From Isurus oxyrinchus (Eukaryota): a stretch of 64,000 nucleotides of DNA. Below the pieces are notes generated by a model. The model did not search any database. It worked only from the letters and a program-made list of their open reading frames with translations, and was not told where the DNA came from. Position 1 is the stretch's first letter; each line of letters starts with the position of its first letter. This document shows positions 1 to 64,000 of the stretch, one piece after another. A program made the position numbers and the translations under genes. The stretch spans positions 105,152,001-105,216,000 of the forward strand of contig JANJGN010000021.1 of the NCBI GenBank assembly GCA_026770705.1, written 5' to 3'.

Positions 1-1814
1 TTAGTTTTACTACTCTTTAAGCAACTTGCTGAAGCAACATGAAATAGAACGAAAACTGTTGAGGGGGAACTTTGCTGAGTGCAGCATGAAAACGGCTGTC
101 TTTTTTTTAATAGCTACTTCCTCTTTAAAGCTGAAGGGTTTATAGCGCGCGTCATAAGACCAACAAGTCACAGGCGTTGCACGTTGAATAATGCTATCTT
201 TGTGGAAGAACAGTAAAATTCAGCACAATGAGCCGATGTTTAAGCCAGCTGGTTGTACAATTTGTCAAGATAGGTTTGACCTGTGGTTAGTTTGTTTTAC
301 GCTGACTGTCGTTCTGAATAGTGGTTCATCACGAATATGCATTGTAAATAATGAAGAAGGCTGCTAATGGCTTTTTTTAAATGGTTCCACCGGCTAGACT
401 GATTTTGAAAGGAGCTGGTTGCCCATATCTGTTTCTGGACCTAACGTGAAAATGATTATCGCTCACAGACTCAGGGATATGTTTTCAGATATGCTGATGT
501 AGGATCTGCCTCGACGTTGTATGTTTTTTATTCTTTCGGTTATTGGTATTTACAGCTGCAAGTACAGCTAGTTCAAACGGCAACGAATTGTCTTCTCGAT
601 CAGAACGGGAACATTTTTCTTAATTATTTCGCAGTATCCTAGTGCAGCCCTGGGTTAGTGGTCGAGATATAAATAGCTCATTGGTTAATTTAAAAGTGCC
701 GAATTGTGATGTGCCCCGGAAGGGCAAGCTTTGAAAATGAAACGAGTAAATCAAATAATATCCCTGCCGCTGTGGGGGAGTAAAGCGTTTGGAAGCATTC
801 ACATTGCACAATGGCGGGTAGCCAGTTACAATTCCTCAATCTGGCCTCAGTGCGACTCGGGTCCTACATGGGTAGTAACAAAAAACAACTTTTATTTTAC
901 ATAATACCCTCGAGATAACTCGGGATGGAAGAAAGATGGGTCAGGAGCATTCCAAGAACAAATGCACGCAAGGGTTGCCAGAAGATAGTGCGCAGCTAAG
1001 ACAGTCGTTGATTCTTCGCAACCACTTTGTTTTTGTTTTGAACTGATTTTCAGTAAATCTTTAGATGATTCGCCTAATGAGAAATCATCATGGTGGCAGA
1101 GGCCGATTTGTGACAACATAAATAAAGCAAATAATCATAATTTATAATGTGGTTACAAGACGATAATCTAAAAATAAATAGAAAAGTATAAAATAATAAA
1201 AGAATTGCACAATTATAATGACTTCAGTATGCAAAGAAATTACAATAGGCCTCAAAATGCAGGTCTCCTTAATTTACAGAATAGAACTGCAAGGTCTGCT
1301 GCACTCGGCATTGCATTATAAAGTCCATATTTCATATATTGCCCTGTTTAATTCATTGAAACTAGAGAGTCTGAATCATTATAGCATTCTTTAACTTTGA
1401 TATTGATTTACTTTAAAAAAAACTTATATGCCAAAACATTCGTTACAATCAAAATTTTGCAATATGGTTCAAGTCAATTTTGGCCACTTATGTCTTGCTA
1501 GGTTTTGATTTAAGATACCGATTGCGCGTGCTGTGCATGGGTCTTTGTTTTGCCTAACAAAATGCCCCCCTTAATTTGAAGGATCTTGTCATCGGTGTCC
1601 TCTTCAAAAGTTAAAATAATAAGAGGCAGGGTTTAACGGCCAAAATCATTACAAAGTGATGACCCCGTCCAGTGTATTGAATCATATCATATAACATCGT
1701 GCCAATATATAAAGGGATTACTTAAAAAAGTATGGTTACTTTCAAAGCGTTATTAAACTCCATTGTTAGGTAGCTAGAGAGGGACTTTACTGTTGCCCAT
1801 AAGTTAATCAGCAC

Positions 1815-2330
1815 ATAAGAACTAGGAGCAGGAGTAGGCAATTCATTGGGCTTGCCCCGCCATTCATTACGATCATGGCTGATCTCATTTCGGCCTCAAC
1901 TCCAATTTCCCGCCCTCTCCCCATAACGTTTCAACTCGTTACTAATTAAAAATCTGTCTATCTCCTCCTTAAATTCATTCAGTGTCCCAGCATTCACTGC
2001 ACTCTGAGGTAGTGAATTCCACAGATTCACGAAACTTTGAGAAAAGTAATTCCTCCTCATCTCTGATTTAAATCTATCACCCCTTAGCCTAAAACAATAG
2101 CCTCTCGTTCTAGAATGCCCCACAAGGGGAAACCTCCCCTCCACGTCTACTTTGTCTATCCCCTTTAGCATCTTATATACCTCAATTAGATCTCCTCTCA
2201 TTCTTCTAAACTCTAGTGAGTATAGGCCTAAACTGCTCAATCTCTCCTCATAAGACAAGCCCCTCATCTCTGGAATCAATCTAGTGAACCTCCTCTGAAC
2301 CGCCTCCAATGCAACTACATCCTTCCTCAA
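1815..2330 (-). mobile_element. CR1 LINE, 5'-truncated 3' end
   Basis: ORF 1896..2486 contains the CR1 ORF2 C-terminus (LEAVQRRFTRLIP...YEERL...RRMRGDLIEVYK...VNLWNSLP). Confidence 0.9.
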
Positions 2331-3148
2331 CCTCACACACAAGATGGTTTCATCTGCACAGTGAGTGCACAAAGTGGAGTGACATTTCAATGCCCGACCG
2401 TAACTGTCGAGAACAAATAATTCCCGCAAAGTGGCGAGAAAAATACAAAAATAATCCATGGATTTGTATCTGCGGTGAATAGTCATACTTCATTAAATTA
2501 ACATTTTTACCTACCAGACGTGTGACTGTGATTGGAGTTTAAGGGAAACACAAGCCATTAAGTTGAATGTTTCTCAATGAAACAAACACTTTCACTATAT
2601 TGTAGACTAGAATAACAATTTGAACTCCAGAGGGGCACTCGTATGCAACCCACATTCATATTTAATGGTCATGAAGCAGACAGCACAATATAATGATAAA
2701 TGTTCTGCTTGCACATTAACAGTCGTTTCCTGTTTTCTAAGACACTGATGTTATATGCCACTTCGCAACATCATCTGGTCCCTGCCTCTCCTCGAAAAAA
2801 TGGCGCGTTGTGAATATGTTGATGTTGGTTGTGTCTTTTCACCATATAATAGGTAAAATCACTGAAAGTGGGAACCTGGGGCATATGAAATTTACCAGAA
2901 ATGTACCTTCAACTAACGGATTTAATTACTTTAAGAGCATAGAATGCAATGTTGCAATAGTAAAATAATCCGATATAAAAATGCACAAAGATAACGAGGG
3001 ACATTTAAGCATACCAGAATACAAGTTACGTTACAAGTAATATACATTTTTTTTGTGTTTGCATTTCACAGCTGGAATTATTTCATTTATAATTTCTCTT
3101 CATAATTAACTGCAAATACAAATTGGCCGAAATGTGAACCGGTTCAGT

Positions 3149-3351
3149 TTAACCATTTTCCATAGAACACTGGCCGGCGGGATCAACTCCCTCTCGCTCT
3201 GAAGTGAATGCCATAGGTGAACCTCGAGACTTGCAGAAATGTACGAGAGAAATTGTTACAACGATGATCACAACAAACGCTGCAAGTTTCACTGCCATTA
3301 AAATCAGCTGCCAAAGCAGTGAACTTCTGCTGTTATCGGAATGCTTCCGGC
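3149..3351 (-). CDS. Gene A TM and short cytoplasmic exon
   Basis: Acceptor CCTCCATAG at phase 1. Hydrophobic helix containing Lys (MAVKLAAF), then a tail of about 28 aa with no Tyr, ending at TAA 3151-3149. Confidence 0.82.
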
Positions 3352-3672
3352 CTATGGAGGATGATACAATCAAATTCAGCAAATATTTTATTCGGTTCAT
3401 TCTAGCAGCTCATCTCAATATTCATTAAGTTGATTCCCCATTCCCTTGTGCACTCCTGCAGGCAAGTTGTTCAGAGTAGGTACCTGTGCAATCAAGTTGT
3501 ATTCTCGACATCTAACCTTGCACTAATGATCCTTGCTCTAAGCCCATCTAGTTCGCCTTGAATCCTGGCATTGGCTTTCTCTCTTTTTTCTCAAAAAGTT
3601 GCCCACTCCATCAGTGCAATTATTTTATAATCCAAAACATTGAACTATAGAGGTTTGTTTTTAAATCAATCA

Positions 3673-3732
<60 letters not shown>

Positions 3733-4563
3733 GTTTGTCTGCCTGTCTATCTACCTACCTACCTTGAGTGCCTATCTACCCATCTACCTACCTACTTACC
3801 TACCTACGTACCTACCCGCCTTTCTATCTATCTGCCTACCTTTCCATCTATTTATCTGTGAGTCATCGATCTCTGTCTCTCTATCAATGTACTCTCTCTC
3901 TCTCCTGCACAGGCACACACGCACACACACGCGCGCGCATTCATTTTTAGTCGCGTTCCTCCATGTAAGCTTACGTTTAACTGTTAATATTGTTCCAGGT
4001 CCAAACTCTTTCTCGCCCAATAAATTCTCAACTTGACAATAGTATATGCCTGAATCATCCTGTTCCACATTTGTGATCGCGATGGATGCGTTTCGATTGT
4101 GTTTGAAAGATGGTCTGTCCACTTCCATGATCCTACCCGAATATTTTGCAGATGTATTTGTCACTCTGGTGCCTCCTGTTCCATTTTTAACATTTTTGTG
4201 CCAGGAGAAAGCTCCGTTCTGTTGAAGGTGAGGCGCGTTGTAAGTGCAGGGAAGATGGACTGTCTCTCCCTCGGTAGCCACAATGGAGGACGGTTGTTGA
4301 GACACTGTGATCTTGCTAGCAGATGTCGCTATAAGATAAATGCCCATAGCAGTTCATGTGCAAATTGAGATAACTCTTCCCTGTATGGAGTGCTACAGCA
4401 GTTGGGATAGCACAGATATGCTAAAGAGCTCCCTATTTCATCATATGCTTCCAGGCCCCCAGTTACTTAGCTTTGCCAGGGGCAGCAATGCTACGTGTAA
4501 TAAGAAAACAAATAGCTTACTGAAGAGTAGCAGCGAGGTCCACAGAAGGTCAGCAGGATTCAT
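3149..4563 (-). CDS. NCR3: Gene A: NKp30/NCR3-like single VJ-Ig-domain receptor, activating type; join(4563..4521,4328..3975,3351..3149), 600 nt = 199 aa
   Basis: All three exons have GT-AG boundaries and phase-1 junctions, and they sum to an intact frame: leader MNPADLLWTSLLLF, V domain, then TM LLWQLILMAVKLAAFVVIIVVTISLVHF with an intramembrane Lys and a short tail. The symbol is a family-level (NCR3-like) call, not a claim of orthology. Confidence 0.8.
3664..3940. repeat. Compound microsatellite (CTAT)n/(CTAC)n followed by (CT)n/(CA)n in the gene A V-TM intron
   Basis: Directly visible tandem tetranucleotide and dinucleotide repeats. Confidence 0.95.
3975..4328 (-). CDS. Gene A V-set (VJ) Ig domain exon
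   Basis: Acceptor TCTTATAG, donor AAAC|GTAAGC, 354 nt. Motifs: TVHLPC (B-strand Cys), FSW (C-strand Trp), DSGIYYC (F-strand) and J-like FGPGTILTV. Confidence 0.93.
4521..4563 (-). CDS. Gene A leader exon, coding part (exon 4577..4521)
   Basis: Acceptor TTCCTAG, 14 nt UTR, then ATG AAT CCT GCT GAC CTT CTG TGG ACC TCG CTG CTA CTC TTC A|GTAAGC. The 43 coding nt end in phase 1. Confidence 0.8.
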
Positions 4564-6235
4564 TGCTTCACAGTGATCTAGGAATCACAAAAAAATGCGT
4601 TGAAAATTCCACCATCTAATTATGGTTTATGTTGACAAGTCAAAGTACAAGAATTACATAATAACCCTCCCATTCTCGACAAAGAAATGCTTTCCTTATC
4701 TACTCTGACCCGTTCGGGTGTTCCTCGGGACACGTTAATCTCCGTCCGATAAGACACACTCACATTAGTAATTCGGAAGAAAGTCAAAAGCCTGGTAAAT
4801 ATCAAACGCACAAAGAAGGTGAGACCCCTTCCACATACAAGCATTAATCATTTTCGCCCCTGCGATTGCTTAATTCGCAACTAGAATGTAAAATTCTAGG
4901 ACAGATCATTCAACGTGTCAGGAATCTGAAAGGAAAATCAGATTCCAAATAAAGCAAAGGATGTTTTAATATAGGGTACGAAAGGGACTTTTCTAACTGA
5001 AGGGGCCATTAAAGTCGCTACAAGAAACAATTTAATCACCGCAGCAAACATTCCACTTTAATAATAAATAATGCCGGAATAATTAAATAGATTGGCAAAT
5101 ATTCTGGGAATATCAACGTGCATGTGGAGGGCAAATTGTAAGCGATCGCACAGGGTGCCAGTAAATCAAATGCTTTGATTTGTCCCTGAAAAAGCAACAA
5201 CGCTTTCCTCACTTAATCTATAGAATTATGGAATGAAACAGAACAAAAGGAGCCATTTGGCCCGTCCTGGCCATTCTATCCATTAATTCCGAGCTTCAAT
5301 TTAAACATCGACCACCTTTCCAATTAATCTGAATCCCCACAGCTTTGCTTTAATTGAATATATTTTAGCTTTGGATTTTATCAAATGTTGTTTGGCAATC
5401 CAGGTAAAGGCATAATAGAGTCTCTTGTCACTCTGTTGGCCTCTCCATTGCCTCAGACAGTTCAATGAGGAATGATATTCGCCTTTGCTCCTGTTAAGTA
5501 GATGTGCTCATTGTATAAACAATCCCTGATAATCGCTTCCATCATTTTACGTGGAATGAAAGAATGATGAATGAGTGTCTATGTCTGCCTCAATGAATAT
5601 GGATACAATATTGACTTGCTTCCAATGTATTGCTTTCTCCCCTGTGTCCACTCTTCCACGTAACGACTCCCAGTTGCTCTCCGATCTCCCGCTTCTTCTC
5701 CCTCAACATTCATGTATAAACAGCATCTTTAACCCTGCAGATTCGCTTGCATTGAGTCTATTTAGCCCATCTAGAACGTCTGTTGCATGTGTAATGAAAG
5801 TTATTTGCATATTCGAGGTATCTTTTCCGGACAGAGCTTCGTACAAAGAGAGCAAATTGAACCACATTAACATAGCCACTGCGAAATTTCATACTAACGC
5901 TTTAAGTGTTCACCCATTGATCGTTTGGTTGTTGTGGGATACAATAAGAATTATTTTAAAATATGTATGTTTCTTACAATATACACTTTCTAACAATAAA
6001 GCATATAAAATACACATTCAGGTGATAATAGACACTTCATCTTAAGCATTCTTTTAACAAACGTTACGTTTTAAGCTCAAAAGGGAATAGAACTTCAGTC
6101 ACAGCACACTGATACTTACATTTAAAGCAGCTCGAAGGCCTCAATTGTTTTCACTTCAACAATCATATTAAATAAAGGAAAATCACGAACTGAATGGACT
6201 TTTCTTCAGAGGTACGAAGGTAATAATGGTCTGTC

Positions 6236-6300
6236 ACTCACCGTTCGAAAGATACTTTGTCCAGAACGTGCTGTATCCAGCCCAACCCCCACCCTCACCA
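6236..6300 (-). other. Candidate non-coding 5' exon donor of gene A
   Basis: The leader exon has its own acceptor, so an upstream UTR exon is expected. A consensus donor ACG|GTGAGT lies at 6242/6241 in unique sequence; an alternative, AAT|GTAAGT, lies near 6120. Confidence 0.35.
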
Positions 6301-7019
6301 TAGGATTATTCACACTGACCAATGTTAGTCACCAGCAGTTAAATTGTGAACCCGTTAATTTCAAACAGGTCAAATTGAAAGCTTCAAAAGCGGATGCAAC
6401 ACTCTTACAGGGAAATGGTCATCGAATTACCTTCACTAGTTGCCTGTGGAAATACACGCGGTTGGGGTGGGAGTAGGTTAGAAATGACGAGAGGAAACAT
6501 AAAATTAGATCCCAGACAACCAGCGTGCGAATTTCTCGGCTGGAAAATCAACACGGTGAATTAAAACGGGTCCTGCTCCATGAATGTACCCATAAATAAC
6601 ATGAAGAAGTAGACATCTAAATGCAGTTAATACGTTGTGGTTAACTTGAAAATGTAACTTTTAACTACTTAAACAAAGAAGTGCCTACTAATATGGGACA
6701 TCCAATGGGCAAAATTGGGACCAGTGTTTCCTCATCGTGATAATGTCCAACTGGTGAAGGGAAATTAGATCACAGAATCACAGAAATGTTACAGAGCAGA
6801 AGGTGGTCATTTGACCCATTATATCTGTATGATGAGCAACTCGCCTGCTTTCATTCTTCTTGTTCAAGGGATGTGGGTGTCGCTGGCTAGGCGAGCATTT
6901 ATTGCCTATCCCTAGAGAAGGTGATGGTGAAGTGGCTTCTTGAACAGCTGCAGCCCATAAGTTGCAGGAACACTCAATTTCTATCAGGCAGGTAATTTCC
7001 AGGATGTTGACCCAGGTTG

Positions 7020-9500
7020 TAAGGGATTCTACAACTATGTATAAAAGATGAGAGAAGCGAAAGCAAATGTTGGCCCATTAGAATCTGCAAAGGGAGAAAT
7101 TATAATGGGAACAAGGAAATAGGAGGAATGTTAAATGCCTATTGTGAATCCTTTTTCACAGTAGAAGATATGAAAAATATATTGGAAACAATAGGGAAAC
7201 AGGAACTAATGAGGGTGAGAAATGCAATGCAATCACAGAATCACAGAAATTGCATTCAGTGGAGGGAAAGTACTAAAGAACTTCGAAACCAGTAAATCTC
7301 CTGGACAATACCCTAGGGTTCCAAAAGATGCAGTTACAGGAATAGCGGATGAACAGGTTGCCATCTTCCAAATTCCCTAGATCCTAGAATTATTCCAGCG
7401 CATGGGAAGATGGTAAACACAACACCGCTATTCAAGAAGGCCGGGAAAGCAAATCTTAACCTACAGGCTGGTTAGCCTTGACAACAGCCATCGATATAAT
7501 GCTGGAATCTATTTTGAGGGGGGAATTAACAAGTTACTTAGAAAATCAGAATATGACTGGTCAGAGTTGGCATAGTTTTTATGGGAAGGAAATCCTGTCT
7601 TGCAAATGTATTACCGATCTTAGAGGACATAATTAATTGGGTAGATAAACACAGACCAGTGGATGCAGTATATCGTGATTTCCAAAATGTGTTCAATAAG
7701 GTGCTACTTAAAAGGTTATTACCACCATGCTAAAGGTTTATCAGGTTCATGGTAATATGGGTAGAGAATAGGTTACTGGAGGAGAAGCAGAAAGTAGGGA
7801 TACATTGGGCATATTCAGATCAGGAGGCTGCAACTGTTGGAGTGCCACTCGGATCAGAGCTGGGCACTCAGCTATTTATATTAATGGCAATAATATATTA
7901 TAACAATCCATATTAAAGCCTTAGGTAAAGAGACAGAAAGGAATGCATCCAAAATTGCTGATGATACTATGATAATTGGGACTCTAAGTTGTGAGCAGGA
8001 AGCAAAGAGATGTAGAGAGAGAGATTAAGTAAGTTTTATTTTATTTATTCGTTTGCAGGATGTGGGCATCACTGGCTGGGCCAGCATTTATTTCTCATCC
8101 CAAATTTCCCTTCAGAATGTGGTGGTGAGCCACCTTCTTGAACCGCTGCAGTCCATGTCGTGCAGGTGCACCCACAGTGCTGTTAGGGAGGAAGTTCCTA
8201 CATTGTGCCAGCGACAGTGAAGGAACGGCCATCTAGTTCCAAATCAAGGTGGTGTGTAGGAACCTGATATGGTGGTGCTCTCATGCACCTGTTTCTCTTA
8301 CCCTTCTGGGTGGTAGGGGTCTCGGGTTTGCAAGGCGCTGTCGAAGGACCATTGGTGAGTTGCTGCAGTGCATCTTGTAGATGATACAAACTGCTGCCAC
8401 TGTGTATCATTGGTGGAGGGAATGAATGTTTAAACTGGAGGGTAGGATGTCAATCAATGGGCAAATTTGTGCTGCATGGTGTCAAACGTCGTGAGTATTG
8501 TTGGAGATGCACTTTTACAGGCAAGAGAAGAGTATTCCATCACACTCCTGAGTTGTGTCTTGTAGATGGTGGACAGGCTTTGGAGTATCACGAGGTGAGT
8601 CACTCACCACAGAAAGCCGCTAACCTGCTCTTGTAGCCCACGGTATTTATAAGGCTAGTGCCAGTCAGTTCCTCGTTAATGGTAACCCCGAGGATGTTGA
8701 GTGGCAAAAAGGGTGGAAACTGGAGTATAATGAGGGGAAGTGTGAAGTTATTCAAAAGCAGAATTTGCTTAAAGGCATGAAATGTCTAAATGCTGATGTT
8801 CAGAGAGACTTGGATGCTTTTGTACAAGGAATACAGTGAGTTATCAAGCAAAGAATGCAACCAGTTGGGAAAGGAAATGGCATGTTGACTTTTATCGCAA
8901 GTGGACTGGAGTATAAAGACAAGGAAGTCTTGCTTAAACTGTATGGGTTTTGGAGTGCCCACGTTGATGAACAGTGCGCAGTGCTAGCCTCCACATCTAG
9001 GGGAGGATATGCTTGCCTTGGGTAAGGGACAATGAAGGTTCACTAGATTGTATCCTGGAATGAGAGACTTTTCATATGATGAGAGACTGAGCAAATTGGA
9101 CCTGTACTGTCTGGAATTTAGAAGAACGAGAGGTCGTTTTATTGAAAGATACAAGTTTCAGAAGGAAATTTGTCACGTAGACACTGAGAGGCTTTTTCCC
9201 CCGGCTGGAAATCTAAAACACAGGGGCATTGTCTCGGGATACGGAATTGATTATTTAGACATGAAATGGTGATAATTTTTTCGCTCAGAGGGATGTAAAT
9301 TTTTGGGATTCTCTGCTGCACAGAATTGTGAATGATTCATAGTTCAACATGTTCAAGCCTGGGATAGGTTTTTTTCATCTGTCAGGGGCAATCCAGGGAT
9401 ACAAGAAGTCAATGAGTAAGTGAAATTGAGGCCAATCAGCCATGATTATAATGATTAGCGGAGCAGGCTTGAAGGTTCAAATGGTCTACTGCTGCACCTA
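7020..9500 (+). mobile_element. Degenerate CR1 LINE interrupted at about 8040-8700 by a minus-strand fragment of a second LINE family
   Basis: CR1 RT remnants and C-terminus (9048..9272 FSYDERLSKLDLYCLEFRR). The internal segment carries the family-B 3' tail in reverse. Confidence 0.75.
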
Positions 9501-9519
9501 CTTTCATTTTTTAATTACT

Positions 9520-11160
9520 TTACAGGATGTGGGCTTCGCTGGCTTTGGCAGAATTTATTGTCCATCCCTAATTGCCCTTCAGAAGATGGTGTTGAGCCAT
9601 TTTCTTGAATCGCTGCAGTCCATGTGGTGTAGGTACACCCTCAGCACTGTTAGGAAGGGAGTTCCAGGATTTTCACCCAGCAACAGTGAAGGTACTGCGA
9701 TATATTTCCAAGACAGGATGATGAGTTGCTTGGAGGGAACTTCCAGGTGGTTGTGTTCCCATGTATCTGTTGACCTTGTCCTTCTAGATGGTAGCAGTCG
9801 TTGGTTTACAAGGTGTTGTCTAAGGAGTCTTAGTGAGTTTCCACAGTGCATCTTGTAAATGTCACATGCTGTTGCCTCTGTGAATCGATGGTGGGGGCAG
9901 CGAATGTTTTTGGATGGGATGCCAATCAAGCGGCTGCTTTGTCCTGGATGGTGTCAAGCTTCATGATTGTTCTGGGAGCTGCACTCAACCAGGCAAGTGC
10001 GGAGTGTTCCATCACATTTCTGACTTGTGCCTTATAGATAGTGGACAGGCTTTGGGGACTCAGGAGGTGAGTTACTTGCTGCAAGATGTTTAGACTCTGA
10101 CCAGCTCTTGTAGTGAAATTATTTATATGGCAAGTCCGGTTCAGTTACTGGTCAATCATAACCCCCAGGATGTTGATAGTGAGGGATTCAGTGATGGTAA
10201 TGCCATTGAATTTCAAGGGCGATGGTTAGATTCTCTCTTGTTGGAGATGATCATTTCTTGGCACTTGTGTGGCACGAATGTTACTTGCCACTTGTCAGTC
10301 CAAGCTTGGATATTGTCCAGGTCTTGCTGCATTTGGACTTAGACTGCTTCATTATCTGGGCAGTCGTGCATGGTGCTGAACATTGTGCAATCATCAGTGA
10401 ACATCGCCACTCCTGACTTTATGATGGAAGCAACTGAAGATGGTTGGGCCTAGGACACTGCTCTGAGGAACTCCTGCATTCTTGTCCTGGAACTGAGATG
10501 GTTGACTTCCAACAAGCACAACCATCTCCCTTTGTGCTAGATATGATTCCAACCAGTGGAGAGCTTCCCCCCGATTCCCATTGACTCCAGTTTTGCTGGG
10601 GCTCCTTGATACCACACATGATCAAAAGCTGCTTTGATGTCAAGGGGAGTCACTCTCATCTCACCTCTGGAGTTCAGCTCTTTTTTCCATGTTTGAAGCA
10701 AGGCTGTAATGAGGTCAGGAGCTGAGTGTCCCTGGCAGAACACAAACTGTGTGTTAGTGAGCAGGTTATGCTAAGCAGGTTCAACTTGATAGCATTTTTC
10801 ATGACCCGTTCCATCACTTTACTGATGATGGAGAGCAGACTGATGGGGCAGTGATTGGCTGGCATGGATTTGTCCTGCTTTTTGTGTACAAGACATTCCT
10901 GGCCAATTTTCCATATTTTCAGGTAGACACCTCTTGCTGTAGTTGTACTGGGACATCTTGGCTAGGGGCGTGGCAAGTTCTGGAGCACAAATCTTCAGCA
11001 CTATTGCCGGAATGTTGTCCGGGCCCATAGCCTTTGCACTATCCAGAGTCTTCAGCCCTATCTTCATATCACGTGGAGTGAATTGACGTGGCTGAAGGCC
11101 AGCATCTGTGACACTGGGTAGCTGAGTAGGCTGAAATGGATCATCCATTCGAGGTAGCAC
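9520..11160 (-). mobile_element. CR1/L2-clade LINE family B fragment (RT region and 3' tail)
   Basis: Frameshifted RT motifs: KAMGPDNIP, PISLLSIISKVME, LDIKAAFDHVWY, GVPQSSVLGPTIF. Confidence 0.85.
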
Positions 11161-11949
11161 TCCCACTCATCCGAATGGGTGATAAATCCCACGCTGGCAG
11201 CCATTTTGAGATGCTAGCGCTGTGACAGGAAAACCCAGCATAGACTCCAAGATTGCCCAGCAGGGGGGGCTGAATGCTTCCAGTGTGATAAACCTGGATT
11301 TTCAAACATTTTTGCAAATGCTGAAATTTTAATCGAGGTCGCAGAACAGAAAGTATTTACGAAACACATTTCTTGCACGAAATGGAATGTCAAGAACAAG
11401 ATGAATGTACAGGGCTTCTTGGCAAAGTGTAGACAGTCCTCCAAAAATTTCATTGGTAAATCATCTCTTCTTCTCTTCCTGAAAGGCTTACTGGAATTAT
11501 GTTGTCTTCTTCGTTCGTCTTTTAAGTTTATTGAAATCTCAGATCTTCGGTGCCTTTTCAGGAGGAGAAGAGGAGGCGTTGAAGTTGAATAGAGTCTGTA
11601 GTTGTAAAACGAGAGTTAAAGAAATACAAGTTAAATAGCGAAGATCATAGTTTCATTTGTTGTGAAAAAATTGCACAGTGCACTTGGGCTGGGGGAGGTG
11701 TAGTATAAAGGGCTAACAATGAGATATGATAATGTGTAACATGGATGATGATGTACCCCTGACAGCAGTCAGTCATGGGTTAGACTTTGGACAGAGGGGA
11801 TGGAATCGTGCCTCGGAGCTGCGTGCCTACTCTGTAATGTACTTAGATCTAATGCTACTAAAAAAAAGTGTTAAACAGATACCAGAGTATATCTACAGTC
11901 TGTCTTAGAACCAAGTCCTACGCCCAGAGTCCAAGATAGAACACATCTC

Positions 11950-12480
11950 ACAAGAGTGTGCACAGTTTCAATCTGCATCTCTGAGATAGGATATCATGAA
12001 TTGAAGATGACATGATGAATGTTCACGAGTTTGATTGCCGGGTAAGTGGGTTGCTCTACGAAGAGAGATTGTGTAGATCTGGCTTATAAGTTCTGGAATT
12101 TAGACGAATGAGAGGTGATTTCAGTGGACTGGTAAGATTCTGAGGAGGTTGGCCATGTATGTGTTGAGAGGCTGTTTCCGTGGCCTGGAGAGACAAGAAC
12201 TAAGGACAGAGCCTCGGGCAGAGGGTCATACTTTTAAGAATTGATGAGGAGGTATTCCTTCACTCAAAATGTTGTGAATATTTGGAATTTTATACGCAAG
12301 GGTGTTGTGGGTGCTCAGTTGACGAGTATATTCAGGGCAAAAATCGCAAGACCTTCAGTCTATGGAAGAATGTAATGTGTGTATCGATGGGAAAGTGGAA
12401 TTAAGGCCAAAGACCAGCCATGGCCCTATTGGTCGATCTAATGTAGGACTATCCAGTGGGCGCATAAGGGACTGTCGGAC
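11950..12480 (+). mobile_element. Degenerate CR1 3' fragment
   Basis: Similar to the CR1 3' ends elsewhere in the window (ctggaatttagacgaatgagaggtga...). Confidence 0.65.
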
Positions 12481-12499
12481 ATTATTTCTAACTTTGTTT

Positions 12500-12885
12500 C
12501 ATTTTTTGAAAAAGCATTCTGTCATGGGATGTGAGCATCTCTGACAACAACAGCATTTGTTGCCCATCCGCAATTGCCCTTGAACTGACTGGCTGGCGAG
12601 GTGATTTCAGAAAGCAGTTAAGATTCACAGCAATGGAGTCATAGGTAGGCCAGACTGGGTAAGGCAGATCCGCCCCCAAAACCCCGCCCCGCCTCCCCCC
12701 TTCCCCCACCGTCAGCTTAAAGGAACCGGGTGTGTTTTGATAACAACCTCCGGTGACTACTTTTAAATTCCACCCTCGATTTTAAAATTAATTTAATTTA
12801 GACACCATCCTATGGCGGGATTTGAACCATTGCCCTTAGTGATTATTCACTTAGTGATATCACCAACACGTCGCATTGCCTCCTG
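12500..12885 (-). mobile_element. tRNA-type SINE sharing the family-B LINE 3' tail
   Basis: Reverse complement of the SINE at 58975-59320, with a B-box-like GGTTCAAATCC on the minus strand. Confidence 0.7.
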
Positions 12886-13139
12886 CAATTCGAAAAATTA
12901 CACACAACTGAATGAGTGACAATAAAGAATCAGAAGTAGAACAGAAGATGACAAATTTAATTCAGATAAGAAAGTCAGAGAAACGGCATTTAACCGCAGT
13001 GTGTAGTGACTTGAACTTCCGATGAAATCATTGTAATGACTTGGAACGCGGAAGTCATTGAAGTGCTGTTAAAAGGTTTACCCACTTTGCCCTCTTTGCC
13101 CACATTCGACGAAATGATTAAGGATTAATCATAAGGATA

Positions 13140-13145
13140 TTTATT
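13140..13145 (-). promoter_or_regulatory. Candidate polyadenylation signal (AATAAA) of gene B
   Basis: TTTATT on the plus strand, about 190 nt past the stop codon in transcript orientation. Confidence 0.45.
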
Positions 13146-13332
13146 ATGTTTCTATATGCATTAATTTCAATAAGTCATCAAGGTTGAGCATGGCAGGAGT
13201 AGGGATATCAGAAAAAAATCAGCCAAGGTGGTATTAGTTCTTCATTAGAATGAGCATCAAAGCAACCCGCCTGGTTAACATTGACAGAGCACCTCCCATT
13301 CAGAAAACGCGATGACCGTTTTGGCACAACCG

Positions 13333-13605
13333 CTACACTCTCACTATCCCGTAGACGACCTGTTCTTCATTGCTTCCGAGCCTCTGCACCGGGCCGAACG
13401 GAACCGATTCCTTATGATAATCCGGCTGCCGCAATGCCAAGTACACAAGCGAGTCTCCATTACTGTCTGGACGTGGCACCAACCTACACGCTGTTGGATT
13501 TTTACTCTGTACGCGCGACCTCGCTGTCTCGCCCGCAATCTGATCAGGAGGGTGCTGGCTGAAGTTCACCTTCGTATAAATAAGAGTTTCAGACATGTCT
13601 TCATC
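13333..13605 (-). CDS. Gene B terminal cytoplasmic exon with three ITIMs
   Basis: Acceptor TTTAAG|GAT GAA GAC ATG (phase 0). Open frame containing ETLIYTKV, DSLVYLAL and EQVVYGIVRV-stop. Confidence 0.82.
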   Translation of the reverse strand, partial: DEDMSETLIYTKVNFSQHPPDQIAGETARSRVQSKNPTACRLVPRPDSNGDSLVYLALRQPDYHKESVPFGPVQRLGSNEEQVVYGIVRV

Positions 13606-16600
13606 CTTAAATTAAGCAGATCATCTATTTCAAGTTTCCAAAATAGGGAATAGCTGATAATCTAGGTGCAGAAGCATGTAGCAGTATCACCGATTTGTGA
13701 TTTCACTGACCCACTGCGATTAGCTTCGAGTAAATGGTTTCATTTTTTTCTAACATATCAAGTACCAACCAGACATAGCAATGCTACTTAAACTTCTGAC
13801 TGTTAATGGAACCGTCTATTGTGAGCATATATTGACATTTAGTTAAGGTTATTTTGCTCGCTGTTCAATGAAAATAATTGTCATGTTTTCATATACGGCA
13901 GAACATACCGAAATTGAATAGCCGTTGAGTAATCGTTAGTGATATTACAGACAGGAGACCTTCTAGAATACCCGCCTGAGGAATTGTTGTGCGCTTCGTT
14001 TTCTGTGTCACTTATCGTGGCCAGAGTGAATTTTGCACTCATTGTGGGGATGGGCCAAATTGAGCTGATAAGCCGTTATTCAGCACTGTCGATTATATTC
14101 AGGGCGGAAAATGTCAGTTTGAATTCGCCAACGGTTGCCGGAAGGCTTTTACTGATAGAATGGTTCAGCGCATTGCAGTCATCTTCGAGAGCTCAGTTCA
14201 GTTTCAGCCCACTGCGCTCAGGCGAATAACCCAGCCGAGTTCCCACTTTGGTAGTCTCAACGCAGCCATGTAACGCGTGTCACAAATGCTGGTAACAGCC
14301 GGAGCAGAAGCGAAGTCGCAGAAGCTGTGGTTCCCATATACCATGCATATGGGGTGAACTACAATAAATATGTATTTTGGTGAACGTTCCTAATTCCTAT
14401 CAAATTAGCACGAAAGCTACGCTACTGACCATTCGCCTCGCGCGAAAAGGAAAGAAGCTTTCATCATAAAGAGGTAAGATAGATACTTGAGAGCAGGGAG
14501 GTAATGCAAACTCCGTTTGAGGACAGAATTGATAAATGCGGCACAGGACTGCTTCATGACGCAGTGCGTAAGGGAAGCCCCGAGAGGCAGCAATCATTTT
14601 GACCTAGAACTTATACATAACCATGGACTTGTGCTAGGGAATGAAATTTCTGCACCCCTCTGGGATAATGACCATCGAATCAGATTTGACGTCACCCAGT
14701 CTTCATTGACATAAAGCATTATGGGGCAAAATGCTCATTTGCAACCTAGACGTAAAGTTGGTGTTGTCTTTCTCCCTTTTCATGCGTACCCACTCCCAAT
14801 CCCCGAGGAAACGCTAGGTTAACGCATTCATTTCGTAACAGACGGTCGATTCACTTCGCCAGTTTTAAGCCTGGGCGATAAAGTGTACATCAAACACACT
14901 CCCTCAATTTCCCTTCCTAATACAATCTACTTGTCATAACTAATGTTTGAGGTCAGATAGCCACTACTTGCATTTGCTATTTGTTTTGTTCCCTTTCTAA
15001 TCTTTTGTACCAACATGGTTCTCTGTAATGTGAATCTTATCCCTTCATTTAGCTTCAAAATAGTCGCCATGGTGGCAATCAATCATAGTACAAATCAAAA
15101 GCCTCAATTAAAATATTGTGCATACCTTATTTACAACTTCGGCTTCCGTTCCTTGATCTATAAAAAGGTTTAAGATCGATTAGGCGTTTTGAAACTGGAA
15201 CAAAACTAACAATCCAAATCAATACTAAATGAAAATTTGAAGAATGAAATGTATTTCCTCATTACCGCAATTTGTAACTTTGCAAATCATATTATTCGTA
15301 GTTTAAAATTGTTTAATAATCTTGCAACATGGCAAAACATTTTAACATTTAAGAGTAAGGTGGCCTCTGAAGCAAAATAATTAAAACTGAAATCATGATG
15401 TTTTCTAAGCTGAACATTTAAGTAAGTTTTGAATATTCTATAATATTAATGGCGACCCTGAAATTTTAAGAAGTTAAAAAATATCTAGTTGTATGTGGTG
15501 CCGCAATGACGATTTTTCGTTCTTGCAGTCCTGATACATGGTTTGGATATTCTGCTATCCTTCGCTATCCTCCCTCTACGCCACTCAGCCTCACTTTCCT
15601 TCTTAAAATCTACCTTCTTCGACTAAGTCTTTGGCGGGCCGCCCGAACACATCCCTATGTGGTTCGTTATCAGATTTTGCTTGATGACATTCCTTTGAAG
15701 TACATTGGATATTTTCACTATGATAAAGGCGCCAAACCGATTTTATTCGTGCTTGTTGCTTAACCGGATTAAACAGTTAGACGTCCACGCTGCTCTTCAA
15801 TCCTCCCAGGGTCCTGTTCTTCACTCTCAACGCTACACATGCTACCGCACACACACAATGACGACATGCTGTGTTTTCCCGCAATGTTGGGCCTTTAATG
15901 AGAAAATACTGTGTGGGAAAGTTGAAAATCTATTTCGCTCGTTCTCTGAGCTTCAAGGGCAGACTTTCATAGTGAACCTCTTGAATGCTGTAAAATTTAA
16001 CATGTTATGTAGTTCAATTAATTTCTTCCACGGTGTCGAGATGAAAGGTAATAAAGGGCCAATCACACCCACAAGTGTAGTCTACGCATCACCAAATAGT
16101 GAAAGGCAATCGAAGAAGAAATATGCAGACAAATTAAAGAATTGAGTAGAAAACATAGAATAATAATCATCATCGTCACCAATGATCCTCATATTAATTT
16201 TATAAAAGAGATGAGTAAATGGCATGAGGAAATAGACTTCCTATAATGTATACAGGACACTTTTTAACTCTACATGTAGAAAGCCCAACAAGGGAAGATT
16301 AACAATATCATCTAGTGATGCTGAATGATACGGTAAGCAAAAGTAGGAATGTCTAGGCAATAGTGACCATCATTACAATATACTTTAAGATGATGATAGA
16401 GAAGGACACCATGTTATGACAACTAAACCAATTGATTGGGTAAAATCTCTGCTTCTGAGGAGCTGAGTTTACAACTTGAGCAAATAAAATGGATCACTAT
16501 GTTTGAAAACAACAAAGAAGACAAACAATGGGAAACACTGAAAACAGTGCTGCTAAAAAACAGTGCTGCCGAAGTTTTCCATCTTGCGCCCATCAGGACA

Positions 16601-19600
16601 GATTCGCAGGAATACCATATCTCAAAGTGATTTGTTCCCTTTGAGATTTGTATTTTTTTTTAAAATTCATTCATGGGGTGGGGGCAGCGCTGATGTGGCC
16701 AGCATTTATTGCCTATCTCTAATTATCCTTGAGAAGATGGTAGTGAGCTACCTTCTTGAATTGCTACAGTTCATGTGCTGCAGGTATATCCGCAGAGCTG
16801 TTAGGGAGGTGGTTCCTGGATTTTGACCCAGTAACAGTGAAAGAACAGGGATATATCTCCAAGTCAGGATGGTGATTGCCTTGGAGGGGAAAGTCCAGGT
16901 GGTGCTTTTCTCATACGCCTACTGGCCTTGTTCTTCTAGATGGTTGCAGTCGTGGGTTTGGAAGGATCGGCCTAAGGAGACTTGGCGATTTCATGTAGTG
17001 CATCTTGTTGCCAATGGCGGTGGATGCAGTGAGTGTTTGCGGATGGGGTGCCAATCAATTGGGCTGCTTCATCCTGGATGATGTCAATTTCTTGGGTGTT
17101 ATTGGAGTGGCACTCATCCAGGCAAGTGAAGATTATCCTATTATGCTCCAAATTTGCGCCGTGTATATGGTGGACAGGCTTTGGGGAGTCAGGAGGTGAG
17201 TTACTCGCCGCAGGATTCCTAGCCTTTGACCTAGACTTGTAGCCACAGTATTGAAATGGCTAGCCCAGATCAGTTTCCGGCCAATGGTAGCCCCAGCATT
17301 TTGATAATGGGGCTTTCAGCGATGGTAAAGCCATTGAATGTCAAAATACGATGGTTAGATTCATTCTTGTTGGAGATGGTCATTGCCTGACACTTGTGTG
17401 GCATAAATGTTACTTACCACTTGTCAGCCCAAGTCTGGATATTGTCCAGGTCTTACTGCATTTGGACGTGGATTGCTTTAGTATCTGAGGAGTCACGAAT
17501 GGTGCTGAATATTGTGCAATCATCAGCGAACACCCACACTTCTGACCTGATGGTGGAAGGAAGGTCTTTGATGAAGCAGCTGAAGATGGCTGGGCCAAGG
17601 GCACTAACCTGAGGAACTCCTGCAGTGATGTTCTGGAACTGAAATGATTGACCTCCAACAAACACAAACAGCTCCCTTTGTACCAGATATAATTCCAAAC
17701 AGAAGAGACTTTCCCCCTGATTCCTATTGACTCCATTTTTGATGGGGCTCCTTGATGCCACACCCGGTCCAATGCTGCCTTTATGTCAAGGCCAGTCACT
17801 CTCATCTCACCTCGGGAGTTCAGCTCTTTTGTCCATGTTGAACTAAGGCTTGCATTGAGGTCAGGCGCTGAGTGGCCCTGGCAGAACGCAAACTGAGTGT
17901 CAGTGAGCAGGTTAATGCTAGCAAGTGATAGCACTGTTGATAACCCCTTCTATCACTTTACTGATAATCGAGAGTGGGCTGAAGGATGGGTTGGCTTTGT
18001 CCTGCTTTTTGAATGAAGGATATACCTGGACAATTTTCCACGTTGCCAGGTAAATGTTGCAGCTCTGTGGGACAGCAAGTTCTAAATCACAAGTCTTCAG
18101 TACTATTGCCGGAACATTGTCAGGTCCCATATGCATTGTATTATCCAGTGCCTTGAGCCATTTCTTGATATCATGTGGAATGAATCAAATTGGTTAAGGC
18201 TGGCATCTGTGATTCTGGGGACCTCCAGAGGAGGCTGAGTTGGATCAACCATTTTGCACTTCTAGCTGAAGGTTGGAGCAAATACTTCAGCCTTATTTTT
18301 TGCCCTGAAGTACTGGGCTCCCCCATCATTGAGGATGGGGATATTTGTGGAGTCTCCTCCTCCAGTGAGTTGTTTAATTGTCCACTGCCATTCAAGACTG
18401 GGTGTGGCAGGACTGCAGAGTCTAGATCTGATTCGGTGGTTGTGGGATCGCTGAGCTCTGTCTATTGCTTGCTCATTGCACTGTTTGGCACGCAAGTTGT
18501 CTTGTGTTGTCACTTCACCAGGTTGACTCCTAATTTTTAGGTGTGCCTTGTGCTGCTCCTAGCATACTCTCCTGCACTCTTCATAGCGAATCTGTCCTGA
18601 TGAGTGCAACTTGAAATGCTCAACAGCACATCTCTTCCTTCTGCAATGTTCTAGGTTTGTACTGCCAAGAAACTACTTCAAACAGTGCTAAACATAGTGC
18701 AGGAAAATATATATCCTGCAAAATGGAAAGAAAGCACTAAAAGCTTCTGGGACTCCTTGGATGGATAAAGGATCCAGTAAAGGAACATAAAGGATTAGGA
18801 AGAAGTTATACTTAATCTCAAAGACAGCAGAGGAACGCACGATAAGTGAAAGTACAAAGATATTAGCAGAAATGTCAAAAAAGGAAACAATTAGGAAGTC
18901 AAAGAGGCACGATGACCATTGATTATCAAAGAGCATAAATAACAAAATATTTTGAGAGGCAAATAAATGAAAAGTAGAGGTTGTGATTGGGAAAGTACTG
19001 TCGTAGGATAGACATGATATTAAAACAGAGAGATGGCATAAATATTAAATAAAAAATTGTCTTCAGTATTTGGCAGGAAGAATGAAGACTAAAACATGAC
19101 ATTGGATGATGAGGTCAATAGTGTGATACATGTGATAAAAACAAAATACTGCGGATGCTGGAAATCTAGAATAAAAACAAAATACCTGGAAAAACTCAAC
19201 AGGTCTGACAGCATCTGCAGAGAGGGATACAGTTAACATTTCGAGTCGGAGTGACTCTTCATCAGAACTAAGGAAAAATAGAAAAGAGATGAAGCATAAG
19301 CTGCTCTAAGGGGGCATAGGACAGGTAGATCTGGATAGAGGGTCAGTGATAGGTGGAGATTGCCAAAAGATGCCATAGACAAAAAGATAAAGAGGTGTTG
19401 ATGGTGGTTTTATTAGCTAAGAAATATGCTAATGGGGACATTAAGGGTAAAAAGCAGGACGAGCAAGGGACAGATAGCCCTAGTGGGGGTGAAGTGGGGG
19501 GAAGGGATCGAAATAGGCTAAAAGGTAGGGATAAAACAATGGATGGAAATACATTTAAACATAATGGAAATAGGCGAGAAAATAAATATATATATACATT

Positions 19601-22600
19601 ATTGGAAAAAAGGGAATCAGAAAGGGGCCAGGGTTGGAGAAAAGAGTTCATGATCTAAAGTTGTTGAACTCAATATTCATTCCGGAAGGCTGTAAAGTGC
19701 CTAGTCAGAAGATGAGGGGCTGTTCCTCCAGCTTGCGTTGAGCTTCACTGGAACATTGCAGCAGGCCAAGGATGTACATCTGATCTGTCCACAAGCATGA
19801 CCCTGTAGCCTGCCATTTCAACACTCCACCCTGCTGTCATGCCAACATGTCCGTCCTTGGCCTACTGCAATGTTCCAGTGAAGCTTAACGCAAACTGGAG
19901 GAACAGCACCTCATCTTCCAACTAGGCACTTTACAGCCTTCTGGGCTGAATATTGAGTTCAACAACTTTAATTCATGAACTCTTTCCTCCATCCCCACCC
20001 CCTTTCTATCCCCCCTTTTCCAATAATTTATATATATTTTTCTTTTCCCACCTATTTCCATTATTGTTAAATGTATTTCCATCTATTGTTTTATCTCTAA
20101 CTTTTAGCCTATTTCTATCCCCCACCCCCCAGCCCACCCCCACTAGGGCTATCTGTACTTTGCTCATCCTGCTTTCTACCCTTAATGTCTCCATTAGCAC
20201 ATTTCTTAGCGAATATAACCACCATCAACATCACTTTGTCCTTTTGTCTATGACATCTTTTGGCAATCTCCCCCTATCACTGGCCCTCTATCCAGTTGTA
20301 CCTGTCCCACGCCCTCTTAAACCAGCTTATATTTCACCTCTTTTTTATTTTTCATTAGTTCTGATGAAGAGTCATTCGTACTTGAAGCTTTAACTGTATC
20401 CTCTCTGCAGATGCTGTCTGACTTGCTGAGTTTTTCCAGGTATTTTTCCTTTTGTACTATGATACGTCTGTTTGAAATAAAAAGAGGGTGTATTGCTTGA
20501 ACTAAACAAACGCGAAGAGGATGACGATCCGGGTCTGGAGTGATTGCAATAACTAATTTTAAAAGAATCTAGGGAGAAGATAGCAGAGGTATTAAATTAG
20601 GTGTCCCACCAGAGGATGTAATTCCTATATTTAAGAAGGGGGTCAGAACATGTCCAGGGAATTGTAGGCCAGTCATCTTAAAATCAGCAGTGGGAAGGTT
20701 CATGGATTCCTTACTAAAGGAGAGAACAGAGAGCATCTACAATATGCTGAACATAATAATATGTGGATTTCAAAAGGGAATATTTTGCCTTGCCAATTTT
20801 ATGGACTCTTCTGGTAGGTAAAAGAACGACTAAAGACTGGTAACTCAAGAGACTTAATTTATCTTGATTTTCAAAAGGCCTTTGATAAGATGCTTAGATT
20901 AATGAATAAGACCGGAAAATGCAGAATTAGAGGGCAGGTGGCAGAATGGATTGCTAGCTGGCTTCAAGACCGAAAACAGAGTATCAGTAAAGGGTAGTTA
21001 TTCAGAATGCCAGACTGTAGGAAATAACATTTCACAGGGATCAGTGCTTAGGTCGCTGTTGTAGACAGTTTACATTAATGATTTGGACTTTGGAATCAAA
21101 AACACAAATTCTAAATTTCCAGAAAACACTAATGCGGGAGATAGTTAATACTTAGGAGGGCATCAACAAATTACATGAAGTTATTAATAAAATTGTAGAA
21201 TGGGCAAATAATTGACAAATTAAGTTCCAAGCATTTAAATGTGAGATAGAACATTTTGGTAGGAAGGCTAGGGTGGACACTTATTACTTGAAAGGTGCAC
21301 ATATAGGTGGGGTAGAAGAACAGAAGGACCTCAGAGTACAAATACATCAATCACGTTAGCAAAGCAAGTCAAGCACTACCTTATATTTAAAGGGGAGAGA
21401 ATTGAAAAGTAAGGAATTCATGTTAAACCTGTACCAAACCTTGGTTAGACAACCTTAGAGTACGGCGTGCAGTTTTGTTCGACATGTTATAAAAAGAGTA
21501 TGCAAGCAATAGAGAGGGTGCATAGAAGCTTTACAAAGATTATACTGGAAATGCGTGTATATACATCTCAGGAAAGTATTGACAGGCTATTGTCTTCTCT
21601 CTTGGAAAAAACGTGACTGGGTAGCGAGTGGGGGTGCGTGGGGTGGGGGTGGGGGTTGGTAGTGGTGGTGACCTAATAGAAGTCTTTAAAAATCAAAAAA
21701 TTGTTGCAGGTAATACAGGGCGAATGTTTCCCCTAGTGGGGAAGTGCATAACTAGAAGCTATCAGCATACGATACTATAGGCAACAGATATTTTTATTTC
21801 TGTTGGACTGCTGTAAACAAACATTACATTTATTTTCTTGAACTGCGGCTTTAAAAATTGGACTGTGGCTTCAAAACTACCAGGGCTGTAGTTGAAAGAC
21901 ATGTCCCTGGAGCAGGGTATGGAATATACAATGTTGGACCTCCTGGAACAGAAGGTGCCAGGTTGAATGGCATGGTGCTAGAAGGGGGAACTGCCTAGCA
22001 ACAAGGTTTTAATTGGCTCTTGATCAGGTGATCAAGGTTTTGTTTGATAGCAATGAGCAGCTAAATCCAAGCCTGCAAAGAGAGCACGCCTAAATCCTCT
22101 CTCCCCTGTGTGTGTAAGATTCCAGTAAATCTACAAGGCTAGCTGGCTGGCTGTTTGTTCATATCTATGTAGCCTGCTCTCTCTGAAAGCACCCTGTCAA
22201 GAGGAAAAGGGGAAAATCATCAGTTGGGACATTGAAAAGCAAGTTTTCAATCAGTGAACAGCAGACCGAAAGGGCTGGGAAGTTATCTCATGTCATTAAT
22301 AATGAACTGCAAGCAATTCGGGAAGGTATCAATCAAAATCGACCCATCTAATCCCATACTCCAGATTGATGCCATTGAACTGTTTAACCTTACCCTTAAA
22401 ATCCATGTTTGTNNNNNNNNNNNNNNNNNNNNNNNNNNNNNNNNNNNNNNNNNNNNNNNNNNNNNNNNNNNNNNNNNNNNNNNNNNNNNNNNNNNNNNNN
22501 NNNNNNNNNNNNNNNNNNNNNNNNNNNNNNNNNNNNNNNNNNNNNNNNATGGCAGAGTTTAAATTATAGAGTTAAAAGTTAACAGTTCATATTTCTCTCT

Positions 22601-25600
22601 TTTGCCACTGGTTAAGAGCAATGTGTTAAATAAACCGTTATTTACTTGTTAAGTTTACAAATCTGCTGCTGGTATTCTGTTATCCGAAATTAAACAGTTA
22701 AGTAGAATTGCACAATTTGGACCAGAAGATGTAGGAGCCATTCGGCCCTTCGAGTGCTCCGCCATTCAATTACATCATGGTTGATCTGATGATCCTCAAC
22801 TCCACTTTCCTGCCTTTTCCACTTAACCCTGGATCCCCTGACTTGTAAAAATCTGTCTGTCTCAGCCTTGAATATACTTAAAGACCCACCCTCTACCGCC
22901 CTCTGCAGTAAAGAATTCCACAGATTGGCTACCCTCTGAGAGAAGAATTCCTCCTCATCTCTGTCTTAAATGCGTGCCCCCTTAATCTGAGATTATGCCC
23001 TCTGGTCCTAGACTCTCCCACAAGGGGAAACAACCTCTCAGCATCTCTCAGCATCTACCCTGTCAAGCCCTCTCAGAAACTTACATGTTTCAATAATGTC
23101 ACCTCTCATTCTTCTAAACTCCAATGAGTACAGGCCCAACCTACTCAAACTCCCCTCATAAGAAACTCTCTCCATCACCGGGATCAACTGAATTAACATT
23201 CTCTGGACTGCCAGTATATCTTCCCTTAGATAAGGGGACCAAAACAGTTTGCAATATTCTAGGTGCGGTCTAACTAGTGCCTTGCATGGTTTTAGCAAAA
23301 CTTCTCTATTTTTATACTCCATTCCCTTTGAAATAAATATCAACATTCCATTTCCCTTCCCAATTACCCGCTGAACTCGTATGCTAGCTTCTTGGAATTC
23401 ATGCACGAGGGACTCTAAATCCCTCTGTGCTGCAGCTTTCTTTAGCCCTTCTTCATTTAAATAATATTCAGCTCCTCTATTCTTCATGCCAAAGTGCATA
23501 ACCTCACACTTTCCCACATTTATTCCATCTGCCATGTTTTTGCCCACACACTTAACCTGCCTATCTTTCTGTAGAATCTTTGTGTCATCCTCACCACTGG
23601 CTTTCCAACCTATTTTTGTGCCATCTGCAAACTTGGGGATAGTACATTAATTTATCTCATCCAAGTTATCAATATATATAGTAAATAATTCTGGCCCCAG
23701 AGCTGATCCCTGTGGCACTCCAGATGCCATCTGGAAATGCCCCCCATTTCCCAACTCTCGCTCTTCTATTAGTTAGCAACATCATGGGCCCTTATCTTAT
23801 TAAGTAAGCTTAAGCGTGGTACCCTATCGAACGCCGTTTAGCAATCCAAATATGTTATATCTACTGGTTCCCCTTTATCTATCCTGCTTGTTACCTCCTC
23901 AAAGAATGATATTAAATTTGTCAGGTATGATTTCCACTTCATGAAGTCATGCTAACTCTGCTTGATTAGATTATGCTTTTCCTAAAGCTCTGTTATTACA
24001 CCCTTTATAATAGACTCCAACATTTTCCTAATGACAGATGTTAAGCTAACTGGCCTATAGTTACCTATTTTTTTGTCTCCCTCCCTTTTTAAATAAGGGT
24101 GTTACATTGGCAGTTTTCCAATCCCCTGGGACTTTTCCAGAATCAAAGAACTCTTAGAAGATTACTACCAGTGCATCCACTATCTCAGCAGCTATTTCCT
24201 TTAATATTCTAAGATGCACCTCATTAAGCCCAGGTGACTTATCTTCCCTTTGCCCCATTACTTTCCTGAGTACTTTTTTCTCTAGTAAAACTTATTGTAT
24301 TTATTTCTTCCCCACCTTTTGCTCCACGATTATTTAATATGTTTGGTATGTTACTAGTGTCTTCTACCGTGAAGACTGATGCAAAGTATTTATTCAACTC
24401 CTCTGCCATTTCCTGGCTCCCAATTATTATTGCCCCAGTCTCATTTTCTAAGGGCCCTGTACTGACTTTGGTTTCTCTCTTCCTTTTTATATATTTAAAC
24501 AAACCCTTATGGCCGATTTTTATATTACTTGCTAGTTTATCCTCAAAGTTTATTTTCTCTCTATTTTTTTTGGCATTTTCTGTTGGATTTTTTAAAACTT
24601 TCCCAATCCTCTGGCTTACCATTAACCTTTGCCACATTGTATGTTTTTTTTCTTTCACATTGATACTATCCTGACCTTCTTTGGTTAACAATGTTTGAGT
24701 TTTCCCTTCCTACAATCCTCCTTCCTCACTAAGATATATCTTTGTTGTGAGTCATGAACTATTTTCTTAAATGTCTGCTATTGCTCATCAACCATCTTTT
24801 TTTCTAAACTCCTTTCCCAGTCCACTCCAGCCAACTCTGCCCTCATTCCATTGTAATTACCCTTATTTAAGTTTAGCACAGATGTTTCCAATCTAAGTTC
24901 CTCACTTTCAAACTGAATGCTAAATTCCACCATGTTATGGTCACTTTTTCCTAGGGTATCTTTTACTCTGAGATCATTTATTTAACCTGCCTCATTACAC
25001 GTTACCAGATCCAAAATAGCCTGATCCCTGTTTGGATCCACAACATCTTTTTCTAGGTAACTGTCCTGAATACAATCTATGAATTTTTGCTTGTGGCTAG
25101 CTCGGCCAATTTCATTTTCCCAATCTGCATGGAGATTAAAGTCACCCATGATTAATGTGCTACCTTTTTTACATGCCCTCATTATTTCCTGATTTATTCT
25201 CTGTCTGGCAGCATAACCACTGTTAGGGGGCATTTAGACTATTCCCACCAGTGTCTTCTTCCCGTTTTGTTTCTCACCTCCACCCTTTTGGATTCCACAT
25301 CTTCTGATCCAAGATCATTTCTTGCTATCGTACTTATTCCATCTCGTACTAACAAAGCTACCCCACCACCCTTTCCTTCCTGCCTGTCTTTTGAAATGTC
25401 ACATACCCCTGAATATATAGTTCCCATCTTTGATCTCCTTGCAAGCATGTCTCCAATGGTTATGAGATCATACCCATTAATTCTTATTTGTGCCGTTAAT
25501 TCATCTATTTTGTTCCTAATGCTACGTGCATTTAGGTAAAGAACCCTTAATTGTGCCTTTTCCCCCCCTTTGATCCTTTCTGCTATTGTGTTTTATGTTT

Positions 25601-28600
25601 GTACACTCTGTCCCTTCCTGTCACACCGTGGATATCATTACCTAAGTAACTGCCCTGCAATGCCGCCAAACCCTTTTGCTTTGTGAGCTGACTTATCCCC
25701 TCTCAGGAACCCTCACACTCTATATTTAGTTTAAAGCTCTCTCTACAACACTAGTTATTCAATTCACAAGGACGCTGGTCCCAGCATGGTTCAAGTGAAG
25801 CCTATCCCAACGGAACAACTCCCTTCTGCCCTAGTACTCTTGCCAGTGCCCCATGAATTGAAGCCCATTCCTGCCACACCAATCTTTGAGCCATGCATTT
25901 AACTCCTTGATTTATTTACCCTATGGCGGTTTTCCTGTGGCTCAGGTATTAACTCCGAGGTTACTACCTTGCAGTTTCAGCTTTTTTATTTAGCTCTTAA
26001 CTGTTCAAATTATTTCAGCAGAACCCCCTTTCTAGTCCTATCAATGTCGTTGGTACCAACGTGGACGACGACAACTGGATCCCTCCCCTCCCATTCCAAG
26101 TTCCTCTCTAGCTCTGAGGAGACGTCCTTAACCCTGGCAACGGGCAGGCAACACAGCCTTTGGGAATCAGGCTCACGGCTGCAGAGAACAATTTCTATCC
26201 CCCTAATTATACTGTCCCCTACCACTATTATGCTCCTACTTCCTCCCCACCTCTTGAATGGCTCCCCAGACCATATTGCCCTAGCCAGTTCATTCATCCT
26301 ACCTACAGCCCCTGCTTTCATCCACACAGCTTGCAAGAACCTCGTAACAGTTGGACAATTGCAGGGGCCAAGGCTCCTTGAAAGCTACTCCCGGGGCCCC
26401 CATACCTGCCTCACCTGCAGTCACACCCTCCTGTCCCTGACCACAGACCAAATTTGAATTATCTAACCTATGGGGTGTGACCACCTCCAGGAGCAAAGTG
26501 TTCAGGTAACTTTCCCATTCCTGAATGTTGCACAATGTCTGCAGCTCAGACTCTAGCTCCTTAACTCGGATCCGAAGTTCCTCGAGCTGCAAGACTTTCT
26601 ACAGATGTGTTTGCTCTGTATCACCTAGGTGTCCAGTAGCTCCCATATGCCTCAGCAGCAGTGCATCATCAGTCCTGCCATCGCTCCCTTATCTCATGTA
26701 ATATATTAAGTAATTACTCTAGTATCCCTGCTCTTTACACTTCATTGAAATTAATTTTTTACACCAGTATCAAACTTTTCACATTTGTCCCGGCATGGGG
26801 AGCAGTGGGGCTTGATATTACAGTACACTATCTCCAGTAAGCCGTGACAAAGTTTGGGGGCTCGAGTCCTGGCTATTTTGGAACAAATGACAATAACGAT
26901 TTAGGTGTAGATTCAATAAGTACTAGAAGCTAAAAGGAAACACCAGGTTAGTATCATCAAAAATAATCGAATTGGCAAGTAAATTAAGAGTAGGGTTGAC
27001 TGCCAAACCTATGTAGATAGAGATAATCAAAGAGAAAGCACAGCATTTAAAACTGGAAGGGCTACCTGAGAGACTGAATTCTCCAAGGGCTAATGCATTG
27101 GAATGGCTCAAATTCATTTACAAATACAAACATTGGAACTAGAAGCCACAGAAAAAGAAAGAGAAAGGGCATTCCAAAGGGAACAAGCAGAAAGGCGGGA
27201 GAGAGAAAGAAAACAGGAAAGGGAATTACAAATGGCAAGGTTAGAAATGGAGGGAAGAGAAAAAGAGAGAGAAAGCGAATATCAGCTTACAATGCTGATA
27301 GCAAATCAAGACACAACAGTAGGTGAGGCAGGACCTATCTCCATATCAGAATCCAGAGGGGAGATGTTTAAAATTGCACAGGCTCTTTCAAAATTTGAGG
27401 AAAGGGATGCTGAAACATTCTCTATTTCATTTGATAAGCTAGCTAAACAGATGAACTGGTCAATGGAACACTGAACATTGCCCACAGAGAGAAAACTGAC
27501 AGGAAGCACAGGAAATTTATGCTTCACTGTCAGAGGAGGTTTCTAGGGATTATGATGTGGTGAAAATGGCCATTTGAGTGCAAATGAGTTTGTCCTTGAA
27601 GCATACAGACTAAAGCTTCGAAATTTAAGGAAATGGCCTGGGCAAACTTACATTGAATTTGAAAGACTTAAATTAAACAGTTTTGACAGATAGATACGAG
27701 CACTAGGAGTTGAAACTACCTCTGACGTTCTCAGCGAAATCATTCTCTTAGAATAATTTAAAACCCATGTTGAAGATCAAAGGGTTGCAACTTCAAGATA
27801 GGTAACAGTAATGGCTGACGATTATGAGCTGATCCATAAAAGCAAACCTTTTTTCCATTACGCCCATAGGCTTGAGAAGGATAGAAAATGGGAGAGTGAA
27901 AGGAAGGCGAATAGCCAGGGTAAAGAATGGATTGCTGGGAGTACATTGTGATCTCCTACCCAGATCAAGAAGCAAGGTACTGAGGGTGGAGGTGAAACTC
28001 GAAGGCCGAAGTGTTATCACTGTAATATAATGGGGCACATACATACAGAATGCTGGAAGTTGCTTGGGAAGCGTTTGGGAATAATTGGAGTTAGTAAGAG
28101 TGAGTCCGAAAAGAGAACTCAAAAACAAAATGCCACGGACCAAATTGCAGCTTTAACTCCAAATAAGGGTCTAGAGGTAAACACTGCTTTGAATGCAGGT
28201 GAAGTGAATAAGGTAGATGAGATACATAAAGGGTTTTGTCTAAAGGGAAAATAACCCCCTCTTCATAAAATGATGCAGCTGAACCCATAACTATATTAAG
28301 GCACACAGGAGCTACTCAAACTCTTTTGCTGGAGAAGGACCTAATTTTCCCTGCAGAGAGTTCAATGAAAGCTAAAGTATTGGTAAACCGGATAAGTGGA
28401 GAGTATATTCTGGTTCCATTGTACAAAGTGCAATTGGAATGTCATTTGTTGTCTGGATCAGTGGTTGTAGGAGTGGGTAAGAAATTACCCACGGAAGGAG
28501 TGGATCTACTCCTGGGGAATGATTTGGCAGGATTGAAGGTTATAGCTTCGTCCACAATCACAGAAAGTCCGAAAGAGGCTAAAGAGACAGAGCAATTACA

Positions 28601-31600
28601 AGAACGAATTCCTGCTATATTTCTATCGTGTTTGGTGACCAGCACAATGGCTAAACAAAGTCCATCACCAGAGGTCAAAGTAATACCTCAAGCAGTCATT
28701 GGAATAGCCGAGGCTTTCTTCAATGTTCAATGGGGAGCTGGTGGAAATGGCACATGCAGGCTCTATTGGAATTAATGAAACAGTGACCTAACTGGAATCT
28801 AATCACAAGCAACAAGAATTGAGAGAGCTAAAACAGAACCTTAAAACCTCCAATAATGAAAAGGCAGAGTTCTCCATGAAAATAACAGAATTTACAGAGG
28901 AGGTTGCTTTACGAGCAAGTAAAATACAACAACTTCAAGGGGAATTAAAGGAAGCACCTGTTCGGGTTGATACTTTGGTAGAAAGTGAAACAGCCCTTAA
29001 AGATAAATTGCAGACCTTTGAAGGGACTAACAGTCAAACTTTGCTAGAAAGAACAGAATTCAAAAGCCGTGTAAGTGAACTGAAAACAAAACAGAAGAGC
29101 AGAGCCAGGGTAAGATTCGTGAGCTTTGCAGTTTGCTGAAGGAAACTGAGGAATATGAGAAACAGCTTCGAGAAAAGTCTGTTCATCTTCAGAATGCAAA
29201 CGAAATCAAAAGCTAAATACAGCAATTCATTCATTATTTTAATGAAGCAAATGGAAAAATAAAGCTACAAACTAATGACTTAAATATAAGGTGCACTGAA
29301 CAAATGAACATTCTTCATGAGCGTATTATAGGCTACCAAACTCAAATTGAAAGATAGAAAAGGCAGTTGTGAAAAGGGTCAATAGGGTTGGTGAACTAGA
29401 AGTTAAAGTCAAAGAGATAGTAAATCAAAATGCGTTATTGAATGATTCAATACAGAATATGACAAAACAACTGAAAAATGAACAAGAAAACTTTAAGGCA
29501 TTGCAACCTGAACTACAAAATGTTACAGAACACACCCCAGCAAGAAAGGAAACATTACATTCAAGTATTAGATAAGATGGAGATGTGCATCAAACAACAT
29601 AGAATAAACGTGTCAGAAAGTGCATGTGCGCACGAATCCAGCACAGAACAGCTAAATGGAAGAGAATTACTGATCCGGAACTTGGAGGAACAATTAAGTG
29701 ATCTGGAATTGCCGCTTGAGCACAGTGCTTAGCTTTCAGATAAGGAAGAAGCTATTTCATTGCTTAACAAACAATACCAAGTGGAACAACAAAAGCTGCT
29801 GGAGAAAATAGGTCTGTTATCTGCAAGTATTGAAATTGTTCCTAAAGAGAAAGTTTCAGCTCATTAACAAGAAGGCCAGTATAAAAAGCAGTTGACAGAA
29901 TGGAACAAAAAGATGGAATCAAAACAACAACAAAATGAAAGAGCTTGAGTCACAATTTGAGACTTCTCAAAGAAAATGAAGAGAAGGATGACCATTTATC
30001 AAAATTAGAACAGGGACAGGAACAAAAGCACAAAGGAAACTGGGTTAAGTCCAATAGTAATGATGCAGGACAGGGGAAGAGTAAAGATTTAGAACAAAAG
30101 AGCAAAATTCAAAAGCTAGGAAAGGGATAGAATTAGAAGCAAATAAGGCCAAAGGAACAGAGATAAAGTACAAAAAAAAGGAACGATAACAAAGAAACAC
30201 TAATCTACACTGACCATAATCCGCTGGCGTTCATTGAAAAGTTTAAAACTCGAAATGCGAGACTTTAGATGGAGTCTATTGTTTCAACCATTCAATGTAA
30301 AGATTGTTTATATTGCCAGTATAGATAATGTGATTATGGATGCATTGTCCCGGGTGTTAAAAACTGAAATAAGTTAAAGGGAATAAAATATGCTTAAGAC
30401 AGTGTATTGGGGAGAAAGATTGAATGGATATAAGTCTCTTGCTTTGTTGTCCATGTGTCGCATACCTGGTGATGAAACACATTTTAGAAATAGTGTTCTA
30501 AGTGTGGAGGCATGTAAGCAGCATTTATTTTTATTTCTGTTGGACTGTTGTAAAGAGCATTTATTTTCTTGGGCTGTGGTTTTATAAATGGGACTGTGGC
30601 TTTTAAACTACCAGGGCTGCAGTTGAAAGATATGTTCCTAGAGCAGGATGTGGAATACACAATGTTGCTATCTCCTGGGATAGAAGGTGCCAGAGTGGAC
30701 AACATGGTGATGGAAAGGGGGGCGGCCTGGCAAACAGTGTTTTAATTGGTTCCTGATCAGGTGGTCAAGGTTTTTTGTGATAACGGTGAGCAGAGAGATC
30801 CTAGCCTGCAAAGAGAACACACCAAAAACCTCTCTGTCCTGTGAGTGTAAGATTCCAGAAAATCTACAAGACCAGCTAGCTGGCTTTTTCTTCACATCTC
30901 TAATCTGCTCTCTCTGAAAAGACCCCCTGTCAAAGGGAAAAGGGGAAAATCACCAGTAGAGACATTGAAAAGCGAGTTTTCAATCAGCAAGCTACAAACT
31001 GAAAGTGCTTGAAGACCATCCCGTATCATTAACAACGAACTGAAAGGAATTCGGGAAGGCATCAATCAAAATCAGCCCATCTAATCCCACACTTAGGATT
31101 GGTGCTTTTGAACTGTTTTGCCTCACCCTTAAAACTCATGTTTTGTATGTCTTACGTGTGTGTTTGTGTATAGGGGTTAGGAAGGGGCAGAGTTTAAGTT
31201 ATAGTGTTAAAAGTTATCAGTTCATATTTCTTTCTCGTGCCACTGGTTAAGGACAATGTCTTTAATAAAATTATTTACTCGTTAAGTTTACAAATCTGGT
31301 GTTCGTATTCTGTTAACCTAAATTAAACAGTTAGGGAGAATTGGACAATTTAGTGGTCTAGTCAATATTTTCATTTTTGTCTCAGCTGGGGGAGCAGTGG
31401 GGCTTGATATTGCAGCACGCTATCCCCAGTGAGTCGTGACAATAGTTACCAAGACATCCGATAGGCAATTTAGAAGAAACCTCTTTACCCAAATAGTGGT
31501 AAGAATGTGCGACTCTCTACCACAAAGAGTGTTTGAAGTATATAATATAAATGCATTTAACGGTAAAATAGACAAGCATGTGAAGGGAGATGAAATAGAT

Positions 31601-34600
31601 GGTTAGCATGCTATACTTAGATGAAAAAGTTGGGAGGAGGTTTGAGTATAGCATAAACACCGGCATGAACTGGTTAGGCCGAGTTCCCAGTGTCTTTACC
31701 GTATATCCTATGCAATCCACTGTAATTGAAATATGCCTATGACATAAGCCATGACATTCACTGTCGCTGGGTCAACTTCCTGGAACTCCTTTCCTAACAG
31801 CGCTGTGGGTGTACCTATATCGCTACAGCGGTTCTAGAAGGCAGCTCACCACCACCTTCTTAAGGGCAATTAGGGATGAGCAATAAATGCTGACCCAGTC
31901 AGCGGAGCCCACGTCCCGTGAATGAATAAAAATTATGTATAGCTTCAAATTAGGCAATATCATTAAATGCCTTTCTAAAATTAATGCAAACACCTCATTA
32001 AGTGTATTTTGGTAAATAAGAATAATCGTGGTAATGTTAATATTATAGTGTCAATCATGCTGATTATTTTAGTGTCAGTGTAGGTATATTACAATGTAAG
32101 CCATACATCAGCCGTGTTATTCTTTACATATATAGTCATTCATACTTTGAGGAAAGACATAGGTTTGTAGTAATTCATTCCATATTGTGATGAAGTTGAA
32201 TTTTGGATAATTACCTGGAAGTCCACGGCAGAACAGAGTATAAATTATTTTAGTTAGTATGAGAGCCAGCAGCACAAGCGCCAGCACTGAGAATATAAGC
32301 AGATATATATTCCATTGTCTTGGCAGCGATGTTACTTCAGAATCAACGTGACCTGCAGAGAGAGAACAAAAACAGTTTTTCTTTCCATCTTCCTCTGCGT
32401 ATTTGATGATGGCTAATCTTGGTTTTTATGCTTCAGTTGAAAAACCGCAGGTGGGTAGCAACAGCTCGGTGCACAGCAGAGAACCAAAATGCTGAGCAGA
32501 TTAAGGCAGAAAAGACCTGTCACTCACTATCCACCTCCGCGTTTTTGATGATGGCTAATATTGGTTTTATGCTTCAGCTTGAAAACCGCAAGTGAGTAGC
32601 AACGCCTCGGTGCACAGCAGAGAACCAAAATGATGAACAGGTTAAGACAGAAAAAGCGTGTTAACATCTTCCTTTGTGTTTTTGTGATTATTATTGTTAG
32701 CAGTACGTTTTAATTAAAAACAAAACAACTTAGAGTGGGAGACAAGATCACTCCTGCAGCACGGAGATGGTGAGCAGATAAAGCCGCAAGTAAGGGACAT
32801 TTCGGTAAATACAAGCCTGCAGATTTCAGTGGGTGCCTTTGGGGGTGGGGGGGGTGGGTGGGGGTGGGAGGCGAATGGTGGTTTGTGGGAGTTCCCGACG
32901 TGTGCTTTGCCCTGTGCGTCTCTCTCTCTCTCGATTGCGTTGTCTATTTCTAGAAGGACGACGTTTGTCACACAAATGAATTATTTATTTTCCATTTGTT
33001 CAAGCCAGGAATTTTAGTGCGGGAGTAGCACATAGGAGGATGTCACGAGTTCTCACTGCGCATCCAACAGTAAACAGTAATTTCCCAAGTATAAGAATGG
33101 TTGAAATGTCTTCAGTTTCGTCACAACATCAAATGGCACCTATGCCATTGCTCCTATGCTGTTTTACGATAGAGGTAAAGGAAATATGATTCAACGCTTT
33201 GTTTAGCTATTCTACCCATGCAACACCTTGATATCAGGCGTGCACAATAGCGAGAGACCTAATGAACCCTCACAGAGCATGAATCCTCCCTTCTATTCTG
33301 GCGTGTCTGATTTAAATTCTTGGAATGTTGTGCCCGGAGTGACAGGTCCGGCCAACGGCAGTCACGTGACAACACCTAATGAAGAAGGGATCATAAACTC
33401 AAATTATTTTTTCTGTCACTTTTTTTATATAATGATTATTTAAGAAATGGACCTTGTGCAGCTATCGGTCATTCCACTGTACTGTTGTAGCAGTTGGGTA
33501 TTTCTGTCGAAAGTAATGTGCAACTTACGATAACTTCATTGCCGACGTCTATCCGTATGGTTTCAGCAAGGTTACATGAACTGATTGCAAGCTACAGTGG
33601 CTAAAACCGTTTTCAAAATTGACTCTTTCCAGTTGATTACTTCATCGTGTGGAGGATATGTGGTATGTAATTACTGATGGTTGAAGTTCAATGAGGTGCT
33701 TGGAATTGTATCCTGATTTTTGTGAGGTTTTTGTTAACTTGTTCACTAATATGGGCATTGCCGACAAGTCTAGCAATTATTGTACATCCCTGATTGCTCT
33801 TGAAAAGTTAGCAGGGAACCTCCTTCTTGAGAGCTGAGTAGTTTGCTAGGCCATGTGAAGGAAACTTAAGAGTCAAGCACATTCCTGTAGGTTTGCATAT
33901 AACTGCCAGCAGTAATATATCGGCCCAAGCCAGGTCAGGTTGGCGTGCTTCCTTTCCTAAAGTGTATTAGTAAACCAGACAGATTGTTGTGCCAATCTGG
34001 CAGTTGGAATACTCACTAAAACTTATACAAGATTTCCTTTTCCGCATCAATTTACTGCTGTGGTGGGATTTGAATTCATTGCCTCACTATCATTAGGCGA
34101 GCTGACTGGGACACAAGGCTGCAGAGCAGCATCGAATTGAAAAGTTCTGATTGTTTCGGGGAAGAGAAACTAGCCGAAGCTAAAATTCTCAACTTCAAAG
34201 CTATTTGAAACGTGTGTTGAGACTTGAGAGAAGTAGAAAATGTGATTTTAGAATCTTCTCACTTTTCCATCAATTTTATCCTGAAGTCAGATGAGGGAAA
34301 TGTACAACAAAGGCGGAACATTTTAATTACTCAGAATTTACAACAAAGTAATGGGCCGTTCGGTCCAGTTGGACTATGCTGCTGTTTATGTCCAACACCA
34401 GCCTTATCTCCCGGAATCTCATCCGCATTACTGTCTATTGCATTCTCTCTTGCAGCAATCTGTTACAAATGGTACTCATGGCGTTCCCCATCATTAGCTC
34501 CATGGGGTTTAATGCTAGTGATGGGAAGGTACTTTTCTGTGTGTACCATATCAGGAAAGGGTTTGAATGGACTGGCTCATTGGCCTTGGCATTGCATGAC

Positions 34601-37600
34601 GAATGACGGTGGTGGCAAGCCATGTCCCATGTCACCAGTGAAGTTAGGGTCTGAGGTTTCTGAGGAGATTTCCTGGCTTGGCATACAGTTCTTCTTAGGG
34701 TAAGTATGGACATGCTCGGTGTGCTGCCTTGTCTGAAGGCGAATGTGTTCAGATGGGTGTTGTGGACGTCAGAGGGTCTGGATTGCAATTGTGGAGTGCA
34801 GCAGCTAAATGTTCTTCTGTGGTCACTACGGCACTGAAGGATACAGCACCTTCAATCCACACAGCATTCTGATTTGGATATCTATCTCTGCTCCTTCTTC
34901 GTTGCTGGGCAAAAATCCTGCAACTTCCTCCTTACCAGCACCGAGAACGTACCTACACCACATGGACAGCAGTGGCTCAAGAAGGCGGTTCACTACCACC
35001 TTCTCATGGTCAATTAAGGAGGGTAACAAATGATGATCCTGCCAACAGTTCTCGCACCCCAGGGAATAATAGATAAATACTGGATACCTCTAAATTTTGG
35101 GATGTGACTATGGTTATTATTAATAAATCACATTTAGTGCACATATCACATTCTAATGCAATTGCAGCTGCAACAGGTCGTTAACAATTATTTCTTCTCA
35201 ATGGTACGAAGGACCAATATAAATTGGAGCAAGGCCAATTTCAGTGGAGTGAGAATGAACCTATTCCAGGTACTGTATATTGGAATCAAAGATTAGCAGA
35301 TAAAACTGCAATGGAACAATATGCTACAATTAAAGAGGAGATGGCTCTGGCATTATTGATTTGTAATCGCAAAGGGGGGAAAGCTAAGCAAACAAAGTCA
35401 GAGCTCCGTAGATGATGAAAGGTAGAGAATAAAATGTGGTAGCGAAGGGCCTATGACTGGGTTGTAAATTTTGAGTAATTAAAATGTTCCACCTTTGTTG
35501 TACATTTCCCTCATCTGAAAACTGTCACAAATGACGCATGCAGTTATTTGTCTTCAGGATGAAATCGATGGAAAAGTCAGATGATTCTGAAATCACATTT
35601 TCTACTTCTCTCAAGACTCAACACACGTTTCAAATAGCTTTGAAGTTGAGAACTTTAGCTTTGACTAGTTTCTTTTCCCCGAAATAATCAGGGCTTTTCA
35701 ATTCGATGCTGCTCCGCAGCCTCGTGACCCGGTCAGCTGGCCTAATGATAGTGAGGCAATGAATTCAAATCCCACCACCGCAGTTGGGGAATTTGCATTC
35801 AATTAATTAAATGCATGCGGAAAAAGAAAGCTTGCATCAGTTTTAGCGAATATTTCAACTACCAGATTGGCACAACAATCTATCTGGTTTACTAATACAC
35901 TTTAGAAAAAGAAGTGTGCCAGCCTGACTATATATGTCTATTGTCAATGCAATTAAGAACCAGGCTGAGAATAGGAAATACAGAGCAGAAGTTTAAATCA
36001 AATAAAGGGGGCAAAGAGAGACTATGGGGAGAGGCTAGCAGCTGACATAAAGGGAATAGAAAAGTTTACAAGCATATAAATAGAAAACGGGAGTAGGGCA
36101 AGGAGCTGGCCCGGATCAGGGCCAAAAGGTTGAGCTACACATGGAGGTTGAGGGCGTGGCTGAGAAACAATTGAATACTTAGCACCTCTCAATACAAGGA
36201 AGACATTGCTGCCAAAGTCCCAGTGAAAGAGGGATAGTAGAGATGCAGGATATAGTAAAAATTGATAGAGAGGAAAGATTCGAAAGGCTGATTGTGCTTA
36301 AAGTTGATAAGCCATGAAGAGTGGATGAGATGCATCCCGGGTTGCTGTGAGAAGGAAGGGAGGGAGTGGCAGTGACACTGGCCATAATCTTCCAAACGTC
36401 CTTCAATACATGGGTGGTGCCAGAGGACTGGAGAATTGCAAATGTTACATTATTGTTCAAAAACACAGAAAATACAGGCCAGTCAGTTTAACCTCTGTGA
36501 TTTAAAAAAAAGCTTATGGGGATGATGATTGGGGGCAAAATCAGCAGTCACTTGGACAGGTGTGGGTTTATTAGGGAAAACCAGCATGGATTTATTCAAA
36601 TCGAGTCATGTTTAACTATCTTAAGTTTCTCCATTGAGTTAACTGCAAGGGCTGATCAGGGTAAAGTGGTGGATGCAATGCACGTGCACTTCCATTTCCA
36701 AACAGTGTTTGATAATGTGCAACATATTAGACTTGGCAGCAAAGTTCAAGGTTGTGGGGTCAAAGGAAAGGGTGGCCGAGTAACAGGAAAGGGGAAGGAG
36801 CGAGGAATGGTTGTTTCTTTGTTGGACTGGAGAAAGGTCAGGGGTTAGAACTAGGACCTCTGTATTCCTTGACACATGCGCAAAAACAAAATTTCAGATG
36901 ACAAAACTTTGTGAACTGTGAGGAGGATTAATAAATTTCCAAATGGCATAGACAGGCTGGGGAAGGGATAGACACATGGCAGAATGACATGTAATGCAGA
37001 GAAACGTGAAGCGCTATATTTTGTTAGGGAGAACAAGGAGAGACAATCTAAATAAAGGCCACAATTCTAAAGAGGGTGCAGGAACACAGAGTGACAGGAA
37101 CTATAGAGGACATAAATGCAGTATTGTTGAATGTAACAGGGCATGCTGAGAAAATCGTTCACAAGGTATTCAGGATCCTGAGATTTATAAGTGGAGACAT
37201 GCAATACAGAAGCAAGGAAGCTATGATGAACATTTATAAACCTCTTCTTCGGCCTCAACTGGGGTATTGTGCCCAATTCTGTGCATGACGCTTTAGGAAG
37301 GATGTCAGGGCTATAGAGTGGATGCGAAAATGATTAATGGAAGTGTATCTGGGTATTAGTGACCTCAGTCATTTTGACAGATTGGAGAACCTAGGCTTGT
37401 TTCTCCTTCGGGAGGAAAGGTCGAGAAGAGACTAATCGAAGTTTTCAAAATCATGAGGGCCCTGGACAGAATGGATAGGGAGAAACCGTTCCCTTGTGCG
37501 GTAGGGCCGAGAACCAGAGGAAACAAAATGACCAACAGTGACATGAGGGAAAAGAAAAGCATTTTTTTGCGCAGCGGGTGGTTAGGATCTGGAAGAATGT

Positions 37601-40600
37601 GGTGGGGGCGGATAAATCGGGATTTCAAAAGAGAATTGGATGAGCAACTAAGGAGGGAAAAAACTGCAGTGCAATCGCAGGGAAGGAGTGGAACAAGCTG
37701 AGTTGTTCTTGAAGTGAGCTGGCTCAGGCACGATGGGCTGAATCGCCTCATTCTGAGCTGTGACCACTCTATGATTCTGTGAAAACTGGTTTTTACAGCT
37801 GGCACCAGAATTGTGCTCCACTATTTTGAAAGCAGAGTAAACTCGGACAGGGTGTCATATCAGCATTGCATTCAACCTCGTCAGTTTACCACTTTGCAGA
37901 ACACCTTCGGTCTGTCTGCAAGCATTGCGCAGACCTCATTGTCGCTTGCCATTTCAACACATCAGCCTGCCCTCATGCCCACATGTCCGTCTTGGCCTAC
38001 TGCATTGTTCCAGTGAAGCTCAATGCAAACTGGAAGAACAGCACCTCATCATCCAACTAGGCACTTTGCAGCCTTCCAGACTGAATATTGAGTTCAACAA
38101 TTTTAGATCATGAACTCTCTCTTCCCTCCCCACCCCCTTTCCGATCCCCCCTTTTTTTTCCAATAATTTATATAGATTTTTCTTTTCCTACCTATTTCCA
38201 TTATTTTTAAATGTATTTCTATCCATTGTTTTATCTCTACCTTTTACCCTTTTTCGATTCCTTCACCCCACCCCACCCCCGCTAGGGCTATCTGTACCTT
38301 GCTTGTCCTGCTTTCTACCTTTAATTAGCACATTCCTTAGATAATATCACCACCTTCAACTCCTCGTTGTCCTTTTGTCTGTGACATCTTTTGGTTCTCT
38401 CCACCTCTCTACTGGCCCTCTATCCAGCTCTACCCACCCCCTTAAACCAGCTTATATTTCACCTCTCTTCTATTTTTACTTAGTTCTGTTGAAGGGTCAT
38501 TCGGACTCGAAACGTTAACTGTGTTCCTCTCTGCAGATGCTGCCAGACCTGCTGAGTTTTTCCAGGTATTTTTGTTTTTGTTTTGGATTACCAGCATCCG
38601 CAGTTTTTTGCTTTTACCGTCAGTTTACATATTGTACGGGCAAGATTCAAGAGGGCAATTTCAGTTAATGTTCTGATGCTTTAAGCACCCCCAGATTCTA
38701 CTTAAATGAATCTACAGGTGTAGCATGTATGATAATACAAACTCACGCTTTACTGTGACCTCTGTCCCATCTCCGGTCCGCTTTCCAATGCTGAGAAGCT
38801 CCATTTCGCAGAAATATCTTCCTGTATCGCTCAGTTTCGCCTCAGCTATCGATATGGATGCATTTTGTAATTTTTCGAAGGCAAATTTATCGGATTTCTC
38901 AACGCGACCAGTATATTTGGTGTTGCTGTTATCAATTTCACACTCTGTCACATCTTTATACCAAGTGAATGAACCAACAGTGGATTTATTTCCTGAATGG
39001 GTCGCATTCAAACTGAAACTACAGTACAGGTGGATGGTGGCACCTTCGGTAACGTGAATCGAAGTCAGTGTTTGGTTGACTGTAATGCTCGAATCAGTAA
39101 CTCCTGCAGACATAAAACGACCTTATTAATAGTCGCGCCACTCTACATTTTTGCTCTTTCAGCTGCAGCAATCGACTCTGAATTGGAGATGACAACAAAC
39201 TCAAAGCTCAGCAGCCATCCGCATATAACGGATAACGCATTGAGCGCTTCAGTTTCCCTGAAGGAGATCTGAAATGCTCGCACTTTGCGTTTGTCAACAG
39301 CCATTACTGACCTGAGTGCATACTGTGTACTGCCTGCATACTGAGTATCAAGTATTTCCACCTTTACCGCAGATGGCCAGTCTATCTCACCGCCTGCTAT
39401 CTGACAGTTTGCTTTCTGCCCCTCAGTCTACTCCCTGAATAAAACAGAGCAATGCGCTTGCACCTGTCCTTCATTTATGGGGACGGATTATAAGCATGTC
39501 TCTAATGGAGACGACGGCAGCTGCTGCAAAACAATTTGAAGTAGCTCCTTTCAAATATTCGCCTTGCTGCCTGAATATTATGCCTCAATGCCAGTTATAT
39601 GTTTACGCTAGTTCGGTGGGTTCAGTTACCAACTTGGTGTCCAGTGCATAAAGCTGGTGACAAATAATAATCCAGATGAAAGAGAGTCGGGCACTTTCTT
39701 CAGCAAGTGGCCGAACGCAAGTCCATGTTTTCACTCAGGCCTGTGAGGTGAACATGTACCCGCTGTATTACACCCGAGTGGTAGGCTACTTTCTAGCCGA
39801 CCTTTCCTTTTTTCATGTAAAGAGCAGTTTGGAATGTTAACAAAATCGCAAGGAGGGAAATAGAAAGCAAGTAAATATTGTGCTATCCAGTCCCTAATAT
39901 TGCCTATGTTTGCGCATTTATATGTGAGGAGTGATTAAAACTCAGTCTTATCACAATTGTCAGAGAGCGACAGAGAATAAGGACAATTCACATTGCATAA
40001 ATAAACGACATAGATTTTGCTGTACAGGACGCAATTTCAAAAGTTGCGGACCATAGACAACTTGGGAGTATTGTAAACTGTGAGCAGGATAGTGTAGGAC
40101 TTCAAAAGGACATGTAGACAGTTTGGTGGAATAGGCGGTGAAACTGGAGATTCAGTTCAATGCAGAGCAGTGCGAAGTGATTCGTCTTGGCGGGAAGAAC
40201 ACGAAGAGACAATATAAAATAAAGGGTACGACTCCAAAGGGGCTGCAGGAGCAGACGGACCGCGGGGGTATATGTGCACAAGCTATTGAAGGTGGTGGGA
40301 CAGGGTGAGAAGGCAGTTAATAAAGCGCACGGCATTTATAAATAGGGGCATAGACTACAAAAGGATGGAAGTTATGTTAAACCGGTATAAAACACTGGTT
40401 CGGTCTCAACTGGAGTATTGCATCTAGTTCTGGGCACCACGCTTTAGGAAGGATGTGAAGGCATTGGAGAAAGTGCAGAAAAGATTCACAAAAATAGTTC
40501 CGGGGATGAGGGAATTCAGTTATGAAGATAGATTGGCGAAATTGGGCTGTTCTCCTTGGCGAAGAGAAGGCTGAGAGGAGGTTTGATAGAAGTGCTCAAA

Positions 40601-42631
40601 ATCACGAGGGGTCTGGACTGAGTAGGTAGGGAGAAGCTGTTCCCATTGATGGAATGATTGAGAACGAGAGCGCAGAGACTTAAGGCAATTCGCAAAATAA
40701 ACAATGTTGACATGTGGGAAATCTTCTTCATGCAGCGAGTGGTTAAGGTCTGGCAATGTGGTGGAGGTAGGTTCAATCGGGGCTTTCAAACGAAAATTAG
40801 ATTGTTATTTGAAATGGAAGGGCGCACAAGTTATAGTGAAAAGTCTGATGTGGGGGTGCGGGCCTGGTGGTGGTGGGGGGTGGGGGCACTAGATGAAATG
40901 CTCATTCAGAGGGCCAGGGCAGACAAAAGGCCGAATGGCCTCCTTTTGTGTTGTAACCATGCTGAGATTCTCTGAATGGCAGTGAACAAAATCACACTTA
41001 TCCACAAATTTTCCCTTCTGTCCCTGTAAACCATTCCGATGACATACAACATCAAGGGAATGTACATTAAGGGGTGTTACTGTCCAGCATTACTGGATCC
41101 CTTGAATGCCCCGGGGGTTTCTTAGTCCACGTCTGGGAAACCAGTCCAAGCTCCTGAACATAGAATATATCCTTTGCAAAATTGACTTTGCATGGTAATT
41201 GCCCACTAGTCATGTCTTTCCTAGAAATTTCAATCCGATTCCTAATGAGGGCTAACTAGACCTCGACATACATTTAGTAGGACAGCCTCAGGACAGTGGG
41301 GCTGAACGTTATGAGGTCCAGCAGGTCACAGGGAAGCTTTCTAAGCAGCGGGGTTCTATCGGAGGATTTTATCTGCTCCGGCTCCCATTTTTTCGTCCAC
41401 AAACTCTAACGCATGTAGCGCGGCTTGTCAGAAAATTTCGAATCCATTGTTTCGGCACATTTGGCATGTTAAGCATTTATGCTTTCATCATTACTCATTG
41501 GAGGCTGATACCTATAACCGTGAACTGGACACGGTTTGATGAACTAATAGCGAGTAGCGAAGCGAAACCGCCAAATCTGTGAAACTGACCTGAGCGCAGA
41601 AAATTCTGGAAGTGGCCTGCCGAACTTACGCTCGGAGGTGGTCGTCGGGATGGGATCCTTCGTCACGTGAGGCTGATTCAGGTTGCAAAATAATTCCAGG
41701 CTAAATTCTCATGTGTCAGATCGGCAGCGACCATGGGACCCAGTGAACTGACTCCACTGCAATCGCCCCTGACCTAACCTGGCCGCTCAAGTCGCCTCTT
41801 TCCTTATTGTGATCAGCCCTAGACCCTTGGCTAATCTGAAACTCTAATGGGTAATACTACATAACCAAATGCGGCTCACTGGATACCTTTGAATGCGCTG
41901 CTCCAGACCTTGTGACCATAAATGCCAACACAGTTAGCAACAGCAGCTGAGAATTGCAATTCGATTCTTTAGCAGTTAATGTTAACGCGTTTTAAAAAGC
42001 TTCGTTTAACTGCATAAAAGACTCCACAGAAATGTGTGTTTTTCGATAGCTGCATTTTACAGCATGTGATTAAAATTTGGTTTTACCACATTTATGTTTC
42101 AATTATTCTTTCACTAGATGCAGGCTCCACTGGCACAGCCAACGTTTAGTGCCCATCCCTTATTGTCCTTGAGCGTAGTTCAGAGTCAGCCGCTTTGCTG
42201 TGGGCCTGGAGTCGCATGTGCGCCAGACCAGCTAAGGATTGCAGGTATCCTTACCTGAAATAAACCGGTGAACTGGGATTGAGCGATAGTCCATGATGGT
42301 TTCATTGTCACCTTTACTAAGGAGAATTTTCCATTGTGTTTTGCTTAATGACTCAATGTATTAAATAAGTGAATTTGTATTTGACCAGGGGCTGTCGTGA
42401 TGGGTTTAAATACCCGTGTTCCCTGAACATGAGCTGGGCTTCTAGGGCTATTGTTTCAGTGGCTGTACCACTACACCACCGTCTCAAAATTTGTGCATAC
42501 GCTGTGTGTGTGTATGTATTCATGAGGTTATGTGTGTGTATCTGTTTATTCATAGATACAAAAGAGAGCCCAGGAGCAGATTACTTACCAGGGAACAACA
42601 GCAATGACCAAACGACTGTATTCCATAGCAT
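13333..42631 (-). CDS. NCR3: Gene B: NKp30/NCR3-like single VJ-Ig-domain receptor with three ITIMs, inhibitory type; join(42631..42589,39103..38747,32352..32215,15157..15126,13605..13333), 843 nt = 280 aa
   Basis: Five exons with GT-AG sites and compatible phases 1/1/1/0, summing to an intact frame: leader, VJ domain, TM and a tail with LIYTKV, LVYLAL and VVYGIV. The symbol is a family-level call only. Confidence 0.78.
15126..15157 (-). CDS. Gene B small cytoplasmic exon
   Basis: CCTTTTTATAG|AT CAA GGA ACG GAA GCC GAA GTT GTA AAT AAG|GTATGC. This 32-nt exon gives the phase 1 to 0 change needed to join the TM exon to the ITIM exon. Confidence 0.7.
16660..18585 (-). mobile_element. CR1/L2-clade LINE family B fragment
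   Basis: RT motifs GVPQVSALGPAIF...FADD and LDIKAALDRVWH; collinear with 9520-11160. Confidence 0.85.
19136..20455. mobile_element. Penelope-like element as an inverted pair of 3' ends
   Basis: 19136-19779 is the reverse complement of about 19840-20455. It encodes a GIY-YIG C-terminal remnant (KLEEQHLIFQLGTLQPSGLNIEFNN) and has hammerhead cores near both outer ends. Confidence 0.8.
19231..19269 (-). ncRNA. Minimal type I hammerhead ribozyme motif (Penelope-associated)
   Basis: Minus strand reads AGTT-CTGATGA-A-GAGTC-ACTCC-GACTC-GAAA-TGTT-AACT, giving the conserved core boxes, stem II GAGTC/GACTC and stem I AGTT/AACT. Confidence 0.65.
22413..22548. other. Assembly gap (136 N)
   Basis: Run of N. 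Confidence 1.
22721..26765 (-). mobile_element. Near-full-length CR1 LINE (ORF1 esterase, ORF2 APE-RT; disrupted) inserted in the 5' LTR
   Basis: ORF1 IVVGDSIIRG...VVHVGTND; ORF2 GGGVALLV, IMGDFN, KCEVMHFG...LVRPHLEYC. Confidence 0.9.
26855..26870 (+). promoter_or_regulatory. Primer-binding site, tRNA-Pro type
   Basis: TGGGGGCTCGAGTCC just after the 5' LTR end; resembles the tRNA-Pro PBS TGGGGGCTCGTCCGGG. Confidence 0.75.
26940..28718 (+). pseudogene. Disrupted gag (SCAN-like capsid region, CX2CX4HX4C knuckle at 28012-28053) and aspartic protease
   Basis: KFEERDAETFSISFDKLAKQMNW, EAYRLKLRNLRK.PGQTY.EF, CYHCNIMGHIHTEC, ILRHTGATQ (catalytic D to H) and LLLGNDLAG, with several stops and frameshifts. 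Confidence 0.85.
28719..30010 (+). pseudogene. GOLGA4: Captured fragment of a golgin-245 (GOLGA4)-like coiled-coil coding sequence
   Basis: FNGELVEMAHAGSIGINETVT*LESNHKQQ and EEQLSDLELPLEHSA*LSDKEEAISLLNKQYQVEQQKLLEKIGLLSASIEIVPKEKVSA...TEWNKK match recalled vertebrate GOLGA4 segments (FNAKMLEMAQANSAGISDAVSRLETNQKEQ; QLQNSISLSEKEAAISSLRKQY...KEKISA...SEWKKK) in collinear order. Confidence 0.78.
30195..30360 (+). pseudogene. RNase H C-terminal remnant of pol
   Basis: LIYTDHNPLAF...NARL/RWSLLFQPFNVKIVYI...NVIMDALSR, with one frameshift. Confidence 0.85.
30513..31441 (+). repeat. 3' LTR (929 bp, TG...CA)
   Basis: Starts TGTAAGCAGCA and ends GTCGTGACA; preceded by the purine-rich AAGTGTGGAGG (degenerate PPT). 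Confidence 0.88.
32215..32352 (-). CDS. Gene B stalk/transmembrane exon
   Basis: Acceptor TTCTCTCTCTGCAG, donor CCAG|GTAATT, 138 nt, phase 1-1. Encodes RHVDSEVTSLPRQWNIYLLIFSVLALVLLALILTKIIYTLFCRGLP. Not in the ORF track because it is too short. Confidence 0.85.
32386..32690. repeat. Tandem repeat of about 140 bp, 2 copies plus a partial third, next to the gene B TM exon acceptor
   Basis: GATGATGGCTAAT.TTGGTTTTATGCTTCAG...CTCGGTGCACAGCAGAGAACCAAAATG occurs twice. Confidence 0.85.
33930..35930. repeat. Inverted duplication: about 33930-34343 versus 35461-35930
   Basis: For example, CTCAACTTCAAAGCTATTTGAAACGTGTGTTGAG and its reverse complement CTCAACACACGTTTCAAATAGCTTTGAAGTTGAG. Confidence 0.9.
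35180..37780 (+). mobile_element. Degenerate CR1 LINE (ORF2 part), interrupted by the inverted duplication
   Basis: RT motifs (ENQHGF...SCLT, KPLLRPQLGYC) and a 3' ATTCT tail. Confidence 0.8.
37850..38615 (+). mobile_element. Penelope-like element 3' fragment (GIY-YIG tail, hammerhead-like motif 38482-38520)
   Basis: FAEHLRSVCKH...VACHFN...KLEEQHLIIQLGTLQPSRLNIEFNNF; same family as 19136-20455. Confidence 0.8.
38747..39103 (-). CDS. Gene B V-set (VJ) Ig domain exon
   Basis: Acceptor TGTCTGCAG, donor AAAGC|GTGAGT, 357 nt. Motifs: IHLYC, FTWY, DTGRYFC and J-like GDGTEVTVK. Confidence 0.93.
40050..40975 (+). mobile_element. CR1 LINE 3' fragment
   Basis: RT C-terminal motifs (KTLVRSQLEYC; EKVQKRFTK) and 3' UTR. 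Confidence 0.85.
42110..42480 (-). mobile_element. Degenerate SINE (family of 58975-59320)
   Basis: Reverse-complement similarity including the LINE-B-like tail. Confidence 0.6.
42589..42631 (-). CDS. Gene B leader exon, coding part (exon 42645..42589)
   Basis: Acceptor CTTCTACCCACAG, 14 nt UTR, then MLWNTVVWSLLLFP G|GTAAGT. The 43 coding nt end in phase 1, the same geometry as the gene A leader. Confidence 0.85.
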
Positions 42632-43014
42632 AGCTCCACTGTTACCTGTGGGTAGAAGGAGAAGTGCTTTCTGTTACATCATTTTTCATAGAAATTCATT
42701 CAACGTTGTGGAAAAAAAAACTGGTGATCCATTTAAATGTAATGCATTTGCCCTGTTACACTGTAGCTGTGGAGGATGGCCGGCTGGAATTCAAATTGAT
42801 GTCCTATTTCAAATGATTTGACATCGTGCCTCCATTTGTTCAGCACCCAACGTGCTGCAGAACGCAGTGCTCAGTTATAGCCGTCGAGGTATTCAGCCGC
42901 GGCCTCGGCTTCTGGAAAGAATCTTTAATTATTTCCTGAGAGGACGGACGGGTGAGTGAAAGTCTCCGTTAACATATCGGACGAAGGAATAAATAAGAAC
43001 GAGAGACTAGTCTT

Positions 43015-43425
43015 CATATCCCACCCTCAGGACCACTAGGCTTGCCAAAACACTTTCCGAGCAACGAAGCACTTTTGTAGTGGGCTGTTGCAATGTGGGA
43101 AACAAAGGCAGCCAACTTGCACACAGCAAGGCCCCGCAAACAGTAATATGAAAATGAACAGGTAATCTGTTTTTTCAATGTTGATTGAGGGAGAAGAATT
43201 GGCTAGGACACTAAGCCATTCCTCTCCTTCAGACATGATCGTTTATATTCACCTGAGAAGGCAGAAAAGGCCATTGTTTAACCGCTCATTCGATTGATGG
43301 CATCACTGACAGGGCGGCACTCCTCTGTATTCCAATGGAGTGTCTTTTGCCGTGGAGTCTGGATCGGGATTTGAACACATAACCTTCTACCTCTGAGGCA
43401 CGAGTGCTACCAGCTGAGAGACAGC
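43015..43425 (-). mobile_element. Deu-domain SINE (AmnSINE1/SacSINE1-like)
   Basis: The minus strand has a tRNA-like head (GTTCAAATCC) and Deu-like body ...CCCTCAATCAACATT..AAAACAGATTACCTGTTCATT...CTTGCTGTGTGCAAGTTGGCTGCC. Recognised from memory. Confidence 0.65.
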
Positions 43426-44109
43426 TGGGATCTGAAACGCCATGTAGACAGACTGAAACTTAAATTGATAATGTTTCAAAAAGCCATAGCAATTTGCACG
43501 CTTTGCTCAGGTTTAATAGGTCACATTTGCATTGGATTTAACATGACCAACGAAAGGAGGTCGCCACTAGATCGGAATAACTGCTAATTTGCTGTGCGCC
43601 CAACAATCACACAAAGAGTAGACTCATTACCTTCTGATTGCAACTCCCACAAACAACCTTCGTCTGACTTCAGAGGTTGGATATTGATCAGTGAGTCACA
43701 TACGAGTGGCAGGCAACATACGCCCTCATACAGTGTCACCTCCGGTTTTATCCTGTGGAAGAAATATGCTAGTACCGCCTTGGACTATTTCTCATTGGAT
43801 CGATAGGAGCAATGAATGAATTTGGAGCCAGTCGTCAATACAAGCTGCTCGTGTGCATCGGTACGATCTTAGTTATTCAGTGGAACCTGTTCGTGATCAT
43901 TTCTGAAAATATCTTAGTTAACTTATATGACAGAAATAATTTTCGAATTGTTGGAGGCAGCATTCAGATATGCGGCGTCAAAAAATAGGCACCAGTGGAG
44001 GTTAAGGCCATGTTGCTCCTCCCCATAATCACCCACAACTACATGAAGTAGTAATCCTATCCGTGTAACAAAACTATAATCTGTGACGTGTTTGTTGGAG
44101 TGCATATTA

Positions 44110-47100
44110 GAGCCGTGTTAGGGTTGGAAGAAGGCGGGTTTCAGTCCAGCCTTAAAACAGGGCTCATACAGGCTGCAACTAGTTAATACTGCAACCAGTT
44201 AGTTAGATAACTGGCTTAATCCGGGTTTCAGAGGCTGGGTTCAGAGAGTATAAAATTAGGTTATCTTATTGTGCTGACTTTGTCCGCACTGAAGTATTGT
44301 GTTTGGCTGCAGTTGAGTGTTTCAGCTGGAGTTTGGCGACTGAGAGAGGAGGTGCCGCTTTACTTCTCTACATTCGCTCGAGGAAGGGCACCGGCCTTGG
44401 TAAATAGGAACTGATGAGTAACTTAGAAAGGTGTAATATTTTTAAAGCTCCCATACAGTGAAGCGCCAGGAATAAGGGAAATTAAGGGCCAATAGGATAA
44501 AGTAATATAAATAATCCAAAGTAGAATAAAATTAACGTAAGGGAAATGGTTGTTAAGGCTTAGCAGTGCAGCTCAGTCGAGTGGAATGCGCACCCTGTAA
44601 TATGTGCAAAGTCATGCACGCTACCGGTGTCCTAGACGGCATTATGTGCAGGAAGTGCTGTCAGCTGCAGAAACTTGAGCTGCGGGTTTTGGAGCTTGAG
44701 CAGCGGCTGGAGTCACCGTGGCGCTTCCCTGAGGCTGAGAGCTACGTGGGTAGCACGTTCAGAGAGGTGGGCACGCCGCATCTTAAGGGCCTGGAGACAG
44801 ATAAGGAATGGGTGACCACCAGGTAGACCAAGAGAAGTAGGCAGGTAGTGCAGGGGTCCCCTGGGGTCCCACTCACAAATCGGTTTTCTGTTTTGGAAGC
44901 TGGTGAGGGCGCTGATTCCTCAGAGGAGTGCAGTCAGAGCCAGGTTTGTGGCACCACGAGCTGTACAGGAGGGGAGGAAGAAGAAAGGAAGAGTTATAGT
45001 GCTAGGAGATTCATTGGTATGGGGAACAGACAGGCGTTTCTATGGTGTAAACATGATCACAGGATGGTATGTTGCCTCGCTGGTGCCAGGGTCAAGGATG
45101 TCACAGAGCAGCTGCAGGACATTCCTCTGGGGGAGGCTGATCAGCCAGAGGTCGTGGTCCACATTGAGACTTGAGTAGAAGGGCAATGTGGTCCTGAAAT
45201 TAGTATTTAAGGAGCCAGGTAGAAAAATAACAAGCAGGGATGCTAATGTAGTAATCTCCTGATTACTCCCTGTGTCACCTGCCAGTGAGTACAGAAATAG
45301 GGGGATAAGGCAGATGAATGTGTGTCTGGTAAGATGGTGCAGGAGGGAGGGCTTTAGATTCCTGGGACACTGTGACTGGCTCTAGGGGAGATGGCACCTG
45401 TACAAGCCAGACGGGTTGCACCTGAACAGACCTGGGACTGAGTTCCATGAGGGCCTTTTGGCTATTGCTGTCGGGAGAGTTATAAACTAACTCGGCAGGA
45501 GTGTGGGAACCAAGAGAAAACATTAGAGAAGAATACCAAGGCGCACAAAATACTGGGAGGGTCAGGGAACACGGGTATAGAGAAAAGTAAGTTAATAGGT
45601 ATATTCGGAGTAAGGGAGAAAGTGACAAAGTTTAACTCAGGTTACTATGCATGTATGTGAATGCACAGAGTGTAGAAGATAAGATTGGGGAGTAAAAGGG
45701 GCAGATTTCTATGTGGAAATATGATGTTGCGTCGATAACAGTAACCTGGTTCAGGGAATGTAGGTGCAGCAGGCGGTAAAGAACGCAAATTGTATGTTGG
45801 CCTTCTCAGCGAGAGGATACAAGTACAGGAGCAGGGATGTCCTGCTGCATTTATACAGGGCCTTGGTGAGTCCACACTGGAATATTGTGTGTTGTTTTGG
45901 TCGCATTATCTGAGGAAGGATGTTCTTATAGAGGGAGTGCAGCGAAGGTTTACCAGTCTGATTCCTGGGACGGTGGGACTGACATATGTGGAGTGATTGA
46001 GTCAGTTAAGATTATATTCACTGGAGTTCAGAAGAATGAGGGGGGAATCTCATAGAAACCTATAAAATTCTAACAGGACTAGACAGGGTAGATGCAGGAA
46101 GTATGTTCCCGATGTGGGGGAGTCCAGAACCAGGGATCACAGCCTGAGGATGCAGGGTAGACCATTTAGGACTGAGATGAGGAGAAATTTCTTCACCCAG
46201 AGAGTGGAGAGCCTTGGAATTCACTACCACAGAAAATAGTTGAGGCCAAAACATTGTATGTTTTCAAGGATGAGTTAGATGTAGTTCTTGGGGTGAGAGG
46301 GATCAAAGGATATGGGGAGAAGGCTGGAGCAGACTATTGAGTTGGATGATCAGCCATGATCATAATGAATGGCGGAACAGGCTCGAAGGGCCGAATGGCC
46401 TACCCCTGCTCCTATTTTCTATGTTTCTATGAAGGACAGAATTGGGTGTTAAAAATGCTCGGGTATAAGCTGTTCAGGAGAAATAGGAAAGGAAGGAAAG
46501 GAGGAGGGCTTGCAGTGTTTATAGGCTAAGGACAGCATTGCAGTGCTGGAGAAAGAGGACATCCCAGAGAGTTCAATGACAGAATCAATTTGGCTAGAGC
46601 TCAGGTACAAAGAAGGTGCAATTACATTGCCTGGCATAGTCTATAGACCGCGATATAATGAGAAGGATGTAGAAGAAAATATCTGCAGGGAAATTGCAGA
46701 GAGATTCAGGCATTATAGAGTAGTTATAATGGGGGACTTTCAGTAGCCGAATGTAGACTGGGAAAGTGATTGTGTAAAGGGTAGAGAGGGGCAAGAGTTC
46801 CTAGACAGTGTTCAGGAGAATTTCCTACTGCAGTGTGTGCTCAATCCAACAAGAAAAGACACTCTGCTGGACCTGGTTCTTCAAAATGAGGCGGGCCAAG
46901 TAGAACAAGTGTCAGTGGGGGAACATTGAGGAGACAATGATCATTGTATTGTACGTTTTAGGATGATTATAGAGAAAGGTGATAGGCAATGTGGAGTAAA
47001 AATAATTAACTGGGCAAGAGCAAACTTCGATGGGGCAAGAACGAATCTGTGCCAGAAGGACTGGAACGAGATGTTGGCAAGAGAAACTGTAGCTGAACAA

Positions 47101-49185
47101 GGGGCTACCTTAAAAAAAAAAACTGGTTTGGGCACAGTCAACGTAAATGCCATCGAAAGGGAAAGGAGGACAAACAAATCCAGAGCTCCCTGGATGACAA
47201 ACGGAATTGAAATTAAGGTAAAGAAGAAGAAGTGCGCTTATGACAGGTGTCAGGTATAAAATACAATTGAGAACCAAGAGGAATACGGAAGGTTCAGAGG
47301 GGAGGTGGAAAAACATATCAGAGTAGCGAAGAAGCACTATGAGAAAAGATTGGCAGCCAACATTAAGGGTCATCCCAAAGTTTTCTATTGACCTATAAAT
47401 AGTAAAGAGATGGTGTAAGAGGAGTAGTGCCGATTAGGGACCTAAAAGGGAATTCACATACGGATGATGGGGCCATGGCTGAGGTATTAAATTAATACTT
47501 TGCATCCGTCTTTACCAAGGAGGTAGATGCTATCCAGGCCATGGTGACAGACGAGGAAACTCTGTCATTAGAACGGCTCCACATTGATAATCGGAAAGTG
47601 ACTGTTGGTACTTAAAGTTCACAAGGCAGTGGGACCGGATGAAATGCATCCAAGGATATATTGAAGGAAGTGAGAGTAGAAATTGCAAGGGCACAGTCCA
47701 TAATCTTTCAGTCTTCGCTAGACTCAGGGGTGGTGCCAGAGGAATGGAGAACTGCAATTACACCCTTGTTCAAATAAGGTTGTAAGGATAAGCCCAGCAA
47801 TTACAGACCAGTCAGTTTAACTTCAGTGGTGAGGGAGATTCTAGAAACAATTAATCAGGATAGAATTAGTAGTCCCATTGAAAACTATGGGTTGATAAGG
47901 AAAAGCTAGCTTGGGTTTCTAGAGTGGAAATCGTGTTTAATTAACTTGCTGGAGTTTTTTGAAGAGGTAACAGAAAAGGTCGGTGAGGGTAATAATGTTA
48001 ATCTTGTGTACATGGACCTTGAAAAGGCATTTGGCGCAGTGCCACACAACAGGTTTGTGAGGAAAGGTACTGCTCATGGAATAAAAGGGGCAGTAGCAAT
48101 GTGAATGCAAAATTGGCTGAAAAATCGGAAGCAGCGATTAATGGATATTTTTCAGGCTGGAGGAATGTTTGTAGTGGGGTTCCACGGGGGTCGGTATTGG
48201 GACCCTTGCTTTTCCTGATATATATATATATTAATTATCTTGATCTTGGTGTGCAGGGGACAATTTCAAAGTTTGCGGATGACAAGAAGCTTGGGAGTGT
48301 TGTGAACCGCGATGAGAATGGTGTGGAACTTCAAGAGGAAATAGACAAGTTGGTGGAGTGATAAATGGCGGATGAAGTTCAATACGGAGCGGTGTGGTGT
48401 GATACATTTTGGCAGGAAGAACATGGACAGAAAGTATAAAATAAAGGGTGAAATTTTGAAGGGGGTGAAGGAGCAGAAATACCTCGGTGCATATGTGCAT
48501 AGATCATTGAAGGTGGCAGGACAGGTGAAGAGAGCAGTTAATAAAGCATATAGTAAGCTTGGCTTTATTAATAGGGGCACAGAGTGCAAGAGCAAGAGGT
48601 TACACTGAATTAATATAAGACACTCGTTAGACCTCAGCTGGAATATTATGTACAGTTCTGGGCACCATATTATAAGAAGGATGTGAACACATTGGAGAGA
48701 GTGCAGAAAAAGTTTACAAGAATGGCTCCAGGGATGAGAAACATTAGCTATGAGGAAAGATTGGAGAGGTTGGGGTTGTTCTTCTGGAGAGAAGGCTGAG
48801 AGGAGATTTGATAGAGATGTTCAAAATCACGAGGAGGCTGAATGGAGTAGATAGGGAGAAGCTGTTCCCAATCGTAAAATGATCCAGAACGAGAGGGCAC
48901 AGATTTAAAGTGATTTGCAAAAGAAGCAAATGTGACTTGAGAAAAAAATTATTCACACAACGAGTGGTTCAGGTCAGAAATGCACTGCCTGGAAGTGTGG
49001 AGGAAGCAGTTTTAATCGAGGCATTCAAGAGGGCATTAGATGATTATTTGAAAAGAAACACTGTGCAAGGGTACAGGCAAAAGGCAGGGCAATGGCACTA
49101 GGTCATAATGCTCATTTGGAGAGCCGGTGCAGACATGATGCGCCAAATGGTCTCCTTCTGTGTCGTTCTGCTTCTGTGATTCTGC
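44110..49185 (+). mobile_element. Near-full-length CR1 LINE (ORF1 zinc-finger/esterase, ORF2), with a nested CR1 3' fragment at about 45755-46430
   Basis: ORF1 ECAPCNMC...MCRKC and VLGDSLVWG; ORF2 IMGDF, GVPRGSVLGPLLF...KFADD; 3' tail. The endonuclease region is interrupted by a complete 3' end. Confidence 0.88.
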
Positions 49186-50559
49186 AGTGCTCCCTCAGTA
49201 GTACACTGGAGTGCCAGCTTTATGTTTTTGTGCTCAGGTCTTTCAGTCAGACTTAAAACTTCAGAGTATCAATTTCACCTTCTGCTAGCCCCATAGACCA
49301 GATCAGCCATGAACCCTCTTGAAATATACCATCAGTCACCAGGAGTAACATTTGCGAATTGTGTGACATGACAGTTTGCTGGGCAGTGTTCCTCAGATGT
49401 TGCTTAAGGTAATTGGTATCGCACACCAGCTGAAAGTTGATAGATTTAAAAAAACTCCTTTCAATATTATTCAGGAAGTGCCGATATCAGACTTTCATTG
49501 TCACATCTATACTTTTATTCATTCCCTGATCATGTGAACAGTCTAGCAGCATATTGAATTTGATCCCGCTCCTTCTGTAGATTGGTTTGAGAAGGTGAAG
49601 AATTATTAGGCCAACCTGAAGCTAGGATTTTCTTTCTACAGGCTGCTTCCTGATGAACGTGACAAAGGTCAGAGCCAAACATGAGCAAGGTATTGGACAT
49701 ATTCGTTGATCCGGGAAATGCTGTGCCCTTAGTTAAATTGGCTCACAGCTGTTCAGCCATCAATTGTCAATAACCCACAAGTGGAAGTACATTCTTCCGA
49801 AGCACCGCTACACGATTCAACGCAGCAAAAGCTTGTCCCAGGCGCAAGCTCAAAGCAGGCATTGTCTGACACATTATGTGCTCCGCCCAATTGTCCTGTT
49901 CTGTGATCAGTGAAATTGAATAGTGGATGGAGCGTATAAGGAGCAGCCCATTTGACAATAGTGCCTTTGCTAAGCTAATATTCTATCTTTACGTCTACAA
50001 ATCCTGTAACGTAAGGACTGACTTTTGTTGAACTGAACAACATGTTTGGAACTTTATGCTACGCTTTTCTGAATTAGTTCTTCTGCCACTCCATTGCCCT
50101 TACTCCCTCAAAGAGCACAGATAGAGAGAGACTTCCGATGTGAAAAGCCCAGTCCTAAAAACATCTTTCGCTCATACGTACTAGAAACGACTTCAGAAGA
50201 CTTCCAAAATGGACCAGTGAGCCAAACAGCCCGGGCAGTCCAGGCTACCCATACATTTTGCCCAGTCTTTCAACCTGTAGAGGGCACTGTCCTGGCAGAG
50301 CGTTAACCCAACACAGGAAATGGCAGTTTTGACTGATAAACCCAAATTAATTGGCTAGAAGTCAGGTGCTATGGTCTGTCTCCGACCTTGGAAGAGACCA
50401 ACATGTCCCACTGGTCAACCAGCACCCAGCCCAAATTGGCAGCCCCCAACTAGTAAGTTGCTGATCCTCCGCAGTTCACCTGCTTCAGTGGGTGTTTGGA
50501 ACTGAGAGTCTCTGATCAACGAGTGGATGGACTCCATTGTACCAGGCAAAGAAACAAAC

Positions 50560-51790
50560 ACTAAAAAGGAGGAAGATGCCAACTTTCTGATTGACCATCG
50601 GGACCATGTGCACGGGACTGACAGGTTACTTGCAGTTGGTCAATAATATGTGCAATACATGAGTGATCGACTTGACACTTGACAAGCTGAACACTGGCGT
50701 TGTTTGCATTCAAGAAACGAAGCTTGGCAATCATTGAAGAAAAAAACATTACACATTCATCTGGCAGGGCAAGAGTTTAAAGGAAACGTGTGAACAGGAT
50801 GTAGGTTTCGCTGTAAGCAACTCGCTGCTCTGGGTGATAGAATCTTCCCCCATAGAACCCCCCCCCACCCCGCCCCACTGTCCCACCACCACCCACCCCC
50901 ACCACCCTCCCCCCAACTTCTCCCACAGGTGGTTCAGAACCTGTTCTCTGTATCCGCTTCTCAACTCAAACAGGGTCAGGAAGTTGCCATGTCGCCATCC
51001 ATCAGCATTGACAATGTAATGCTAAAGGTTGATCACAGCTTCACATAGCTAGATCTAGGCTTCACAATCACCATCAATCTGTACCTTGACGCTGGAGTCA
51101 ACAGGCGCATTGCAAAAGCTGCAGCTGTTACGTTCAAGCTGAGCAGGAGAGTGTGGAGCAACTGAAAATTGACCTAGAACACCAGACAGCGCATCTACCA
51201 AGCCTGCCTCCTCAGTGCACTCCTCCACAGTGGGAACTGGACAATATATTCTGTGCATGAGAAAAGGCTCAGCAGTTTCCACCCTCACTATCCCAGATAG
51301 ATACTCGACAACGTTTGGCAGTACGAGGTCACCAACTCAGAGATCCTGGAGCGTACTAATCCCATCAGCATACACTCATTGCTAAGTCAACAATATCTGC
51401 ATTGGCTCAGTCAAATTGGATGGATGATGGCCATATAACCAAAGATGATGAACTGATGAACTATGTGATGAACTGGCCACTGACCAACGGCCTTCCAGAC
51501 ACCCTCTGCTGCAAAGACGCCAGCAAGTGAGATATGAAGGTGATGGGCATTGACACTAACAAACGGGGAACAGTCGCTGACGGCTATGACCTCTCGAGTG
51601 GCAATGGAAAAGGAGGGGCAAACAAAAAGCTTAGCAGGCCAAGAGGAGATAACAGAGGCCAGTGAATCTGGCTCCTCTCAGCTTACTGTCTTCCTCTGTA
51701 ACAAATAAAGCAAAGGCTGTCATGCCAGAGTGAGGCTTCTGAGTCTCACTAGGCGATGTTTAGCATGCACCTGACTACCAAGATTCAAGC
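50560..51790 (+). mobile_element. Degenerate RTE-clade LINE fragments
   Basis: RTE-like C-terminal remnants (VNRRIAKAAA, IYQACLLSALL, VTNSEILER). Confidence 0.6.
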
Positions 51791-52359
51791 ATTTAACACT
51801 ACAGAAGTCTACACCCCTGTCTGAAAGGGGTAGAAGGATAACCACGGCAAAAGAAGGGTGGTCCGTGTAGCATCAGTGGCGAGGAAATGTTTAGAGACAA
51901 TTGATCCAGCATTCTGTATTAATCAGCAGAAAAGGTCTCCCTGACCATGTTTGACCTGATGCCATGAGATGTCGTGGGGTTCACAGTCGATGTTGAGGGC
52001 TTGCAGGACCAACTCGCCCACAATATGTGTCACTGTGGAGTCACCTCAGATTGGTCTGTCCTACCAGTGGCTCAGGACATATCAGGGATGGTGATGGAAG
52101 ACTGTGGAACACTAACTGTAAGGTGTGATTCTGTGAGTATGACTGTGTCAGTCTGTTGTTTGACTATGCTGTGGGAGAGCTCTCTAACTTTGAAATATCC
52201 CCAGAAGTTCGTGGGAAGAACTTTACAGAGTTTATCGGACAGGGTATGCCTTTGTCATATCCTTTGCTAAGGCAGACGAGTGCTCTGGTCCATTTTGTTT
52301 CTAAATTAGTCAAAGAGTATTTGTCTGTAATAATCAGTTGAAAGTACAAAACTCGATCA

Positions 52360-52760
52360 TTGCTGAAAAAGGGAACATGCTATTGAAGCTTTATATCTTG
52401 CACTCAGCTGGACAAATGCAAGAATGCAAAATTTTAAAGACAGCAACGATCCGCACTGCATGGTTGGAAAGTCGACTCTGATTGGTTGAGATGCTGTCAG
52501 TAAGAATGCACCAGAGAACTATTGTGCCCCATGCTTCTGTTTAATCCAAAACAAAATGCACAGAGACCAGACATGTTCCTTTTGCCTGCAGAGGACAGGT
52601 CCCTGCATATGGATATATGTAGCCTCTAGCAAGTGCAAGTGTTTCACATTGGGAGCCTGACTAATAATCTCAAATGGTTGATGGTGTGATTCTTAAGATA
52701 CTTGGGATTGTTTAGCAAGGATTGTCCAATCACAGCATTAGACATTATGTCCGGAGGTTC
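52360..52760. mobile_element. Non-autonomous repeat of the same family as 61030-61655
   Basis: Shares TTGCTGAAAAA.G..ACATGCT.T.GAAGCTTT...CTTGCACT and the internal body. Confidence 0.6.
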
Positions 52761-52984
52761 GCACCCGTGAAGTTGAGTATGGTCAGTGCTCTGCATGTTG
52801 CAAACAGCCAAAGGGATGTGCTATTTGATGCAATCTGCGTCAGAGATTGGGTCGTATGGTCTGTGTACCTGGCATCACAACAGCAGTGAAACAAATCTGT
52901 ATTGATTTTCAAATACCACGGACATGCGGCTATTTTTCAAATATCAATTACTTTGGTTCCAGATTTTTGACCAGCAATTTTTTC

Positions 52985-54088
52985 TTTTGTTCATGGGATG
53001 TGGGTGTCGCTGGCTCGCTGAGCATTTATTGCCCTTCTCTAATTGCTCTTGAAAAGGTGGTGATGAGCACCCTTCTTGAACTGCTGCTGCCCATGTGGGG
53101 TAGGTACACCCACAGCGCTGTTAGGGAGGGAGTTCCTGGATTTTGACCCAGCGTCAGGGAAGTGTCAGTGATATATTTCCAAGTCAGGATGCTGTGTGGC
53201 TGGAAGTGGAACTTTTAGGTGGCAGTGTTCCCATTTGACAACTGACCTTATCCTCTTAGATGAGAAGCTGTCTTGGGTCTGGAAGCTGCTGTCAAAGGAG
53301 CCTTGGTGAGTTCCTGCCATGCATTGTGTAGACAGTACACACTGCTGCTACTGTGTGCCGGTAGTGGAAGGAGTGAATGTTTGAGGATGGAGTGCCAATA
53401 AAGTGGGCTGCTTTGTCCTGGATGGTGTCAAGTTTCTTGTGTGTTGTTGGAGCTGCACTCATTCAGGAAATTGGAGAGTTTTCAATCACACTCCTGACTT
53501 GTGCCTTGTAGATGGTGGATGGGCTTTGGGGAGTCAGGGCGTGAGTTACTTACCACAGGATTCCTTGCCTCTGACCTGCTCTTGTAGCCATAGTATTTAC
53601 ATGGCGAGTCTAGTTCAGTTTCTGATCAAAGGTAACCACGAAGATGTTGATAGTGGGGGATTCAGGGATGGTAACACAATTGAACATCAAGGGGTGATGG
53701 TTGGATTCTATTGTGTTGGAGATGGTCATTGCCTGGCACTTGTGTGGTGCATTTGATACTTGCCGCTTGTCAGCTCGAGCCTGAATATTGTCCGGGTCTT
53801 GCTACATTTGGACATGGACTGCTTCAGTATCTGAGGAGTCGTAGATAGTGCTGAATATTGTGCAATTATCAGCGAACATCCCCACTTCTGACTTATGATG
53901 GAAGGAAGGTAATTGCTGAAGCAGCTGAAAATATTTGGACCTCGGACACTACGCTGAGGAACTCCTGCAGTGATGTCCTCGAACTGAGATGATTGACCTC
54001 CAGCAACCACAATCATCTTCCTTTGTACTCTGTCTGAATGCAACCAGTGGAGAGTTTCCCCAGGATTCCCATTGATTCCAGTTTTACT
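52985..54088 (-). mobile_element. LINE family B fragment, resuming at about 58450 after the CR1 insertion
   Basis: GVPQRSVRGPNIF RT motif. The sequence continues as CTTTGATGCCATATTCGGTCAAATG at 58451. Confidence 0.8.
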
Positions 54089-57000
54089 CACAGAATCACA
54101 GATTTACAGAGCAGAAGAGGCCCTTCGGCAGATCGAATCTGCCCTGACACGTGAGAAACACCTGACCTACCTACCTAATCCAATTTACCAGCACTTGGCC
54201 CATAGCCTTGAATGGTATGACGTGCCAAGTGCTCATCCAGATACTTGTTAAAGGATGTGAGGCAACCCCCCTCCACCACGCTCCCAGGCAGCACATTCCA
54301 GACTGTCACCACCCTCTGGGTAAAAAGGTTTTTCCTCACATTCCCCTAAACTTCCTGCCCTTCACCTTAAAATTATGCCCCCTTTTGACTGACGCTTCAA
54401 CTAAGGGGGACACCTGCTCCCTATCTACCCTGTCCATGCCCCTCATAATCTTGTGCACATCGATCAGGTCGCTCCTCAGTCTTCTCTGCTCCAACAAAAA
54501 CAACCTAAGTCTATCCAAACTCTCTCCATAGCTTAAATGTTTCATCCCAGGCAACAGCGTGGTGAATCTCCTCTGCACCCCCTCCAGTGCAATCACATCC
54601 TTCCTATAATGTGGCGACCAGAACTGCACACAGTACTCCAGCTGTGGCCTCACAAAGGTTCTGAACAACTCCAACGTGACCTCCCTACTTTTGTAATCTA
54701 TGCCTCGATTGCTAAAGGCAAGTGCCCCATATGCCTTTTTCACCATCCTTCTAACATGCCTCTCTGCCTTCAGAGTTCTATGGACACACACACCAAGGTC
54801 CCTTTGTTCATCAGAACTTCTGAGTGTTATGCCGTTCATTGAATACTTCCTTGTCAAATTACTCCTTCCAAAATGTATCACCTCACACTTTTCAGGGTTA
54901 AATTCCATCTGCCACTTATTTGCCCATTTGACCATCCTGCCTATGTCTTCCTGTAGCCCAAGATACTCAACCTCACTTTTAACCGCCCGGCCAATCTTTG
55001 TGTCATCCGCAAACTTACTAATCCTACCCCCCCCCTCCCCACATAATCATCTATGTCGTTTATACAAATGACAAATAATAGGTGACCGACCACAGATCCC
55101 TCTGGTATGCCACTGGACACTGGGTTCCAGTCACTAAAGCATCCTTCTGTCATCACCCTCTGCCTCCTACAACTAAGCCAATTTTGAATCCACCTTATCA
55201 AATTACCCTGTATCCCATGTGCATTTGCCTTCTTTATAAGTCTCCCATGTGGGTTCTTGTCAAAGGCTTTGCTGAAATCCATATAAACTACATCAACTGC
55301 ACTACCCTCATCTACACACCTGGTCACCTCCTCAAAAACTTCAATCAAATTTGTTAGGCATGACCTCCCTCTGACAAAGCCATACTGACTCTCTCTGATC
55401 AAACCTTGCCTCTCCAAGTGGAGATAGATACAGTTCTTCAGAACTTACTCCAATAGTTTCCCTACCACTGACGTGAGACTCACTGGTCTGTAGTTCCCTG
55501 CCTTATCTCTACAACCCTTCTTAAATAGCGGAACCACATTAGCTGTTCACCAGTCCTCTGGCACCTCCCCCCTGGCCAGAGAGGAATTAAAAATTTGGGT
55601 CAGAGCCCCTGTGATCTACTCTCTTGCCTCCCTCAGCAGCCTGGGACACAAATCATCTGGACCTGGAGATTTGTCCACTTTTAAGCCTGCCAACACCTCC
55701 AATACCTTGTCACTCCCTATATCAATTTGTTTAAGAACCTCACAGTCTTTCTCCCAGAGTTCCATACCTTCATTCTCATTCTCTTGGGTGAAGACAGATG
55801 TAAAGTATTCAATCAACACTCTAGCGATGTCCTGTGGCTCCTCCCAGAGGTTGTTGCCCCCTTGGTCCCTTATGGGCCCTAATCTTTCCCTGGTTATCCT
55901 TTTCCCATTGATATACTTATAGAATATCTTGGGATTTTCCCTAATTTTACCAACCACAGCTTTCTCATATCCCCTGTTTGCTCTCCTAATTGTTTTCTTA
56001 AGCTCCACTCTGCACTTTCTGTACTCCACAAATGCCTCTGCTGATTTGCTTCCCTTGGACCTGCTAAAAGCCTTTCTTTTCCTTCTTATCATAATCGGAA
56101 TATCTCTCATCATCCATTGATCTCTGGGCTTGTAACTTCTTCCTATCACCCTTGAGGGAACATATTGAGCCTGTAACCTCCCCATTTCCTTTTTGAATAC
56201 CTCCCACTGTTCCTCTGTAGATTTCCCCAAAAGTAACTGTTCCCAGTCTACCTGGGTCAGATCCTGTCGTATTTTACTAAAATCGACTCTCCCCCAATCC
56301 AAAATATTTTTCTGCGGCTTGTTGATTTCTTTGTTCATAATAAATTTAAACTGTACCATGTTGTGGTCGCTATCACTAACATGTTCGCCCACCACCACCT
56401 CAGCCACCTGTCCAGCTTCATTCTCCAGAATTAGGTCCAGCACTGCGCCATCCCTTGTTGGACCCTCTGCATACTGACCTAAAAAGTTCTCCAGTACACA
56501 TTTCAAGAAATCCACTCCATCCAAGCCCTTAATATTATGTCTATCCCAATTAATTTTGGGAAAGTCGAAATCACCTAATATAATTAACCTGTTATTATTT
56601 TTACACACCTCCATAAAGTGTGCACATATTTGCTCCTCAATTTCCCGCTGACTATCTGGGAGTCTATAATAAACGTCCAACAATGTGGCTCCCCTTTTTT
56701 ATTCCTAAGCTCTACCCACAAAGCTTCATTCTATGTCCCCTCCAAGATATCATCTCTCCTTACTGCAGTAACGGACTCCTTAACTAATCATGAAATGCCT
56801 CCTCCTCTTGAACCCCCTCCCCTTTCTCGCTTGAAGATTCTGTATACTGGAATGTTGAGCTGCCAATCCTGCCCTTCCCTTAATCACGTCTCAGTGATGG
56901 CTACGATATCATAATTCCATGTATCAATTCTCACCCTTAACTCATCCGTTTTACCTGTAATACTCCTGGCATTTAAGCCTTGCCTTACTCCCTTGAAGCT

Positions 57001-58450
57001 TAATGCAGCTGTACTCTGTCTGACTTGATCGTTTTGCTGTATTATGATGTGTCCCTATCCCACTATCATTCTGTGCCCCTCCCCCTGCCGAATTAGTTTA
57101 AACTCCTCCCAACAGCACTAGCAAACCCGCCCACAAGGATGTTAGTCCTGCTCTCTTTCAGATGTAGACCGCCCCACTTTTACAGGTCCCAACTTCCCCA
57201 GAAACTATCCCACTGATCCAGGAATCTAAAACCGTCCCCCCTGCAACAACTCTTAAGCCACATATTGATCTGTGCTATTCTCCTATTTCTGAGCTCACTA
57301 CCACTTGGCACCTGAGAAATCCAGAGATTATAACCCAAGAGGTCTTGCTTTTTAGTCTACTGCCTAACTCCCTGAATTCTTGATGAACGACCTCATCCCT
57401 CTTTCTACCTATGTCATTGGCACCAAAATGTACCATGACCTCTGCATTAACACCCTCCCCCTTCAGGATGCCCTGCAACCGTTCAGTGACATCCCAGACC
57501 CTGGCACCAGGGTGGTAACATACCATCCTGAAGTCACATGGCCGGCCACAATAGCGCCTATCTGTTCCTCTGACTATGGAATCCCCTATAACTATTGCTC
57601 TTCCTCTCTTCCTTCCCTCCTGTGCAGACAGGCTGCTTGTGGTGCCAGAGCTTGGCTCTGTCCGCACTCCCTGGAGGTACCAGCGCCCTCATCAGTCTCC
57701 AAAATGGAATATCGATTTGCGAGTGGGACCCCAGGGGACTCCTGAACTACCTGCTAGTTTCTCTTGGACTGCCTGGTGGTCACCCATTCCCTTCATTTCT
57801 CAAGTCCCTTCATCTTCACCGTGACCAACTCTCCAAATGTGCTATCCACGATGCTCTCAGACTTGCAGATGCACCACAGTGACCCAAGCCACCGTTCCAG
57901 CTCTGAACTCCAAGTTTCCAGGAGCTGCAGCTGGTCACAGTTTCTGCACACATGCTGGTCCCGAGCGCTGGAAATGCCCCTGGCTTCCCACATGGAGCAC
58001 GAAGAGCACACCATGGCTTTGAGTGCTTCTGCCATGACTTGTCCCTTTAAATTAAACCTTTTAAGTCAATTACTCTAGGGCCTTTCTTTCCTGATCCTCG
58101 TTACTGTGAAATATACAAACTGTAAACCACAAAAAGACCTTAAACTATAAGCAATTAAAGTAGTAAATACCTTACCTACGACTTACCAGTGATTCCTTTT
58201 CCTTGTAACCTCTACTGCTGCAGCACACTCTGAAGATTTCAGAAGTTGGATACCAAAGAAAAAATGCAAAGAGCAGCTCGTACCCTATGCATTGAATTCC
58301 CACTTTGCACCAAATTGCCGATACCCACTCTGGCTGTGTCCCACTCAGGATGTGCTCTCTCTCCTGTTTGTGTGTGAGTACACTGTATGTAGTGTGCTTC
58401 TAGATGGTCCCTTTCTTAAATAGAGCTGAGTTGACTCACCACTAGTTAAG
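54089..58450 (-). mobile_element. Near-full-length, relatively young CR1 LINE
   Basis: ORF1 (57275-58035: CSSCSMWE...CRNC, IVIGDSIVRG); long ORF2 pieces of 355, 158 and 199 aa; (ATTCTGTG)-type 3' tail at 54089. Confidence 0.92.
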
Positions 58451-58974
58451 CTTTGATGCCATATTCGGTCAAATGTGTCCTTGATGTTACTGGCAGTCAC
58501 CCTCATCAGCATTACCATTGCTGAATTCACCACCATCAACATTCTGGGCATTACCATTGTCCAGAAACTTAAGAGAACCAGCCATATAAATACAGTTGCT
58601 ACGATAGCAAATCTGAGAAGGAGAATTCTGTGGCGACCCTCACGAGCCTATGCACCACCTGCCAAGCACAAATAAGGAGGGTGAAGGGATACGCAATGCT
58701 CCCCTGGATGAGTGTGCAGAGCAACCAACACTCAAGTGGTTCGACAGAGTCCAGGACAAGCCTGTGGACTTGATTGGTACCTCACCCCCCACCTTAAACA
58801 TTATTTGTTTACTTAAGATGTGATGTGTGCACTGCTGAAATGTTCAGCTTTTATTTCCCATTCACTATTGTCTATGAGGTCTGCTGAGCTCCCTTATTGA
58901 ACTATTTGAACCTTATTTGATGTGCCGACACACCTACCATGCTGTTAGGGATTTCAAGCCAGTTGCAACTTTGG

Positions 58975-59320
58975 GGAGAGAGTGGCATTGTCGTAATATC
59001 ACTGCCAAATTAAATTAAATTCAAATTAATAAAAATCTGCCTTTGTAAACTAGTCTTAGTAATAGTGACCGCGACAACTATCATCGATTGTAGGGGGAAA
59101 AAAATCTGGTTCATTCATGTCCTTTAGGGAAGGAAATCCGCCGTCCTTACCTGGTCTGGCCTACGTGTGACTCCAGATCCACAGAAATGTGGTTGACTCT
59201 TCACGGCCCGTGAGATGGCCTTGCAAGCCACTCGGTTCAAGGACAATTAGGGTTGGTCAACAAATGCTGGCTTTGCCAGTGATGCCCACATCCCATGAAA
59301 TAATCAATTTAAAAAAAGGA
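58975..59320 (+). mobile_element. SINE with a 3' tail shared with LINE family B
   Basis: Ends GGACAATTAGGGTTGGTCAACAAATGCTGGCTTTGCCAGTGATGCCCACATCCCATGAA plus an A-rich tail, matching the LINE-B ends. Confidence 0.75.
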
Positions 59321-61029
59321 AAATGAAAGTTTGCTCAAATATCTCCAAGTTAGGATAGTGTGTGATTTAAAAAGGAACCTGCAGGCTGTGGTGTTCCTAT
59401 GAATCTCCTTTATTCCTCTGGGGCCGAGAGGCAGAAATGGCGGACGTGAAGATCTGCCCGAGTTTTGACGGCAACAAGGCCCTTTTAAATGTTCATGTAT
59501 TTTTTCGGTCTATGGGCGCGGTTTAGTCGTCTGTTCTCTGAAACCCGATTGCTGCTACAAACAGCCTGTAAAAGGTCGGGCCTTCATTTTTCCGGCAGGT
59601 TTACTCCTCTCCCCCTCATCAACAAATACACACCCCACCCCTTGACCAACTCTCAACCAACACCCCTCCCCTCCTCCCAACCCCCAACCCCATTCAACCA
59701 CCTCCCCCTCAACCCCGTGCTCAATAATTCTCCAGCCAGCTCCATCTGGTCAACCCCTCACCTTTCCCCACCTTCTCTCCCTCATCAACGTTTAAAAACC
59801 CTCACTTCAATGTTCACTCTGGGTTCACTCTGAGCCAATCAAATGGGGTCACACCGGGAAACAATTTGGGAATGAAACACTGCTGGATATATTCTGTTAC
59901 TTGTCCCGTATGAACTCATGCCGTAGGCTTAAAGACCGAGTTAAATCTTAAATTAACCAAGGCACGTATTTGCGATAATAATACATGGTGTGTGCTCCTC
60001 CTGGCCTGAGCACAGCCTAGTGCCTTCCTCACTCCAGAATCTAATGCGACATCAAATCTCTCTTAACTGGCCTTAAGTTGAATTTACGCAATCGTGATAC
60101 AGGTACTTATTATAGTTACTAAGCGGTTATCGCTGCCCAAAAAATCACCCTTCATTCAGTCCTTCTAAACTTATTATCACAGGAGAACCTTACGCATAAT
60201 TATGTGTACAGTTCATTAGAGCATTTATTTCTAATACGGAGACTATTTTAACGCCTTCATGGTCACTAACGGGAAATGCTTCCGCCCTCACACCACAAAA
60301 TGTTCTCTCCGTAGTTACATCAATGGTTATGAAAGAGCCGCGTTGGTTTGCCACAAGATGGAGTTCTAAATATTTCTGCTATTTTCGACCGCACTGCCTT
60401 GACTGATGAAGGCCACACGCAATATCTCGCGCGATCCCAGCCCACTCCTACATCGCAGTAAGGACGTTTTCGTAGTTTAGGATTTTTCCGCTCGACACGG
60501 CATCATGAACAATAAGCAAAACAAAGTCCGGGGCAATTAGGAATGGGCAATAAATGCTGGCCGTGACACTACCACCGACATTCACAGGATGAATTTTGAA
60601 AAATCAAGGCATCTGGTTTACCTGGAAAAGGGCAGAATCCCTGAACATGGGGACAGGAGGATGCCATTCAATCCCTTGATCCTTTTCCGCCATTGCTCCA
60701 TGACGGATCTATGATCTAATTTCACTTGGCAATCGTTGCCCAACATCCCTTAATGCCTTTGACTAACAGCAAAAAACTAGCAACGCTAGCTTTAACATTA
60801 ACGATCGACACAACAAAGTTTGTGGAAGAGATTCAGAATTTAATCTTTGTAAAAGTAGTCCACGAAAATTCATCCAGAACAACATGCAATAAAATGTGCT
60901 TTCTCCTTTACAGACACTATCAGTAACAGCTGTGACGCGTGACATGACACCAGTAGCCTTACAAAACCATGCGTCCACCTTTAATTCCACAGGCTTGTGA
61001 TTCCACAGGCTTGGTGGTACATAACTTGA

Positions 61030-61655
61030 GTATTGCTGAAAAAAGAGACATGCTGTCGAAGCTTTTCACCTTGCACTTATCGGAGCACATTCGCAAGAAT
61101 ACCAAATCTCAAAGGGAACAACAATTTACACTGAATGAGAAGAGCGTGCTGATTGGGTGTCTAGTGGAGTCTGATTGGTAGCGGCATTGTCATGGGGAAC
61201 GAACCTGGGGACAGTTAACTGCTAAGCTTTTTTTTAAATTCAACCCAGGCAAATCGACTCTGATTGGTCAAAGTTTTGACATGGGGAATGAAGCAGGGAA
61301 TGGCAGCCCCCAAGCTTTCACTTATTTGAAAAACGCACAATGTGTGGCCATGTTTTCCCTGTTAACAAAGGACAGGGCTCTGTGTGTGAACATATGTAGC
61401 TTCTAGCATGCATAAGTGAGCCAAACTGCAAGCCACACTAATAATCTTAAATTAGTTGTTAGTGCAAATCGTTTAGCTCAGTAAGTGTTGTTCCATCACA
61501 GAATGATCTATAATGTTGGGTACTATGTTCTGAGTTTTTCAAGCAGGTGCTGGTTGAGTACAACTCTTCTTTTGAAATTCTGTATTCTTGAGAATTTGTC
61601 CTCGTGAGCGATAGCTGAAAAGCTTTGACAGCATGTCTCCTTTCTCAGCAAGACT
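61030..61655. mobile_element. Element with ~100-bp inverted ends carrying degenerate hammerhead-like cores (probably Penelope-derived)
   Basis: Left end GCTGAAAAAAGAGACATGCTGTCGAAGCTTTTCA; right end TGAAAAGCTTTGACAGCATGTCTCCTTTCTCAGC. Confidence 0.6.
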
Positions 61656-62139
61656 AATTTCATAGGCTTGTTCATATATTGAAAATAATTAATAACCATG
61701 GGACGAAAATAGTGCAATTATTACCTATAGCTTAAAAAAATCACCTTACATAAATCATGGAAACTATTTTACATCTGGCAAGACTCCCACTGCGTAGACA
61801 GTTGTACCACCATTGTGGCCCCTGTGCTTATTGATAGACATTGATGAACTGGGCTTGGGTATACAGGATATAATTTCAAAGTCTGCAGCTGGCAGCAAAT
61901 TTGGAATTGTGGGAAAAGGTGAGCAGGATAGACCGGGTGAATTGTTCATTTTCAATCTGATAGTAATAGCTTTTTGTTCAACAAATTGAAGGAGATGGCG
62001 CAAAGCTGGAGGCATGGAATTAGATCATAATCATTAGCAGTGACCTCACTGAATGGAAATACAGGCTGGAAAATCAGAATTGCCTCCTCATTATCTTATC
62101 TTTCAATTCAGAGATCCTTCCCCCTTTTCATAGATAGGC

Positions 62140-63600
62140 TAGTGAAAATAGACAGACATCTGGGGGTTGCAATTTAATGCAGGGAGTAATTAAGTGGTGC
62201 ATTTTGATAAAAAGGCTGAAGAAAGGCAATATAAACTAAATGTTATAATTGTTAAGGGGGTGCAGAAACAGGGGGACCTGGGGATTTACATAATCAAATC
62301 AATGATGGTGACAGGACAAATTGAGAATCCATTTAAAAAAAAAACATAAGGGACCCATGGCTGCATGAATAGCTGAGCAGTGTAACAAAACAAGGAGATT
62401 GCGTGAAACATTTATCAATCACTGGTTTAGACCTCAGCTGGAGTATTGTGCTGAATTATGAGCAGCACATTTTAGGAACAATGTAAAGGCCTTTGACTAG
62501 CTGCAGAGAAGATTTACATGAACATTTGGATAGGAGGCTTCCATTACTGAGAGAATCTAGTGATGTTGATGTTGTTCTCCTTAGGGGCAAGAGGAATGCA
62601 ATATAAAAGTATGGAAGCTTTCCTACAGTTGTACAGAACATCAGTGAGGCCACATTAGGAATATTGAGTACAGGTTTGGTCTCCTTGTTGGAAAAAAGGG
62701 TGCCATGCATCAGAGGCAATGCAGAAAAGGTTCACTCGACTCATTCCTGGGATGAATGGCTTATCATATGAAGAAAGGGTGAACAGGTTGGGCCTATACC
62801 CACTGGAGTTTAGAAGAATGAGAGGTGATCCTATTGAAATCATAAGACCCTGATTGCCTTGATATTGTAGATGCTGGGAGGATGTCTCTACTGGTGGGGG
62901 AGACTAGAACTAGGGGATGCGGTTTCAGAATAAGACTTGTCCCTTTTCAGACAGGGATTAGGAGATTTTTTCTCTCTCAAAGGGTCGTAACTCTATGGAG
63001 TTCTCTTCCCCAGAAAGCAGTTGAGGCGAGGTCATTGAATTTATTCAAGACTTGTGATAGACAAGGGAGTCAAGGATCATGGGGGGCAGGCAGAATAGTG
63101 GAGATGAGATGAAAACCCGGTCAATCATACTGTTATTGAATGGTTGAACAGGCTGGAAGGGCCGAATGGCGCACTCCTGCTCTTAAGTCCCATGTTCCTC
63201 AGACCAGAGACAACTATGCGAAGGTTTAATCAAGATGTTAGAAATCTTGAAATGTTTCAGTAACATAAATGAGTAGAAACTGTTTCCAGTGTCACAATGG
63301 TCGGTAATCAGTGGAAATAGATTTGAGGTAATTGGCAAAAGAACCAGAGGCCAGATGGGGATAATTTATTTTATGGAGTGAGTTGTTATCATGTGGAATG
63401 CATTATTTGGAACCGTGTTGAAAGTGGATTCAGAAATAAATTTCAGAAGAATTGGATTAGTACTTGAATAGAAAATTGCATGGATAGGGGGAAAACAGAA
63501 AGCTCTGCGACCAACTGTATAAATTTTTCATAGTGCTGGAACAGTCACAATAGATTGAATGGCCTCCTCCTGGGCTGTATCATTCCATGATACCGTCAGA
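62140..63600 (+). mobile_element. Cluster of degenerate CR1 3' fragments
   Basis: Repeated CR1 C-terminal and 3' UTR motifs (EAMQKRFTRLIPGM...SYEER). Confidence 0.7.
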
Positions 63601-64000
63601 CCCAATTTGGCTGAATTGAGTATTGCTTTGCTAAGAAATACTGCGGCCTTGCTATATTCAGTCATAACCAAAGTTGGAACAGGGTTCCTCCGAACTGTCC
63701 AACTAACCTGATTGGGCTCTTAGATAAACAAACAGAGAGAATTGATGAAAGTAGTGCAGCCATTGCTGTGTGCATAGATTTGCAAAAGGAGTGGTATCAG
63801 TTCAATACGGAAGATTAACTAAGCAAGCTACCAGAGGTTATTTTATGTCATAGCACCACAGAACACAGAGCACAGAAGAAGGCCGTTTGATCCATTGCAT
63901 CTGTGACAACCCTTTGGTAGGACAATTTAACTGACCCCACTGCGTTTCTGTTTCCCCATAGTTCTGCAATCTTCGCCTTTTCAGTTGTATGAATGCTTTG

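What the first reader, a model, noticed from the sequence alone, without database searches (positions are those of the whole stretch)
28719..30010. LTR retrotransposon has captured a host GOLGA4 (golgin-245) coding segment in place of integrase and RT
Seen: between the protease and the RNase H tail there are no IN or RT motifs. Instead there is about 1.3 kb of sense-oriented, heptad-rich coding remnant whose translation matches recalled GOLGA4 blocks in order. Established: retroviral/LTR transduction replaces pol with cellular sequence, as in acutely transforming retroviruses and plant LTR gene capture. Inference: this is a non-autonomous element carrying host cargo that could be mobilised in trans, which is seldom reported for vertebrate Gypsy elements.
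Basis: partly seen in the sequence, partly recalled or inferred. Interest (0 to 1): 0.8.

Follow-up and report, generated by a model that had tools for sequence, protein, structure and literature searches.

The report
Shark retrotransposon carrying two host-gene pieces
This is one old, broken copy of a shark jumping gene whose copying enzymes are replaced by pieces of two host genes (GOLGA4 and PPIG), likely picked up one after the other from messenger RNA and then spread to about ten places in the genome; it is an unusually complete record of a known way of duplicating host sequence.

Summary
Confirmed and extended. 28722-30018 is 87% identical to the giant coding exon of this genome's own GOLGA4 gene. 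It sits in a two-LTR Gypsy element, between protease and RNase H tail. Cargo-free siblings carry integrase, RT and RNase H there, in Gmr1 order.

At least 34 sibling loci carry PPIG alone, so GOLGA4 likely entered a PPIG-bearing derivative.

Eleven loci carry the GOLGA4 piece. They share breakpoints and two deletions, and seven show different 4-bp target duplications. Junctions have 6-12 nt microhomology and no poly(A). All copies are decayed (LTR divergence 0.09-0.20). The capture predates the split from basking shark, and a second organism shares this insertion.

Intron loss cannot be tested, because each cargo lies within one exon. Seven of eight shared junctions keep the reading frame (P about 0.03 to 0.18), so selection for an open frame is suggested, not shown.

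The mechanism is published (Tan 2016, including three zebrafish Gypsy cases). This scan noted similar captures in other shark and ray genomes. New member of a known kind.

The parts
21772..21775 (+). left target-site duplication (ATAC; right copy ATAG, 3 of 4 alike)
21776..22718 (+). 5' LTR, first part (start decayed; holds a masked stretch)
   Evidence: 80-87% to the 3' LTR
22719..26768 (-). LINE inserted later into the 5' LTR (endonuclease by Pfam; the CR1 label is recalled, not tested)
   Evidence: gap in the LTR pair; PF14529 E 9e-7
26769..26849 (+). 5' LTR, last part, ending GTGACA
26855..26870 (+). primer-binding-site-like motif shared by the family (likeness to tRNA-Pro is recalled, not tested)
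27094..28254 (+). broken gag with zinc knuckle
   Evidence: zf-CCHC E 0.009 here and over cut-off in a sibling; 76-81% to siblings
28269..28721 (+). protease and the start of the linker to integrase; a deletion private to this copy removes the original pol/GOLGA4 junction
   Evidence: no Pfam hit for the protease frame
28722..30018 (+). captured piece of the GOLGA4 giant exon (about residues 1070-1570 of the 2316-aa basking shark protein; about 1000-1570 in fuller copies), with two family-wide deletions of 129 and 45 nt and several private frameshifts and stops
30019..30179 (+). captured piece of the last, RS-rich exon of PPIG (cyclophilin G)
   Evidence: 87% to G000:C14:76.608 Mb; upstream cyclophilin exons; best solved-structure hit PPIG
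30183..30360 (+). C-terminal tail of RNase H
   Evidence: aligns to the RNase H region of full-length siblings
30500..30512 (+). purine-rich tract before the 3' LTR
30513..31441 (+). 3' LTR, TG...CA
31442..31445 (+). right target-site duplication (ATAG)

Best explanation
This is a decayed, non-autonomous copy of a Gmr1-type Gypsy LTR retrotransposon whose integrase, RT and most of RNase H are replaced by exon pieces of two host genes, likely captured in two successive template switches onto co-packaged mRNA. Shown: the anatomy, both host sources, the short shared sequences at the junctions, the PPIG-only subfamily, the 11 GOLGA4-bearing loci with different target duplications, and the decay. 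Inferred order: a full-length element (PR-IN-RT-RH) first took in about 750 nt of the last PPIG exon. A descendant then switched from the integrase linker onto GOLGA4 RNA at a 9-nt match and back onto the PPIG part at an imperfect 10-of-12 match. Two microhomology deletions trimmed the cargo. The product was copied with RT and integrase from full-length relatives and recombined with them. All this likely happened in one old burst before the split from basking shark. The cargo is most likely a passenger with no function of its own; whether selection kept the long frame open is about 40:60.
For: Full-length siblings have one pol frame with integrase before RT. 0 of 39 top gag-pro siblings carry GOLGA4 and 4 of 39 carry PPIG. 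All 34 PPIG-only loci examined lie in this family's context. The 5' GOLGA4 breakpoint is the same in 9 of 11 loci and the 3' GOLGA4/PPIG junction in 9 of 11; the exceptions have deletions or another structure. Shared junction sequence: 9 nt pol/GOLGA4, 10 of 12 GOLGA4/PPIG, 6 nt pol/PPIG, 9 nt at the 129-nt deletion. Of 7 loci with both ends, 4 have exact and 3 have 3-of-4 target duplications, all different (one was read one base off the aligner's placement). Both cargos are exonic and in sense. Mosaic copies (C8 with the other PPIG/RNase H junction; C17 at 27.7 Mb returning to integrase) point to repeated RNA-level recombination. Trees are star-like with end branches of about 0.07. At 22 sites host and basking shark share a derived residue where the cargo keeps the outgroup residue.
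Against: No intron loss can be shown, because each cargo lies within one exon; the RNA route rests on orientation, exon content and junction form. The order of events is deduced from the structures, not from a supported tree: the GOLGA4 copies are not one clade in the gag-pro tree (4 changes; C10a falls among PPIG copies), which needs recombination to explain. Copy counts are lower bounds from capped searches. RT was not placed on a tree with reference Gmr1 elements. The frame and substitution data lean somewhat against a purely neutral passenger.
Confidence: 0.87

Rival explanations
1. Same history, but selection kept one long gag-protease-cargo frame open while the element was multiplying, because translation of its own RNA helped packaging or RNA stability, or because the fused coiled-coil/RS product did something for the element.
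For: 7 of 8 junctions shared by two or more copies keep the running frame, against 3.9 expected from the frame bias of microhomology (P 0.025). Both further junctions of one mosaic copy are in frame too. A lost and a gained base in two A-runs of the PPIG piece cancel out in the commonest lengths. None of 508 cargo codon columns has a stop as its commonest codon and no small frameshift is family-wide, while 52 of 63 private indels shift the frame. Gag-protease changes peculiar to the GOLGA4 group are 5 replacement to 11 silent, against 324 to 115 for private changes (P 6e-4).
Against: One shared PPIG/RNase H junction is out of frame in 12 of 14 copies. Scoring the GOLGA4/PPIG junction against PPIG's native frame gives 6 of 8, P 0.18. 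The control, deletions in cargo-free siblings, is 7 of 12 in frame and does not differ significantly (P 0.19; two more deletions gave no reading and one was dropped). Zero disruptions on the stem has P 0.02-0.12 only. The dN/dS of the cargo on the stem can be anything from 0.15 to 1.2 without outgroup DNA. The gag-protease signal may be imported from full-length helpers by recombination. Several junction lengths are noisy (5 of 9 in frame at pol/GOLGA4).
Confidence: 0.4
2. The exon pieces entered at the DNA level (break repair or gene conversion using the genomic exon), and only the later spread went through RNA.
For: No splice junction lies in either cargo, so a DNA template is not excluded. 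Microhomology is also typical of DNA repair (established knowledge).
Against: Two of two cargos are coding exon in sense orientation, in genes made mostly of intron. Pol is replaced rather than interrupted. A separate family in this genome carries spliced GOLGA4 exons, so GOLGA4 RNA was available to such elements.
Confidence: 0.07
3. The capture happened in another shark lineage and the element entered this one by horizontal transfer, which would also explain a cargo without family-wide stops.
For: The cargo branches outside host plus basking shark and has 12 to 21 residues of its own.
Against: Capture on the common stem explains the same pattern with fewer steps. The host exon's branch (0.055) is no longer than the copies' branches (0.06-0.09). 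Cargo-free, PPIG-only and double-cargo forms coexist here at similar age.
Confidence: 0.05
4. A later, independent GOLGA4 retrocopy landed in this one element, or the other loci are segmental duplicates.
For: Two C10 loci are only 3.5% apart in the cargo and 98.6% alike over the 3' half, so one of the 11 is probably a duplicate or conversion product.
Against: There is no poly(A) or target duplication at the cargo ends. The other copies are 11-16% apart, lie on 8 chromosomes-scale contigs and have different target duplications.
Confidence: 0.01

Closest known systems
LTR-mediated retrocopies of animals (Tan et al. 2016, PMC5131818; passages, section 6 and rows of supplementary tables S8 and S13 read)
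   Same: A partial host sequence replaces part of the element's frames; short shared sequence at the switch points; no poly(A); chimeras of several genes; further rounds of copying. Three zebrafish cases are Gypsy-flanked.
   Different: Those are young, mostly single loci with intron loss. Here an old lineage keeps each step as its own subfamily (cargo-free, PPIG at 34 or more loci, PPIG plus GOLGA4 at 11) along with recombinants, and intron loss is untestable.
Maize Bs1 (known to me through the passages in PMC5131818 and from recall)
   Same: A non-autonomous LTR element with pieces of several unlinked host genes.
   Different: A plant element; three genes; its primary papers were not read.
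Crocodilian ERVs carrying KIT-ligand or nectin3 (PMC4299795; passages read)
   Same: An old vertebrate multi-copy lineage (nine and six copies) carrying host coding sequence and shared between species.
   Different: Those are retroviruses with whole or near-whole frames still open and under purifying selection. Here it is a Gypsy element with internal fragments that are broken in every copy.
Gmr1 clade of Ty3/Gypsy (PMC8220671 and PMC4131045; passages read)
   Same: Integrase upstream of RT in a Gypsy-type element; found in fish and frogs.
   Different: No placement on an RT tree was made, and the passages read mention no host cargo.

Membership tests
Gmr1-type Ty3/Gypsy LTR retrotransposon | Two LTRs with TG...CA ends and a short target duplication | tested here: met
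   4-bp duplications; the window's 5' LTR start is decayed and its duplication matches 3 of 4
Gmr1-type Ty3/Gypsy LTR retrotransposon | Integrase upstream of RT and RNase H in one pol frame | tested here: met
   in full-length siblings: Integrase_H2C2, rve, RVT_1, RT_RNaseH in that order; one frame, with one doubtful stop column, in 13 aligned siblings. Absent from the window copy itself.
Gmr1-type Ty3/Gypsy LTR retrotransposon | RT groups with reference Gmr1 elements | not tested
   no reference sequences were at hand
Gmr1-type Ty3/Gypsy LTR retrotransposon | Primer-binding site and polypurine tract | tested here: inconclusive
   conserved motifs at the expected places; not matched to a tRNA of this genome
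LTR-mediated retrocopy (Tan 2016) | Host sequence replaces part of the element's frames between both LTRs | tested here: met
LTR-mediated retrocopy (Tan 2016) | Microsimilarity at the switch points, no poly(A), no target duplication of its own | tested here: met
   9 nt, 10 of 12 nt and 6 nt; no chance simulation of these lengths was run
LTR-mediated retrocopy (Tan 2016) | Loss of introns | not testable with these tools
   each cargo lies within one exon
LTR-mediated retrocopy (Tan 2016) | Further copying as a non-autonomous element | tested here: met
   11 loci, 7 with distinct target duplications
LINE-made processed pseudogene | Poly(A) tail, own target duplication, 3' end of the mRNA | tested here: not met
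   an internal exon piece without tail
Domesticated retrotransposon-host fusion gene | One copy with an intact frame kept across species | tested here: not met
   longest frame over the cargo is 240 codons in the 11 loci; private dN/dS 0.78

The most novel reading that the evidence does not exclude
Shark Gypsy elements that lose their enzymes go on multiplying only if they keep one long open frame, so they fill it with in-frame host coding sequence. Charged coiled-coil and RS-rich exons are captured one after another as translated stuffer, and were made as gag-protease-host fusion polyproteins in the ancient germline. This would be a general, selection-shaped route of exon shuffling in cartilaginous fishes.
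Probability: 0.35. Interest if true: 0.72.

Novelty: new member of a known kind. Interest (0 to 1): 0.5.

Why it matters
The mechanism is known, but published vertebrate Gypsy cases are few and mostly single loci. Here the steps survive side by side (full-length, one cargo, two cargos, recombinants), so the order of captures and the role of reading frame can be tested directly. It also gives dated presence/absence markers for mackerel-shark phylogeny, and warns annotators that 'GOLGA4-like' and 'PPIG-like' fragments in these genomes are transposon cargo. Nothing indicates a present function.

Tried and rejected
Pfam on the cargo frames gave only generic coiled-coil hits under their cut-offs; the identity came from the host locus instead.

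A GRIP family search found 3 loci, none on C5; the domain is split over exons there.

Two protein searches with the RS-rich second cargo and its host exon returned nothing, and the Atlas gave only leads of 0.8 or less. PPIG was identified from the upstream exons.

No RNA holder listed among public runs.

My first polarisation gave 24-25 cargo-specific replacements with a lenient rule. The stricter rule gives 12 clear and up to 9 doubtful, which weakens the test for an open frame; the weaker figures are used.

The 5'-junction search found no copy beyond the known ones (40 of 698 candidates scored).

Eleven siblings that stop matching the family showed no evident third cargo directly after the break, by eye on open frames only.

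The C8 junction test returned no anchors.

Literature: GOLGA4 + retrotransposon + shark gave 0 papers. The listings showed no title on host-gene capture by shark LTR elements; only titles and abstract starts were seen, and subscription journals and Repbase are not covered. Supplementary file 1 of PMC5131818 could not be searched.

Full report
**Setting.** The window is G000:C21:105152001-105216000 of a 4.98-Gb genome. Its GOLGA4 exon is 97% identical in protein to basking shark and 74-83% to other sharks, so the host is inferred to be a mackerel shark.

**The element.** An LTR pair is seen at 21776-26849 and 30513-31441. The 5' LTR is split by a 4-kb LINE on the minus strand. Between the LTRs lie a broken gag with a zinc knuckle, a protease frame, the segment in question, and an RNase H tail followed by a purine tract. 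The target duplication is ATAC/ATAG. The family is large: a gag-protease query had 1024 candidates, of which 40 were scored. In 39 fetched siblings the full form has integrase, then RT, then RNase H. Thirteen aligned siblings give one pol frame of about 3250 nt from the protease motif, with a single doubtful stop column. This is the domain order described for Gmr1 elements (passage in PMC8220671). No RT tree was made, so this is 'Gmr1-type by domain order'.

**First cargo, GOLGA4.** The DNA search with 28719-30010 gave 20 matches (15 of 15 candidates scored). They resolve into the window, ten other loci and one place on C5 with a 1421-codon open frame and no element flanks. That frame is GOLGA4. 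It covers residues 636-2070 of the named protein in one exon, and seven further exon matches follow in order downstream. The window matches it at 86.6% over 1305 bases; shuffled controls reach 29.6 bits against 267.

**Shared structure of the copies.** In 9 of 11 loci the cargo starts at the same host base, inside a 9-nt sequence shared by pol and GOLGA4. The window and one other copy have lost this junction. A 129-nt deletion is in all 9 copies that could be aligned cleanly across it. A 45-nt deletion is in 9 of 10, and reads 47 nt in the tenth. A junction query found no further copy (40 of 698 candidates scored).

**Second cargo, PPIG.** The 161 nt after GOLGA4 are absent from full-length siblings but present, as the end of a longer insert, in 4 of 39 siblings that lack GOLGA4. 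A search with that insert gave 105 candidates, 40 scored. All 34 distinct PPIG-only loci that I examined sit in this family's context. One match had an unbroken 659-codon frame on C14. Cyclophilin exons lie 27-33 kb upstream of it on the same strand, and one of them has human PPIG as best solved-structure hit (E 1e-20, NKTR 2e-12). The window piece is 87% identical to that exon. GOLGA4 joins the PPIG piece at an imperfect 10-of-12 match in 9 of 11 loci, and PPIG joins the integrase end at a 6-nt match. Since PPIG occurs without GOLGA4 but GOLGA4 occurs with PPIG wherever the 3' part survives (10 of 11; the eleventh is deleted there), the inferred order is PPIG first, GOLGA4 second.

**Recombinants.** Variants of the 5' and 3' PPIG junctions occur in mixed combinations. 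One GOLGA4 copy (C8) has the alternative 3' junction. Another (C17, 27.7 Mb) returns from a shortened GOLGA4 piece to integrase and a full PPIG piece. This fits repeated template switching between co-packaged RNAs (inference).

**Spread and age.** Seven of 11 loci have both ends in the 20 kb fetched. Four have exact and three have 3-of-4 four-base duplications, all different. Two C10 loci are near duplicates over part of their length, so about ten insertions are independent. LTR-LTR distance is 0.196 for the window, 0.088-0.154 for five other GOLGA4 copies and 0.077-0.132 for six siblings. Trees are stars with end branches near 0.07. The GOLGA4 copies cluster more than shuffled labels but are not one clade on gag-protease. 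In three runs of a second organism (coded B), contigs differ by 21 of 714 bases over the cargo. In two of the three, a listed contig crosses the 3' LTR end into the flank, so this insertion predates that split. At 22 of 508 codon columns host and basking shark share a residue where the cargo agrees with more distant sharks, so the capture predates that split too. No absolute date is given, as no calibrated rate was available.

**Function, evidence for an open frame.** Every copy is broken: private variants in the cargo have dN/dS 0.78, and 52 of 63 small indels shift the frame. Whether the frame mattered while the lineage was active is open. For: 7 of 8 shared junctions keep the running frame against 3.9 expected (P 0.025). 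No stop and no small frameshift is family-wide in the GOLGA4 piece. Group-specific gag-protease changes are mostly silent (5 to 11; P 6e-4).

**Function, evidence against.** One shared junction is out of frame. Another scoring gives 6 of 8 (P 0.18). Deletions in cargo-free siblings are 7 of 12 in frame. The no-disruption test gives P 0.02-0.12. The dN/dS of the cargo on the stem cannot be fixed without outgroup DNA. Gag-protease alleles can be imported from helpers. I therefore read the cargo as a passenger and give selection for an open frame about 40%. Both cargos are very A-rich (43% and 50% A), which favours chance matches with pol and may by itself explain why charged, coiled-coil or RS exons are taken.

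**Comparison.** Tan et al. 2016 describe the same anatomy, multi-gene chimeras and further copying in flies and vertebrates, with three Gypsy-flanked zebrafish retrocopies. Crocodilian retroviruses carry amplified host frames under purifying selection. I found no paper on this family or on such capture in sharks (open-access library only). This scan's unchecked notes report CLIP1, SUDS3, SH3KBP1 and KMT2D captures in other shark and ray genomes, one of them 'fused in reading frame'. I did not test those notes, and my frame analysis came before I read them. None was found for this genome or this sequence.

**Verdict.** Real, well supported, and richer than first described: a two-step capture with surviving intermediates. 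It is a new member of a known kind; interest 0.5.

Noticed in passing
L127-L137 (G000 C3:157.39 Mb, C5:56.5, C5:141.05, C5:146.45, C4:124.29, C313:0.57, C6:23.45, C15:122.48, C27:27.98, C5:193.05): A second, unrelated repeat family carries spliced 3' exons of GOLGA4 in permuted order. In 7 of 10 loci the first of these exons follows later ones; in two copies read at base level the GRIP exon's donor end is joined to that exon's acceptor start (a back-splice junction). The insert begins and ends at the same short word in that exon, as expected for one full turn of a circular RNA. Copies share about 3 kb upstream with a zinc knuckle and a weak RT match (RVT_1 E 0.003, under cut-off); LTRs and target duplications were not defined. 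This resembles the circRFWD2 pseudogenes of mouse (PMC4897178, passages read).. It deserves its own study.
   Followed up: partly
L044-L126, host source L096:4778-5531: The PPIG-only subfamily (105 candidates, 34 loci examined) is larger than the GOLGA4 one and has at least two 5' and four 3' junction variants; two copies continue from PPIG into RT.
   Followed up: yes
L031-L034 (C10:74.65 and 78.48 Mb): Two copies 3.8 Mb apart in opposite orientation are 98.6% alike over the 3' half including the LTR, but do not share flanks: likely gene conversion.
   Followed up: partly
L047, L051, L053, L055, L058, L059, L061, L063, L068, L077, L079, L080, L081: Many cargo-free siblings have large internal pol deletions; 7 of 12 measured are multiples of three.
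   Followed up: partly
window 19173-20401 and 33934-35928: Long inverted repeats (arms of 280 nt at 86% and 240 nt at 91%) that may be non-autonomous DNA transposons or fold-back elements.
   Followed up: no
L096:4090-5319: The last PPIG exon has a second open frame of 409 codons overlapping its RS repeats, probably a by-product of the repeat composition.
   Followed up: no
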